Position numbers and translations under genes: made by a program | IMG/VR virus record: IMGVR_UViG_3300011336_000175 | Coordinates: 1-48,933 of that record | Direction: 5' to 3' (one strand) | Origin: a virus | Lineage: Duplodnaviria > Caudoviricetes | Length of the DNA stretch: 48,933 nt | The notes under the pieces: model-generated | Told to the model about the DNA's origin: nothing | Database searches by the model: none | The model's input: only the letters and a program-made list of their open reading frames with translations | In this document: one piece after another, positions 1 through 48,933 of the stretch | Position numbering within the stretch: position 1 is the stretch's first letter | Layout: each line of letters starts with the position of its first letter

Positions 1-517
1 CGTTTTCCAACGATGTTTCATTCAAGTCAGCAGCGGTAGATGGAGTGTTACTGTTAGTACCACCAGACACCAAGGGGTGAGCAGTAGAGCAAAGCACCAC
101 GCCGTCGCCGTATGTTGGGCCACCGCTAAAAGCGTTGTTCAACACATAAGCAGCTTTAACTTGCTTGGTGTAAGCCATACCACGGGCCAAAGCCTTGGTA
201 TAACGTGAAGACAGGCTGTCGTACAAGTTATCTTCCACAGCTTCCTCTGTGATGGAGAAGCCCATCGCAATGGTTTCGTGGACATAACGTGCAGTCCATG
301 CTTCCTGTGCATTGTCATAAGCGATGGCAGAACCCTCGTTTTTGACTGGTGCAGCAGAGAAACCTGACAGTTTTGTCTCTTCTTCAAAGCTACGCTCAGA
401 TGTTTCTGTTTCGTAGATCTCTTTGTGCTCTTCGCCGTATTTAGCATACTCTAAGCCAAACAAAGCATTCAAGCCGGGGAGCAACTCTTTAAGTAGCTGT
501 GCGCGTGAAATAGCCAT
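1..517 (-). CDS. Major capsid protein (3' truncated by window edge)
   Basis: Not in the ORF track. ATG at 517 with AAGGAG RBS; reads MAISRAQLLKELLPGLNALFGLEYAKYGEEHKEIYETETSERSFEEETKLSGF..., open to the window edge. Typical phage MCP N-terminus, downstream of portal and scaffold. Confidence 0.88.
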   Translation of the reverse strand, partial: MAISRAQLLKELLPGLNALFGLEYAKYGEEHKEIYETETSERSFEEETKLSGFSAAPVKNEGSAIAYDNAQEAWTARYVHETIAMGFSITEEAVEDNLYDSLSSRYTKALARGMAYTKQVKAAYVLNNAFSGGPTYGDGVVLCSTAHPLVSGGTNSNTPSTAADLNETSLEN

Positions 518-527
518 TTGTTACTCC

Positions 528-1142
528 TTAAACACCAGTGGTGTTGTTGTACTGCGCTGTGTTGATCTTTACGATGAACTCGTAATAGGTCGTAGCGGCA
601 GTTGTTGCAGGGCCAGTGGCTGTGTCAGGTACGACATCAATCACACGAATAGGCAATGTATTAGTGGTGTTGGCGGAAGAACCGTCAATACCGTAGTACG
701 AATCACCTGTAGTTGTAGAACCAACGTTAGCAACCAAAGCCACGTTAGAACCAACAATGCTACGAGCATAAGCCGTAGGAGTGGTGGAACCAGCGACAGT
801 AGCGCAAACACGGAACGCTGCACTAGGATCATCCACAACAAAAGCCAAAGCCATGTTTGTTGAAGTTGAAGTAGAAGCAGGGTAGTTCTGTGCGAACGTA
901 GGCTGACTCAAAGAGTTGATGTAAGAACAACCAACCAACACGCCAACGATCTTACCGGAATCGGTAGTATTCGCTGCAACGATGTAACCGCTTGTGTCCA
1001 CTTGCACGGTGTCACCGTTCAAGATTGCAGTAGCGTAGGAAGGTGCGATTGGGATTTGACGGATCGCTCCGGCGTAGGGTAGACCATCCAGTCGGTTGAC
1101 TGGCTTGAAACCATACGTCTTATCAATCGTGGGATATGCCAT
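528..1142 (-). CDS. Capsid-associated (decoration/cement-like) protein
   Basis: 204 aa beta-rich, Thr/Ala/Gly-rich ORF immediately upstream of MCP, GGAG RBS. Confidence 0.6.
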   Translation of the reverse strand: MAYPTIDKTYGFKPVNRLDGLPYAGAIRQIPIAPSYATAILNGDTVQVDTSGYIVAANTTDSGKIVGVLVGCSYINSLSQPTFAQNYPASTSTSTNMALAFVVDDPSAAFRVCATVAGSTTPTAYARSIVGSNVALVANVGSTTTGDSYYGIDGSSANTTNTLPIRVIDVVPDTATGPATTAATTYYEFIVKINTAQYNNTTGV

Positions 1143-1159
1143 TTAAGACTCCAAGAAGA

Positions 1160-1618
1160 TTAAAGACCTTTTCCGAAAGTGACTGTGGACTTACGTTCTT
1201 TGAACATAGGCATCCGTGGGTCATTTTCGCGCATGTAAGTATTATCTACTGAGGCCATTTGAGCTTCCGACTGTTGCCGGTAGTACTCATTTCGCTGTTC
1301 AGTAAACTCTACTGGGGTTTTGCAAAGTAATAAACCACCTACTTCTACGCTATCTGGAAACTGTGCGTTGCCGCTAGATCCAAACAAACGGATTTCAGGA
1401 TGGTCAGAAGCCTTTACAGGTTCCCAGCCTTCACGCAGTTTTGAAGAGATGTTGGTAGCGTCTGCCTTATTCAAGGAACTAACACGGATCCAACGGAAAG
1501 CATAGCCCGGCTCTGGATGAGGATCAGGCAAAAGCTGGGGCGGCATCCAATGTTTTGGACGGGCAACAGCCTCACGGCTTTCAGTATCACGCTTAGCACG
1601 AGTTTGAGTTTCAGACAT
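1160..1618 (-). CDS. Conserved head-module protein, function unknown
   Basis: ORF 1160..1627, likely start MSETQ at 1618; motifs GYAFRWIR, LREGWEPV, VGGLLLCK typical of the gene between scaffold and capsid in this phage type. Confidence 0.7.
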   Translation of the reverse strand: MSETQTRAKRDTESREAVARPKHWMPPQLLPDPHPEPGYAFRWIRVSSLNKADATNISSKLREGWEPVKASDHPEIRLFGSSGNAQFPDSVEVGGLLLCKTPVEFTEQRNEYYRQQSEAQMASVDNTYMRENDPRMPMFKERKSTVTFGKGL

Positions 1619-1619
1619 A

Positions 1620-2558
1620 TCAATCACCTTTTCTTAATTCTGCAATTTTTTGAGCCATGAGTTCGTGGGATACACCGAACTTTTTAGCCATCGTTACCTG
1701 AAATGGAGTGAGCCGGATCTTGGAAGATGAGGTGCTCCGTGTCGCAGGTGCGACGACATTCGATTTTTGACGAGGAGCGGATTGACTCGATTGAGTTTCC
1801 GGTTCGTTGCTGTCCAGACCGAAGTTCTCTGGAAACACTTGGCGAATTCGCGAATTAAGTCGCGCATAATATTCGTCGGAGTTAGGGTCAATGCCATTCT
1901 TAATGAGCTTGGTATGCAAGCCCAGAGCAAAGCTGGTCATTTCATCATCGCTACCGAACCAAGAATTCTCGCTTTGCCATCTAGCAGCTTTAGGGTCTGC
2001 TTGCGGTTGACGAGGGACTTCCCTAGGTGCGATTTTTACTTCATTTTCTTCTTTTTGTAAAGCGGGTTTGAAATTATTTACTCGCTCCATTTTAATTTTG
2101 GCAGAAGTTAATGACTCTTGAGCCTCAACTAAAGCATCAGAATCACCTGATTCGTAGGCATTTTTATAACGCCTTTTAGCTTCTTCAACCTCATTAGATA
2201 CTACTTTTTTAGCCTGCTCTAATAATGCTGACTGCCCCTCAGATAATGAACCTTTGAGTTTTTTATTCTCTTCGGCCACTGATTGGGCAAAAGCAATAGC
2301 CTCTTCCCGCTCACGAGTTGCTTCTTCAGCACGGCGACGCTCAGTATGAAAGCCAGACTGAAGGTCAGCAATACGCTTCTTAACCTTCTCATCATACTTT
2401 TCAATCTCATCGTCTTCGCTATAGCTAGTACTTTTGGATTCTTTTTTAGCTGGCGCAGAGGTCTCAATTACAACATCTACCCCGCCATCATCCTCAACAT
2501 CAGGTTTTTTCTTCTCTTCATCAGGGAAAGAAAATTCATCTTTATTAAGATTTTCCAT
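1620..2558 (-). CDS. Head scaffolding protein (putative)
   Basis: 312 aa, acidic N-terminus, long coiled coil, located between portal and capsid. Confidence 0.65.
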   Translation of the reverse strand: MENLNKDEFSFPDEEKKKPDVEDDGGVDVVIETSAPAKKESKSTSYSEDDEIEKYDEKVKKRIADLQSGFHTERRRAEEATREREEAIAFAQSVAEENKKLKGSLSEGQSALLEQAKKVVSNEVEEAKRRYKNAYESGDSDALVEAQESLTSAKIKMERVNNFKPALQKEENEVKIAPREVPRQPQADPKAARWQSENSWFGSDDEMTSFALGLHTKLIKNGIDPNSDEYYARLNSRIRQVFPENFGLDSNEPETQSSQSAPRQKSNVVAPATRSTSSSKIRLTPFQVTMAKKFGVSHELMAQKIAELRKGD

Positions 2559-2568
2559 AGACTACTCC

Positions 2569-2976
2569 TTAATAGTTAGGTCGCTGAATTCCACGGGGAT
2601 CCTGAACCACTGCTTCAACGCTATCGTCGTTAATCAGTCGCCACTCGGTACCGTGTATTTTCATTCGCGTCCCAGTATTAGGTCGCGTAATGATGAAGTC
2701 TCCAACTTTGCATGAAGCCCCTGAAGGAAATCGCTTTTCGTCTTTAAAAGCATCTGGGCCAATCTTGGCCACAAACAAGACGGGAGAAAGTAATTCTTCA
2801 TGTTGCATTGCAGTGGAAGACTTTAAAATGCCAGTTTCGCTATATTCATCTTCTGCTTTTGGGAGCATGCAAAGTATGTGATAAGTAGCGGGATCGGGCA
2901 CTTGTCGTGCTTTTTCTTCTGGGTTCTTATTTAAAAGGCCAGATAGGTCAACAGCAGACACATCAAATTCACTCAT
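2569..2976 (-). CDS. GroES/Cpn10-like co-chaperonin
   Basis: P..YHILC...ETGIL...VAKIGPDA...CKVGDFII...GTRMKIHGTEWRLINDDSVEAVV matches the GroES pattern; start 2976 or 2985. Confidence 0.8.
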   Translation of the reverse strand: MSEFDVSAVDLSGLLNKNPEEKARQVPDPATYHILCMLPKAEDEYSETGILKSSTAMQHEELLSPVLFVAKIGPDAFKDEKRFPSGASCKVGDFIITRPNTGTRMKIHGTEWRLINDDSVEAVVQDPRGIQRPNY

Positions 2977-3166
2977 CGTCATCATCCTTAATTTTTCTTA
3001 AAAGGTCATTCAACTCAAACTGCGCGGTTCGTAGACCCTTGATTACTCCGCACATTCCCTTGTAATCAGCGTAGTCTTTAGCTACGCCGTCACACAAAGA
3101 CCCAGTTACATCTTGAACCCGCTCATTAATTTTTTGGTTCAAAACTTCGAATATCTTCAATTCCAT
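2969..3166 (-). CDS. Hypothetical protein
   Basis: 65 aa helical ORF with GAGG RBS; occupies the usual position between portal and GroES-like genes. Confidence 0.65.
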   Translation of the reverse strand: MELKIFEVLNQKINERVQDVTGSLCDGVAKDYADYKGMCGVIKGLRTAQFELNDLLRKIKDDDDE

Positions 3167-3911
3167 GATGCACCTCTATTGGTTTAAAAGTAGTAATGTC
3201 GTAGTTGGCCGACTTACACCATACTCGTGCAAAGTTACAATCCATCCTTAATGGACACGCTTCGCACTTAGCATTCTTTGTACTAATGTTGTTTCCGTGG
3301 TTTCGGTATAAATACAACACTTTAGGTAATCGCGCCGCAGGAAACTTCTCAACAATTTGCATAAACAAATCGCCATCTGCACAGCCATTAGTACTAGCCA
3401 ACTTCTCGTTGTAACCTTGGATGTGCTCCATTACATCTGAGCGGTACATTCCAAAATGCCGCCACCCATGTTGATGTAATTTATTGGGATCAAATGTAGG
3501 ACTTGGGGAATAGTGCTCGACTTCACCCTTCTTACCTATCTGGGCAAAGTCTGAGTAAATGAACTTAACGTCTGGTAGCTGGTCAAAAGCCAGCATCATC
3601 TCTTCAATGGCATACCTTTCAAGCATGTCATCGCTGTCAAAATGAGCATAAAAGTCCCCTTTTGCAAGCCCAGAAAGCTTCAACATTGTGCTGTTATAGC
3701 CAATATTTACCCCATTTTTGTGGACTTTTATGCGTTTATCGCCCTTAGATAAGACTTCCGCTAGCTCCCAAGTACCATCATCAGACCCATCATCAAGAAT
3801 TATCAGTTCCCAATTCTTATAAGTCTGTTTTTTTGCGCTATCTATAGCGTTTTTGATGTAAGCCACGTTGTTATACGCAGCCATTAGTAGGGATACTAGC
3901 GGTTTAGTCAT
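3126..3911 (-). CDS. Glycosyltransferase family 2 (GT-A fold)
   Basis: PLVSLLMAAYN, QTYKNWELIILDDGSDDGT, DxD motif FDSDD, LYLYRNH. Confidence 0.93.
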   Translation of the reverse strand: MTKPLVSLLMAAYNNVAYIKNAIDSAKKQTYKNWELIILDDGSDDGTWELAEVLSKGDKRIKVHKNGVNIGYNSTMLKLSGLAKGDFYAHFDSDDMLERYAIEEMMLAFDQLPDVKFIYSDFAQIGKKGEVEHYSPSPTFDPNKLHQHGWRHFGMYRSDVMEHIQGYNEKLASTNGCADGDLFMQIVEKFPAARLPKVLYLYRNHGNNISTKNAKCEACPLRMDCNFARVWCKSANYDITTFKPIEVHHGIEDIRSFEPKN

Positions 3912-6278
3912 TTAGCCTCGCGTCATTTTGGTAATAACATCAGCTTTAAGCTTCTGTTCGTTCTGTTTCTGCTGGGATTGCAGTCTCATAGCCTCTCTTT
4001 GGCTCTCAGCCTTGATCCTTTCAGCATCAATGGCCAATCTAGCCTGCGCTAAAGCCATATCAGCTTGATCTTTTGCAGTTTTACGCTTAACTTCCTCCGC
4101 TTTGATCTGCAATTCAGCCTGTTGCATCTGAATAAGCGGGTCTTGCGCCTGTTGTTGAGCCTGTTGCTGCTGAGCTTGAGCCATATTGGTCTGTAAAAGC
4201 TGGGCACTTGCCTCGGCGATGAGCTTTGACAACTGAACTTCCACATCTTCTGGCAGTTTTTGGTCTGGTGGAGGAAGTGGAACACCCATTTGCTCTTCAA
4301 TCTTGCGTCTGTACAAGAATCCAAGGTGTTCAGCAATGTGTGCTTGGATAGCAGCCATCATTTGCTGAGCCATAGGGTTCTGTCCCATTGTTGCAGCAAT
4401 CATTGGATCCTTCATAAAGGTCGTATGAGCCGCAATGTGAGCATCTTGGTCTTGATAAATGAACGCTTTAGTAGGTTCACCCTTCAAGAACGCCATGTTC
4501 TCAGAGATAGGATCTCTTGGTTGTTCATCATCTGGTGTTGGGACTAACTTCTCACCATTCTTAATACCCAAAACCTCAATCATTTGACGATGTAGGTTAG
4601 GTAAGTTGTAGATCTGTGGAGCTTGTTGAGCCATTTGCATCACAGCTTGGTACTGCATGATGCGCTGAGCCATAGTAGAGCTATTAGGATCAGATACAGG
4701 AATGACATCCACCATGTCATAGTCTTCCTGCTTAGCCATTCTCGTACCAGAGGTAGGTTCGTACTCATACTCTGTAGGAGCGTAGTCACGAATAATCGCT
4801 TTGAGGATCTTGAACTCTTGCTTCATAGAGTAGTGAACCCGTGCCTGCACAGCAGACATGGTTTTCAACTGACGCTCTAACAAAGCTAACGTAGTTCCCA
4901 CTGGCGCATTAGCAGACATATCACTGACGTTCATATCAGCAATAGATCCCAAACGCCTACCCTCTTCAGTGACCTTATCTAACAACATAGACAAGACTTG
5001 TGATGGCTCCTTATAAGGAAGCATCATTATGTTGTCTTTGATAGATCCACTAGGTACGTCTACATCCCTGAACTCACCGGGAGCAATAGGAGTATCGTCA
5101 CCTTTTACTCGTAAACCTCTAGATTTAAGACCACCGGGCAGATTACTTAATGTGCCAGCATCAATGAGTTGCCTAATAAGAGATGTACCGGCTCGGGCAT
5201 AACCACCAATAAGATGTATGAAGCCAAAGCCATAAGCACCAAAGCCGGGTACATAATCGTACTGAACAAAGTGCTGACGTTTAAGGCGCTTCTTATCTTT
5301 CTCATCCCAGTTCCTGTAAATAGACAGAACCTTATTAGTCCCAACATCAATCGTGATGATGTAAGGTAAAGCAATACCGTCTTCATCTTCATAGCCCGGT
5401 AAATCATAGTCAACTTGGATTTCATAAATTTGGTAGCGGTCGTCATCAGTTACTGAGTAACCCTGCTCATCCGCTTTTTTCTTTTCTACGTCAGTGTGTA
5501 AGTTACTAGGTTCTCCAAGATCTACATCACTGTAGAAACCTGCAACCTGTAACTTTTTAAGTTCATTCTTAGACTTACGCATGATGTGCGTAACTCTCTC
5601 AGCAGTCCTAGAACTACTAGAGCCATAAGGAATAATCACATCTTCAGCCGGAACGTAAACAGAAGTTTGACGGCCAAGGCTAGGATCGTAGTAAACTTTC
5701 TTAAAAGCTGATCCTGCTAATCCAAGATTAAACAACATTCTCTCGTGCTCAGGACGATACTCAGGCATCTCTTCCGTGAGTTTATAGTTCATGTCCTCCT
5801 GAACTCGCGCAGCCGCTTCAGTTTTAAGTCGGTCAATTGCACCAATAATTTCAGTTTTGACTGGCCCCGCCGCTGGGAACGTTTCAATAATCGTTTCACT
5901 CTGGAACCGAACCGCAGCTTCTGTAAGGATCGTAGAGAAAACTCCACAAGCGCCATTCCACGGCTCAGTACGTTCTTCATACTTCATCCCCAAAACATCG
6001 AGACCCTTAACGTACATCTCCACCCAGTCTTTACGAGATGTCACATCACTAGACACCTCTTCTACCAGATCAGAGCCAATCGTAGCTAGAGTTCCTTCAT
6101 CAATGAACTCAGCCAAGTTGTCGTCAAACTCGTCTCCCCCACCAGTAGGAGGAGTCAAATCAATCTCAATCCCGTCTATCTCAATAGACATAGACTTTGG
6201 ATCTTCAACTTCAATTTCAATTTCTGGGCCTTGTAAGGCATCTATGCCTTGTGGCATTTCGTATAAAGATTTTTCCAT
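3912..6278 (-). CDS. Portal protein
   Basis: 788 aa directly after TerL; LAGSAFKKVYYD, Q-rich coiled-coil C-terminus as in P22-like portals. Confidence 0.88.
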   Translation of the reverse strand: MEKSLYEMPQGIDALQGPEIEIEVEDPKSMSIEIDGIEIDLTPPTGGGDEFDDNLAEFIDEGTLATIGSDLVEEVSSDVTSRKDWVEMYVKGLDVLGMKYEERTEPWNGACGVFSTILTEAAVRFQSETIIETFPAAGPVKTEIIGAIDRLKTEAAARVQEDMNYKLTEEMPEYRPEHERMLFNLGLAGSAFKKVYYDPSLGRQTSVYVPAEDVIIPYGSSSSRTAERVTHIMRKSKNELKKLQVAGFYSDVDLGEPSNLHTDVEKKKADEQGYSVTDDDRYQIYEIQVDYDLPGYEDEDGIALPYIITIDVGTNKVLSIYRNWDEKDKKRLKRQHFVQYDYVPGFGAYGFGFIHLIGGYARAGTSLIRQLIDAGTLSNLPGGLKSRGLRVKGDDTPIAPGEFRDVDVPSGSIKDNIMMLPYKEPSQVLSMLLDKVTEEGRRLGSIADMNVSDMSANAPVGTTLALLERQLKTMSAVQARVHYSMKQEFKILKAIIRDYAPTEYEYEPTSGTRMAKQEDYDMVDVIPVSDPNSSTMAQRIMQYQAVMQMAQQAPQIYNLPNLHRQMIEVLGIKNGEKLVPTPDDEQPRDPISENMAFLKGEPTKAFIYQDQDAHIAAHTTFMKDPMIAATMGQNPMAQQMMAAIQAHIAEHLGFLYRRKIEEQMGVPLPPPDQKLPEDVEVQLSKLIAEASAQLLQTNMAQAQQQQAQQQAQDPLIQMQQAELQIKAEEVKRKTAKDQADMALAQARLAIDAERIKAESQREAMRLQSQQKQNEQKLKADVITKMTRG

Positions 6279-6285
6279 GAGAGCC

Positions 6286-7776
6286 TCAATAGTAAACGTG
6301 CTTCTTTCTGAAGCCGATTAGATCTTCACGCTCGTCTGAATCAAGCCGCAAAAATCCACCTTGTCTGAAACGAATCAGAGCTTGTACACAGGCATCAACC
6401 AAGTCATCATGGTCAGCATTCGGAAACGCAGCCATCTGCTCGATTAACTCGTGCGCCCACCTCGTGTCAGGTGCCCATACTTTACCCGACTTGAACAAAT
6501 CAGTCACCGAGTTTAGACGCACAAATTTATCATTGCCTCTAGACGGCGTGTATTCACTAACAACAATCCCCATCCGTCGGAGTTCAAAAATTAACGGAGC
6601 GCCAGCAGCTTTAGCTTCCACAACAAAAGCATCCGGCTCCCAATCTTTATAGTGGTTAAACGCTTTCTCCTTGAGTTCAGGAAACTCCATCCTCTTTTGG
6701 AAAGCATCTAACAAAATAATATTAATGTCCTCTGGGTTCTCATTTAAGTGAAACACCCCAAGGGTCACGCAGGCGGAATAGTCTGATCTCTCATTCTTAG
6801 TAAAAGCCGTATCCCAACTCTGAATGATAAATTCACACCTAGGAGGATCTTCCTTCTCCCAAATCTTCCACCACTCCCTCTTAACTAAAGCACCCTCTTC
6901 TCCCGTAGGGTTCTGCTGATACTGGGCATTCCACTTACTAGGAGGCAACTCATCTCTTAGCGCCGAGAGTTCTTCTAAACTCCAGAACTCTGGCCATAAG
7001 GGATTACCACTAGGCATAATCGCGGGGAGTTCAATCACCTCCCACTCTTCACCCTTATCCCTACTTGCTGCATCCTTGATGATCCTACCAGTCAGGTCTT
7101 TCTCCGACCAACGGGTCATCACGACAACAATAGTACCTCCCGGCTGTAAACGCTGTCTAGGCCCAGATGTATACCATTCATAAATCTTATCAAAGACCGT
7201 AGGATCCCCTTGAGCTAAAGCCGCTTCCTGTTCAGAGTGAGGATCGTCAATGATTAAAAGATCCGCACCTTTTCCGGTAACAGTTCCTCCCACACCAATA
7301 GCGAAGTACTCTCCGCCCCCGTTAGTAGCCCATCTACCGGCTGCTTTACTGTCCTGTCTCAAAGATACATTAGGAAAGATCTTTGCGTACTGCTCACTGT
7401 CTACTAAGTTACGAACCTTACGGCCAAAGCCAACAGCGAGATCAGCCGTGTTAGAACATTGAATCACTTTCTTATTAGGGAACTTTCCAAGGAACCACGA
7501 CGGGAGCAGGTACGAAGCAAACTCAGACTTAGTATGCCGAGGAGCCATGTTAATAATTAATCTCTTAATCTTCCCATTAGCTACATCCTCAAACTTCTTA
7601 GCCATGAGAGAGTGGTGCCTTCCCGAAACAAAACCCGGCCACATCGTCTTAATATAGTCCATGAAAGATTCCTGCGCCTTCTCCCGAACAAGCGCACCCT
7701 TGTACTCTTCCACCTCCGCTAAGAACAAATCCCGCTCGTTCTCCGGCAAACTATCAATCAACTGTTCCAGCTTCAT
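6286..7776 (-). CDS. terL: Terminase large subunit
   Basis: Walker A-like NMAPRHTKS, Walker B LLIIDDP, motif III VMTRW, RNase H-like QSWDTA, C-terminal HDDLVDA. Confidence 0.95.
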   Translation of the reverse strand: MKLEQLIDSLPENERDLFLAEVEEYKGALVREKAQESFMDYIKTMWPGFVSGRHHSLMAKKFEDVANGKIKRLIINMAPRHTKSEFASYLLPSWFLGKFPNKKVIQCSNTADLAVGFGRKVRNLVDSEQYAKIFPNVSLRQDSKAAGRWATNGGGEYFAIGVGGTVTGKGADLLIIDDPHSEQEAALAQGDPTVFDKIYEWYTSGPRQRLQPGGTIVVVMTRWSEKDLTGRIIKDAASRDKGEEWEVIELPAIMPSGNPLWPEFWSLEELSALRDELPPSKWNAQYQQNPTGEEGALVKREWWKIWEKEDPPRCEFIIQSWDTAFTKNERSDYSACVTLGVFHLNENPEDINIILLDAFQKRMEFPELKEKAFNHYKDWEPDAFVVEAKAAGAPLIFELRRMGIVVSEYTPSRGNDKFVRLNSVTDLFKSGKVWAPDTRWAHELIEQMAAFPNADHDDLVDACVQALIRFRQGGFLRLDSDEREDLIGFRKKHVYY

Positions 7777-7784
7777 GTGTGACT

Positions 7785-8090
7785 TTATTCAAGGTTCCTG
7801 AAGTTAATATAAACAGGTCTAATCGTCCTGCCTTGTTTATCAACCTTCTTTATAACACCTATATTCACAAGCCGCTTAATTATTTTTGAAGTATTTGACA
7901 TGCTCATCTTTCCACGCTGGTGAGCTATATCCCTAAGAGAGGGGCTGAACCCGTACCTCTTCCACCACTCATCAATAATCAAAAACACTTCCTTCTGTAC
8001 CGGTGTCATATCCAACTCCATACATTCTTCAAACGTCTTGTCGCTCTTACGAGCCGTCATCTTCTTGTTAATTTGGACTCTAGAAATCAT
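7785..8090 (-). CDS. LexA-type winged-HTH DNA-binding protein (no peptidase domain)
   Basis: MTPVQKEVFLII...YGFSPSLRDIA...SNTSKIIKRLVNIGVI resembles the LexA N-terminal domain; start uncertain. Confidence 0.75.
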   Translation of the reverse strand: MISRVQINKKMTARKSDKTFEECMELDMTPVQKEVFLIIDEWWKRYGFSPSLRDIAHQRGKMSMSNTSKIIKRLVNIGVIKKVDKQGRTIRPVYINFRNLE

Positions 8091-8186
8091 TTATCATTTC
8101 TGCGTAGAAATCATTAATCATTTCTAGACCCCAGAAATGAGAAAAAATTCTAGAAAAATTTTTGTAGAAATCATTAATCATTTCTA
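8081..8186. repeat. Three copies of a 22-bp quasi-palindrome TAGAAATCATTWATCATTTCTA
   Basis: Copies at 8081-8102, 8105-8126 and 8165-8186; further copies at 8980-9001, 21563-21584 and 28821-28842. Confidence 0.9.
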
Positions 8187-8899
8187 CCCGGGGTGTCTTC
8201 CCTGAACGCATGGGTGGGTATGCTGCCAGAAACTTTTTCTAGGGGTGGGGGATTCGATTCTTGTTGGGTTGATTCGGGTGGAATAGTATGTAATAGACTC
8301 TGGGACTCCGACTGGCTGGTTGGGGGGGTCGGGGCGGGGTGGGTCTCGCCCGCTAGCTCGCGCAAAAGGGTGTCGGCCTCCACGAATGTCGCATCCTCCG
8401 CGCCCGCATTGAGCATCTCCCGCAGTTGCCCCATGATCTTGGCCTTGGTGTCCTCGCTTGAGCGTATGGTTCTGATCTCCTTACGCTCAGTGAAAGCCGC
8501 GACCTCTGTCACTGTGCCGAGCACCTTAGCCGCTTGCACTTTGGTGGCTTGTTTTGCCTCTGGGTCAATCACCACTTGGACGAGCGATTGAATGACCAAC
8601 TCCCTCAAAGCCGCAGGGGTGCGATGTTTAGCCGCCTCAATAGCCAGCCTGTAAGCCTCGACCTCTAGAGCTATTCGCGGGTCAGCCGCTAGCTTGTAAG
8701 GCTCAGTCGTGATCGTTGCCCGCGTTGCGTCCTTCTTATGGCTCTGCCTGTATGCGTCTGCCTTCGTCTTACCGAGTGCAAGCCCCTTCGCGAACTCTTG
8801 TTGTTTCCCTGTTAACGCTTTGCCGGAAACGCCTAGAAGCTCTGTCATTGGGACTTGTTCTAGTCCTTCCCTTATCTGCTTTCTGCTTAATGTTTTCAT
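8174..8899 (-). CDS. Terminase small subunit-like protein
   Basis: LTGKQQEFAKGLALGKTKADAYRQS...KLAADPRI resembles the TerS N-terminal HTH; upstream of TerL; start MKTLS at 8899 with GGAG RBS. Confidence 0.65.
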   Translation of the reverse strand: MKTLSRKQIREGLEQVPMTELLGVSGKALTGKQQEFAKGLALGKTKADAYRQSHKKDATRATITTEPYKLAADPRIALEVEAYRLAIEAAKHRTPAALRELVIQSLVQVVIDPEAKQATKVQAAKVLGTVTEVAAFTERKEIRTIRSSEDTKAKIMGQLREMLNAGAEDATFVEADTLLRELAGETHPAPTPPTSQSESQSLLHTIPPESTQQESNPPPLEKVSGSIPTHAFREDTPGRND

Positions 8900-8979
8900 G
8901 TGTGTTCTCTCTCTCCTGTGTTGGGGGAACATGAAGCAAAGCCGTACCGCTTCGCTAGTTCCTGACGGGGCGATTGGAA

Positions 8980-9001
8980 CAGAAATCTTTTATCATTTCT
9001 A
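8980..9001. promoter_or_regulatory. Degenerate copy of the 22-bp palindrome in the divergent intergenic region
   Basis: cagaaatcttttatcatttcta. Confidence 0.6.
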
Positions 9002-9087
9002 GCCCCCTTCTGCTGCTTAAATCTGTAATGCTTTCGGGCTACTTTTGAAACCTTGTTTTTGCTTGTTTTTGTAATACTTTGGATTAC

Positions 9088-9105
9088 TTAGGGAAATCCC
9101 CTAGC
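9088..9105 (+). promoter_or_regulatory. TTAGGGAAANNCCCTAGC operator-like palindrome
   Basis: 16/18 identical to an inverted copy at 20542-20559; both lie upstream of operon starts. Confidence 0.55.
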
Positions 9106-9214
9106 GTTGATTTTAAAGGCTTTTTTCATACATGGCACGATTCTATTATGCTATATATGTGTAAGGCACAATAAATCGTTACAGTGTTTTACACCAACCT
9201 ACAAAGGACTGATA

Positions 9215-9433
9215 ATGCAACTCGAAATGACCCAACCAAGCACAACCTCAACTGTGGCTATCTTCATGCTCAACGACCAACATCGTCTGATCGTCCATAG
9301 AACGACCACCGGACTGACTGTTGACTGCCGAACTTGCTCGCTCTCGGCTACTGCCGCCAAAGCCGTGATCTTTGCCTTCGAGAATGGAATCTTCCGAATG
9401 ATGATCGATGGCGCAAACTTCAAACGAATCTAA
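9215..9433 (+). CDS. Hypothetical early protein
   Basis: ATG 9215 with AAGGA RBS (MQLEMTQ...). Confidence 0.6.
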   Translation: MQLEMTQPSTTSTVAIFMLNDQHRLIVHRTTTGLTVDCRTCSLSATAAKAVIFAFENGIFRMMIDGANFKRI

Positions 9434-9450
9434 ACCCCAAAGGAAAAACC

Positions 9451-9687
9451 ATGACAAACCACCCCGACAAATCTCACTTCTTCGCTTCTTCTGTCTGCAC
9501 TTGGATAACCACCAATGAAAAGCGAGACCTTCGCCAACTCATCAAGCACATGGACAAAGAGGGCAACCCATACAACCTGTTTTTCGTGCCTGTGCCGCAT
9601 GACGCGGATTATGAGATCAGGGTCTATCAGCCGCAGGTTGAAGGCACTCAATGGGCAGGGTTCTTCGAGCCCAAAGCAAAGCGTTAA
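9451..9687 (+). CDS. Hypothetical early protein
   Basis: ATG 9451 with AAGGA RBS (MTNHPDKSHFF...). Confidence 0.7.
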   Translation: MTNHPDKSHFFASSVCTWITTNEKRDLRQLIKHMDKEGNPYNLFFVPVPHDADYEIRVYQPQVEGTQWAGFFEPKAKR

Positions 9688-9693
9688 GACATG

Positions 9694-9722
9694 CCTGAAG
9701 CCCTCCGGTGAGGGCTTTGGGG
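9694..9722 (+). repeat. Intergenic hairpin CCTGAAGCCCT-N5-GAGGGCTTTGGGG, copy 1
   Basis: Second copy at 11118-11146 with the same stem and a different loop. Confidence 0.8.
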
Positions 9723-9750
9723 ATTACTCACCAACCACAAAGGAAAGACT

Positions 9751-9939
9751 ATGCAACTCGACCTGACCGAAACCCAAGCCGCAGAACTGTGGATGATCTT
9801 AGCCGTCCGGATTGACCACCTAGAACGCGAGATAAACACCCACCACATGCCAGACGTCCGCGCCATTGCCCGCAGACAACTCGCCCGCACACAGCCCATT
9901 TTTGACGCTGTTAACGCACACGTTACCGCCACCGCATAA
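9751..9939 (+). CDS. Hypothetical early protein
   Basis: 62 aa, AAGGA RBS. Confidence 0.65.
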   Translation: MQLDLTETQAAELWMILAVRIDHLEREINTHHMPDVRAIARRQLARTQPIFDAVNAHVTATA

Positions 9940-9952
9940 AGGAGACCATCCG

Positions 9953-10153
9953 ATGACTGCCATTGTCCTAGACACGCCCGAGAAAATCGCCCGCTACCGC
10001 CTGTTAACCCTCCGAGCCGCCCTCCGGCTTGAGATCGCGGGAATGAAAAAGCGGGGTCAATCCGCTTACCAAATCTTGAAAAACGAGGGCTATACAGGCA
10101 CGCGCGCCCAAGTGCTTGAGCAATTACATAACCACCTTGAAGCCACCAAATAA
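9953..10153 (+). CDS. Hypothetical early protein
   Basis: Starts in the GGAGACCATCCGATG repeat (MTAIVLDTPEK...). Confidence 0.75.
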   Translation: MTAIVLDTPEKIARYRLLTLRAALRLEIAGMKKRGQSAYQILKNEGYTGTRAQVLEQLHNHLEATK

Positions 10154-10166
10154 AGGAGACCATCCG

Positions 10167-10643
10167 ATGCAAGTTATTGAAATTAAGGTCTATTCATTCG
10201 ATGAACTGGACGACCAAGCAAAAGAAAAAGCCCGCGACCAATGGCGGGCGAACTCTGATTTTCTTTGGAGCGATGAGGCAGAAAATTCAATTAAAGAATT
10301 CTGCGGGCACTTTGGGATTAAGTTAATTTATTGGAATGTCGCGCCTTACTCAAGCCCCGACTATTCCGCTGAGTATTTCAATTCACATTTCCGAGGCTTA
10401 AAACTGCGGGACTTTAAACGCGACTTTATGCCGTCCGGTTACTACTTGGACTGCGACCTTTGGATGACCTTCTACGATGAATTCAAGCGCACCAGTAGCG
10501 CAAAAAAGGCATTTGATAAGGCACTCTGGGCAGGTTTTATCGCTTTCAGAAACGACTTAGAAGCGCAACTGTCTGACGAATACATTGACGAACACCTGAC
10601 GATTAACGAATACCAATACACCGAAACCGGAAAACTTTTTTAA
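10167..10643 (+). CDS. Hypothetical early protein
   Basis: Starts in the repeat; MQVIEIKVYSFDELDDQAKEKA... resembles a common phage family of unknown function. Confidence 0.8.
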   Translation: MQVIEIKVYSFDELDDQAKEKARDQWRANSDFLWSDEAENSIKEFCGHFGIKLIYWNVAPYSSPDYSAEYFNSHFRGLKLRDFKRDFMPSGYYLDCDLWMTFYDEFKRTSSAKKAFDKALWAGFIAFRNDLEAQLSDEYIDEHLTINEYQYTETGKLF

Positions 10644-10653
10644 AGGAAACACC

Positions 10654-10944
10654 ATGCAAAGAATTACACGCAAATTTTTACAAGCCCGCATTGATACGCT
10701 GAACCGCATGACTGGCAACCCAGTAGAACCATACCGCAGGGACGAGAACGGCAAAGCCGTTTCGAATGCCGGTAACTACCACCTAGACGGGGCTTACGGG
10801 GGCTTTGCCCTCTACCGCATGGTAGGCGAATCGGGCGGCTGTTCCGATGTCTTTTCTTGTGGTCATGTAAGCGCACGGCAACTAAGCGAACTTATCGGGG
10901 CTTACATGGCGGGCATTTACTCAATGCAAAAGGAGATCGCATGA
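10654..10944 (+). CDS. Hypothetical early protein
   Basis: 96 aa, AAGGA RBS, GNYHLDGAYGG motif. Confidence 0.75.
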   Translation: MQRITRKFLQARIDTLNRMTGNPVEPYRRDENGKAVSNAGNYHLDGAYGGFALYRMVGESGGCSDVFSCGHVSARQLSELIGAYMAGIYSMQKEIA

Positions 10945-11114
10945 ACCACGCACCCGCCTACATCATTGCCCAAGGCTACAAATTTGAGAAAGCCAAGACG
11001 CCCGCAAAGGCTTTGGTCTATCGCAGATGGCTAGCAAATGCAAAAGCAGCAGACACGCAAAACCAAGAGGAGATCATCCGGCTATTTGAGCAAGGACGAG
11101 CCGAGGCACGATAA
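10941..11114 (+). CDS. Hypothetical early protein
   Basis: ATGA overlap, AAGGAG RBS (MNHAPAY...). Confidence 0.65.
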   Translation: MNHAPAYIIAQGYKFEKAKTPAKALVYRRWLANAKAADTQNQEEIIRLFEQGRAEAR

Positions 11115-11117
11115 CCA

Positions 11118-11146
11118 CCTGAAGCCCTTAATCGAGGGCTTTGGGG
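11118..11146 (+). repeat. Intergenic hairpin, copy 2
   Basis: cctgaagcccttaatcgagggctttgggg. Confidence 0.8.
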
Positions 11147-11176
11147 GGCGATTGACCCCATAACAAAGGAAACAAA

Positions 11177-11488
11177 ATGCAAACACGCACACGCAAAACG
11201 CCTCACGGCTACATGACCGAGACCAACATCCCATTGAGCGATTCAATGCAGTTATCGCTTACCACCATGAAGCGGGCTTCGGGAAACCTGACGACCACCG
11301 CAGTTGTGACCATCCGAGAGGGTCAGTTTTTCTCGCACCGAATGTTTCACGACTACAACAAAACGCTTTTGACGAGCCGTGTCGCCCGATGCACACCCAA
11401 AGCATTGGAGACCCAACACGCCCAAGCCTTGCAGAACTTGGACGTTATCAAAGACACAGTAAACCACCACTACGCGACCCTGAACTGA
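11177..11488 (+). CDS. Hypothetical early protein
   Basis: 103 aa, AAGGA RBS. Confidence 0.7.
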   Translation: MQTRTRKTPHGYMTETNIPLSDSMQLSLTTMKRASGNLTTTAVVTIREGQFFSHRMFHDYNKTLLTSRVARCTPKALETQHAQALQNLDVIKDTVNHHYATLN

Positions 11489-11500
11489 GGAGACCATCCG

Positions 11501-11680
11501 ATGATTGATTCAAACGCCTTATCCAATGCCGTACTGAATATGTACGACATACGCGAGGCACTATCAAAACGCACAAAAAACAAGCCACTCAATGACGACA
11601 CCGATTCGGATTATTCAATAGGTGACTGCTTAGATGATGTAGTTTTATTCTTGGAACAACTAGAGGAGACCAACCAATGA
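11501..11680 (+). CDS. Hypothetical early protein (59 aa, not in ORF track)
   Basis: Starts in the repeat; MIDSNALSNAVLNMYDIREAL...LEETNQ; ATGA overlap with the next gene. Confidence 0.7.
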   Translation: MIDSNALSNAVLNMYDIREALSKRTKNKPLNDDTDSDYSIGDCLDDVVLFLEQLEETNQ

Positions 11681-11931
11681 AAAAGAATGACGGACTCAAT
11701 CACCACTTGAAAGAGTTGGAAAAACTGGGTTGGCATTGTGTTGCACTTTTGCACACTGACGACTTAAAAGACAGGATAAACGGAGGCACAGACATTGTAG
11801 AAATGCCATCCGATTACATCCTCAACGAAGCACTGGCGAATGTCTGCCGCAGGTTTGATGTGGACATAACGGACTATCTCGACTATGCCCAAGAGTTAGC
11901 AATGGAATGGAAACAGGAGGAAAAGCAATGA
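11677..11931 (+). CDS. Hypothetical early protein
   Basis: 84 aa; variant repeat GGAGACCAACCAATG at the start. Confidence 0.7.
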   Translation: MKKNDGLNHHLKELEKLGWHCVALLHTDDLKDRINGGTDIVEMPSDYILNEALANVCRRFDVDITDYLDYAQELAMEWKQEEKQ

Positions 11932-12098
11932 AAGTTTGGAAAGTAAACATAGATGTATTTGTTACTGGCGAGAACGAGCAAACCGCTATTGACAACCTGA
12001 TTGGAGAATTGGATTACGCCTTCTCTCACATGGACACACCGCTTCAGGCTTACTCACATCCTGAGAACGCACAACTTGAAACAGAAATGGAGAATTGA
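11928..12098 (+). CDS. Hypothetical early protein
   Basis: ATGA overlap, GGAGG RBS (MKVWKV...). Confidence 0.65.
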   Translation: MKVWKVNIDVFVTGENEQTAIDNLIGELDYAFSHMDTPLQAYSHPENAQLETEMEN

Positions 12099-12099
12099 A

Positions 12100-12327
12100 A
12101 TGGCAAAAGTAATTAAAGAAAACGGATGTTTAGTTTTACGCGATGACTGGGACGAGGACGACATCCGGTCAGTCGCGGAACAGATGGAAGTTGAACTAAC
12201 TGACGGCATGGTTGAGGAGGCTATGCACTGGGTTGCTAAAGCCTTTGACGCAACCATTGGTATCAACTGGGACAGTATCGAAGCCGCTATTGAGCTAACT
12301 GTTCGACTAGAGAGGCAAAGAAAATGA
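12100..12327 (+). CDS. Hypothetical acidic early protein
   Basis: GGAG RBS (MAKVIKENG...). Confidence 0.65.
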   Translation: MAKVIKENGCLVLRDDWDEDDIRSVAEQMEVELTDGMVEEAMHWVAKAFDATIGINWDSIEAAIELTVRLERQRK

Positions 12328-12656
12328 ACGACACAAAACAATTAGCCCTTGACGAAGCGATGGATAAATTTCAAAGGGTACTTTTAAAAGCCAAGATCAG
12401 CGATCTTTTAGTAGAGAACCATCCGGCAGAACTGGCACGTTTAACGGGTGAAGATGACACAACTTGCAAAAAGATTGTGCATGAGCTTTACATGGAGAGA
12501 TTCAATGACCCGAACTGTTGGCACGTTGAGCAGTCCGATGATATTTGGGTTATCTACGGCAATACAACGGACGAATGGATAGACGAGAACGGAGATTACA
12601 GGGGCTTTGATACCGAGGAAGAAGCTAACGAATACATAAAGGAGACCATCCGATGA
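12324..12656 (+). CDS. Hypothetical early protein
   Basis: 110 aa, ATGA overlaps at both ends. Confidence 0.7.
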   Translation: MNDTKQLALDEAMDKFQRVLLKAKISDLLVENHPAELARLTGEDDTTCKKIVHELYMERFNDPNCWHVEQSDDIWVIYGNTTDEWIDENGDYRGFDTEEEANEYIKETIR

Positions 12657-12856
12657 TTTACTTTGCATTAAACCCTGACGGGCTTTTGTATAACTTGGGC
12701 GACCACGGAGATTGGGAAGCGGCAGAGGAAACCGCTAGTGATCTACGCATTGACCCAATATGGACGCTCAACGAGAACGAAGCCCTCAACTGGGCGGAAT
12801 TTATCCTTCAAGAGATTAAACAAACCCGTAAAGCATTTGAAAAGGTATCAACATGA
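12653..12856 (+). CDS. Hypothetical early protein
   Basis: Starts in the repeat, 67 aa. Confidence 0.7.
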   Translation: MIYFALNPDGLLYNLGDHGDWEAAEETASDLRIDPIWTLNENEALNWAEFILQEIKQTRKAFEKVST

Positions 12857-13014
12857 AAGTCTCAGAACTGATCGCCCACCTGAGCGAACTGCCCCCGCAC
12901 CTTGAAGTCATGGTGTGGGATGCCGGAAATCGCAGCAAATTAGCGAGCGTTGACGACTCATTTATCAATGACGAACTGCCGTTCGTTGAACTAAACACAG
13001 ACACAGACGATTGA
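12853..13014 (+). CDS. Hypothetical early protein (53 aa, not in ORF track)
   Basis: MKVSELIAHLSELPPHLEVMVWD..., ATGA overlap. Confidence 0.7.
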   Translation: MKVSELIAHLSELPPHLEVMVWDAGNRSKLASVDDSFINDELPFVELNTDTDD

Positions 13015-13026
13015 GGAGACCATCCG

Positions 13027-13347
13027 ATGAAATACGAACAAGTTTGCAAGGTACTTAATGACGCAAAGATTGACTTTTGGGTCAACGATGTGGACAAGAC
13101 TAAATACATTCATGTCAACTTCGATGCCGAGTTTGAACCAACACACGAACAAAAGGCATTTATTGACACTTACCTAACTTGCGTTGCAAGCGCAACAGAG
13201 GAAGAGTGCATAGCTTTCTTTGAAGAGGAAGCACCGCAAGATGGAGACGCATTCACAGACAAGTGGAGCTTAGGCACATACTCATCAATCATGGACGCAT
13301 GGTGCGTTTGGCAACAAGCAATGAACTACGCAAGGAGCAACAAATGA
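13027..13347 (+). CDS. Hypothetical early protein
   Basis: Starts in the repeat, 106 aa. Confidence 0.7.
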   Translation: MKYEQVCKVLNDAKIDFWVNDVDKTKYIHVNFDAEFEPTHEQKAFIDTYLTCVASATEEECIAFFEEEAPQDGDAFTDKWSLGTYSSIMDAWCVWQQAMNYARSNK

Positions 13348-13514
13348 AAACCTACAAAGTATTGGCACAGTACACCACCTATGTGTATGAATTCATAGAG
13401 GCAGAGAACGATGAGGAAGCATGGAACAAAGCCCACGAACTAGACGGAGGCACTTTCAAAGACTCAGGCTATGGCGACTGGGATATTTATAGCGTTGAGG
13501 AGGAGAAAGCATGA
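13344..13514 (+). CDS. Hypothetical early protein
   Basis: AAGGAG RBS, ATGA overlap (MKTYKVLAQY...IEAENDEEAW). Confidence 0.7.
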   Translation: MKTYKVLAQYTTYVYEFIEAENDEEAWNKAHELDGGTFKDSGYGDWDIYSVEEEKA

Positions 13515-13678
13515 ACTACCAATCCGCCTACTGGGACGATGAGAAGCTAGACATATTCCGAGACATGGAACGCAGGGCTTTCGCTGAGGGTAAACCTCCG
13601 GAAGTTACGCAACTGTACGGATTTATTATCGACACCCTCGAAGAACTCATTCAAATAAAAGAATCATTGGATAACTAA
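13511..13678 (+). CDS. Hypothetical protein (55 aa, not in ORF track)
   Basis: GGAG RBS, ATGA overlap (MNYQSAYWDDEK...). Confidence 0.6.
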   Translation: MNYQSAYWDDEKLDIFRDMERRAFAEGKPPEVTQLYGFIIDTLEELIQIKESLDN

Positions 13679-13680
13679 TC

Positions 13681-13863
13681 ATGGAAACAACACGCAAATA
13701 CCCACGCACCTTGGCCGAAGCCTTTCCCGAGGACTCAGAACACCGCGCCCGCTACGGCTGTGCCATTGAAATCACAGGAGACCGTCCGATTTACTGGGTT
13801 GAGACCCTTCAATTCGCAGCGGTTTGTATTGCAATTGGCTACTGTCTTGGCAAAATGTTCTGA
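13681..13863 (+). CDS. Small protein with C-terminal hydrophobic segment
   Basis: TTRKYPRTLAEAFP motif, C-terminal TM-like helix. Confidence 0.65.
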   Translation: METTRKYPRTLAEAFPEDSEHRARYGCAIEITGDRPIYWVETLQFAAVCIAIGYCLGKMF

Positions 13864-14063
13864 TGAAACAGAAAACCCTATTCGCAATCTACCTCGTTGA
13901 AGATGAGACCGGTTTCGTGACTGTCAAATCTGACCATATCGGTCAGGGCATGATGAGTTACGAGATCGGTCTAGAGATACTAGCCAACCTCAGAATGGCG
14001 GAGAAACTAAACCCCGACATCCTGAGTGTTGACTATATGTACTACTCAGACCAGTTTCAATGA
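13863..14063 (+). CDS. Hypothetical protein
   Basis: TGATG overlap (MKQKTLFAIYL...). Confidence 0.6.
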   Translation: MKQKTLFAIYLVEDETGFVTVKSDHIGQGMMSYEIGLEILANLRMAEKLNPDILSVDYMYYSDQFQ

Positions 14064-14876
14064 TGCAACTAGGCTTAAACCTAACTTCAGTAAGCCGATG
14101 CGTTGGTGAGTATCGTTTGCATCCTCACCCACCACATCACTCATCCAATACTTCCATCCGATCTCCTTCGCGACCCTCTCACCCGTCCCGCTTTTATCGT
14201 TATCCGCAACGATGAGTCCATCCGGTAAGCCCTCCGCTACCTTCTTCATATTTCCCGCGCTGAAGCAAACATGAATCGTGTACCTCCGGCTCATCTTTCT
14301 AAGTGCCGCTTGGATAGACAGACCCGTAGCGTATCCCTCACACAGAATATGAACTCCCTTGTTGTCAATGACTAGCTCCGCGTTACTGGTGCGCTGACCA
14401 TACAGAAACTTCTTTGAGCCATCCTCTTCTATAAGCTGACATCCGACAAGGTGTCCATCCACCCGCATGGGTACGACAAGAGTACGCTTACCTTCATGCC
14501 CCCAAATCCTGTCCTCCGAGTCAACGAATCCCTTCCTGTTCAAGTACTCATGCTTACCCAGAACTGTCTCGCCCATAATGAATGCCGCCCGCTTGACTGC
14601 ATCCGCTTGGTCTGCCCTGCGCTTTGCTTCTAATGCCGCTAAGTCCTTCGCAATCTTGACCCGATCAATCTTGACTGGTGTATCCGGTTGCCACAAAGAT
14701 ACTTCTGTATCGGTTGCGTGATTTTGCAAAAAAGCATGGTCAACCATGTATTTCAATGCGCCATTTCTTTTGTGAGGATGATCCTCTGTTGGGTATCTCT
14801 TCCAAACACCTACTGGTGGTAGGGTGTCAATGATGAATCCCAATGCCCGCGCATGAGCTAAAAGTGAATGGCTCAT
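14046..14876 (-). CDS. DNA primase, TOPRIM domain
   Basis: HEYLNRKG, LVVPM, GCQLI..DGSKKFLYG, LCEGYATGLS, CFSAGN, VADND, DAND. Confidence 0.9.
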   Translation of the reverse strand: MSHSLLAHARALGFIIDTLPPVGVWKRYPTEDHPHKRNGALKYMVDHAFLQNHATDTEVSLWQPDTPVKIDRVKIAKDLAALEAKRRADQADAVKRAAFIMGETVLGKHEYLNRKGFVDSEDRIWGHEGKRTLVVPMRVDGHLVGCQLIEEDGSKKFLYGQRTSNAELVIDNKGVHILCEGYATGLSIQAALRKMSRRYTIHVCFSAGNMKKVAEGLPDGLIVADNDKSGTGERVAKEIGWKYWMSDVVGEDANDTHQRIGLLKLGLSLVASLKLV

Positions 14877-15514
14877 AGTAAATAACCTCTCTCACGCATG
14901 AAATCTACAGGATGTTTTGCATTCTTCTGAAGATTACATTTTGATTTCAACAACTGAACATTGTCATCCGTATTCGTTCCGCCCATAGACAGCGGAATAA
15001 TATGATCCAAATGAAAATCATCATTGAGTTTATTAAGACAACAAACACATAAACCATTTTGCCTTTGGAATAACACTTCAACAATGTTGGGAGATAGTTT
15101 CCCAGTCCTTTGCAAACCTCTTCTTGATTGGTTAAGAGCTCTAATTTTTTGTAAATTAGATTTTCTGTAAATGGAAACAGAAAGCTTTACTTTCTCTTTG
15201 TGTTTTTCGTAATAGGCACGGCTATATTTTCTTACTACATCCGTGGGTCTATAAGATTTAATTTTTTCTTTATTGTTTGCCCTCCACTCGACAAGATACT
15301 CAGCCTGTCTTTGTTTTTGAGCCTCTGTTCTAGCAGCCCTTAGATCTCTTTCATAAGCACGAATCGCCTCTGGGTTTTTTGCTCTAGCATCTCTCGCAGC
15401 TTTAGCTTTACAACTTTTACAGACAGATTGATGAGAAGGCTTTCTGTTTTTTTGATTCTTTTGTGCAAAAAAATCAATACTTTTTATTTCATTACAAACT
15501 TTGCAAGTTTTCAT
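14873..15514 (-). CDS. HNH homing-type endonuclease
   Basis: N-terminal CKVC/CKSC; C-terminal CVCC...HLDHIIPLSMGGTNTDDNVQLL...CN; visibly AT-rich; start MKTCK at 15514 with GGAG RBS. Confidence 0.9.
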   Translation of the reverse strand: MKTCKVCNEIKSIDFFAQKNQKNRKPSHQSVCKSCKAKAARDARAKNPEAIRAYERDLRAARTEAQKQRQAEYLVEWRANNKEKIKSYRPTDVVRKYSRAYYEKHKEKVKLSVSIYRKSNLQKIRALNQSRRGLQRTGKLSPNIVEVLFQRQNGLCVCCLNKLNDDFHLDHIIPLSMGGTNTDDNVQLLKSKCNLQKNAKHPVDFMRERGYLL

Positions 15515-15576
15515 AAAAGCTCCAAATGTTGAAGTCATTATAGAGAATCCATGATCTCGCGCAACAATGAATTCCA

Positions 15577-17052
15577 TTACCGCATCCTCCGAATCTGCTT
15601 GATGTATCTATTGATTCCATCCTGCACGAACTTAGTTACCTTTGCATCCGGCATGACTGGTGTATCAGCCAACATCCGAGGCCACACCCCGAACTTTTCT
15701 TTGTACACATTCGCAGCTCTGCCCTTCGACCAACCCTGATATTTGATGTACCAGTTAAGCATCGACCACCATACTTGCTTATCGTCACGGGTCATAGTGC
15801 CCGTAAGCTCCTGCATCTCACCCGCTACGGCTTCTATCTTGGTCTTACGCTCCCTAATATGACCGCAGGACTTGCAAAGATCAGAGTTCAGAGGCCATAA
15901 AGCACCACACGCAGGGCATTTAGCCGCCTCTTTCTCACGCTCTGTCGGTTCTTTCTTAGCCTTCTCCGCCCCGTCATCTAGTTCACTAACACCACCACCG
16001 AACACCTCGTCCCAGTCCTCACGGAATCTGAGATAGTTACCTGAGTGGTCAAGCCATACGGCAAACTCTTTCCCCTCATGACCGCGCATGACACGACCCA
16101 TCTGCTGAATGTGAGACGACAAAGACTTGGAGAACGGACGAGCCGATACTCCGATCATCACATCGGACACATCGAAACCCTTGGTCAGAATGTCCGTAGC
16201 AATCAGGCCATTGATCTCTGTGTCCGGCTTGCTGAACTCCTCAATCACATCCTTTTTATACTGATCGTCATCCCGATAACTAATGTTGATAAAGTTATAG
16301 CCACGCTCACCAAACTTCTGCGCCAAGTCAGCACCATGAGCTACACCGGAACAGAAAACAATCGTTTTAGCAGGCTTGCCAAAGATTTCATGGGTCTTTT
16401 TCTCCCACTCCACCACAATATCACCAGTGATCTGCATTCCTCGTTTAGTAGTTTCAGTAGGAGACCACTCGCCCGCCACCTTCTTAGCCCCCTCCATGTT
16501 TATTTCTTTGGCAATAAATACTTTTAGCGGGACAAGCACCTTGTCATCCACCAACTCCCGTGTCGTGACTGTCGAGACCACATCCTCATAGACCTTGGCT
16601 AACCCCTTGGTAAATGGCGTAGCACTCAAGCCAATCACCCGAATGTCAGGGTTGTTCTTAATGAACTCGACTGTTGCCGCCCGTGTCTGGTGGGCTTCGT
16701 CAATGATGAGTAGGTTTAGATTGGGAAACTCCTCCCGTCTTTCCAATGTCTGAGCCGAGCAGATTTGTATCTTCTCCGATGGGAGATTACGCCAGTGACC
16801 TGACTGTAAAACTCCATGCTCAATCTTGTATTTGTCTAGCCGTTGACTGGTCTGATCGCACAGAATGATCCTGTCCAAGACCATTGCCGCCCGATTACCC
16901 TTCGACTTAGTAGCTTCAAGCAAAGCAATAGCCATCTCTGTTTTGCCTGCTCCTGTCGGGGCATAAAGCATCAAGCTTTTCTTGCCCGATGCAAACCCCT
17001 CACGCAATGCCTTCAGCGTAGCCTCTTGATAAGGCCGTAGTTCTAATCCCAT
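15577..17052 (-). CDS. Superfamily II DEAH helicase with C-terminal Zn ribbon
   Basis: LRPYQ, APTGAGKT, IIDEAH, GLSATP, QQMGRVMR, CPAC...CKSC; start MGLEL at 17052. Confidence 0.93.
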   Translation of the reverse strand: MGLELRPYQEATLKALREGFASGKKSLMLYAPTGAGKTEMAIALLEATKSKGNRAAMVLDRIILCDQTSQRLDKYKIEHGVLQSGHWRNLPSEKIQICSAQTLERREEFPNLNLLIIDEAHQTRAATVEFIKNNPDIRVIGLSATPFTKGLAKVYEDVVSTVTTRELVDDKVLVPLKVFIAKEINMEGAKKVAGEWSPTETTKRGMQITGDIVVEWEKKTHEIFGKPAKTIVFCSGVAHGADLAQKFGERGYNFINISYRDDDQYKKDVIEEFSKPDTEINGLIATDILTKGFDVSDVMIGVSARPFSKSLSSHIQQMGRVMRGHEGKEFAVWLDHSGNYLRFREDWDEVFGGGVSELDDGAEKAKKEPTEREKEAAKCPACGALWPLNSDLCKSCGHIRERKTKIEAVAGEMQELTGTMTRDDKQVWWSMLNWYIKYQGWSKGRAANVYKEKFGVWPRMLADTPVMPDAKVTKFVQDGINRYIKQIRRMR

Positions 17053-17100
17053 ATTGTTTCTCCAGCTACCCACACATTAGCCTGTGGGCTTAGGCTTTAC

Positions 17101-17859
17101 TTACTTCTTTAATTGCCTTTGTAGGGCTGCGATTTGCTTCTTCATTGCCGCATTCTCATTCATCAAAGTGTCCCGACTGATACGGGTTGACTTCAACTCT
17201 AACTCCATTACACGCAGATCCTCACGCAACTGGGCAATAGTATTCTCAGCCAGCTTCTTCTCTGATTCGTCAGCCGCATAGACCGCTACCGCCAGACGAT
17301 CCTTCAGCTTGTCGTTCTCATCTGCCAGTGCCTTGATAACGTCACCGCTTTGGTCATGCTTTGGTTCTTCCTCTGGCTTCTCGTACTTAGCCTTACGCTC
17401 GAACGTCTTGCCGTTGCGAGTAACCTTCACCACCTCTGGCTTCACGCCACCACGGACTGACTCCACCAAAGTAACAGACACACGACATGCCTTTGCTATC
17501 TCTGCCGTGTTCCAGAACTGCCACTCGAAGTCATCAAGCATGGCCTGAACTGCGTTACGCTTGTCCTCGTTAGTCCGATGCCGTCCGTTCTCTGCGTTCA
17601 CGCTGAACGATCTAAGGATTGCATCCCTCAATGTGCCGTTGACTACTGTTACATCAATGTCCTTGATCCCCGCCTTCTGGTGGGCAAAGTACCTGTGGTA
17701 TCCGTCAGTCAGGTAATACTTAATGCCGTCATAGTACGCAAGCACCGCAGGAAACCGAGCACCACCCTTGAGTGACTCTGCGTATTCATCCACCGCCTCT
17801 TGAATAATCTTGACCCGTGACTGCGTACCGCCATCTATTGTGAGTTGATTGAGTTTCAT
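17101..17859 (-). CDS. ParB/Srx-like domain protein with HTH and coiled coil
   Basis: GGTQSR, FPAV, YYLTDGYHRYFA, NAENG, EIAKACRVS; start MKLNQ at 17859. Confidence 0.8.
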   Translation of the reverse strand: MKLNQLTIDGGTQSRVKIIQEAVDEYAESLKGGARFPAVLAYYDGIKYYLTDGYHRYFAHQKAGIKDIDVTVVNGTLRDAILRSFSVNAENGRHRTNEDKRNAVQAMLDDFEWQFWNTAEIAKACRVSVTLVESVRGGVKPEVVKVTRNGKTFERKAKYEKPEEEPKHDQSGDVIKALADENDKLKDRLAVAVYAADESEKKLAENTIAQLREDLRVMELELKSTRISRDTLMNENAAMKKQIAALQRQLKK

Positions 17860-18011
17860 TTGCCTTGTCCTCTCATTGTCCATCCTATTAAAAAGTAACA
17901 CCACTTGGTATTGATGTTGATGTTGGTGTACCTCTTACCATTCCAAACGTCAGCAATGCTTCTGCCTTTGGTGGCCATGTAAGACTCAAACGCCTGTCGT
18001 GCTTCGTTCAT
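17856..18011 (-). CDS. Small hypothetical protein (51 aa)
   Basis: MNEARQAFESYMATKG...; ATGA overlaps on both sides. Confidence 0.55.
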   Translation of the reverse strand: MNEARQAFESYMATKGRSIADVWNGKRYTNININTKWCYFLIGWTMRGQGK

Positions 18012-18118
18012 GTGTTTGCTTTCAGATAGTTAATCTCGCGTTGGTAGTGGGCTATAAGCTCCTCCAACATCTTGCTGTATTGCTTTTCCCATTCCAGTTT
18101 TGCTTTTAGTTCTTCCAT
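18008..18118 (-). CDS. Small coiled-coil hypothetical protein (36 aa)
   Basis: AAGGAG RBS, MEELKAKLEWEKQY... Confidence 0.5.
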   Translation of the reverse strand: MEELKAKLEWEKQYSKMLEELIAHYQREINYLKANT

Positions 18119-18291
18119 TACATTCTCCTTTGTGCTCGTTTAGTCCAGCAGTTTGCACAATGCCACTTGTTAGGTGACATCTGTATCCCGCCTTCCGGTG
18201 GTTTTATTTCTTTACACTTATCACACTGCTTGAGTTGATGGTGGGGCTGCTTGCTTCCAAGTACCAACTGTTGCGCTACAAATCCGTTCAT
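18118..18291 (-). CDS. Small Zn-finger protein (57 aa)
   Basis: MNGFVAQQL...CDKC...WHCANC; overlaps neighbours. Confidence 0.6.
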   Translation of the reverse strand: MNGFVAQQLVLGSKQPHHQLKQCDKCKEIKPPEGGIQMSPNKWHCANCWTKRAQRRM

Positions 18292-18527
18292 TCTTCGTCA
18301 TCCCAAAAATCTTGAGGCCATACCAGTACGGGTGTCGTAACCCCCAAGTAACCGCCTTCAATGTTGAACTCAATAAACTCTCTTGCTTCCTCGGCATCCA
18401 TGCCGTCACGCATTAGAATCTCCCGTATCTTTTCAGCGTCATAGACAAGCACTTGAACCTGTTGTCTGTCACGCCAGATCATTGCAGGGCCAAGGATGGC
18501 TTCGTCGTAGCCGTCATACTTAATCAT
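18288..18527 (-). CDS. Conserved phage hypothetical protein
   Basis: DGYDEAILG...EEAREFIEFNIEGGYLG..TP pattern. Confidence 0.75.
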   Translation of the reverse strand: MIKYDGYDEAILGPAMIWRDRQQVQVLVYDAEKIREILMRDGMDAEEAREFIEFNIEGGYLGVTTPVLVWPQDFWDDEE

Positions 18528-18724
18528 CGCTTCATCATCCTCACATAAGTGGCAAAGCTTTGAGCCGTGTCGCCAAATGGTTTCATCTTGTCAAACTCTT
18601 TAGCCACCTCTTCTAGTGTGTCGTTCCTGATCTTCTCTGACACCTCATTGATCTGAGCCTTGACCATCTGCCGCTTGCGCCAGCCCATCGCTCTTTCCCA
18701 CACGTTTAAATCCAAGTCGGACAT
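18524..18724 (-). CDS. Hypothetical protein
   Basis: 66 aa, RNDTLEEVA motif, AAGGA RBS. Confidence 0.65.
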   Translation of the reverse strand: MSDLDLNVWERAMGWRKRQMVKAQINEVSEKIRNDTLEEVAKEFDKMKPFGDTAQSFATYVRMMKR

Positions 18725-18891
18725 GGAATTCCTTTCAGTTCTGGAAATGCTTTATCTACCATAGCCATAATTCGGTCATTCTTTTCTTTTAACTTTGCCG
18801 AACTTGCAAGAATAGGTGCAAGAAACCATGTAATTCTTTTGTTATGACTCAGCTTTGCTAATATTCTTCTTCGGTTTGTTCTTACTTTCAT
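18706..18891 (-). CDS. Hypothetical basic protein
   Basis: MKVRTNRRRIL...; fills the operon gap. Confidence 0.4.
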   Translation of the reverse strand: MKVRTNRRRILAKLSHNKRITWFLAPILASSAKLKEKNDRIMAMVDKAFPELKGIPCPTWI

Positions 18892-19039
18892 TTTGTTTCC
18901 TGTATTCAATTACCTCATTTAACAACTGCTCCATCTCATAAGATGCTTCCAAATGGAACGGACTGATTGGCTTGCAATTAGCCATTGATCTCATCATTCC
19001 AATAGTCAACCTTGCCGTGCGTTCACTTAAGGGTTTCAT
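18842..19039 (-). CDS. Hypothetical protein
   Basis: AAGGAG RBS, ATGA overlap. Confidence 0.55.
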   Translation of the reverse strand: MKPLSERTARLTIGMMRSMANCKPISPFHLEASYEMEQLLNEVIEYRKQNESKNKPKKNISKAES

Positions 19040-19257
19040 GTATTCTCCTTGTTAAAAAACCACTTCCATCTGCGTTGCTTTGCAATAAAAACCAATGCTG
19101 TCTGTGCATATTTTTCAAGCGATATGCCCATCTTCTTTGCAATCGCTACTTCAGTGGCAGTCAAGGTCATCTTGCCTACTCTGTTCTCATTCCTTACTTT
19201 ACGAACTCGCACCGTTCTTATCCTTGAGTTTGGCTTCAATGGCTTTGTAGTAATCAA
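19036..19257 (-). CDS. Small HTH-like protein
   Basis: LTATEVAIAKKMGISLEKYA; start uncertain. Confidence 0.5.
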   Translation of the reverse strand: MITTKPLKPNSRIRTVRVRKVRNENRVGKMTLTATEVAIAKKMGISLEKYAQTALVFIAKQRRWKWFFNKENT

Positions 19258-19519
19258 AAGGTGTCATGTCCACTTTCCACAGAACACCGCATTGAGCCTT
19301 CGTCAGCCCAACCCAAGGGCGCGTTCCTTTTGTTTGCAACATACCTATATCGGAGTTAAGCAGTCCCGCATCTATCAAAGCGTGGTCATCTTCACGCTCA
19401 GGCAAGGGGTGCCCTGCTTGCTTGTAGGCTTCATCACGCCAATGTTGTGCTCGTTTCCTGTGGTACTCACAGTTTGGACAAGGGCGAGAATATTCTTGGA
19501 TGTCATCGTCATCAGTCAT
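19199..19519 (-). CDS. Hypothetical protein
   Basis: DDDDIQEY, CPNC, RPWVGLT, IEAKLKDKN motifs typical of phage accessory ORFs. Confidence 0.65.
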   Translation of the reverse strand: MTDDDDIQEYSRPCPNCEYHRKRAQHWRDEAYKQAGHPLPEREDDHALIDAGLLNSDIGMLQTKGTRPWVGLTKAQCGVLWKVDMTPFDYYKAIEAKLKDKNGASS

Positions 19520-19788
19520 AGCTTTTCCTTGGCTTTAGCGTACTCAATCTCAAATAGCGTACAAATCTTTGGCATCAATGCTTTGAACAACTCATTGCGA
19601 TCCACCTCTGGTTTTGTCAAGCGCGGTATGTACTCAGGCACAACCAACTCAAGGCCAAGGTACTCAGCAAAATCAGTCAGCACAGTCGAAGCAAAATCAC
19701 GATGCGTGGCGTACCACTCGTCCATGTCCTCACCATCTTGCGTTTCAATGAACGCCAATATCTTGGCTGTTAGTTCTTCTTTGGTCAT
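19516..19788 (-). CDS. Hypothetical protein
   Basis: AAGGAG RBS, ATGA overlaps. Confidence 0.65.
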   Translation of the reverse strand: MTKEELTAKILAFIETQDGEDMDEWYATHRDFASTVLTDFAEYLGLELVVPEYIPRLTKPEVDRNELFKALMPKICTLFEIEYAKAKEKL

Positions 19789-19967
19789 GGTTTCTCCTTC
19801 AGCACCGCCTCTAGTGTGTCAAGGGCTTTGTCCCAGTTGTTGTAGTCAATGCTATTACTGAACGATTTAACAACGGCTATAGCTGCCTGCTCAATCTTCT
19901 TTAGCCTGCGAACCTCAGACTCAAGGTCAGCCAGTGCTAAGTCCATTTCTCTTTCCTCTTCTGTCAT
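19785..19967 (-). CDS. Hypothetical protein
   Basis: GGAGG RBS, ATGA overlap. Confidence 0.6.
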   Translation of the reverse strand: MTEEEREMDLALADLESEVRRLKKIEQAAIAVVKSFSNSIDYNNWDKALDTLEAVLKEKP

Positions 19968-20275
19968 TTGGAATCCTCCACTAACACCTGATCTAACTGC
20001 TCGGCCAACTGTTCCATCACTTCAGCTTCCACCCACGCCACAACTGTGCGGCCAAGGATGTTGTCGAACTCTGGGAATGTCTGGTTGAATCTTTCCATCT
20101 GCTCTTTGTTCATCACTGTTTTCCTTTGCTTAAGTTTCTTACCCTCAACATGACACCTCATGTCATCCTCCCACGTAGCCCACTCAAAGAGCCACCGCCA
20201 CATGAAGTCATCATTCCTGCACCTGAACTGGTACTCAGCCATCGTCAGGCATACATCCTTAGTTGGCCTGTCCAT
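19964..20275 (-). CDS. Hypothetical protein
   Basis: 103 aa, in operon. Confidence 0.55.
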   Translation of the reverse strand: MDRPTKDVCLTMAEYQFRCRNDDFMWRWLFEWATWEDDMRCHVEGKKLKQRKTVMNKEQMERFNQTFPEFDNILGRTVVAWVEAEVMEQLAEQLDQVLVEDSK

Positions 20276-20459
20276 TCCTGATCTCCTTGATTACTCTCTT
20301 GATAACCGCAGGAGTTACCCCGAATCTCTCAGCAATAGCTTTGGTTGATACACCCTCTTTCATCAGCACTTCAACCCTGCGCTTATCCACCTGTGTAGCA
20401 GGACGACCCGCCCCTTGTCGTGCTCCACCATGCGTCATTTCACCTCCGTTATACCTCAT
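20259..20459 (-). CDS. Small HTH DNA-binding protein with GGARQGAGRP arm
   Basis: HGGARQGAGRP followed by EGVSTKAIAERFGVTPAVIKR; may start at the internal MTHGG. Confidence 0.75.
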   Translation of the reverse strand: MRYNGGEMTHGGARQGAGRPATQVDKRRVEVLMKEGVSTKAIAERFGVTPAVIKRVIKEIRNGQAN

Positions 20460-20541
20460 TGATTGTCTCCTGTTATACCTGCTATGTTTAATGTAATTAT
20501 TGCACAGTTCTGGCGGTTTGTGCCGTGTGTTGTAAAAAGGT

Positions 20542-20559
20542 GCTAGGGACTTTCCCTAA
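20542..20559 (-). promoter_or_regulatory. Inverted copy of the TTAGGGAAANNCCCTAGC palindrome
   Basis: Minus strand ttagggaaagtccctagc. Confidence 0.55.
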
Positions 20560-20568
20560 TGTTGCGTT

Positions 20569-20922
20569 TTACCTACGCCAGTCTGTTTGGTATTTATTGC
20601 CCTTGGCTTTGTTGCAAGGGCCACACAGGGGTTGAAGGTTGTTGATGTCAAGAGCAAGCTCAGGAAAGTACTTGCGTGGTTTGATGTGATCCATGTTGAT
20701 AGGGAACTTGCGACTGTTCTCTCTTCCACACTTGCAACACACTAGCCCGTACCTCTCGGCAGCTTCTCGGCGAAGCTTCCTCCACGCCTCTGAGTATAAG
20801 AACGGGTCTGCCGTCTTACGCAGTTCGTCTGCTACCTCGTTATCCGTCATAGACGAAGCCCGTACTGCCCAAGCTAATTTCATCGCCTTGCGTTTCAACT
20901 TATTGGAAAGGTTCATTGACAT
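20569..20922 (-). CDS. HNH endonuclease (small)
   Basis: FLYSEAWRKLR...CCKCG...DHIKPR...LQPLCGPCNKAKG. Confidence 0.92.
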   Translation of the reverse strand: MSMNLSNKLKRKAMKLAWAVRASSMTDNEVADELRKTADPFLYSEAWRKLRREAAERYGLVCCKCGRENSRKFPINMDHIKPRKYFPELALDINNLQPLCGPCNKAKGNKYQTDWRR

Positions 20923-20934
20923 CCTTGGTGAGTG

Positions 20935-21520
20935 CTAGGCTCGGCTGGACATGACTCTGCCTAGGGGAGAGAGTATCTCCACCTAGGCGTTTGTCCACAT
21001 CCTCGGAGCCGTAGCTTAGTATCCGTGTGGGCTGACATCAATCCAGCTTGTGTCAACTCTGAATGCTTTCCATCGCTTGGCAATGTCTAGCTCGGCCATT
21101 CAGACCGTTGCCGCCACCCGCAGACTGAACCACGGACAACAACGGAACTCCCCCGATTGCACCTTGCATCTTCCAGTGCTCTCGCCCCAAGACGGAACGT
21201 TGTAGGGTTGGTGGACTCTGCGCCAGCATGGGACTTCTCCCAAGTTCAAACAGTTCCCTCGTGCCAACCCAAAACCCGATAGTTTCTTGAGGCAAGCAAG
21301 GTGTGGAGATGAGACTGAGACTGCTCACATGAAGCAGTGTTTCGTCCTAAAACTAGAAGCAAATGATGGCGCTAACCCATCACCAGTCCCAGTCTCAAAA
21401 ACAAAAAAGCCGTTAATGAAACCCCGGTGGAAAAACACATCAGCTTTTGGCTGACGCGCTACCCCAGTCGGGGTCGGGACTTCATTAACGGCTCTACTTG
21501 CATTGGTTTCCACACCTAGC
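20935..21520 (-). ncRNA. Candidate large structured non-coding RNA or leader
   Basis: No convincing ORF; at least 10 nested stems, with mismatches resolving to G-U only on the minus strand; own promoter. Confidence 0.65.
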
Positions 21521-21526
21521 GAGCGG

Positions 21527-21556
21527 ATTATAAGCACAACTATTCCGGCTTTGCAA
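21527..21556 (-). promoter_or_regulatory. sigma70-type promoter TTGCAA-N18-TATAAT
   Basis: Minus strand ttgcaa agccggaatagttgtgct tataat. Confidence 0.65.
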
Positions 21557-21562
21557 CAGTTG

Positions 21563-21584
21563 TAGAAATTATTTATCATTTCTA
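21563..21584. promoter_or_regulatory. 22-bp palindrome copy just upstream of the promoter -35
   Basis: ttgTAGAAATTATTTATCATTTCTAcaa. Confidence 0.7.
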
Positions 21585-21585
21585 C

Positions 21586-21616
21586 AAAAAAAAGTGGCCC
21601 CAGTTACGAAGCCACT
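21586..21616 (-). terminator. Rho-independent terminator
   Basis: Minus strand agtggcttc-gtaact-ggggccact followed by a T-run, downstream of the VRR-NUC gene. Confidence 0.7.
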
Positions 21617-21676
21617 AAAACAATCAAAGGAAAAAAGCAACTCAAAAAACACCCAGCCCTCTGGATTGATGCCATG

Positions 21677-21964
21677 TTACTCGCAGCGTTTAAGAATTTC
21701 AAGTGCTTCCTCAACTGAATTGACAATTACCAACATCCCACCTGTCCACTCGTCGAAGAATTTCTGCTCGGCCTCGGTAAGCTTCCTAGCTGACGGCACT
21801 TTGTCCCCGTCCTTGACCTCCATAAGCACCGTATAGCCCTTGTAAGCCACTAAAAGATCAGGGATGCCATCACCCTGCGAGATCACCCTTACGACCGCTC
21901 CTGCGCCCCGTAATGCGTCCACAATTTTGTTCTGGTTTGCGTCAATTCTGTTGGCTCTTCTCAT
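21677..21964 (-). CDS. VRR-NUC / PD-(D/E)XK Holliday-junction resolvase-like nuclease
   Basis: RIDANQ...GIPDLLV...LMEVKD...LTEAEQKF; start MRRAN at 21964 with GGAG RBS. Confidence 0.85.
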   Translation of the reverse strand: MRRANRIDANQNKIVDALRGAGAVVRVISQGDGIPDLLVAYKGYTVLMEVKDGDKVPSARKLTEAEQKFFDEWTGGMLVIVNSVEEALEILKRCE

Positions 21965-22003
21965 GGTGTCTCCTACCTGATGCAAAATATTTTAACTTAC
22001 CTG

Positions 22004-22032
22004 TTGCAAAATTAAAATGTAGCAGGTAGAAT
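22004..22032 (+). promoter_or_regulatory. sigma70-type promoter TTGCAA-N17-TAGAAT upstream of the GGYNN array operon
   Basis: -35 at 22004-22009, -10 at 22027-22032; overlapped by TACCTGNTRCA boxes. Confidence 0.75.
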
Positions 22033-22056
22033 CTATACCATGCTGACTGGTTTAAT

Positions 22057-22397
22057 GGAGCGGTTCGGTTGGGCATGGCAGAGCGAAGACTGGCTCGGTT
22101 GGGTCTGGCTAGGCAAGGAACTGGAGACAGTCGATAGGGCATTCATTGAGTGCCACTTCGAGTGTTAGGCACGGTCGGGCAAGTCTCGGCACGGTGAGGA
22201 GAGGCGGGGATAGGCAGGGCACGGCACGGAAAGGTGCGGCATGGAGCTAGAAATAGTCGATAGGGTATTGGCAACAGTACCACTTCGAGTGTTAGGCAGG
22301 GATCGGTACGGTGAGGCAGGGTCTGGTTCGGCAAGGGCTAATGTAGCGGCTATGAAATTGGAAACAGTTTCATGGTCGATACAAAGTGTGTATCAAT
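22057..22397 (+). ncRNA. Array of three putative guide-RNA units: (GGYNN)n tracts plus conserved hairpin linkers
   Basis: Tracts at 22057-22121 (13 pentamers), 22168-22247 (16) and 22295-22339 (9); 35/38 pentamers start with GG; linkers 22122-22167 and 22248-22294 are homologous with compensatory changes. Confidence 0.85.
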
Positions 22398-22410
22398 CAA
22401 AGGAAACAAA

Positions 22411-22980
22411 ATGAAATCTATTAAAGTAAAACTCTCAGGCTCATCTGCTTTACTCATGCACTCTGATCGCTTTGCGAACCCGTTAGACCCACTGACCAAG
22501 GCTCACAAAGAACTGACAGGCAAGCGCAAGAAAACTGACGATGACCATATCGCCATTGCTAGAAGTGAATTTATTGGTGGCTGCTATTGGAATGAAGACA
22601 CTGGCTTCTTTATTCCTGCACAAAACCTAGACTCATGCCTGATCGCGGCGGCTAAGCTTCAGAAGCTTGGCGTTAAATTCAAGCAAGGCGTTCAGGTATT
22701 GGAAGACGAGCTACCCATCGACGGCTTTAAGTCCGTCACTCCAGAGAAGCTTTGGGAAAACCCAAAGAACGTGGATGCCCGTGGCGTTAAGGTAGGCATG
22801 GCCAAGATCATGCGCTACCGCCCCATCTTTCGCAACTGGTCACTGTCTGCCACGGTGATGGTGAATGAAGATGTAGTTAACCTCAATGAAGTTAAGAAAG
22901 CTTTGGTTGACGCTGGCAATTTGATTGGCTTGGGTGATTACCGTCCCCGCTTTGGCCGTTTCAATGTGGAGTTTGCATGA
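22411..22980 (+). CDS. Stand-alone RAMP/Cas7-like protein, putative RNA-guided effector
   Basis: 189 aa from ATG 22411 (AAGGA RBS); N-terminal strand IKVKLSGSSALLMH, IPAQNLDSCL..AA helix, RYRPIF..WSL, C-terminal Gly-rich loop AGNLIGLGDYRPRFGRF. Confidence 0.7.
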   Translation: MKSIKVKLSGSSALLMHSDRFANPLDPLTKAHKELTGKRKKTDDDHIAIARSEFIGGCYWNEDTGFFIPAQNLDSCLIAAAKLQKLGVKFKQGVQVLEDELPIDGFKSVTPEKLWENPKNVDARGVKVGMAKIMRYRPIFRNWSLSATVMVNEDVVNLNEVKKALVDAGNLIGLGDYRPRFGRFNVEFA

Positions 22981-23459
22981 GCGACAATCCAAAACTATTC
23001 CCCGCTTGGAAGCAGGCAGTTAAAACTTTATTGGACAGCGGCCTTACATACGGAAGCGTACTCAAGCGCAGTTACATTTCCGAATTGTGTGATGTGCCAA
23101 AGCCAGTAGACATTGACGATGTTCGCAGGTATGACCTTGAAGTGCTTCGCTGTATTACAGAGATTAAAGACATTCTGCTGACAGCCCACTGCATGCTAAT
23201 GGTCAGTGACCATGCAGGCAACTACATCATCATTGAGCCTGAGTCACAAACTCAACACGCCGTTGATGCAGGTGTTAAAGCAATCGGTCGAGAGATGAAG
23301 CGCATGGCTATGGGCGTGAGCTTTACCAAGACTGAACTACTCACAGACGAAGGCCGTAAGAAAAACGCAGATGCTCAGGCAAAGATCTCAAAGCTGGCCG
23401 GAATGCTAAGCCTTGAGAAGCGTGAGCTTCAGCGTATAGCAGACAGGAGTCAGCCATGA
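22977..23459 (+). CDS. Hypothetical protein coupled to the RAMP-like gene
   Basis: 160 aa, ATGA overlaps on both sides. Confidence 0.75.
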   Translation: MSDNPKLFPAWKQAVKTLLDSGLTYGSVLKRSYISELCDVPKPVDIDDVRRYDLEVLRCITEIKDILLTAHCMLMVSDHAGNYIIIEPESQTQHAVDAGVKAIGREMKRMAMGVSFTKTELLTDEGRKKNADAQAKISKLAGMLSLEKRELQRIADRSQP

Positions 23460-24352
23460 AGTTCACAAACAAGTTCAACTTACCTCAGACATTTGTCAAT
23501 GTAATCCATCGGCCAACGTACTCAAAAGGTAAGGCACATATCTCTGCAACTGAGATCATCAACTCACCTCGCATTGTTCAGTTGAAGAAGAAACACTGGG
23601 ATGACATTGAGCAAGACGCAAGCGAGATGGTCTGGTCACTGTTTGGTTCTGCTGTTCACAACATCTTGGAGCACGGCAAAGATAAGAACCACATCGTTGA
23701 AGAGAGACTTCACCTTGAGTATGAAGGATGGCATATCTCTGGTGCTATTGACTTACAAGAGCTAGAGCCTAATGGAACGATGACTGTCAGTGATTACAAA
23801 GTTACTGGCGCATGGGCAGTAATGAATGAGAAGGATGACTGGCACCGCCAACTCAACATCTACGGATGGATGGTGGAGAAGGTTAAGAAGGTACCCGTGG
23901 GTAAGCTTCAGATCATCGCCATCATTCGTGACTGGTCTGCCCGCGATGCCGCATCTAAGGAAGGCTACCCTCAGTCTCCAGTAGCCACGATTGATATTCC
24001 CCTCTGGTCATTTGAAGAGCGTGAAGCATTCATCACGAAACGAATCTATGACCACGGCACAGCACTCTTTGAGATGGAGACAGATGGCGAGATGCCTGAC
24101 TGCACATCCGAAGAAATGTGGGAGAAGAAAACTTCCTATGCTTTAAAGAAGGATGGGAACGTGAGAGCCAAGAGTGTTCACGAGACACTTGAGGATGCCG
24201 AGAAAGCATTGGCTAAGTCCGAAGAGACAGCCAAGAAGAATGAGAAGTTTGCAATCGAAGTAAGACAGGGTGAAAGGACAAGATGCCGCAGCTACTGCCA
24301 AGTATCACCGTTCTGTACCCAATACCAAAACTACCTAAAGGAAATGCCATGA
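23456..24352 (+). CDS. PD-(D/E)XK (RecB/Cas4-like) exonuclease
   Basis: ISATEI, FGSAVHNILE, ISGAIDL, DYKVT, QLNIY, C-terminal RCRSYCQVSPFC. Confidence 0.85.
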   Translation: MKFTNKFNLPQTFVNVIHRPTYSKGKAHISATEIINSPRIVQLKKKHWDDIEQDASEMVWSLFGSAVHNILEHGKDKNHIVEERLHLEYEGWHISGAIDLQELEPNGTMTVSDYKVTGAWAVMNEKDDWHRQLNIYGWMVEKVKKVPVGKLQIIAIIRDWSARDAASKEGYPQSPVATIDIPLWSFEEREAFITKRIYDHGTALFEMETDGEMPDCTSEEMWEKKTSYALKKDGNVRAKSVHETLEDAEKALAKSEETAKKNEKFAIEVRQGERTRCRSYCQVSPFCTQYQNYLKEMP

Positions 24353-24591
24353 AACCAGTTAGCCTATCCCTTACACAACAGAGCGCAGAATTAATTATCC
24401 GTGCTTTGATTGAGATGCCATTCAAGCAAGTGAATCAATTGATCCACTACATTGACCATGAGATTGCTATCTCTCAACAACAGATGCCTGCTAACACAGT
24501 GACTGTTGCGCCCGCACAGAAGTACGGTCTAAAGAAAGACGGTACTCCACGCAAGCGCCCCGGTCGTCCACTTAAGAAAGTAACAAAATGA
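24349..24591 (+). CDS. Small protein with AT-hook-like tail
   Basis: ATGA overlaps; YGLKKDGTPRKRPGRP. Confidence 0.65.
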   Translation: MKPVSLSLTQQSAELIIRALIEMPFKQVNQLIHYIDHEIAISQQQMPANTVTVAPAQKYGLKKDGTPRKRPGRPLKKVTK

Positions 24592-25280
24592 GCGTACATA
24601 AAAAACTAATGGAAGCTAGATTCAAACTTCTCTCTACGGAGATGAAGAAGTCTGGCCTCAACAAATTCGCAGGCTACTCATACTTTGAGTTAGGTGACTT
24701 CATTCCTCACATTCAACAAATCTTTTACGAGATTGGTCTGTGTGGTGTTGTCTCTTTCAATGCTGAGTATGCAACTCTGTGTATCACAGACGTAGATGAC
24801 GGCACAGTCATTGTCATCACTAGCCCAATGGCCGAAGCTAACCTTAAAGGTGCTCACCCCATACAAAACCTAGGCGCGGTTGAGTCTTATCAACGGCGTT
24901 ACCTTTGGATGACAGCGATGGAGATCGTTGAGCACGACATCATTGACTCTGCTCCGTCGGCTGAGAAGGTTGAAGTTAAACCTGAACCTAAACCAGAGCC
25001 AGTTAAGAAGACACCAGTTCCTTTGAAGATGGAAGGCCGTGACGATAAGTCTTGGCACCTTGTAGTGGAGAAGGAACCCGGAGACTCATCAGAATCTTGG
25101 GTAACAGCGGTAGTAGACATCACTAAGATGGGTCTAGCAGAGACTCACGACGAAGCCGAAGTGATGAAGCTATTCACCAACAACAGAATTATCTTTGATC
25201 GTCTGAAGTTAGAAGACGTTGATAGATATACCGCGCTCATGGGCGCATTCAAAACCCGTAAAGAAAAACTGAAAGGATAA
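24588..25280 (+). CDS. ERF-family single-strand annealing protein
   Basis: KSGLNKFAGYSYFELGD...IQNLGAVESYQRRYL. Confidence 0.88.
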   Translation: MSVHKKLMEARFKLLSTEMKKSGLNKFAGYSYFELGDFIPHIQQIFYEIGLCGVVSFNAEYATLCITDVDDGTVIVITSPMAEANLKGAHPIQNLGAVESYQRRYLWMTAMEIVEHDIIDSAPSAEKVEVKPEPKPEPVKKTPVPLKMEGRDDKSWHLVVEKEPGDSSESWVTAVVDITKMGLAETHDEAEVMKLFTNNRIIFDRLKLEDVDRYTALMGAFKTRKEKLKG

Positions 25281-25282
25281 TC

Positions 25283-25570
25283 ATGGCTACGAAATACCCA
25301 AACTCAGGCATGCTCGGCAAAGCTAAGCAGCCTAAGATCAACCCCAACTCACCAGACTACACTGGAAGTATTGATGTTGACATCTCTCTCATCAAAGAGA
25401 TGTTGGAAGATGCCCGTCAAGAGGGCGCTGACTCTATCAACATGAAGCTTGGTGCTTGGATCAAAGAAGGACAGTACGGAAAGTTCTTCAGCATCAAGGT
25501 CAACAATTACAAGAAGACTGCACCTGTGCAGAACAAGCTTCCAGTAGATGACGGCGATATTCCCTTCTGA
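25283..25570 (+). CDS. Single-stranded DNA-binding protein (putative)
   Basis: NSG..., PDYTGSI, LGAW, FFSIKV, acidic tail DDGDIPF. Confidence 0.75.
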   Translation: MATKYPNSGMLGKAKQPKINPNSPDYTGSIDVDISLIKEMLEDARQEGADSINMKLGAWIKEGQYGKFFSIKVNNYKKTAPVQNKLPVDDGDIPF

Positions 25571-25616
25571 TGAAGTACCGTAAACGTGATACTATTAATC
25601 TTTTAGGAGATTTCGT

Positions 25617-26219
25617 ATGAAATGTTACGTTTGCGGTGATGAAGCTATTAAGCGTCATGGTAGATCGAATCTTTGTGCTCAGCACCGACGTTTTTTGCAG
25701 ATGCAAAGAACAGCTAAGCACGATAAAAAATATGTTCCATCTATTTATGAACTACAGAAACTTGTTCCTGTAGATATGAGGTGTGGTGACTGTGGGATTG
25801 AGATGAATTGGGTTGATGGAAATAACAGACCATCAAACGCAGTTCTTCAGCACTATCGAGATGGGACTCTTGGAATAACGTGCATGTCTTGCAATACAAA
25901 ACATGGACTTATGCCGGGAGATTCATATCGAGATATTCCAAATGGTCACAAACTTTGCACCAATTGCAAGACTACTAAGTCATTAGATTTATTTGGTAAA
26001 CGTTCTGCAAAGGAAGGCGATTACCCAAAAACTAAATGCAAACAATGCGAATTAGATGCACAAAAAGCATGGCGTCAAAAAAATCCAGAAAGGTATAAAC
26101 AATTGAACAAACGACATAACGACATAAAGAAATCTAATCCCGATAAGTATAGGGAACTTGACAGAAAGTATTACCACTTAAAAAAGGAGAGGAATGGAAA
26201 AGACTCACCCACACTTTGA
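25617..26219 (+). CDS. His-Me (Endo VII-like) Zn-binding putative homing endonuclease
   Basis: CGDC...QH...GITCMSCN core, extra CYVC and CTNC/CKQC ribbons, basic helical tail; visibly AT-rich. Confidence 0.6.
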   Translation: MKCYVCGDEAIKRHGRSNLCAQHRRFLQMQRTAKHDKKYVPSIYELQKLVPVDMRCGDCGIEMNWVDGNNRPSNAVLQHYRDGTLGITCMSCNTKHGLMPGDSYRDIPNGHKLCTNCKTTKSLDLFGKRSAKEGDYPKTKCKQCELDAQKAWRQKNPERYKQLNKRHNDIKKSNPDKYRELDRKYYHLKKERNGKDSPTL

Positions 26220-26619
26220 AGCTGTCAAAGTTGCGTTGAAGCAAGACAAGACGGGGTACATATTGACTCTCAATATTCATCCCGACGAGATTGACGAAAA
26301 CATAATGCGCGACTTTGTTGGTGCTAGATACCAAGTAGTTATGGTGCGACTTAATAACGAAGAACGTCCAATGAACAGAGAGCAAGAGCACTCTAACGAT
26401 GGCGTTCGTACTGCTGGGATGCTCTGTAGAGATCCCCAGTTCCACAAGTTCTTATACGACGGTGGCCACATCTTTATCTCTAACGAGGAAGAAGCAACCA
26501 ACTGGATGAAAGAGTACTTGGACATTCAATCCCGAACAGAAATAAAAGACAGTGCCCGTGCTCAAGAAAAGCTACGTGGCATAACACAGGAGTTTTCAGC
26601 ATGGAAGATAACCGTTTAG
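26194..26619 (+). CDS. Conserved hypothetical protein
   Basis: FEAVKVALKQDKTG...RDFVGARY...AGMLCRDPQF. Confidence 0.75.
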   Translation: MEKTHPHFEAVKVALKQDKTGYILTLNIHPDEIDENIMRDFVGARYQVVMVRLNNEERPMNREQEHSNDGVRTAGMLCRDPQFHKFLYDGGHIFISNEEEATNWMKEYLDIQSRTEIKDSARAQEKLRGITQEFSAWKITV

Positions 26620-26921
26620 TACCTTACTCAGTACACCTTAAGAGAGAGGTGTACGACAAACTAAAGCTGGCCGCTGGTCAGCGCAAGGCTTCAGCCCTCG
26701 TGCGTGATGCCATCACTATGATTGTCGAAGGCGATGACGAGTTCAATGGTGGATACAACAAAGGTATCCGTGACGCGATCTCTGTTATCAGTGAAGACGA
26801 ACTAGCAATGAGCCTTGCATACAACGGTGACACTGTTGCCGATCTGTTGGCGGAGAAGTTGTCAGAGATGATTGTTTCTCAGAACACAAAAGGTAAATCA
26901 AATGGCAAGAAAAAAGCCTGA
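26601..26921 (+). CDS. Ribbon-helix-helix-like DNA-binding protein
   Basis: VPYSVHLKREVYDKLK...ASALVRDAI. Confidence 0.6.
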   Translation: MEDNRLVPYSVHLKREVYDKLKLAAGQRKASALVRDAITMIVEGDDEFNGGYNKGIRDAISVISEDELAMSLAYNGDTVADLLAEKLSEMIVSQNTKGKSNGKKKA

Positions 26922-27096
26922 AGGTGTTAAGAGTCTTGTTCAGCTAGAGCCTATTTCTCTGGACAAGATGAACATGCTTGACTTCTTCGCAGCCTTTGTC
27001 CTCATGGGCTTGGCAGGCGGAGAGGACATGCAAGAGAACGCTCGCATGGCTTACGACCAAGCGGAGGAGATGATGCTTGAAAGGATGGAGAGATGA
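26902..27096 (+). CDS. Hypothetical protein
   Basis: LDFFAAF...AYDQAEEMM motif. Confidence 0.65.
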   Translation: MARKKPEGVKSLVQLEPISLDKMNMLDFFAAFVLMGLAGGEDMQENARMAYDQAEEMMLERMER

Positions 27097-28346
27097 ATGT
27101 AGCCATTGTTCAGTTTGATAATCGCAATGATGAGCAGTTAGGCTGGATGCGTAGGCTAGTTGACATCAATGTGCGTTATGCAAAGAAGCATGGTTACGAA
27201 CACTTCTTCCATCGTAAGATTCCTTTTGACGTTCCTCCGTATTGGGCTAAGCCTTGGGTGATCTTTGATGCACTAGAGCGTGGCTTTGACATGGTTCTAT
27301 GGCTAGATTCTGATGCGGTCGTGCATGATTTTGATAGAACCATAGAGAGTTTCTTTGAAGGTGATGAGCTTTTTATCTACACACCTGACTGTTCTATCTG
27401 GTCTGAGCCATTCAATGCTGGCGCTTTCTTCGTTAAGAAAGAAGCCAAGCACATCATTGAAGAGTGGATGACTCTGTACGACAGCACCATGTGGAACAAA
27501 GAAAATGAACAGTGGCACTGCCTCGGTTCATGGGCTGGCCCTGCTTATGAGCAAGGATCTTTTACCAAACATCTCATCCCAAAGTACGAAAAGAACTTAA
27601 AGAAAATTGATTGGAGGATTCTTCAGAACCCTTATCCGATTGAAGAAACATTTGTCATTCACTTTGCCGGACAGTTCAGGGTGGTTATACAAATGTATCT
27701 GCTTCCCAAAATGGAAGAGGAGCAAAGGCTGCTAGCCAATAGAAATAGCAAAGAAAGCATGGAAGATTTATTCCGATTGATGTATCACCACAACCTTTGG
27801 TCAAACAATGAAAGCAAATCTGGCCCCGGTTCTACGTTATTCCAAACAAAAAATATCATTGAAGAGTTACCTCTTCTCTTAAAGAAATATGAAATTAAAT
27901 CAATCCTTGACATACCTTGTGGTGACTTTCATTGGATGAAAAAGGTTGATTTAACTGGCATTGATTACATTGGAGCAGACATTGTTCCTGAGATCATTGC
28001 AGACAACAAAGCCAAAGCATCTCATAAATTTGAAGTTCTGGATCTTGTTCACGACGATCTGCCTAAAGTGGATCTTATTCTGTGCCGAGATTTAATGTTT
28101 CATCTGCCCTTTGAATCCATTTTTAAAGCGTTGGATAACATATCTAAATCCGGCAGTAAGTACTTATTGGCTACCAATCACACATGGAAACGTGATAGTA
28201 ATCAAGACATCGTAGTTGGAGAATGGCGACGATTGAACATGCGGGAAGAGCCGCTTAACCTACCACCCTTCATTGACTTGATCGTTGAAGGGAACAGCGA
28301 AGGCGGTCAGGAAGACCGATGCCTTTGCCTTTGGAAACTTAACTAA
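27093..28346 (+). CDS. Fusion of a GT34-like glycosyltransferase and a class I SAM methyltransferase
   Basis: N-terminal YAKKHGY, WAKP, LWLDSDA, FNAGAFF, YEQG, IHFAG; C-terminal SGPGS, ILDIPCGD, YIGADIV, DLILCRD..FHL. Confidence 0.85.
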   Translation: MNVAIVQFDNRNDEQLGWMRRLVDINVRYAKKHGYEHFFHRKIPFDVPPYWAKPWVIFDALERGFDMVLWLDSDAVVHDFDRTIESFFEGDELFIYTPDCSIWSEPFNAGAFFVKKEAKHIIEEWMTLYDSTMWNKENEQWHCLGSWAGPAYEQGSFTKHLIPKYEKNLKKIDWRILQNPYPIEETFVIHFAGQFRVVIQMYLLPKMEEEQRLLANRNSKESMEDLFRLMYHHNLWSNNESKSGPGSTLFQTKNIIEELPLLLKKYEIKSILDIPCGDFHWMKKVDLTGIDYIGADIVPEIIADNKAKASHKFEVLDLVHDDLPKVDLILCRDLMFHLPFESIFKALDNISKSGSKYLLATNHTWKRDSNQDIVVGEWRRLNMREEPLNLPPFIDLIVEGNSEGGQEDRCLCLWKLN

Positions 28347-28354
28347 GGAAATAT

Positions 28355-28570
28355 ATGACTGAAATCTACGGTGGCCACATGGCTTTCCCAATCCATAACA
28401 CTGGCCACGGACAACCATTTGATGAGGGGATGTCGCTCAGAGATTACATTGCTATCCATGCTATGCAATCTATGATTGTTGCAGGAAAAAATCCTAATCC
28501 CTATAACTTGGCTAGAGATGCCTTCAAGATAGCAGATGTGATGATGGAGCTTAGGAACTCTGGTGAATAA
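28355..28570 (+). CDS. Conserved phage hypothetical protein
   Basis: GG.AFP...GMSLRDYIA...AFKIADVM. Confidence 0.75.
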   Translation: MTEIYGGHMAFPIHNTGHGQPFDEGMSLRDYIAIHAMQSMIVAGKNPNPYNLARDAFKIADVMMELRNSGE

Positions 28571-28823
28571 CAAACTCACCGCCAAGCATCGGGAGCACAT
28601 AGGCAGGGTCAAAGAACTACCTTGCTCTGTCTGTGATGAACCCGGGCCATCGGACGCTCACCACGTTAAACAACATCAGCAGTACACAGTAGTAGCCCTG
28701 TGTAAATCCTGTCACCAAGGCCCGATGATGGGCTGGCACGGGCAGAAAAGGATGTGGGCTATCAAAAAGATGGATGAGTTAGACGCTCTAGCCGTTACGA
28801 TAGAGCGCCTACTTGAATCGTAG
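28563..28823 (+). CDS. Ref/DUF968-like His-Cys nuclease-fold protein
   Basis: LPCSVC...DAHH...ALCKSCHQG...HG. Confidence 0.7.
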   Translation: MNNKLTAKHREHIGRVKELPCSVCDEPGPSDAHHVKQHQQYTVVALCKSCHQGPMMGWHGQKRMWAIKKMDELDALAVTIERLLES

Positions 28824-28842
28824 AAATGATTAATGATTTCTA
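28821..28842. promoter_or_regulatory. 22-bp palindrome copy (inverted) at a convergent gene junction
   Basis: gTAGAAATGATTAATGATTTCTAc; supplies the TAG stop of both convergent genes. Confidence 0.75.
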
Positions 28843-31800
28843 CTTCAGTGCCTTGCGAGTATCTTCAGCTTGCTTAGCCAGCATGGAGATCAACTCCTTC
28901 ATCTGGTCAATCTGCTCCCGCTTGGTAGATCCGTCCAAGCTGGTGTCGTTAGTCACTACAGAAATTTGCTTACGGATGTTGGCCATCTGCTTAGATGTCT
29001 GGCTATACATCTTCTGAAGGGCAACTTTGTCACCCTTCTCTTCCATGATCTGCTGGACTTTATCCATATCACCGATCTCAGCATAGTGACGCATGTCAGC
29101 AAAAGCTTGTTGGATCTGCTTGTTGTTCTCATAGAACGCAGTCGTGTACTGAGACATGTTAGACGGCAGCGTCTTGACGAATCCAAGGCTGGCTTTGTCC
29201 ATCCACTGGGTATCTGGGTAAGCACCCTCTTTAAACGGCATGACTGCGTACATAGAGGTAGTAGCAACTGTTCCGCCAAGCCAACCAAAGTAGCCCTTAA
29301 TAGCATAGTCCACCTGAACTGGGCTTAACTCTGCTTTTTCTGGAAGACCAAAGCTAAGGACATTTGCTAATCCAATAGCCAAAGGACTTGTGGTGTCAGC
29401 TTTGCGTTCAGCTTTAGACAAAGCCTCCATACCGGCAGACTCAATAGGCGCACCAGTGAAGCTGTCTTTGTTAGCGTACAAATCCACAACAGGCTTGATA
29501 ACCTGTGGGAGTGGATTCATCGCAAATGTATCTAACATCATTCGGCTAAGAGCACTTGTGAACTGCTTGCCTTCTGCATTGGCATCAAAGATTTGTTCGG
29601 CTGTACGCTCCGCAATAGTTCCAAGAGCACCGATCTCAAACGGCTTAGGAATACGAAGAGCCGCTTCCATACCGGGTAAACGTATCCACCAGAAGTTATC
29701 TCTATCCCAGTCACTGCGCTTCTGGAACTCTTCGTCATCTTTGAATGCACCGTACAGGGCAAGCGAAGCAAGGCAGACTGCACTCGTGATGATAGAGAAA
29801 GCCTGAGCCTTCTTCTTATCGTCAAGGTCAATCTCTTTACCAGTCAGTGAGTTGTAGAACACACGGCTCGTAGGAAGAATGCCATCACGACCAAGTTTAT
29901 ACAAGCCTTGAATACGGGCGTTCATAAATGGTACGACCTGAGTCAAGTAACGGAATGCACCAAACGATCCTTGCATGGAGAAGTCCATCAAGTCACGGGC
30001 TTGGAAAGAAGCTTCTAAGTGAGAGTAACCTTTCTCGCGCAACTGGTTGTACAGTGCCATGCGGTTAGCAGCTTCAGACTTGTTACCTAGTTCTTCATAC
30101 TTTTCAAACAACTTAGACAAACCAGATTTAATCTTGTCTGGTGTGTCTAGAATGTCAGATTCTTTAACACCTTTAGCAATCAGTCTCTTGACCAGCTTAG
30201 ATTGATTACCCTCATAAGCCGTACCAAAGTTAAAGATTGCACCACCGGCCAGAGCAGAGATGTGTGCAGGGTTATTCTTGTCAGTATCCATCCATCCTTG
30301 CACAACGTTGGCAAAAGGATTCTTACTTAAGTCAGACACAGCCATAGCCTGCACTGAATCACGGAACAAGTTGTTTACCTTGAACGCAGGAGACATCGTA
30401 ACGCCGTACTGAAGCATGTTCTTAAAGTTACGAGACACATCTAAGAATTTAGACTGTGGCCCTAAGTATCCAATAGAAGTAATTGACTCAAGCAAGAGCG
30501 GATCTTTGATTGTGAAGTACTGGTTCTTGCCGTCAACTTTAACGGCCACCGTATCTTTACCCGGCTCAGACGCAGGTTCCACAGCACCCAACTTGGCGGC
30601 ATCTTTAAGTGTAGTAACAGCAGCTTGGTTCTTCATCGACGCAGACAGGATGTGACTCCAGTTACGCAGAGTGTTCTCCATCAAATCGCCAAACGGACGA
30701 TCACCACCACCCTCTAAAGCTTTAGAGAAATTTTGGCGGGTCAAGCCCGAAGGAGTTTGTCCACCTTTAACATCTTCTTCCATTTGACGATAGAACGGAA
30801 TGTAGTACATGTCACCAGCAAAATTATCGTAACTTTTTTGGTCTATCAAACCCTGATCCAAAGCAACATCAAGCACTGACTTGTTAATTCCGTTCATGTC
30901 TTTCAAAACAGAGTTATACAGATCAAGCCTTGACTTGCCGTTGATAGTTCCTTCAGCTAGCTTGGCACGATTTGCAACCAAGTAATCCATGTTATCGCTG
31001 CGTGAACGCTGATCGTCTGGCAAACGTGACTCTCGGTTTAGTGCAACCCACATCTGGTAGCGGTCAACTTCATTACCCAAAGGTTGTAAAGCTTCAATCA
31101 AACCTTTTGTGTTTGGCTTGATATTCAAAGCACCGCCGTCATTAAATACATGACCGTGGAACATGATGCCTTCAAGTGCCCCGTCAACAGTCTTAGACAG
31201 GCGAGCTTGCATGTAGCCAACAGGCGAGTAGTCTTTGATCGTGCGGTACTGGTCAGCAATACCCTGAGCCAAACGTTGCCAGAACCGATCCTGCATGTCG
31301 GTAATTTTCTCAACAATCGTTCTGCTCTGTGGTTTAAATACTTGGTTAGAAGCAGTAACAAACTCAGGGGGCAAGCCGGGAAGATTCTGAGCGGTCAGAG
31401 GTTTGTTCTTCTGTAAGAAAGTAGAAACTTTTTCTTTGACTTGATTGACAGATTTAGGCATCTCCATTTGATCTGTCATTTCCGAGTAGTCAACTTCACC
31501 CTTATCAACTTTAACGCCTTTAGGCTGTTTAGTTTGAGCAAGCCTGTCTACTAAGTTCATCACTTCGGTTAGGGCGTTGACATCTTTAATGCCAAGCAAG
31601 TCAGCTACCATGCGAGTAAACGCTGTCCATGCACTGCGACGACCACCGTAAGAAATCTGCATCAGTTCATACTGAAACTCTGGGTTAGTCATTGCCTCGG
31701 CAGTGAACTCACGCTCGTTAGTCAGGCCGTAAAAATCTTTACCTTGACGGCGCAGTTCTTTCTTAACGTGCTTGTAAAGTTTTTCAATCTGTTCGGCGAT

Positions 31801-34242
31801 AGGCTTTTGACGTTCTGTAGGATAACGCTGCGCCTTAGAGATCAATCCATGCAATGTCTCGTGAGCGTTTGTGTGCTCATCGCCCGCATAAGCTTTGGCC
31901 ATTTGGATAGAGTCATCAGCGTAGCGGTATACACCGGCCACACCAGCACCTACGTTACCGGGTTTCTTTAACTTAATCTTTGTTGATACACCACGACCCA
32001 ACTCACCAATCCGACGGATAGCTGGGTTCTTACTCTTAGCCAGAGTCTCAGCTAACTGTGCAAAGTTTCCCTGTTCATTAGCCGCACGAACCTCTGGATT
32101 GTTTGATGCAATAGGCATCCTTGCTTTGAATTCAGCAAGGTTTTTAGGCATCTCAGTACTGGGAGTAGGTGGCTCAATCTCAACAGGAGGAGGTTCAACA
32201 GGAGGCGGCTCAACCACAGGAGGTCTGCCTGAAGTACCGGGAGCAGGAGGTTCCATCTCACCATACACCTGAGTAGCAGGCTTAGTAACAGGAGGACGCT
32301 CTGGGCCTTCTGGTGTGGGTGTTAGCGTAGCACTAACAGGTAATGTGCGATCACCGCGAGGTTTACCCAAAGGAGCCGCAATAAACCAAGGCTCTCCATT
32401 ACCTTGATAGTTCAAAGGCAAAGGCATTCCTGCTTTTTTCTCTGCTTCAATAGCGGCTTCTACATCTTCACGGGTAACAATGCCAGCCTCAAAGTCTTTG
32501 ACCAGACGCATAGACGCAGGAGTATTTGTACGACGAGCAATCTCCATGTAGGCGTTGACAGGATCAATAACAACCGGAGTCTCAGGCTTGTTAATAGCTG
32601 TCTCAGGTAAGTTCTTGGTGAACTTAACTGGCACATCCAAAGACTGAATGGCAAATCTACCTTCAGCCGTAGGGTGAGGAACAATAGTCAAGCTATTAGG
32701 ATCACCGCCTTGGTTCTTCAACATGTTCTGCATAACCAACAAACGGTTCTTTGCAGCACGTTCTTCAAGGGGACGGTTGTCTACGATCTTAGGTGTAGGT
32801 GTCTCTTCTGCCACAGCAGTAGCAGGCTGTACGCCGGGAGTCTTAGACGACGCACCAGTAGGTAGACCAGCTTCTAGACGTAAACGATCAATCTCAGCCT
32901 GCTTAGCTTCCAACTCTGCACGAGGTGTAGCTTGAGGCATTTGCTCATTAAGACTAGGCTTGCTAGTATCTGGAGTTGGAGCTTCTGGTACTTGAGGAGG
33001 AATACCCTCGCGAGCCGCTTTCTCAGCTTGAGCTTTAGCGTCTGCATCAACCTTTTGCTGAAGCATATTGATACGCTGACGGCCAGCCTCTTCAGCAGAC
33101 AGCATAGGTTGCTGCTCTTGCTGTGGCTGTGCAACACCAGTGATCTCTTCAATTCTTTTAATAATGTCAGGCGTTAGCTTCTCAGGACTAAACCCAGTTG
33201 GTTCTGGTTGAGGAGCAGCAGGCGCGGCAGGGCCACGAGCTAAACCAGCAGCACCACCTAAACCTACACCACCAATGGTGGCCATAGCCGCAGCTTCACC
33301 CAGACCCTCAGTCAGACTCTGCTCAGGTTTGACCTGTTGCATGGCCAAGTTAGAAACAAACTTACCACCAACCTCTTCAGGTATCTCACCAAGTGTTTCA
33401 CCAGCAGCAGTACCGCCAGCCGTTCTAAGACGACCACCAAGACCAGCCGCCCCTTTACCGGGGACACCAGCCAAAGCTTCCTCAAGCTGACGAGCACCGG
33501 GCAGGCGTTGAGCCAAGATAGAAATAGTACCGGCAGCGGCACCAGCTTGACGGGCTAGATTCAATGCACCAGCAGCAGCCTCTTTAGGAGAAGCACCTTT
33601 ACTAATCAGTTCGTTGTATATGTTCTCGTATGCACCAGCACCTACGTCAGCACCCTGCTGAACAGCACCAGATCCAACCGCACCGGACACAGCCGCTTTA
33701 CCAGCCGCAGCTTCAGCCGCACCCAATCCCCTAGCCGCCATGCCCACACCGCGAGCAGACGCAAAAGGAACCAACAACTGAGGTGCTTGCTCTGCCAAGA
33801 AAGACAAGAGCAATGCAGGATCTTTAACAGTCTCACCAAGGGCAGTACCAAAGGCAGATAACTGACCTTGTTGTGCAGACTCAGCAATCTTTCTTGCCCG
33901 ATCAGCCTCACGAGCCTTAAGACCCGCAGACTTCATCTCCTCACCATACTGGGAGATCTGCTCACCAGCACCCAAAGCACCAGTCTTAGAGAAGTCTCCA
34001 GTAGCTAAGCCATAGAGTTGGCCGGGCAGTTGAACTAAGGATCCAATACCACCTATAACACCAGCACCGATGTCTTTGGCAGCTTCTCCAAAAGTACGCT
34101 CTTTAGAAGGAGCAGGAGGCGGCTGACCCGCAGCGGGATTTTTGGCAATAACAGCGGCAATGACTTGTTCTTTAGTCGCACCTGCTGGGCCATCAATCTC
34201 GTATGTCTTTCCATCTGGTGCGGCGATTTCATACGTTGGCAT
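28840..34242 (-). CDS. Large internal virion/ejection (polyvalent) protein
   Basis: 1800 aa; Gly/Ala-rich N-terminus, Pro-rich linker, AHETLHG (HExxH), C-terminal RDNFWW...RIPKPFEIG resembling LPD38. Confidence 0.75.
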   Translation of the reverse strand: MPTYEIAAPDGKTYEIDGPAGATKEQVIAAVIAKNPAAGQPPPAPSKERTFGEAAKDIGAGVIGGIGSLVQLPGQLYGLATGDFSKTGALGAGEQISQYGEEMKSAGLKAREADRARKIAESAQQGQLSAFGTALGETVKDPALLLSFLAEQAPQLLVPFASARGVGMAARGLGAAEAAAGKAAVSGAVGSGAVQQGADVGAGAYENIYNELISKGASPKEAAAGALNLARQAGAAAGTISILAQRLPGARQLEEALAGVPGKGAAGLGGRLRTAGGTAAGETLGEIPEEVGGKFVSNLAMQQVKPEQSLTEGLGEAAAMATIGGVGLGGAAGLARGPAAPAAPQPEPTGFSPEKLTPDIIKRIEEITGVAQPQQEQQPMLSAEEAGRQRINMLQQKVDADAKAQAEKAAREGIPPQVPEAPTPDTSKPSLNEQMPQATPRAELEAKQAEIDRLRLEAGLPTGASSKTPGVQPATAVAEETPTPKIVDNRPLEERAAKNRLLVMQNMLKNQGGDPNSLTIVPHPTAEGRFAIQSLDVPVKFTKNLPETAINKPETPVVIDPVNAYMEIARRTNTPASMRLVKDFEAGIVTREDVEAAIEAEKKAGMPLPLNYQGNGEPWFIAAPLGKPRGDRTLPVSATLTPTPEGPERPPVTKPATQVYGEMEPPAPGTSGRPPVVEPPPVEPPPVEIEPPTPSTEMPKNLAEFKARMPIASNNPEVRAANEQGNFAQLAETLAKSKNPAIRRIGELGRGVSTKIKLKKPGNVGAGVAGVYRYADDSIQMAKAYAGDEHTNAHETLHGLISKAQRYPTERQKPIAEQIEKLYKHVKKELRRQGKDFYGLTNEREFTAEAMTNPEFQYELMQISYGGRRSAWTAFTRMVADLLGIKDVNALTEVMNLVDRLAQTKQPKGVKVDKGEVDYSEMTDQMEMPKSVNQVKEKVSTFLQKNKPLTAQNLPGLPPEFVTASNQVFKPQSRTIVEKITDMQDRFWQRLAQGIADQYRTIKDYSPVGYMQARLSKTVDGALEGIMFHGHVFNDGGALNIKPNTKGLIEALQPLGNEVDRYQMWVALNRESRLPDDQRSRSDNMDYLVANRAKLAEGTINGKSRLDLYNSVLKDMNGINKSVLDVALDQGLIDQKSYDNFAGDMYYIPFYRQMEEDVKGGQTPSGLTRQNFSKALEGGGDRPFGDLMENTLRNWSHILSASMKNQAAVTTLKDAAKLGAVEPASEPGKDTVAVKVDGKNQYFTIKDPLLLESITSIGYLGPQSKFLDVSRNFKNMLQYGVTMSPAFKVNNLFRDSVQAMAVSDLSKNPFANVVQGWMDTDKNNPAHISALAGGAIFNFGTAYEGNQSKLVKRLIAKGVKESDILDTPDKIKSGLSKLFEKYEELGNKSEAANRMALYNQLREKGYSHLEASFQARDLMDFSMQGSFGAFRYLTQVVPFMNARIQGLYKLGRDGILPTSRVFYNSLTGKEIDLDDKKKAQAFSIITSAVCLASLALYGAFKDDEEFQKRSDWDRDNFWWIRLPGMEAALRIPKPFEIGALGTIAERTAEQIFDANAEGKQFTSALSRMMLDTFAMNPLPQVIKPVVDLYANKDSFTGAPIESAGMEALSKAERKADTTSPLAIGLANVLSFGLPEKAELSPVQVDYAIKGYFGWLGGTVATTSMYAVMPFKEGAYPDTQWMDKASLGFVKTLPSNMSQYTTAFYENNKQIQQAFADMRHYAEIGDMDKVQQIMEEKGDKVALQKMYSQTSKQMANIRKQISVVTNDTSLDGSTKREQIDQMKELISMLAKQAEDTRKALK

Positions 34243-34251
34243 GTAAATCCT

Positions 34252-35955
34252 TTATTTAACTTTAAGATTGCCCCATTGAGAAGTATCAACAGTTGGAGCT
34301 TTAGAAGAACCAGATTCTTCCATTGCTTTCTTAATAAGCTGGTTACGAATTGTAAATTGATCTGGCAAAGGTTTGTTCTGCTCTTTAGCAGCTTTCCTTG
34401 CTTCAGCAATATACGACATACCCGCCGTACTTGCTAGCCATTTATCAATATCATCCGAAGCTTGACCATAGGTAAGCTGACCCTTAGCCTCAACACCAAG
34501 TGTTTTAACTTCACGAATAGCATCTGGTAAAGACTTACCAGCTTTGACAGCAGCTTGTACATACTGCTCTTCAAGCGTAGCACGTTGAGCTTGAGGTATC
34601 CCTTTGAGCTTTTTATCGTACTCAAACTTGATAGCTGCCAGTTCTTTTTCAGCATCACGTTTAACAATGTCACTTGCCACTTGGCCTTGAATCTTTAATT
34701 GATCTTGTTTAAGTTCGTAAAGTTTCATCTTGCTATCGTAGACACCTTTAGAATCACCACGCTCTTCAGCGCGGCGCAGGTTAGCAATCTCAAACTTGGT
34801 CTTAGCATCGTTGTCAGCCAACTCTTGCTGCTTCTGTTCAAACGCTGCTTGACGATCTTCAGCTTCAGTAGCAGATTGGCTATATGCTTTACCAAACCCG
34901 CCAAACAAAGAGCCAATACCCTTCTGGCCGCGAGTAGCTTCACCCGCAGAAATCAAAGAGTTAAAGAAGTCACGCTGTGAACGACCAGATTCGCGTTGTT
35001 TAAACTTCTCTTCATCGCCTTTACGTTTGGCCACTCTGTCAGCCATGTAAGCCATGTAATCTTCACCAATAGGGGCTTGCTTTGGAGGCGCATACTCTGA
35101 AGGCATAGCAGGCAGATTTGTACCTGACAGGATACCTTGCTGAAACTTCTGTGCATCAGACATAACTGGCGCGGCAGGAGGAGCAGGCGGTGCTGGTGGC
35201 TGAGCAGGTTTTGGAGGCAACGTATTAACAATTCCACTGGGTGGTGGAGCAGGCGGAGCAGGAGGTTGCACTTTGGGAGGAACCGCAGCTTGAGGGCCAG
35301 CAAGCGCAGTAGCTTGAGCCTCAGATACGGGAGTTCTTATAGCAGCAGGTGGAATTATAGGTTGACGTAAAGCACCCACCGGGCTAGTATCTTCACCCGC
35401 TGCATCTTTGTAAGCTTTGTTCAGTCTATCTTCTGTAATAGCAGCTTCAGATTGAGCAGCCGCATAGCCTTCAGGATCCTTTAACCGCTGGCTCAAACTA
35501 TACGTTCCTAACTTTTGCTTTGCAGCTTTAGCAGCAGCTTCCGCTTCGCTAACTAAACCTGTATCTGCAAACGCAATAATGCCACCAGAACCAAAGTTCA
35601 TCTCACGAATAGGAAGATCAGCTACTCCGCCAGAAGGCATTTCTTCCTCTGGCTGTGCGGCAGGCTCAGGCGTACCTTCAGGGATAGTAGGCGCTTGCAT
35701 ACCCTGCTGTCCCATCTGCTGAGACATCTGACCTTGACGCAGTTTCTGTAACTGCATCAGTCCAACTTGCTGTTCAATGTTGTCTTTGACTGTACCAGTA
35801 GGAGGCTGAGCCGCCTTCTGTTCCATCTGTTTACGGCGATTCAATTCACCTAACGCCAAGTAAGGCGGCACCTGTGGATTCTGCCCATTTGCATAAGACA
35901 TAACAGCCTGCATAGGAAGATCCTTCAGGCGCTCTTGAATTTGAACCAGATTCAT
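34252..35955 (-). CDS. Internal virion protein (putative)
   Basis: 567 aa, Q/P-rich and coiled-coil, in the ejection module. Confidence 0.65.
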   Translation of the reverse strand: MNLVQIQERLKDLPMQAVMSYANGQNPQVPPYLALGELNRRKQMEQKAAQPPTGTVKDNIEQQVGLMQLQKLRQGQMSQQMGQQGMQAPTIPEGTPEPAAQPEEEMPSGGVADLPIREMNFGSGGIIAFADTGLVSEAEAAAKAAKQKLGTYSLSQRLKDPEGYAAAQSEAAITEDRLNKAYKDAAGEDTSPVGALRQPIIPPAAIRTPVSEAQATALAGPQAAVPPKVQPPAPPAPPPSGIVNTLPPKPAQPPAPPAPPAAPVMSDAQKFQQGILSGTNLPAMPSEYAPPKQAPIGEDYMAYMADRVAKRKGDEEKFKQRESGRSQRDFFNSLISAGEATRGQKGIGSLFGGFGKAYSQSATEAEDRQAAFEQKQQELADNDAKTKFEIANLRRAEERGDSKGVYDSKMKLYELKQDQLKIQGQVASDIVKRDAEKELAAIKFEYDKKLKGIPQAQRATLEEQYVQAAVKAGKSLPDAIREVKTLGVEAKGQLTYGQASDDIDKWLASTAGMSYIAEARKAAKEQNKPLPDQFTIRNQLIKKAMEESGSSKAPTVDTSQWGNLKVK

Positions 35956-35964
35956 TTTTAATCC

Positions 35965-36879
35965 TTAAGCCAGATTGAATTGTTTCAAAGCAGTCATCAA
36001 GTTACCCAGACCACCAATAGTAGAAGACAACTGACCGATACCACTTTGAGAAGCGGCTTGGTTAGAGACAGTAGAAATAGGCAGACCTTGAAGCATAGAT
36101 TGCTGGAACTGCAACATCTTTTGTGGGTAGTCACGTTGAGCTAAGAACTCATTGTAGTCAGCAGTAATACCTTCTTGCTCAATACCGCGCTGTTGTGCGC
36201 CAGCTTGACCCATCATGTCAGCCAATGTCTTAGCTTGACCTTGCTCCGTATTAAACTGACCCATAGCTTTGTCGTAAGCGTTAGAGTAACCAGTACCAAT
36301 AGCTTGGTTCTGTGCCTGCAACAAATTGCGATTAGCTTCAGATTCCATAATAGCCTGACGACCACCGCCGTAGCCACCAGCTTGAGTCATCTTAGCCATG
36401 CTAGGCTGCATATTAATCTGTGACTGGCGGCGCAGTTCTTCCAACTGTGGCTGAAGAACAGATTGCAAGTATGGGTTCATGTACTGAGAAGCAACTCCTA
36501 ATGGAGGAGTAGTAGTACCTGTAGCTTGATTACCACCACCTCCTAATCCACCAATACCACCACCCATAGGAGCGCCAGCACCAGTGCCAATAGCACCGGG
36601 GGCATACGCGCCGGGTGTCATAGCTGGAGGCTGATACGCGCCACTAGAACTAAATGTCTGACCCAACTGACTAGGAAAACTTAATTCTCCCAAACCTTTA
36701 AATACATTGGTTTGTAGTGCAGATTCGCCAGCCGTCATTGGGCCTTGGTAAACAGAATAGGGCTGATTAGCAACTGCCTGTGCCTGACCCAGCATGTCCG
36801 TTACATACGGGCCTGCCCATTCAGATAAAGTCTGTTGTGCAGAACTGCCTACTGGTGGTGTTACTGGTGTGGTAGCCAT
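35965..36879 (-). CDS. DNA transfer/pilot-like virion protein
   Basis: YMNPYLQSV, AGGYGGGRQAI, Q/G-rich. Confidence 0.65.
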   Translation of the reverse strand: MATTPVTPPVGSSAQQTLSEWAGPYVTDMLGQAQAVANQPYSVYQGPMTAGESALQTNVFKGLGELSFPSQLGQTFSSSGAYQPPAMTPGAYAPGAIGTGAGAPMGGGIGGLGGGGNQATGTTTPPLGVASQYMNPYLQSVLQPQLEELRRQSQINMQPSMAKMTQAGGYGGGRQAIMESEANRNLLQAQNQAIGTGYSNAYDKAMGQFNTEQGQAKTLADMMGQAGAQQRGIEQEGITADYNEFLAQRDYPQKMLQFQQSMLQGLPISTVSNQAASQSGIGQLSSTIGGLGNLMTALKQFNLA

Positions 36880-36887
36880 ATTAATCC

Positions 36888-37874
36888 TTAAACGGGAAGA
36901 TGTTTGTCAGCTTGAGTATTAGCTGCAATGTTTTTAGCCTTAGATCGTGTCTTTTTAATACGATCCATCATGGCATAGAGTTTACGTGCTCCAGCTTCTG
37001 TCGAGCCATTGCCCAATTCAGAAACAATGCGAGCGGGTACAACAAACTCACCATCAGCAAGACGGGCTGGTTGACGACCGCCAATGGTTGCAGGGATGTC
37101 ATCAGACACACCATCACCGGGGCCACGAAGTAGTTGTCCACCATCTGAGTATCCTCCTAAACTAGCTATTCCGCCCGAGTTAAATACTTTATAAGACGTA
37201 TCCTCAACGCCAGTAGGAGGAACAACAGTATCTACTGGAGGAGTAACTGGAGGCACAACAGGAGGTGTTACTGCTGGAAGAATTTCAGCAGGAGCAGCTT
37301 CACCAGCCTTTGTATATTGCATAGGACTGAAGTAAGTCACCCCACCAGAACCGGGACGGCGAGCTAACATGTTTGGCCCTATTGCAGCTTGGTAACGGGA
37401 TTGAACTTGCTGAGTTGGTAACTGCATAATGCCAGCCATACGTTCAGGACTAATACCGTACTCGTTCATTCCTTTGGCTACCATAGCATCATTAATTCCG
37501 GGGCGCAGGGCATAGTCACGAATCTCAGTATCTGTTGGCTTGTAAGTACTAGGTACGCCAGTAGTGGGTACAGCATACTGCTGACGAGAAGCTGTGTACT
37601 TAGGGATGCCACCTTGATAGCCAGCAAACTGACCACTACTACCGCCAAGCATCTTGTTTAGTAAAGCACTAATGCCTCCTAAACCAATAAGCTGACCGGC
37701 TGCTCCAAGAGGTGATTTTCCTGAAAAGAACTTAGTAACATCTTTTAAATTGAAGTTAGAAAAGTCACCAGTGTTAGCCCAGTCAGGGGTTTCTAAACCT
37801 GTTTGGGCATTTTCACCAGAATTAGCTTCCGTTTGTTCTACCCATTCTCCAGCATCTTCGTCCCATACCAGCAT
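36888..37874 (-). CDS. Virion protein with GPGDGVSDDIPA...LADGEFVVPA domain
   Basis: C-terminal motif common in phage virion proteins. Confidence 0.7.
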   Translation of the reverse strand: MLVWDEDAGEWVEQTEANSGENAQTGLETPDWANTGDFSNFNLKDVTKFFSGKSPLGAAGQLIGLGGISALLNKMLGGSSGQFAGYQGGIPKYTASRQQYAVPTTGVPSTYKPTDTEIRDYALRPGINDAMVAKGMNEYGISPERMAGIMQLPTQQVQSRYQAAIGPNMLARRPGSGGVTYFSPMQYTKAGEAAPAEILPAVTPPVVPPVTPPVDTVVPPTGVEDTSYKVFNSGGIASLGGYSDGGQLLRGPGDGVSDDIPATIGGRQPARLADGEFVVPARIVSELGNGSTEAGARKLYAMMDRIKKTRSKAKNIAANTQADKHLPV

Positions 37875-37875
37875 A

Positions 37876-40800
37876 TTAGGCTCCCTTTTTCACAATATTA
37901 AGTAAGTCGTCAAACGACATTGAATCACTGGATTGTCCTAAGATTAAATCAAGTGCGTCATTAGCGTTATTTTCCTTTGTTTTCTGCTCTTGAGCAATGT
38001 CTTCTAACAGTTCTCCCTCTGCTCCCGCTTTGGTCACACTAAGAGGACGGTATTCTTCTTCTTCAAGCTCACCTTTTTTATTGAGTTTCTGCCTCTTAGA
38101 GCCAAAGTCTTTGCCGTAGTAGAAGACATTAGCCAAAGCTGGGATACCAAAGGCGGCGGCAATAGCCTGAGCCTGCGGCATGCTAAACGGCTGCGTAGAT
38201 TTGGTAGGCGTTACGCTAACTTTTACTGACACCTTAACGCTAGGCGTTATCGACGGGCTAGGACTTACAGACGGCGTTACAGATACTTCAGGCGTAATGC
38301 TAGGAGTGATAGACACGCTAGGCGTAATGCTAGGCGTAATAGATACCGATGGCGTAACACTAGGCACTACGCTAACAGAAGGTGTTACAGAAGGAACAAC
38401 TGACACCGACGGGCTAACAGATGGAGACACTGACACGCTTGGGCTGACAGAGACAGATACCTTTAACGATGGGCTTACCGATGGCGAGACAGCCACACTA
38501 GGACTGACCGAGGGAGACACAGCAACACTCGGGCTAACGGACGGTGAAACAGCTACGCTTGGACTAACAGACGGAGACACCGCGACACTAGGACTTACTG
38601 AAGGCGATACAGCCACACTTGGACTAACCGATGGCGATACGGCAACGCTAGGACTCACGGAAGGAGACACGGCAACGCTTGGACTAACAGATGGAGATAC
38701 CGCTACGCTCGGACTTACCGATGGAGACACTGCTACGCTAGGACTTACTGACGGTGAAACCCCTACACTTGGACTGACTGAAGGCGACACCGCTACGCTT
38801 GGGCTAACCGAAGGAGACACACCAACGCTAGGAGTAACTGAAGGTTTAACTGAAACACTAGGACTGACAGACGGCACCACAGAAACACTAGGAACAACAA
38901 TAGGTGTAACTGTAGTACTTGGTGAAACTGTTACAGACGGTGAAACATTTGGCTCAGTACTTGGCGAAGTTGTTACAGCAGGAACAATCTTGGTGGAGAC
39001 CGATGGAGAAGTAGAGACCGCAGGACTTACAACTGGACTAGCCGTAACAGCAGGTTTAACAGTTACTTGCGGATCAAATGTAGTGATCTTGTCTAAGTCT
39101 TCTTTATAAACAGGATTACCTTGTTCATCATAAAACAATATTGTTTTAGAGCCAGTGACAGTAGGAGTTGCTTGAACTGTTTTAACTTCTTGGGTTAACT
39201 CACCATTTTCATTCAAGTATGGTTTAACAGTACTTAATGAATTAAAGTCTGGTATTGTATCTCCATAATTTATTAATGAATATCTAGTTTCTTTAGTAGC
39301 TGGATTATAGTAAGCACCAAAAGTTCCAATAGCCATTCCAGTAAGATCATTATCATAAACTACAGGACTGCTATATAAAACATTTCCTTTTGAATCTAAA
39401 ATTTGTTTTAATTCTCCAACACCTGCATTACCGCTATCAGTTTCAATAGCTTGTAAATTAGCCCATGCTTGACCAGCTTCTGTTTCAATCCAGTCATAAC
39501 CGTTGGCTTTTTTAAATGCTTCTTGCCAGTTTTCATTAGTAGGATCAGACAAAATAACCGAATTTAATTCACGGTTAAATGCTGCGTTACCCCCAGATAT
39601 AGCCCAGCTAGATCCAAGGATACCAATCAAATCATCTACAACACCGGGGCCAAACTTAGCCAACTGTGAAGCATCTGAACTTTTTAATAAGTTTTTGACA
39701 ATCTCTATAGGATCATTAGACCCAGCAGTAGCTGTCTTAGAGAAAGCATCAAAGATGGTATTAATAACACTACCATCTACAAATCCACCTTGACCACTCT
39801 TGATGGCCAATTGCCTAAGAATATCTTTTGCATCTTTCTGCGCTTGAGTCTGGGCTGCAAGAGAGTCTGAGCTAATAGTTTTCAGAATATTTGCCGCACT
39901 TGTAGCTGCATCAGCTTCAGTACCTATTACTTTAGTACCAATACTGTTAAGAATATTGTTTGCTTTTACTGTAGAGGTATCTACATCTACATTAGCTTTG
40001 CTAATTAAATCACCAACAGCAGTTTTAGATGCTTGAACTACATAATCAATATTAGTATCAGATATTCCTTGTGCTTTTAAATAACTTCTAAAAGCATCAG
40101 TATCTACTTGATTTGCATTTGTATATTGTGAAGCAGGATTAATTGCCCACCAGTTCTTTAATGTATTTAATACATTTGGAATATCAGATGCAGCAATCTT
40201 TCCAGATAACGTATCGTAAAGCTTTGGGCTATTGGCTATTAAATATGCAGCAGAAATAGCACCAGCAGTATTAGAAGCATAGGTATATTTATCTTCATCA
40301 GATAATGATACTACTTTATTATCTCTGTAATAAGTTCCTGTCGGAGATATAACAGTACCATCGGAGAAGTATTTCCAACCAAAACCGGGTTGTCCTTCTT
40401 GTGCTGTATTTTCAATCTCAGTAACAACAGGTTTACCTGTACCAGCATCTGTATAAATACCACTGTTTAATGATGCGTAGGCTGGAGAAGATGTATATGC
40501 GTTTGCAAATAATGAATCAATTTGGTTAAGCGTGATTGGCTTACCATCAGCACCAATACCCACCACAATGTCTGAACCATCAGACACTACTGTAGTAGGC
40601 GTGGTTGTAACATTTGTAGTTGGATTTCCAAGACCTTTAATTGTGTTGCCAAAGTTTGTACCAGCAGTAATCAGAGCAGACATATTGCCTGTTCTCTCAT
40701 ACAAATCTAAAGCGTTCTTAAAGCTAAGAGCCGAAGCAGCTACCTTTAAGTCACTGCTTCCAGTCAATACACTGGCCGCAGCAGCCATTCCTGCATAGTC

Positions 40801-42726
40801 ATTGTTAGCTAAAGCGTTACCAAAGTTAGCCCAGTTAACAGCAGTACTGACCGCTGGTGGTAGTGTTGCACCTGCTAAGTTAACACCGGCATTAATAACA
40901 CCTGCTAAGTTTTTTTGGTCAAGGGCATTAATTAAAGAAGCCGCATCTTTGGCTGTACTGATATTGCCAACGTTTTGAGCTAACCAGCTATTGTTATAAA
41001 GCTGTTCGGCACCAGCAAGATCGCCTGCTTTAAGAAGAGCATTGATCTCCGCAGTAACATTTGAAGCAAATCCTGAAGCGGCAGATAAAGCACCAAGAGC
41101 AGCCGATGCCCATTGACCATTTTGTGCAGCCTTAGCAGCGTTGTAAGCTTGAATATAAGGAGCCGCTGCTGGGAAAGCCAAAGATACAGCAGTTAAAACT
41201 ATTGGAAGAGTGTTCTCTTTGAAGTCAGCCCAGCCATTTTTAATTTCCCTAGTTATAGGAATGGCTAAACCAGTGCTTGTAAAAGTAAAACCATAGTCAG
41301 TTTCGTTATTGCCTAACGATGTACCTACAATGCTAATTACTTCACCAGTTTTTTTGTTATAGATTTCTTCTTGCTGAATAGTTCTAGTGCCTTGCTCCGT
41401 TTCTTGGTCTACATTTACCGTGCGTCTTCCAATATCAGCAAGGCTTGTGACTCCTGCCGCTATTAATTTGTTAGTAAAGTCCCATAGAACAGCTTCTTTA
41501 GATCCAAGACCATCTTTTTCTTTACCTAATGCACCACCTGTGTAGGCACCAGACATTCCATCAAGATTAGAGATGTTGTTAATCTGGTCAAACAAAGTTT
41601 TAGCCGTACCAGTAGCTGTAGTCCAAGCTGGGCCACCGCCATAACCAAAAGTACCATCAGCATTCTTGGTAATACCAAGCATGGTTAAGCGCCAAGGCTC
41701 CCATGAATTAAGGGTAGAAGTACTTAGTTCTCCATATCCGGGAACGTTTAGTAAGTTTCCACCGCTTCCCGCCACAGCAAGTGTGTCAATAGAAACCACT
41801 GTTGGCGATACAGTTGGAGAGATTGATACTTTAGGTGTAGTTAAAACTGTTGGTGTGGCTATAACTGTTGGCGTGGTAGAAACCAAAACAACAGGGCTTG
41901 TTGATACTACGGGTGTAACTACCGGAGTAACAACAGGAGTAGGCGTAACTACTGGTGTAACTACAGGTGTAACTTGAGGGCCAAACACACCCCTGCTCAT
42001 TACAAAATCCATCGTTGCATTATCTAAACCATAGTAGGCTTTGATTTGGTCAGGGGTTAACCCTGCCGCAGCAATGATGGCTGCTGTGGCCGCATAGTCA
42101 CCCCTGCCCCATGCAGCGTTAATTTGGTCAATAACTGATCTACTGATTCCGCCAGTTTCTTCTTCAGTAACAGTTGGAGATGTTGCAATAACTGTTGGAG
42201 AGGTGGCAATAACAGTTGGAGTGGTAACAGTAACCACTGGTGTGGCAACTGTAATTTCAGGAGTAGGCGTTGTTACTGTAACAACAGGTGACGTTACTGT
42301 TGTTACTGGAGATGCCACTGTAACAACCGGAGAAGCAACAGTCACAACTGGCGATGTAACTGTGGTTATTGGAGAAGCAACAGTTACGACGGGAGATGTT
42401 TCTGTAACAACTGGTGAACTTACAACAACTGGTGTAGTTACTACAGATGTTGTATCTACAGTAGTTGTTGGAAGTGTGGCTATACCAGTATCCCAATAAG
42501 GCGTAACTTTAGCTTGTGTAAAGTAATTGTTTACAGCATCTAAACCATAACCAGTAGCACGAGATAAATCTGCCGCAGAAACGCCGTACTGCTGAGCCGC
42601 CGCAGCTATGGCCGCAGGGTTGTTAATGTTAGCTTGTACATAAGCAAGGATGTCAGCATCCGTTACACCGCCCGTTCCGGGTGCAGTGTCTTCATAAGTC
42701 GTGCTGTAATTACCCTGTTGCGCCAT
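37876..42726 (-). CDS. Giant Ser/Thr/Pro/Val-rich mucin-like virion protein
   Basis: 1616 aa; N-terminal SPVVTV[AT] repeats, C-terminal (SVSPSVAVSP)n. Confidence 0.75.
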   Translation of the reverse strand: MAQQGNYSTTYEDTAPGTGGVTDADILAYVQANINNPAAIAAAAQQYGVSAADLSRATGYGLDAVNNYFTQAKVTPYWDTGIATLPTTTVDTTSVVTTPVVVSSPVVTETSPVVTVASPITTVTSPVVTVASPVVTVASPVTTVTSPVVTVTTPTPEITVATPVVTVTTPTVIATSPTVIATSPTVTEEETGGISRSVIDQINAAWGRGDYAATAAIIAAAGLTPDQIKAYYGLDNATMDFVMSRGVFGPQVTPVVTPVVTPTPVVTPVVTPVVSTSPVVLVSTTPTVIATPTVLTTPKVSISPTVSPTVVSIDTLAVAGSGGNLLNVPGYGELSTSTLNSWEPWRLTMLGITKNADGTFGYGGGPAWTTATGTAKTLFDQINNISNLDGMSGAYTGGALGKEKDGLGSKEAVLWDFTNKLIAAGVTSLADIGRRTVNVDQETEQGTRTIQQEEIYNKKTGEVISIVGTSLGNNETDYGFTFTSTGLAIPITREIKNGWADFKENTLPIVLTAVSLAFPAAAPYIQAYNAAKAAQNGQWASAALGALSAASGFASNVTAEINALLKAGDLAGAEQLYNNSWLAQNVGNISTAKDAASLINALDQKNLAGVINAGVNLAGATLPPAVSTAVNWANFGNALANNDYAGMAAAASVLTGSSDLKVAASALSFKNALDLYERTGNMSALITAGTNFGNTIKGLGNPTTNVTTTPTTVVSDGSDIVVGIGADGKPITLNQIDSLFANAYTSSPAYASLNSGIYTDAGTGKPVVTEIENTAQEGQPGFGWKYFSDGTVISPTGTYYRDNKVVSLSDEDKYTYASNTAGAISAAYLIANSPKLYDTLSGKIAASDIPNVLNTLKNWWAINPASQYTNANQVDTDAFRSYLKAQGISDTNIDYVVQASKTAVGDLISKANVDVDTSTVKANNILNSIGTKVIGTEADAATSAANILKTISSDSLAAQTQAQKDAKDILRQLAIKSGQGGFVDGSVINTIFDAFSKTATAGSNDPIEIVKNLLKSSDASQLAKFGPGVVDDLIGILGSSWAISGGNAAFNRELNSVILSDPTNENWQEAFKKANGYDWIETEAGQAWANLQAIETDSGNAGVGELKQILDSKGNVLYSSPVVYDNDLTGMAIGTFGAYYNPATKETRYSLINYGDTIPDFNSLSTVKPYLNENGELTQEVKTVQATPTVTGSKTILFYDEQGNPVYKEDLDKITTFDPQVTVKPAVTASPVVSPAVSTSPSVSTKIVPAVTTSPSTEPNVSPSVTVSPSTTVTPIVVPSVSVVPSVSPSVSVKPSVTPSVGVSPSVSPSVAVSPSVSPSVGVSPSVSPSVAVSPSVSPSVAVSPSVSPSVAVSPSVSPSVAVSPSVSPSVAVSPSVSPSVAVSPSVSPSVAVSPSVSPSVAVSPSVSPSVAVSPSVSPSLKVSVSVSPSVSVSPSVSPSVSVVPSVTPSVSVVPSVTPSVSITPSITPSVSITPSITPEVSVTPSVSPSPSITPSVKVSVKVSVTPTKSTQPFSMPQAQAIAAAFGIPALANVFYYGKDFGSKRQKLNKKGELEEEEYRPLSVTKAGAEGELLEDIAQEQKTKENNANDALDLILGQSSDSMSFDDLLNIVKKGA
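38200..39060 (-). repeat. Coding tandem repeat, 30-bp (10-aa) period SVSPSVAVSP
   Basis: More than 10 near-identical peptide units with heavily varied synonymous codons; boundaries approximate. Confidence 0.9.
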
Positions 42727-42734
42727 TTAAAACC

Positions 42735-43616
42735 TTAAGGCAAAGCTGAAACAAATGATAGTGTAGCCACAACAGAAGCTGTTGAGGGTTTAGTGGGTAA
42801 AGGCGTAGCAACGTAGTTCGGAATGGTTACGTTTACACCATCTGTAGACCACCATACCTCTACGTAATCACCTGCGTTCATGGATAGAAAATAGTTCCAG
42901 CCTTTGATGTCGTGCGATGGGTTATTGACGGCCTTGCGCTGTGGCATACCTACTTTACCCGTAGAGCCAATGATGTCCGTACCGTTTTGCTTTAACCAAA
43001 GATAGACATCTTGCGGTGTGTTGTCTTGGTTTTCAAGCTGTACACTGAACTGCATATTGTAAATTCCGGCATTTGCCACCGTCATTCGGGTCGTGCCCGT
43101 CAGCGTGACTTCATTTGAAAAATCAGTTGTATTAAAAAATAAAGCATAGGCAGTGGAGGGCGCTAGGGCAATTTGTTTACCCTCTACAGCATCCCCAGAT
43201 GTATGCGCCGCCGCAGTCGTTGACAAAGCCCCCCGAACGCAACCCGTAAATGATGTGGGCGTTGTACCCGTGTACGTTATAGTTTCGTTACCAATATAAA
43301 AGGCTTTAGGCGCAGCAACCGAAGCGGTGGGAAACGTAGCAGTAGATACCACGGGTATTGTAGTGACTGCATTGGTAATGTTAGCCGTCAAAGATGTTTG
43401 AGAGAAACAAGAAAACGCTCCGTAGGGTAATCGTATCCCTGCCCCTCCAGAAGATGTTTGCAACTGAGCCGTCAAAGCATCTAGCCTGTTGAAATATAGG
43501 CGAAGCACATTTAATAACTGGTCAAAATACTGGCGGTCGTATTCAAGCGTGGCAAGTGGCAAGTTAGGCGCGGCTACCTTGTTTAACTCAAACTCAGACG
43601 TAATGATGTAGCTCAT
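42735..43616 (-). CDS. Tail-associated protein
   Basis: APNLP...LRLYFNRLD N-terminus; beta-rich C-terminus (AGIYNMQFSVQ, AGDYVEVWW). Confidence 0.65.
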   Translation of the reverse strand: MSYIITSEFELNKVAAPNLPLATLEYDRQYFDQLLNVLRLYFNRLDALTAQLQTSSGGAGIRLPYGAFSCFSQTSLTANITNAVTTIPVVSTATFPTASVAAPKAFYIGNETITYTGTTPTSFTGCVRGALSTTAAAHTSGDAVEGKQIALAPSTAYALFFNTTDFSNEVTLTGTTRMTVANAGIYNMQFSVQLENQDNTPQDVYLWLKQNGTDIIGSTGKVGMPQRKAVNNPSHDIKGWNYFLSMNAGDYVEVWWSTDGVNVTIPNYVATPLPTKPSTASVVATLSFVSALP

Positions 43617-44233
43617 ACCGCGCCCCAGTGTAGGCGTTCAAGTTCTTTGCGGGCGGCGGCGGCCTCTTCTACAGTAGCGCACAACTTTGAGTAGTATGAT
43701 TTTTTGCCGACTGTTATTTTGGCTAAAAATTTACGGCCAACTACTGATACACCTATAAACCCAGTAGTGCTATTTACGCGCAAACGTGTATTTCTGTTTT
43801 GAGTTTGTACGCCCGCCCAACGACAGTTTTTGGGCGAGTAATTGCCGTACACATCAATACGATCTAGCGTTTCATCGCCCTCTGGTTCGCCCATATCGGC
43901 AACAAAATTAGCGTATTCCAACCATTCCGCGCAGACAGACACGCCTTTCCCGCCATACCGAGGGTAATCTTTGTCTGTTGAAATTGTGCACCGTCTAACC
44001 ATTGCTCGCCATGTATTGTAAGAACCTTTACCAGAACCACCATGTTTAAGATTTGGGACTACACAGCCGCATGAGCTTGTATTGCCCGTCACCAAACTTC
44101 CAGAAACCACCACAGTTTCATTACCGCATTCACACCGACAACGCCACAATACCTTTTTTAATTTGTCGCGTCCAGCTTGTTTAATCACTGTCAACTTACC
44201 AAAAACTTGCCCTGTCCTGTCTACGAGTTTCAT
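43613..44233 (-). CDS. HNH-AP2-type homing endonuclease
   Basis: TGQVFGKLTV, WRCRCECG, SCGC, YGGKGVSVC..W, LDRID..GNYSPKNCRW, C-terminal AP2-like GFIGV...EEAAAAR. Confidence 0.88.
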   Translation of the reverse strand: MKLVDRTGQVFGKLTVIKQAGRDKLKKVLWRCRCECGNETVVVSGSLVTGNTSSCGCVVPNLKHGGSGKGSYNTWRAMVRRCTISTDKDYPRYGGKGVSVCAEWLEYANFVADMGEPEGDETLDRIDVYGNYSPKNCRWAGVQTQNRNTRLRVNSTTGFIGVSVVGRKFLAKITVGKKSYYSKLCATVEEAAAARKELERLHWGAV

Positions 44234-44286
44234 AAAAGCTCCTTGTTAAGAGCCTACAGTATATCACCATGTAGATAGATGGGATG

Positions 44287-46374
44287 TCATCTCCTCCCAT
44301 CAGGACGAATATCGATGCGGGTAGAACCCAACTGCCATGTTGTTCCAAGGTTAGAAGAACCAACCTTTAAGATAAGCTGACGGCCACGTACCCTTGTGTT
44401 AATTTGACCAGTGAAGCCTTCAGTCACTGTGTACTGAGCGCCTGTCAACTTGTCTACATTAGCTGTGGATGGCGTTCCAGTACCAGAACCTGAGTTCTGC
44501 ATGGGGTACAGGGTATAAGTTACTTCGGGCGTAGGAGAAGCGTCAGAACCTGAGAACGTCAAGTCAGGTAACATTCTCCAGACAAAACCAAATCTATCAC
44601 CATCATCAATGTCAAACTCAGCAGATGAGATATACGCCTCAATACCTGCGGGCGTACCAGTCTCGTTGTTGTCTAAGCCGTACTCTTGATTAACCAAGTT
44701 ATAGCTGTACGTAGCTGCCACAGGGTAATCCCTTAGACCAGAATCTAACCATGCTGTTCGTGCCATCGTGCCGTAATACCATACCTTTTCAAGGTAGTTG
44801 TACACCACATAGCGGTCAATAGTAAAACTGCCAGTCGAACAATAGAACCACCAGACTTCGTTAAATCCCTCATTGGTACTAGCAAAGACTTGTTGGTTCT
44901 GGTCAAGGTTAATGTCTTGGTAGATATAGCGGCGTAGATCGCAACTAAGGGTCTGCAAGCGGCCATCGTACAGATAGAATTTATCTACACCCATCCAGTA
45001 CACCACGCCAGAAGCTTGGGCTGCTGCGTTCTGACCAAGAATAGAAATGTTGTCACCCATCAATTGGCTAGACCAAACCACTGGCGGGCCAATGTACTGC
45101 AATGAATAGATGGCTGAGTCAGTCCACACCAAGATCTCTTGACGGGTTTGGATGGCTGTAATGATGCTAGAACCGTGCGACAGGGTAACGCTACCAGCCT
45201 GATTGGTAGATGCGGGTGTCCAGTTAGTCAAAGATTCTTGATCTGACCAGCGCACCAGCATTGGGTTTTGCACTGTAGAACCATAGTCATTACAGCCAAA
45301 CGCAAATACAAACCGGCTTACGTCAGATACATAGATGTAGTTCTGGATAATTGGTACGTCAGAAGCCCCTGACAGGCTGGTGATGTTTACACCATTGGGC
45401 ATGATGTAGTGATCGCCAGACTGAGTTCCAGTTGTGTTGATAGCCGCACCGCCAACAGTCGCCGCTAAATTAAACGTATTGCCGCTAGAGTTAATGACGT
45501 AATAAATTGTTCCGGGTGACAAGCCTGTAGGTAACGCAGACGGATAACCGCTGTTTGTAAAAACAACTGGTGAACCATTAGGTAAACTAAAAGCGGCAGT
45601 AACTACCGCAGGAGAGGCGATTGTGATCGTAGCCAAGGATGGATCTACACCATAACCAGCGTCCCAATAATAGATTGGGCCACCACGATAACCATACACC
45701 AAGTCTTCACCAAAGTTGTTCTGACTCCAAAGACGCAAAGCAGATGAAGATGTACCGCCAAAGCCCCAAGTTCCTGCGCCCCATGTACCTGCACCCCAGC
45801 CAGCTAGTGGAATTTCGTAAGGATCACCTACATTAATTTGGTAGATAGCATTAACAGTTGTACCACCACCAGCCGCCACAGTAGAGGTTGCCGCCGTAGG
45901 AGCTACGATTGTGTAGGTGTTTGCATCCACATAGGTGATGGAAAACTCACCGTTTAAATCAAGTCCACCAACAGGGGCTACGTTGCTGAACGTTACAAAG
46001 TCGTTAGTTACTGCACCGTGGGCGGTGTCCGTAACGGTAACTAGGGTAAGTAAGTTGGTTGTGGCAAATGGATTACTGAGGATGGCTGAAGCCCGAATAG
46101 GTGTGATGTCGTTGTACTGACCACCCAACTCAAGGTAAAACTTAAGGTTAGTGCCTACACCAATGAGGTTTAGGTTGTCTAGCGTAATCCAATTCCACAA
46201 AGAACGGCACAGACCTTGGAACGTGGATACAGAGATACGTGCCCAGCCACCTATTTTCTCTGGAGTGCCTTGTCGGAACCGAACTTTGTCGGACTCATAC
46301 CAGCCATTCTCGTTGGTATAACGGGTGTTCTCCCGGTTAACTCCCGGCTTCAGTACAAGTTTCTTAAGTGCCAT
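44287..46374 (-). CDS. Tail tubular/nozzle (beta-propeller, P22 gp10-like) protein
   Basis: 695 aa; PGVNRE, VRFRQGTPEKIGGW, RWSDQE, EVWWFY; position in the tail module. Confidence 0.75.
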   Translation of the reverse strand: MALKKLVLKPGVNRENTRYTNENGWYESDKVRFRQGTPEKIGGWARISVSTFQGLCRSLWNWITLDNLNLIGVGTNLKFYLELGGQYNDITPIRASAILSNPFATTNLLTLVTVTDTAHGAVTNDFVTFSNVAPVGGLDLNGEFSITYVDANTYTIVAPTAATSTVAAGGGTTVNAIYQINVGDPYEIPLAGWGAGTWGAGTWGFGGTSSSALRLWSQNNFGEDLVYGYRGGPIYYWDAGYGVDPSLATITIASPAVVTAAFSLPNGSPVVFTNSGYPSALPTGLSPGTIYYVINSSGNTFNLAATVGGAAINTTGTQSGDHYIMPNGVNITSLSGASDVPIIQNYIYVSDVSRFVFAFGCNDYGSTVQNPMLVRWSDQESLTNWTPASTNQAGSVTLSHGSSIITAIQTRQEILVWTDSAIYSLQYIGPPVVWSSQLMGDNISILGQNAAAQASGVVYWMGVDKFYLYDGRLQTLSCDLRRYIYQDINLDQNQQVFASTNEGFNEVWWFYCSTGSFTIDRYVVYNYLEKVWYYGTMARTAWLDSGLRDYPVAATYSYNLVNQEYGLDNNETGTPAGIEAYISSAEFDIDDGDRFGFVWRMLPDLTFSGSDASPTPEVTYTLYPMQNSGSGTGTPSTANVDKLTGAQYTVTEGFTGQINTRVRGRQLILKVGSSNLGTTWQLGSTRIDIRPDGRR

Positions 46375-46377
46375 CGC

Positions 46378-46836
46378 TTAATCCAACAAAGCGCACTCAG
46401 CCGTGCGGCGTTTAAACAGACCCGGCAGTACTTTACCGCCACCTTTAGTCCAGAGCATCAGTTGTTCTTTTGCCCCTTCCCAATCATTGGCGTTGATTTT
46501 CCTCTTTAACGTGCTTGTTTGCAAGCGTCCAATGCCCAAGTTGTAGCAGAAATCTACAATGGCATTTAGCTTTCTTGGGTCGCCTTGAGCGGCAAGCACC
46601 AACAGGTTTGGGCAATGCCTTATTGCACCGGGTGCGTAAGTGTGCATAAGCTCGACCATCAAGAGGGCGCGGGCTGTTGGCTCGTCCATTGGCGGATCTT
46701 CCAATGTTACTTTACGCTTGTCTGCGTAGTAAGTAGAGCCATAGCCAATAGTGGCTACGCCTGCCGGACAAAGGTAAGGCTTAGAGCAATACCCTTCAAA
46801 CCGGCGGCACAGTTCTGCGGCTAGGTCTAAGTTCAT
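46378..46836 (-). CDS. Endolysin, GH24 phage lysozyme
   Basis: FEG...PYLCPAGVATIGYG, DFCYNLG, STL, WTKGGGKVLPGL..RR.AE. Confidence 0.92.
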   Translation of the reverse strand: MNLDLAAELCRRFEGYCSKPYLCPAGVATIGYGSTYYADKRKVTLEDPPMDEPTARALLMVELMHTYAPGAIRHCPNLLVLAAQGDPRKLNAIVDFCYNLGIGRLQTSTLKRKINANDWEGAKEQLMLWTKGGGKVLPGLFKRRTAECALLD

Positions 46837-47327
46837 ATGCCACGTTGCTTCAAGGTGCGGTCAAGGAACCAATAGTTAATAGTCCCAGACAACAAGGCTG
46901 AGAAGTCAGGGGTCATCATGGTTTTAAACACCTCAACGGCTGGCGCACCGGCAAGCCATGCGTTCCATGCAAACCATATGTGGATAAACGACCAGACAAA
47001 CAGCACCCAATACGTTACTACTGGGCGTACAGAAGCTGACAGACTAGCTACCCAACCACCAGCGGCTTTGACCATCTCGGCCTGCTGGACAATAGCGTTG
47101 TTAAACGCATCCATAACACCTACGTCAATAGCGGCTTCACGTTGTGCGCCTATCTCAGCCAACTTCTGCTGACCACGTAGCGTTTCCAGTTCACACTGGC
47201 GGGCAAACATAGCAAGCTCATGCTGGCGCTCATTCTTCTTATCAAAGAACTTTAAGACTTCAGGGGCCATGCGGAACAAGCCGCCAAATATGGAGCCTAA
47301 TAAGCCCCCAGAAAGAATGTCTAACAT
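46833..47327 (-). CDS. Holin-like membrane protein (GTA 3TM type)
   Basis: ASVRPVVTY, TM helices, YWFLDR; adjacent to endolysin. Confidence 0.7.
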   Translation of the reverse strand: MLDILSGGLLGSIFGGLFRMAPEVLKFFDKKNERQHELAMFARQCELETLRGQQKLAEIGAQREAAIDVGVMDAFNNAIVQQAEMVKAAGGWVASLSASVRPVVTYWVLFVWSFIHIWFAWNAWLAGAPAVEVFKTMMTPDFSALLSGTINYWFLDRTLKQRGI

Positions 47328-47329
47328 GG

Positions 47330-47590
47330 TTATTCTCCGCAGTGTTTACATTTGTGATGGCTGTCGCCGTGCGAGAGCTTGACCCCCGCCAAGAGGCCAA
47401 TGAAGCCGCCAATGATGGTTTGGAAAGCTGGGTGGAGCATACTGAAAATCTCTGCGTTGTCCACTTCCTTAGCCCATAAACCGAGCAGGAAAGCCGCAAC
47501 CATACCTAGCACCGACAAGCAAAGCGTGGAGGCTACCATTAGGGTTACAGAGTACGTCAATTTACCTACTACGTCTGGGTTCTCGTTCAT
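47330..47590 (-). CDS. Two-TM membrane protein
   Basis: Two hydrophobic helices, PAFQTIIGGFIGLLAG. Confidence 0.7.
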   Translation of the reverse strand: MNENPDVVGKLTYSVTLMVASTLCLSVLGMVAAFLLGLWAKEVDNAEIFSMLHPAFQTIIGGFIGLLAGVKLSHGDSHHKCKHCGE

Positions 47591-47826
47591 ACAAGTATGT
47601 CCACTTTGCGGTTTGTAAAAATCTCAAGTCTAAGCTGGTTCTGTTCTGCCTTCTTCACATACAACTCAAACTCAAGATCATCAATTTTGTCCTTCACCTT
47701 CTTCATCTTCAGGGCTTGCTTGTATTCTTCCTCAAGCCGCTGTTGCCTGCGTTCAAGCGCATCTGTTTTTGTCGGGTAGTCGGCCTCCACGACCATTGGA
47801 TACCACTTGTGTATTGGCGGAATCAT
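47587..47826 (-). CDS. Hypothetical coiled-coil protein
   Basis: ATGA overlaps on both sides. Confidence 0.55.
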   Translation of the reverse strand: MIPPIHKWYPMVVEADYPTKTDALERRQQRLEEEYKQALKMKKVKDKIDDLEFELYVKKAEQNQLRLEIFTNRKVDILV

Positions 47827-48110
47827 TTTGCTTCACGAGCCAGCGCATCTTTGTATCCATGAACAACTTTGTTACGCAGCCATGTAGAGTCTGACGCGCC
47901 AGCCCACTCTGCCAGATTGTTCCAAATGACCACGTATTCTGAAGCTTTGCAGTGTTGGGCATTCTGATCGAGCCACGCCATCATCTCTTTGTGGCGTTGG
48001 GTTGGGTCGTGGACGGTGTAGCCTATCCCATAGAACTCGCGGACGTGACAGCCATTCTTGGCTACGGCTCCAACTAGCCCCAACAGCAGTAACAGTAGGA
48101 GCCAGCGCAT
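47823..48110 (-). CDS. Secreted or membrane-anchored small protein
   Basis: Signal-like MRWLLLLLLLGLVGA, two Cys. Confidence 0.6.
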   Translation of the reverse strand: MRWLLLLLLLGLVGAVAKNGCHVREFYGIGYTVHDPTQRHKEMMAWLDQNAQHCKASEYVVIWNNLAEWAGASDSTWLRNKVVHGYKDALAREAK

Positions 48111-48115
48111 TCATC

Positions 48116-48933
48116 TTAGAACGTGATAGAGCCAGAGGCTGTGAATTGGTAGACCCTAAAGCCTCCAGCCACAGTAATCGTTGGTGAACCTGTTGTGCTT
48201 GTAGCGGCTCTGAATATGTCTGGATAGCGGAGGATAACGATACCGCTACCGCCTGCACCTCCATTTGCAGTAGTACCAGCCGTTGCACCGCCACCACCTC
48301 CTGTGTTAGCAGTTCCAGCAGAGCCATTTGCGTTTTTACCGCCATTACCACCGCCGCCCACACCACCAGAACCAGCCGCAGTTGTATATCCAGCACCTCC
48401 ACCACCACCAGCATATGTGGTCACACTACCCGATATAGAAGAAGCAATCCCCGCACCGCCATTGCCGCCAATACTATTGCCCCCGTTTAAACCAACAGTA
48501 CCCGCACCACCGCCACCACCTGTTGAGTCTGTGCCTCCTGTTGATGATGTTGAATTTCCGGCAGAATTTCCTTGCCCTGATGTACCAGAACCTATAGTTG
48601 TCTGCGTCCATCCAGCAGAGCCACCACTGCCACCGCTTCCACCACCACCACCAGCGGCTTGTTTTCCACCATAGCCACCTCCAGTAGCAACTATATTTCC
48701 TGTGTATGCGCCTGAACTTGTAGAAAGTAAAACAGAGTTAAAGCCAATAGTTCCAATATTATCGCCAACACCACCAGCCCCACCAGCACCTACAGTTACC
48801 CAAAGTTGAGTTCCCGCAGTTACACCAGAAAAACCAGCAAGTAAGCCGCCAGCACCACCAGCACCACCAACAGAAGCGTTAGCACCGCCACCACCGCCGC
48901 CACCAGCAACGACCAAATACTCCACATTCTGGG
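48116..48933 (-). CDS. Glycine-rich tail-fibre-like protein (5' truncated)
   Basis: VEYLVVAGGGGG...GGSGIVILRYP...YQFTASGSITF; frame open to the window edge. Confidence 0.8.
   Translation of the reverse strand, partial: QNVEYLVVAGGGGGGGANASVGGAGGAGGLLAGFSGVTAGTQLWVTVGAGGAGGVGDNIGTIGFNSVLLSTSSGAYTGNIVATGGGYGGKQAAGGGGGSGGSGGSAGWTQTTIGSGTSGQGNSAGNSTSSTGGTDSTGGGGGAGTVGLNGGNSIGGNGGAGIASSISGSVTTYAGGGGGAGYTTAAGSGGVGGGGNGGKNANGSAGTANTGGGGGATAGTTANGGAGGSGIVILRYPDIFRAATSTTGSPTITVAGGFRVYQFTASGSITF

Follow-up and report, generated by a model that had tools for sequence, protein, structure and literature searches.

The virus genome analyzed here, a complete virus record of 48,933 bases that is referred to as the window, almost certainly harbors a locus of the type II VIPR kind, which was published in 2026. 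Three tracts of GG-initiated pentamers with 3′ tails precede a homolog of the SUSP1 Vipr protein and a partner gene of the vap1 family, bearing out the resemblance to VIPR-type phage systems that the initial annotation had pointed to. It is very probable, on the combined sequence analyses, that the cassette makes guide RNAs on which Vipr polymerizes, and that DNA of rival mobile elements is bound and silenced by means of a one-base-skip code. One of the three guides, guide 2, likely shuts down such rival elements, as suggested by its matches to their sequences.

Genomic context and architecture of the cassette

The window encodes, among others, a terminase, portal, endolysin, primase, and helicase, and represents a podophage-like freshwater genome. 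Metagenome runs containing the phage carry the labels riverine or lake metagenome, or a coded organism name. The nearest Vipr genes in genome bins (70-78%) come from short contigs with the labels Cyanobium, Rhodoferax, Betaproteobacteria, and Pseudomonadota. The cassette comprises the following features:

22004..22032, + strand: promoter-like site TTGCAA-17 nt-TAGAAT, 9/12 consensus
22057..22121, + strand: guide tract 1 with its 13 pentamers, lacking a secure target
22120..22166, + strand: tail 1, composed of a short hairpin that shares bases with the final repeat and a long hairpin after it; fold z-score -4.2
22168..22207, + strand: module A of guide tract 2 (units 1-8), whose NN bases spell the active-site motif of large serine recombinases
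22203..22242, + strand: module B of guide tract 2 (units 8-15), tail-adjoining; matches, in antisense, the opening codons of a gene in the exonuclease-SSB-DNA polymerase operon of another phage
22246..22293, + strand: tail 2, belonging to the family of tail 1; fold z-score -4.25 (alignment A2)
22295..22339, + strand: guide tract 3, 9 pentamers; no target found
22337..22394, + strand: tail 3, three predicted hairpins; fold z-score -6.3
22411..22980, + strand: vipr, 189-aa RAMP-family guide-binding protein by homology to SUSP1 Vipr
22977..23459, + strand: accessory gene of the vap1 family encoding 160 aa; overlaps the stop codon of vipr; PHROG 5926

The three tracts consist of 38 pentamers (13+16+9), of which 35 start with GG and 29 carry C or T at the third position; the tract positions and counts of the initial annotation proved to be exact. 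No further 5-periodic GG tract is present on either strand of the 48.9 kb. In their best run of 10 consecutive pentamers, all 10 start with GG, whereas 200 shuffled versions of the window reached 7 at most. The final pentamer of every tract doubles as part of the first hairpin in its tail.

The promoter-like site at 22004..22032 is the likely driver of the cassette and of its downstream genes. To call it a good sigma70 promoter, as had been done, is an overstatement given its 9/12 score and the number of such sites in the window, which is at chance level (5 found vs. 3.6 +/- 1.6 expected). Two contigs of the lake run X13 join position 22032 or 22033 directly to 23456, with ~29 different letters in between, and these cassette-less relatives retain the promoter-like site. 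As the stretch from 22032 to 23456 is skipped as a whole, the cassette presents itself as a gain-and-loss module with marked limits. Its position is between the promoter-like site and a PD-(D/E)XK nuclease gene. A strain in run X15 contains three additional pentamers in tract 1 and an additional guide starting with module A. Within the RNA runs X15-X17, the genes are covered as contigs, with X16 and X17 lacking most of the array; contigs of this kind carry no strand, end, or level information and are hence silent on transcription.

Elsewhere in the phage, four HNH or endonuclease VII-like genes are encoded (14873-15577, 20569-20922, 25617-26219, and 43613-44233), together with a 417-aa protein (27093-28346) showing a C-terminal methyltransferase match and an N-terminal half without assignment. 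A GtrB-like glycosyltransferase gene and a GroES-like gene are located at 3126-3911 and 2569-2985.

Vipr and its partner gene

A PDB search with the 189-aa protein retrieved SUSP1 Vipr (36PP) over residues 1-188 (E 5.1e-47) as the sole match up to E 10, and a Pfam search returned zero family matches. The protein belongs to PHROG 4652, like the protein of Felixounavirus allfine, to which it is 41% identical; the nearest named relatives are those of LESphi2 (49%) and Medea1 (59%), and 677 homologs were obtained at E <= 0.001. According to 10.64898/2026.04.26.720927, an alanine change at K33, K82, R138, or D177 abolished SUSP1 silencing, and all four residues are retained in the window Vipr. At the 14 named SUSP1 contact positions, eight residues are identical (H17, K33, R39, K82, G87, R138, D177, and R179), W178 is a Y as in P. 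fulva, and five are altered (E71Q, M72N, K88V, C173I, and an L at position 175). On the basis of this homology, a RAMP-type protein including the thumb and the G-loop is predicted for the window Vipr. Of the stand-alone RAMP/Cas7-like protein postulated in the initial annotation, the RAMP assignment thus holds (E 5e-47 to SUSP1 Vipr), whereas the stand-alone status does not, since the gene at 22977-23459 belongs to the system.

This second gene falls into PHROG 5926, as do the genes following vipr in allfine, Medea1, and LESphi2, the one of allfine being regarded as vap1 by virtue of its position. The encoded protein shares 21% identity with the allfine protein (E 2e-8); searches yielded zero families in Pfam and unnamed viral clusters only in the Atlas.

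The expectation that homologs of the protein are flanked by pentamer tracts was confirmed at 52/52 vipr-homolog loci (49 from IMG/VR and three from GenBank, several of them near-duplicates), with a vap1 homolog being detectable at 49/52. Among vipr loci from genome bins, tracts are present at 3/6, and in the remaining three the gene lies <150 bases from the contig end. Loci L046, L047, and L050 carry arrays solely downstream of the vipr homolog and gave no tblastn match to the window Vap1; in L050, the gene next to vipr is still of PHROG 5926. L030 contains an additional vap1 homolog (280-735, minus strand; 74% to that of the window) ~2.3 kb upstream of vipr, possibly representing a second or inverted VIPR unit.

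Structured tails behind the tracts

The spacers following the tracts are predicted to be conserved structured tails, in line with their fold z-scores. Within a two-hairpin model of 21 related tails, the 14 pairs are 100% paired and both-side changes occur at 6/14 pairs, counts to be read in the light of tail selection by a pattern fixing some columns and of a relatedness among tails that inflates covariation. In an alternative helix, the tail 3′ end pairs with bases of the first hairpin; this helix is 97% paired and includes two pairs changed on both sides. As the nested hairpins of the tail consensus and this covarying helix use common bases, a switch or a tertiary contact is possible, and a pseudoknot-like contact would be permitted. 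The type of tail 3 constitutes the terminal tail in most close relatives, and similar tails precede vipr in related loci.

Module A of guide 2 matches the active-site motif of serine recombinases

Scans of public collections for targets applied the published one-base skip between NN pairs (bioRxiv 10.64898/2026.04.26.720920), NN being the last two bases of each pentamer; self-target scans covered skips 0-3. The 16 NN bases of module A yielded at least 120 matches in IMG/VR. With their order shuffled, five matches were obtained, and other patterns of 16 bases gave 5, 6, and 14. The GGY/NN code with gapped targets in competing elements, as initially proposed, thereby gained clear support. Among the matches listed, YTRKST(D/E)(D/E)G is encoded in frame by 120/120 (115 distinct contexts), and at every one of these sites the skipped base is the variable codon position 3. 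The serine within this motif is presumably the recombinase nucleophile.

Since the match count alone reflects a common motif, tests outside the scanned pattern are the stronger ones. Longer guides of relatives carry TA before module A as well as CT and then GA after it, and at the module A sites listed TA precedes in 120/120, CT follows in 97/120, and GA in 114/120. Searches by tblastn found the recombinase at all 120 target loci listed and a DUF2924 gene at 113/120; three target ORFs were scanned and encode Resolvase + Recombinase proteins, each behind a DUF2924 gene. Across 11 module A versions in 19 loci, NN positions depart in 0/170 and scaffold positions in 32/255 cases, a constancy favored by the selection of these rows by NN likeness with two mismatched units allowed. 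In genomes with a Vipr homolog, a module A site was found in 0/5.

Further guides of the clade point to the same and to related genes. A guide of L022 and L026 matches with 16/16 on TIVVYKID in the same recombinase gene, which by eye is the strand targeted by SUSP1 vrRNA4 (residues 79-84 of the recombinase in 2026.10.15.759431). A third clade guide, absent from the window, reads HG.R..FRDWAA in 29/42 stretches (17 distinct); for five further units, located beyond the scanned pattern, agreement is seen in 24-29 of these 29. We take this latter motif to be of the tyrosine-integrase type.

Module B of guide 2 and the replication operon of another freshwater phage

The remaining part of guide 2 does not continue the recombinase match: units 9-15 agree with the 120 recombinase sites listed in just 0-4/14 bases. 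Module B alone gave 14 matches in IMG/VR without convergence. Using the motif common to module B and a stand-alone guide of L037, 18 metagenome matches were obtained, seven of which converge on one gene, the site being antisense to codons 1-16 of a 118-aa gene (PHROG 13625) that has exonuclease and SSB genes on one side and a gene for DNA polymerase on the other. The L037 guide agrees with 22/22 at L267, 21/22 at five sites, and 19/22 at L271, compared with 18-20 at the 11 non-converging matches. For units 8-15 of the window, the corresponding values are 15/16 at L271, 12-13/16 at the six other converging sites, and 12-14 at the non-converging ones. All seven sites belong to one phage clade (80-100% identical) and hence represent a single target family, whose assignment is, by sequence agreement, well supported for the L037 guide and moderately supported for the window guide. 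Other guides reached no more than 14/16 on the 1 kb flanks of this target phage.

Guide 2 as a predicted composite

Tract 2 consists of module A and module B joined at a common GG unit, and the same fusion occurs in L001 and L013. Over its whole length, guide 2 agrees in 16-20/30 NN at the recombinase sites listed and in 18/30 at L271; the working cut-off for a whole-guide match in the VIPR papers is >=80% of NN, which each half alone passes. As the two halves match two different targets, guide 2 looks like two guides fused. Joining the NN strings for scanning, as had been suggested, was accordingly productive with a one-base skip for the halves of guide 2 but not for the full-length string of unit 2, which is divided between two targets. 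By eye, modules that also occur separately are joined in a comparable way at L011:-412, L002:-174, and L013:-400, and in combination with the X15 strain variants these joins indicate that the array is reshuffled in pentamer steps.

In terms of function, we regard it as close to an even question whether the locus is a working VIPR whose guide 2 uses module B only, module A being the leftover of a deletion that removed an inter-guide tail. Assembly of the SUSP1 filament begins at the tail end and proceeds 3′ to 5′ (10.64898/2026.04.26.720927), which would render module A distal and perhaps a relic. Consistent with an origin as a separate guide, module A stands alone, adjoining a tail, in L010, L012, L014, L016, L018, L025, and L033-L035, and in the X15 strain it is joined to a different 3′ part. 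This account has to contend with the occurrence of the fusion in three genomes (window, L001, and L013) with differing scaffolds and intact module A NN, although three are too few for a test, and with SUSP1 vrRNA4, for which a six-unit footprint suffices according to 2026.10.15.759431.

Only tentatively do we propose that guide 2 is bispecific, acting on recombinase elements as well as on the replication operon of a rival phage. Similarly speculative is the broader idea that recombination between GGY scaffolds yields composite guides whose halves silence different elements, with guide 2 being bispecific and the Vipr of this clade accepting GGA. If true, this would open a route to guide diversification without a spacer-acquisition gene at the locus. 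Fused guides are unmentioned in the text of 10.64898/2026.04.26.720920, and "chimer" occurs 0 times in its supplement PDF and in 2026.10.15.759431.

GGA units in the scaffold

Within 103 guides of the close clade, GGA accounts for 208/998 GG units, compared with 12/260 in distant loci and 0/39 in allfine. The window itself has 5/32 among the GG units preceding the terminal ones, and GGA units are also present inside target-matching modules. The Y3 pocket of SUSP1 is said to exclude GGA (10.64898/2026.04.26.720927), and the third position of the present clade appears to be looser, i.e., GGH. The pocket residues Q71/N72 were considered as the cause of GGA usage and rejected, as L032 and L036 carry them yet show 0/45 and 0/65 GGA. 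Because non-canonical scaffolds were reported before (10.64898/2026.04.26.720920 and 2026.10.21.760802), GGA is to be seen as a variant detail.

Guides 1 and 3 and the integrity of the system

For guide 1, an exact 16-base scan of IMG/VR resulted in five matches, i.e., background, and a scan of 301 genomes of the G001 family allowing <=3 mismatches of 20 in six matches vs. 10 for the control. Searches of related records (0/50) and of 214 loci gave zero matches, and a motif common to L011 and L037 that was tried for guide 1 gave one unrelated match. Units 2-11 agree with 20/20 at L201 ~970-1005 (G306:C1:2968-2996), a GC-rich virus record, the match spanning a likely ribosome site and the start of an HTH_3 repressor-like gene. 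This match may be due to chance, since ~0.02-0.05 of the 20/20 type are expected per pattern from the 16-base background, several patterns were tried, and the sister guides of guide 1 do not fit the site. Over its whole length, guide 1 reaches 21/24 at one doubtful site. The scan with guide 3 returned six unrelated matches, again at background level. Self-targets, of which none had been noticed by eye before, did not emerge in the window with skips 0-3 either, the best scores being within the range of 100 shuffles each.

Additional conserved guide families are present in related loci, at L016 -702, L035 -367, and L033 -276 and at L015 -420, L021 -453, and L027 -387 (from the vipr start). As far as we can judge, these families resemble a helix-turn-helix segment (antisense) and a start-proximal MRGRKP segment.

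A decaying or decoy VIPR, in which the protein is intact and silencing has been lost through scrambling of the guides by recombination, could explain why guides 1 and 3 are without a secure target, why guide 1 is common to relatives in its 5′ units only, and why relatives without the cassette occur. We nevertheless consider it improbable: the two genes and every tail are intact, real sites are matched by each module of guide 2, 49 IMG/VR relatives retain arrays, and missing targets are to be expected from exact-match scans. That the tracts are a microsatellite or a protein-binding DNA repeat unrelated to the adjoining gene is suggested by their repeat character alone and can hardly be upheld, given that NN rather than scaffold is conserved, the NN strings read protein motifs in frame, the tails covary as RNA, and array and gene are associated at every one of the 52 loci.

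Proposed mode of action

For the preferred reading as a type II VIPR, the guide RNAs would each consist of tract plus tail, derived from a three-guide array, with Vipr polymerizing on them. One Vipr protomer would occupy each pentamer, DNA would be bound as an R-loop triplex, and repression would proceed without cutting and with the assistance of Vap1. Transcription, the protomer per pentamer, the triplex, the cut-free repression, and the help by Vap1 are inferred from the papers on SUSP1 and P. fulva. By blocking the large serine recombinases that DUF2924-recombinase elements encode, module A would also block the excision of these elements, and integrated recombinase elements would likely stay where they are. 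Module B would block the replication operon of a competing freshwater phage, which would thereby be damped during infection.

Comparison with known systems

As the system and its code are published, the locus represents an example rather than a discovery. It adds a freshwater clade with guides predicted to act against active-site codons of serine and tyrosine recombinases, and would carry the SUSP1-satellite result over to other hosts. It is furthermore suited to ask whether long guides are fusions with two targets and whether GGA is tolerated.

The closest reference is the type II VIPR of Escherichia phage SUSP1 (bioRxiv 10.64898/2026.04.26.720920, 10.64898/2026.04.26.720927, and 2026.10.15.759431; PDB 36PP), the first of these sources comprising a survey of 667 systems. 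Both loci share vipr with a gene of the vap1 family, tracts that comprise 9-16 GGY/NN units and are followed by 3′ tails, a one-base skip on the wobble position, the lack of a self-target, and a large recombinase gene as predicted target. They differ in protein sequence (~41% identity, measured to the allfine relative), in guide arrangement (three upstream in the window; one upstream and three downstream in SUSP1), in the tails (predicted hairpins vs. a pseudoknot), and in GGA usage (208/998 in the clade of the window vs. 0/39 in the SUSP1 relative allfine). Unlike in SUSP1, guide 2 of the window comprises two modules with two predicted targets.

The type II VIPR of a Pseudomonas fulva prophage (10.64898/2026.04.26.720920) has the same locus order, i.e., vrRNA1-3, vipr, and vap1. 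Its guides are aimed mostly at lysis-lysogeny regulators of prophages, in contrast to those of the window. Its G-loop residues D175/Y176 and thumb residue R136 correspond to D176/Y177/R137 of the window Vipr.

With Class 1 CRISPR-Cas systems and their RAMP filaments of Cas7, Cas5, and Cas6, the locus has in common a RAMP protein predicted to polymerize on guide RNA. It is distinguished from them by the lack of a repeat-spacer array and a cas operon, the neighbors of vipr being phage genes and an Rfam search of the window giving zero matches, and by a pairing with the target that is gapped instead of contiguous.

Follow-up and report, generated by a model that had tools for sequence, protein, structure and literature searches.

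Covarying hairpin linkers of a phage pentamer array, most likely the 3' tails of type II VIPR guide RNAs

The window (the whole 48,933-base stretch of viral DNA analyzed here) contains a non-coding array of three tracts of 5-nt units, each with a structured linker behind it. The array is flanked by a promoter-like site (22004-22032) and by two genes (22411-22980 and 22977-23459), and it raises the question of what the linkers do. A sequence-only reading had taken them for covarying RNA hairpins serving as 3' handles or cleavage signals of + strand RNAs of ~100-130 nt. We find that each linker most likely is the structured 3' tail of one of three guide RNAs (vrRNAs) of a phage type II VIPR locus, because the adjacent genes are homologous to vipr and vap1, related loci carry pentamer tracts as well, and a published vrRNA, ~100 nt long, is built of 9-16 repeats and a structured 3' tail that does not vary (bioRxiv 10.64898/2026.04.26.720920). 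By analogy with that architecture, the proposed role as 3' handles gains support.

Layout and identity of the locus

All parts of the locus lie on the + strand. Guide tract 1 (22057-22116, 12 pentamers) is followed by tail 1 (22117-22167), guide tract 2 (22168-22242, 15 pentamers) by tail 2 (22243-22294), and guide tract 3 (22295-22334), whose 8 pentamers are one below the published range of 9-16, by the terminal tail (22335-22394). Of 35 pentamers in the window, 32 begin with GG, and only 27 are strict GGY. The putative sigma-70-like promoter upstream of the array (22004-22032) matches the consensus in 9 of 12 positions, and similar sequence is found in two relatives (L001 and L037). An inverted repeat (21973-21993/22009-22029) and a 15-nt direct repeat overlap this promoter candidate and represent a possible operator. 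Elsewhere in the window, another inverted repeat (21408-21493; 19 nt, 89% complementarity, 48-nt loop) is situated upstream of small - strand genes, and an 1800-aa protein with the large polyvalent protein domain LPD38 is encoded on the - strand at 28840-34242. Homologs align from 22411, for which reason a 202-aa ORF called from 22372 was rejected, as were short - strand ORFs overlapping the array.

The vipr gene (22411-22980) encodes a 189-aa protein assigned, by homology to SUSP1 Vipr, to the RAMP-family guide-binding proteins. It matches the SUSP1 Vipr structure (PDB 36pp) over residues 1-188 (E-value 5.1e-47) and the SUSP1 protein YP_009199429.1, the accession taken as Vipr in the text of the satellite paper (bioRxiv 10.64898/2026.10.15.759431), at 39.9% (tblastn), and phrog_4652 is common to both. 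The residues H17, K33, R138, D177 and R179, given as RNA or DNA contacts of SUSP1 Vipr in the text of bioRxiv 10.64898/2026.04.26.720927, are all retained, W178 is replaced by Y, and four pocket residues encoded within 22621-22944 differ (E71Q, M72N, C173I, V175L). The vap1-like accessory gene (22977-23459, 160 aa) belongs to phrog_5926, as does the SUSP1 gene behind vipr (pairwise identity 21%, E-value 1e-08). The locus combines five features of type II VIPR, namely an adjacent Vipr (RAMP) gene, pentamer tracts, a structured 3' tail after each tract, a vap1 gene and a viral location (the window comes from a virus record and encodes terminase large subunit, portal, helicase and primase families, i.e. 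it is of phage origin). The hairpins are real, and the array most likely belongs to this known system, with a variant of the tail.

Pentamer tracts were detected in all 49 related IMG/VR loci, in 47 of them upstream of vipr and in 2 only downstream; the same detector recovered the published layout of SUSP1 (one unit upstream, three downstream). Position 3 of the pentamer is A in ~20% of cases in this clade (264/1341; window, L001-L037 and L048) versus 0/40 among the GG pentamers of SUSP1, and the Vipr of this clade may tolerate GGA. One relative (L030) carries, upstream of its vipr array, another array on the opposite strand (~846-1330, - strand), made up of four tracts whose tails belong to the same types. 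A tail-type match (30 bits) was found downstream of vipr, at 2650-2699, in a Rhodoferax MAG contig (L177) that lacks an upstream array.

The similarity to the type II VIPR system of SUSP1, as presented in the texts describing it (bioRxiv 10.64898/2026.04.26.720920; 10.64898/2026.04.26.720927; PDB 36pp), comprises the Vipr homolog with its G-reading and DNA-contact residues, the vap1 homolog, GG-based tracts of pentamers, a conserved structured tail after each of them, location in a phage and a predicted 1-nt skip that falls on the wobble base. The tail of SUSP1 is, however, described in the same texts as a pseudoknot, whereas the tail found here is nested and consists of two or three adjacent hairpins (or of one rod), without a pseudoknot; moreover, all three units lie upstream of vipr, A is common at position 3 and four pocket residues are changed. 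A covariance model of the window tail type (R1) gave no match in the SUSP1 locus (L050). The tail sequence of the P. fulva clade was found neither in a genome scan (6 MAG loci only) nor in the supplement text of bioRxiv 10.64898/2026.04.26.720920. The Pseudomonas VIPR loci LESphi2 (with three upstream units) and Medea1, with Vipr identities of 49-59%, exhibit tails with a similar layout of small hairpin and long stem by eye, too divergent for the covariance model (Medea1: 14 bits; LESphi2: none). The arrangement also resembles CRISPR arrays, whose repeat handles are cut by Cas6, in that RAMP subunits bind a variable guide whose cap is a constant structured element. Unlike in CRISPR, the linkers differ in sequence from one another, the guide has gaps and the "spacers" show a 5-nt periodicity; no Cas1, Cas2 or Cas6 family was found among 20 proteins scanned from the window.

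Fold of the tails

Folding of the three linkers on the + strand gave z-scores of -4.40, -4.45 and -6.27 (0/200 shuffles as stable for each linker), compared with weaker values of -2.47, -1.23 and -3.81 on the - strand. For the comparative analysis, we searched 1 kb of sequence in front of vipr, in the window and in 52 loci, with three regular expressions and kept the distinct tails. This gave 33 tails of the linker-1/2 (internal) type, 23 terminal tails and 36 of a third type that the window lacks. The set comprises only tails fitting one of the expressions; a broader listing of 147 distinct linker rows also contains more distant types and a few tracts that had been split wrongly. Because certain bases in the small hairpins P1 and P3 and at the junction are prescribed by the expressions, the invariance of these parts is partly built in; the middle stem P2 was left unconstrained. 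Complementary bases occupy 97.4% of the paired cells in the linker-1/2 type (64 two-sided changes), 95.5% in the terminal type (102) and 98.6% in the third type (80), with 29-62% in slid controls of the three sets, and the covariation score was reached by 0/500 shuffles in each set; kinship among the tails inflates these covariation tests, and most of the covariation is carried by P2. RNAalifold yields the same fold for the linker-1/2 type unprompted.

The first bases of the tail are the GG with which another pentamer would begin; then come P1 (4 bp), P2 (~13 steps) and a purine-U-purine motif, which in the terminal and third-type tails is paired in the third hairpin, P3. In tail 1, P1 corresponds to 22120-22131, the long stem P2 to 22132-22160 and the motif to 22162-22164; in tail 2, P1 (22246-22257) and P2 (22258-22287) are followed by the same 3' motif; in the terminal tail, P1 (22337-22347), P2 (22348-22377) and P3 (22378-22394) follow one another. 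A U·G pair near the P2 loop is present in 32/33 linker-1/2 tails, 23/23 terminal tails and 28/36 third-type tails. This near-invariant pair favors the + strand RNA, in agreement with the stronger folding of that strand, as had been claimed from the sequence. The covarying hairpins themselves are likewise borne out: the sequences are present, and the folding z-scores, the covariation and RNAalifold agree.

Several details of the sequence-only reading require revision. The outer stem closed by TCGA stands, with 3 bp, and loses its T pair, since this T pairs better as the fourth pair of P1 (31/33 paired: AU 19, GC 9, GU 3) than with the 3' A (broken in 9/33). The last long stem, read as 14 bp, has 13 bp when all three stems form, because its end bases are common with the neighboring stems. 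The GNRA loops of the first hairpin do occur in the window and are no requirement, as the P1 loop sequence varies freely among the linker-1/2 tails of relatives.

The same data bear on the notion that the hairpins have nothing to do with guide function and instead represent terminators, recombination sites at the DNA level or palindromes arisen by chance, to which we assign hardly any probability. The shared linkers probably do aid recombination between arrays; however, no terminator-like site was called on the + strand between 21500 and 23200, and the strand-asymmetric U·G pairs and the compensatory changes across 92 tails speak against a DNA-level or accidental origin. A covariance-model search for more units, which the sequence-only reading had suggested, recovered in the 48.9-kb window the two training linkers, the terminal tail as a weak match (13 bits) and two noise matches, and hence no further strong copy. 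The tract detector reported one weak run of 9 pentamers at 33650-33694 on the - strand.

As RNA tails, the linkers of all three types have a second fold available, a rod in which the purine-U-purine motif is the pairing partner of the P1 3' strand. The predicted median gap between the hairpin state (P1 and P2, with P3 where present) and the rod is 2.2, 0.2 and 1.7 kcal/mol for the three types, and for the third type it is the rod that RNAalifold favors. Column 12 of the linker-1/2 type is a pyrimidine that pairs with column 49 in 33/33 tails (CG 26, UA 4, UG 3) and also with column 7 in 29/31. Column 49 is limited by the expression to A or G, columns 13 and 48 are fixed by it, and no more than three loci supply the four U-A cases, therefore this double covariation is a lead rather than proof of a switch.

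Predicted guide targets and changes of the array

Following the published rule, guides were read by the NN of each pentamer with a 1-nt skip, and a target match was defined by a cut-off of 80% of NN (bioRxiv 10.64898/2026.04.26.720920). Pentamers 1-8 of unit 2 (22168-22207) gave at least 120 matches in IMG/VR with 16/16 NN (about 980 estimated), and 120/120 of the matches listed hit a single protein family, in frame and on the sense strand, where they cover the motif YTRKSTDEGL and leave the codon wobble position to the skipped base. The same bases with a 2-nt skip gave 17 unclustered matches (largest cluster: 2), and control 16-base patterns from units 1 and 3 gave 3 and 6 matches, respectively. 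In one example, the target is a protein with Resolvase and Recombinase domains adjoining DUF2924, and a DUF2924-like motif was found by a rough pattern in 59/80 target loci. The serine of the YTRKSTDEGL motif is the catalytic residue of serine recombinases. Judging from these matches, a DUF2924-linked family of large serine recombinases is the predicted target of the unit-2 block, at its catalytic motif.

The last 7 pentamers of tract 2 do not continue this match (at most 4/14 bases downstream of the recombinase motif), so that the whole guide reaches at most 20/30 NN, below the 80% cut-off. The matching block is the tail-distal part of the guide, opposite to the order in SUSP1, whose pairing intermediates resolve first near the tail according to the text of bioRxiv 10.64898/2026.04.26.720927. 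Unit 2 looks like a chimera by its sequence, and its recombinase half may or may not work. Among 120 matches listed for the last 7 pentamers, the largest cluster has 10 members (a repeated phage-protein motif), a weak lead that is no better than the unit-1 background. For unit 1 we found 3 unrelated matches, 99 for a core from guides of relatives (largest cluster: 12) and 19 scattered matches in metagenomes, all treated as chance, and for unit 3 only 6 unrelated matches and no target. Self-targets in the window with the 1-nt skip (best: 16/24, 19/30 and 12/16) are no better than with other skips, and the window encodes no resolvase domain. Solo vrRNA tails were found beside none of the target recombinases in 80 of the 120 listed loci (~1.5 kb on each side).

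Guides of relatives extend the picture. When 104 distinct guides of the clade were compared with the 120 listed recombinase loci, 16 had an 8-unit window with at least 15/16 matches at the 1-nt skip, versus 0, 3 and 3 guides when other skips were applied and 1-2 upon shuffling. Of these 16 guides, 11 are circular cases, 3 match the same gene at another motif (VVYKIDRL) and 2 seem to be chance matches. Some guides of 9-10 units in relatives match the recombinase nearly end to end. Another guide of relatives matches tyrosine integrases, with the motif HGFRSTFRDW in 120/120 matches listed (Pfam assignment made on one). A further recurring guide block (L016.3, L033.4, L035.3) reads by eye as antisense of a helix-turn-helix motif, which we would liken to AlpA-type regulators. 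As in the case of SUSP1 VIPR against F5 satellites described in the text of bioRxiv 10.64898/2026.10.15.759431, the guide would address active-site codons of a competitor's recombinase with the wobble base skipped; unlike there, the predicted targets are DUF2924-linked large serine recombinases (at two motifs) and, in relatives, tyrosine integrases.

The array had been proposed to have grown by unit duplication followed by NN diversification, and only the former has a counterpart in our data. In one contig of a near-identical relative (run X1), tract 1 is longer by 15 bases (three pentamers), and linker 1 with the start of unit 2 is repeated, resulting in one extra unit. As the main route, duplication with diversification is disfavored by guides that are mostly unrelated: only 2/170 within-array pairs share 5 or more consecutive NN, and the pairs in the window share 1-3. 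The recombinase block, on the other hand, occurs in 18/49 related loci, several of which are near-duplicates (13 distinct tracts including that of the window), in units 1 to 4, at the start or the end of the tract and before all three tail types. That guides are mostly unrelated within arrays while the same block recurs across loci suggests an exchange of modules between phages, with selection conserving the NN, which on these sequence comparisons appears to explain more than duplication does. The arrays are likely to change by duplication or loss of whole units, by 5-nt slippage and by exchange of guide blocks via the shared tails and the GG register. Tracts of 15-22 pentamers in five relatives (L002, L006, L011, L021 and L027) hold two recognizable guide blocks in tandem and may be two-target guides formed by tail loss.

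Presumed processing of the array and its implications

We regard it as very probable that the linkers are the 3' tails of three VIPR guide RNAs that would be cut from one transcript, coated by Vipr and directed at silencing genes of competing mobile elements. The texts on SUSP1 describe a Vipr that binds one pentamer per subunit, assembles into a filament, mediates gapped NN pairing with a 1-nt skip and represses transcription (bioRxiv 10.64898/2026.04.26.720920; 10.64898/2026.04.26.720927). In the window, the candidate promoter would drive one transcript over the array, which would be cut so that each guide ends in its own tail; the tail would cap the guide and end the Vipr filament, and it would also mark the start of the next guide, near 22167/22168 and 22294/22295. 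The guides, once coated by Vipr, would then silence their targets in competing elements. Assembled contigs of RNA runs, which carry no information on transcription or RNA ends, cover the array in run X1 and leave 22053-22286 uncovered in runs X2, X3 and X6.

The VIPR texts (bioRxiv 10.64898/2026.04.26.720920; 10.64898/2026.04.26.720927; 10.64898/2026.10.15.759431) name no processing enzyme for type II arrays, which would suit an array that stays uncut, as one transcript with three tracts in which the hairpins merely insulate separate Vipr filaments. We find this very unlikely, given that the three-unit downstream array of SUSP1 gives rise to discrete RNAs of ~100 nt, that a P. fulva vrRNA is expressed as well (bioRxiv 10.64898/2026.04.26.720920) and that the unit lengths of ~100-127 nt in the window fit the size of the SUSP1 RNAs.

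If the transcript is cut, P2 could be mainly a disposable processing signal, recognized by a host RNase or Vipr or cutting itself, and mostly absent from the mature guide, which would keep P1 alone as its tail. The ~13 steps of P2 and its near-invariant U·G/U-A top despite varying sequence are what a ruler-type nuclease site might look like. In SUSP1 (L050), a hairpin between vrRNA units, outside the pseudoknot tail, has by eye a similar UUC...GAG top and is a possible shared processing signal. We nonetheless consider this role of P2 rather improbable: the linker directly adjoins the next tract, leaving no bases in between, and the terminal unit retains P2 though no guide comes after it. A self-cut by a known ribozyme is disfavored by the absence of any Rfam match at gathering score in the window and by only three weak, unrelated matches, far below threshold, between 21950 and 22450, where no ribozyme family appeared at E-values up to 5; ARAGORN reported nothing at threshold in the window. 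In this respect the array differs from the hammerhead-interspersed VIPR arrays, as Rfam identified no hammerhead ribozyme between the units.

The two predicted folds allow a further, tentative model, which we think is more likely wrong than right by a wide measure: the tail would be a conserved two-state RNA switch, in which Vipr, on reaching the tail-opening GG, strips P1 and flips the tail to the rod, exposing the boundary of the next guide, while the shared tails and the GG register permit swapping of guide blocks. If true, guide loading would be coupled to array processing without Cas6 or a ribozyme, and phages would swap guide blocks against catalytic codons of serine and tyrosine recombinases, a Cas1-free gain of guides.

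VIPR was first described only in 2026, and the texts on it are silent on how type II arrays are cut and on how new guides arise. The texts of four VIPR studies (bioRxiv 10.64898/2026.04.26.720920; 10.64898/2026.04.26.720927; 10.64898/2026.10.15.759431; 10.64898/2026.10.21.760802) describe neither this tail fold nor type II processing nor these targets; their figures, Data S1-S4 and supplementary tables are outside this comparison and may hold the P. fulva tail, the clade or the targets. Our literature search found no other VIPR study. Relative to those texts, a non-pseudoknot tail, its near-invariant U·G pair and two folds predicted to be nearly equal in energy appear to be new.

With 92 natural tail variants of three types, the clade defines a fold distinct from the pseudoknot of SUSP1 and shows which pairs to mutate. 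For engineering VIPR as a repression tool, a scaffold that is shorter or more permissive (A at pentamer position 3) could be relevant. Altogether, the clade offers a snapshot of unit duplication and pentamer slippage, with guide blocks mobile between arrays, and its predicted targets would extend the silencing of recombinases at active-site codons from SUSP1 to two further recombinase families and to environmental phages.
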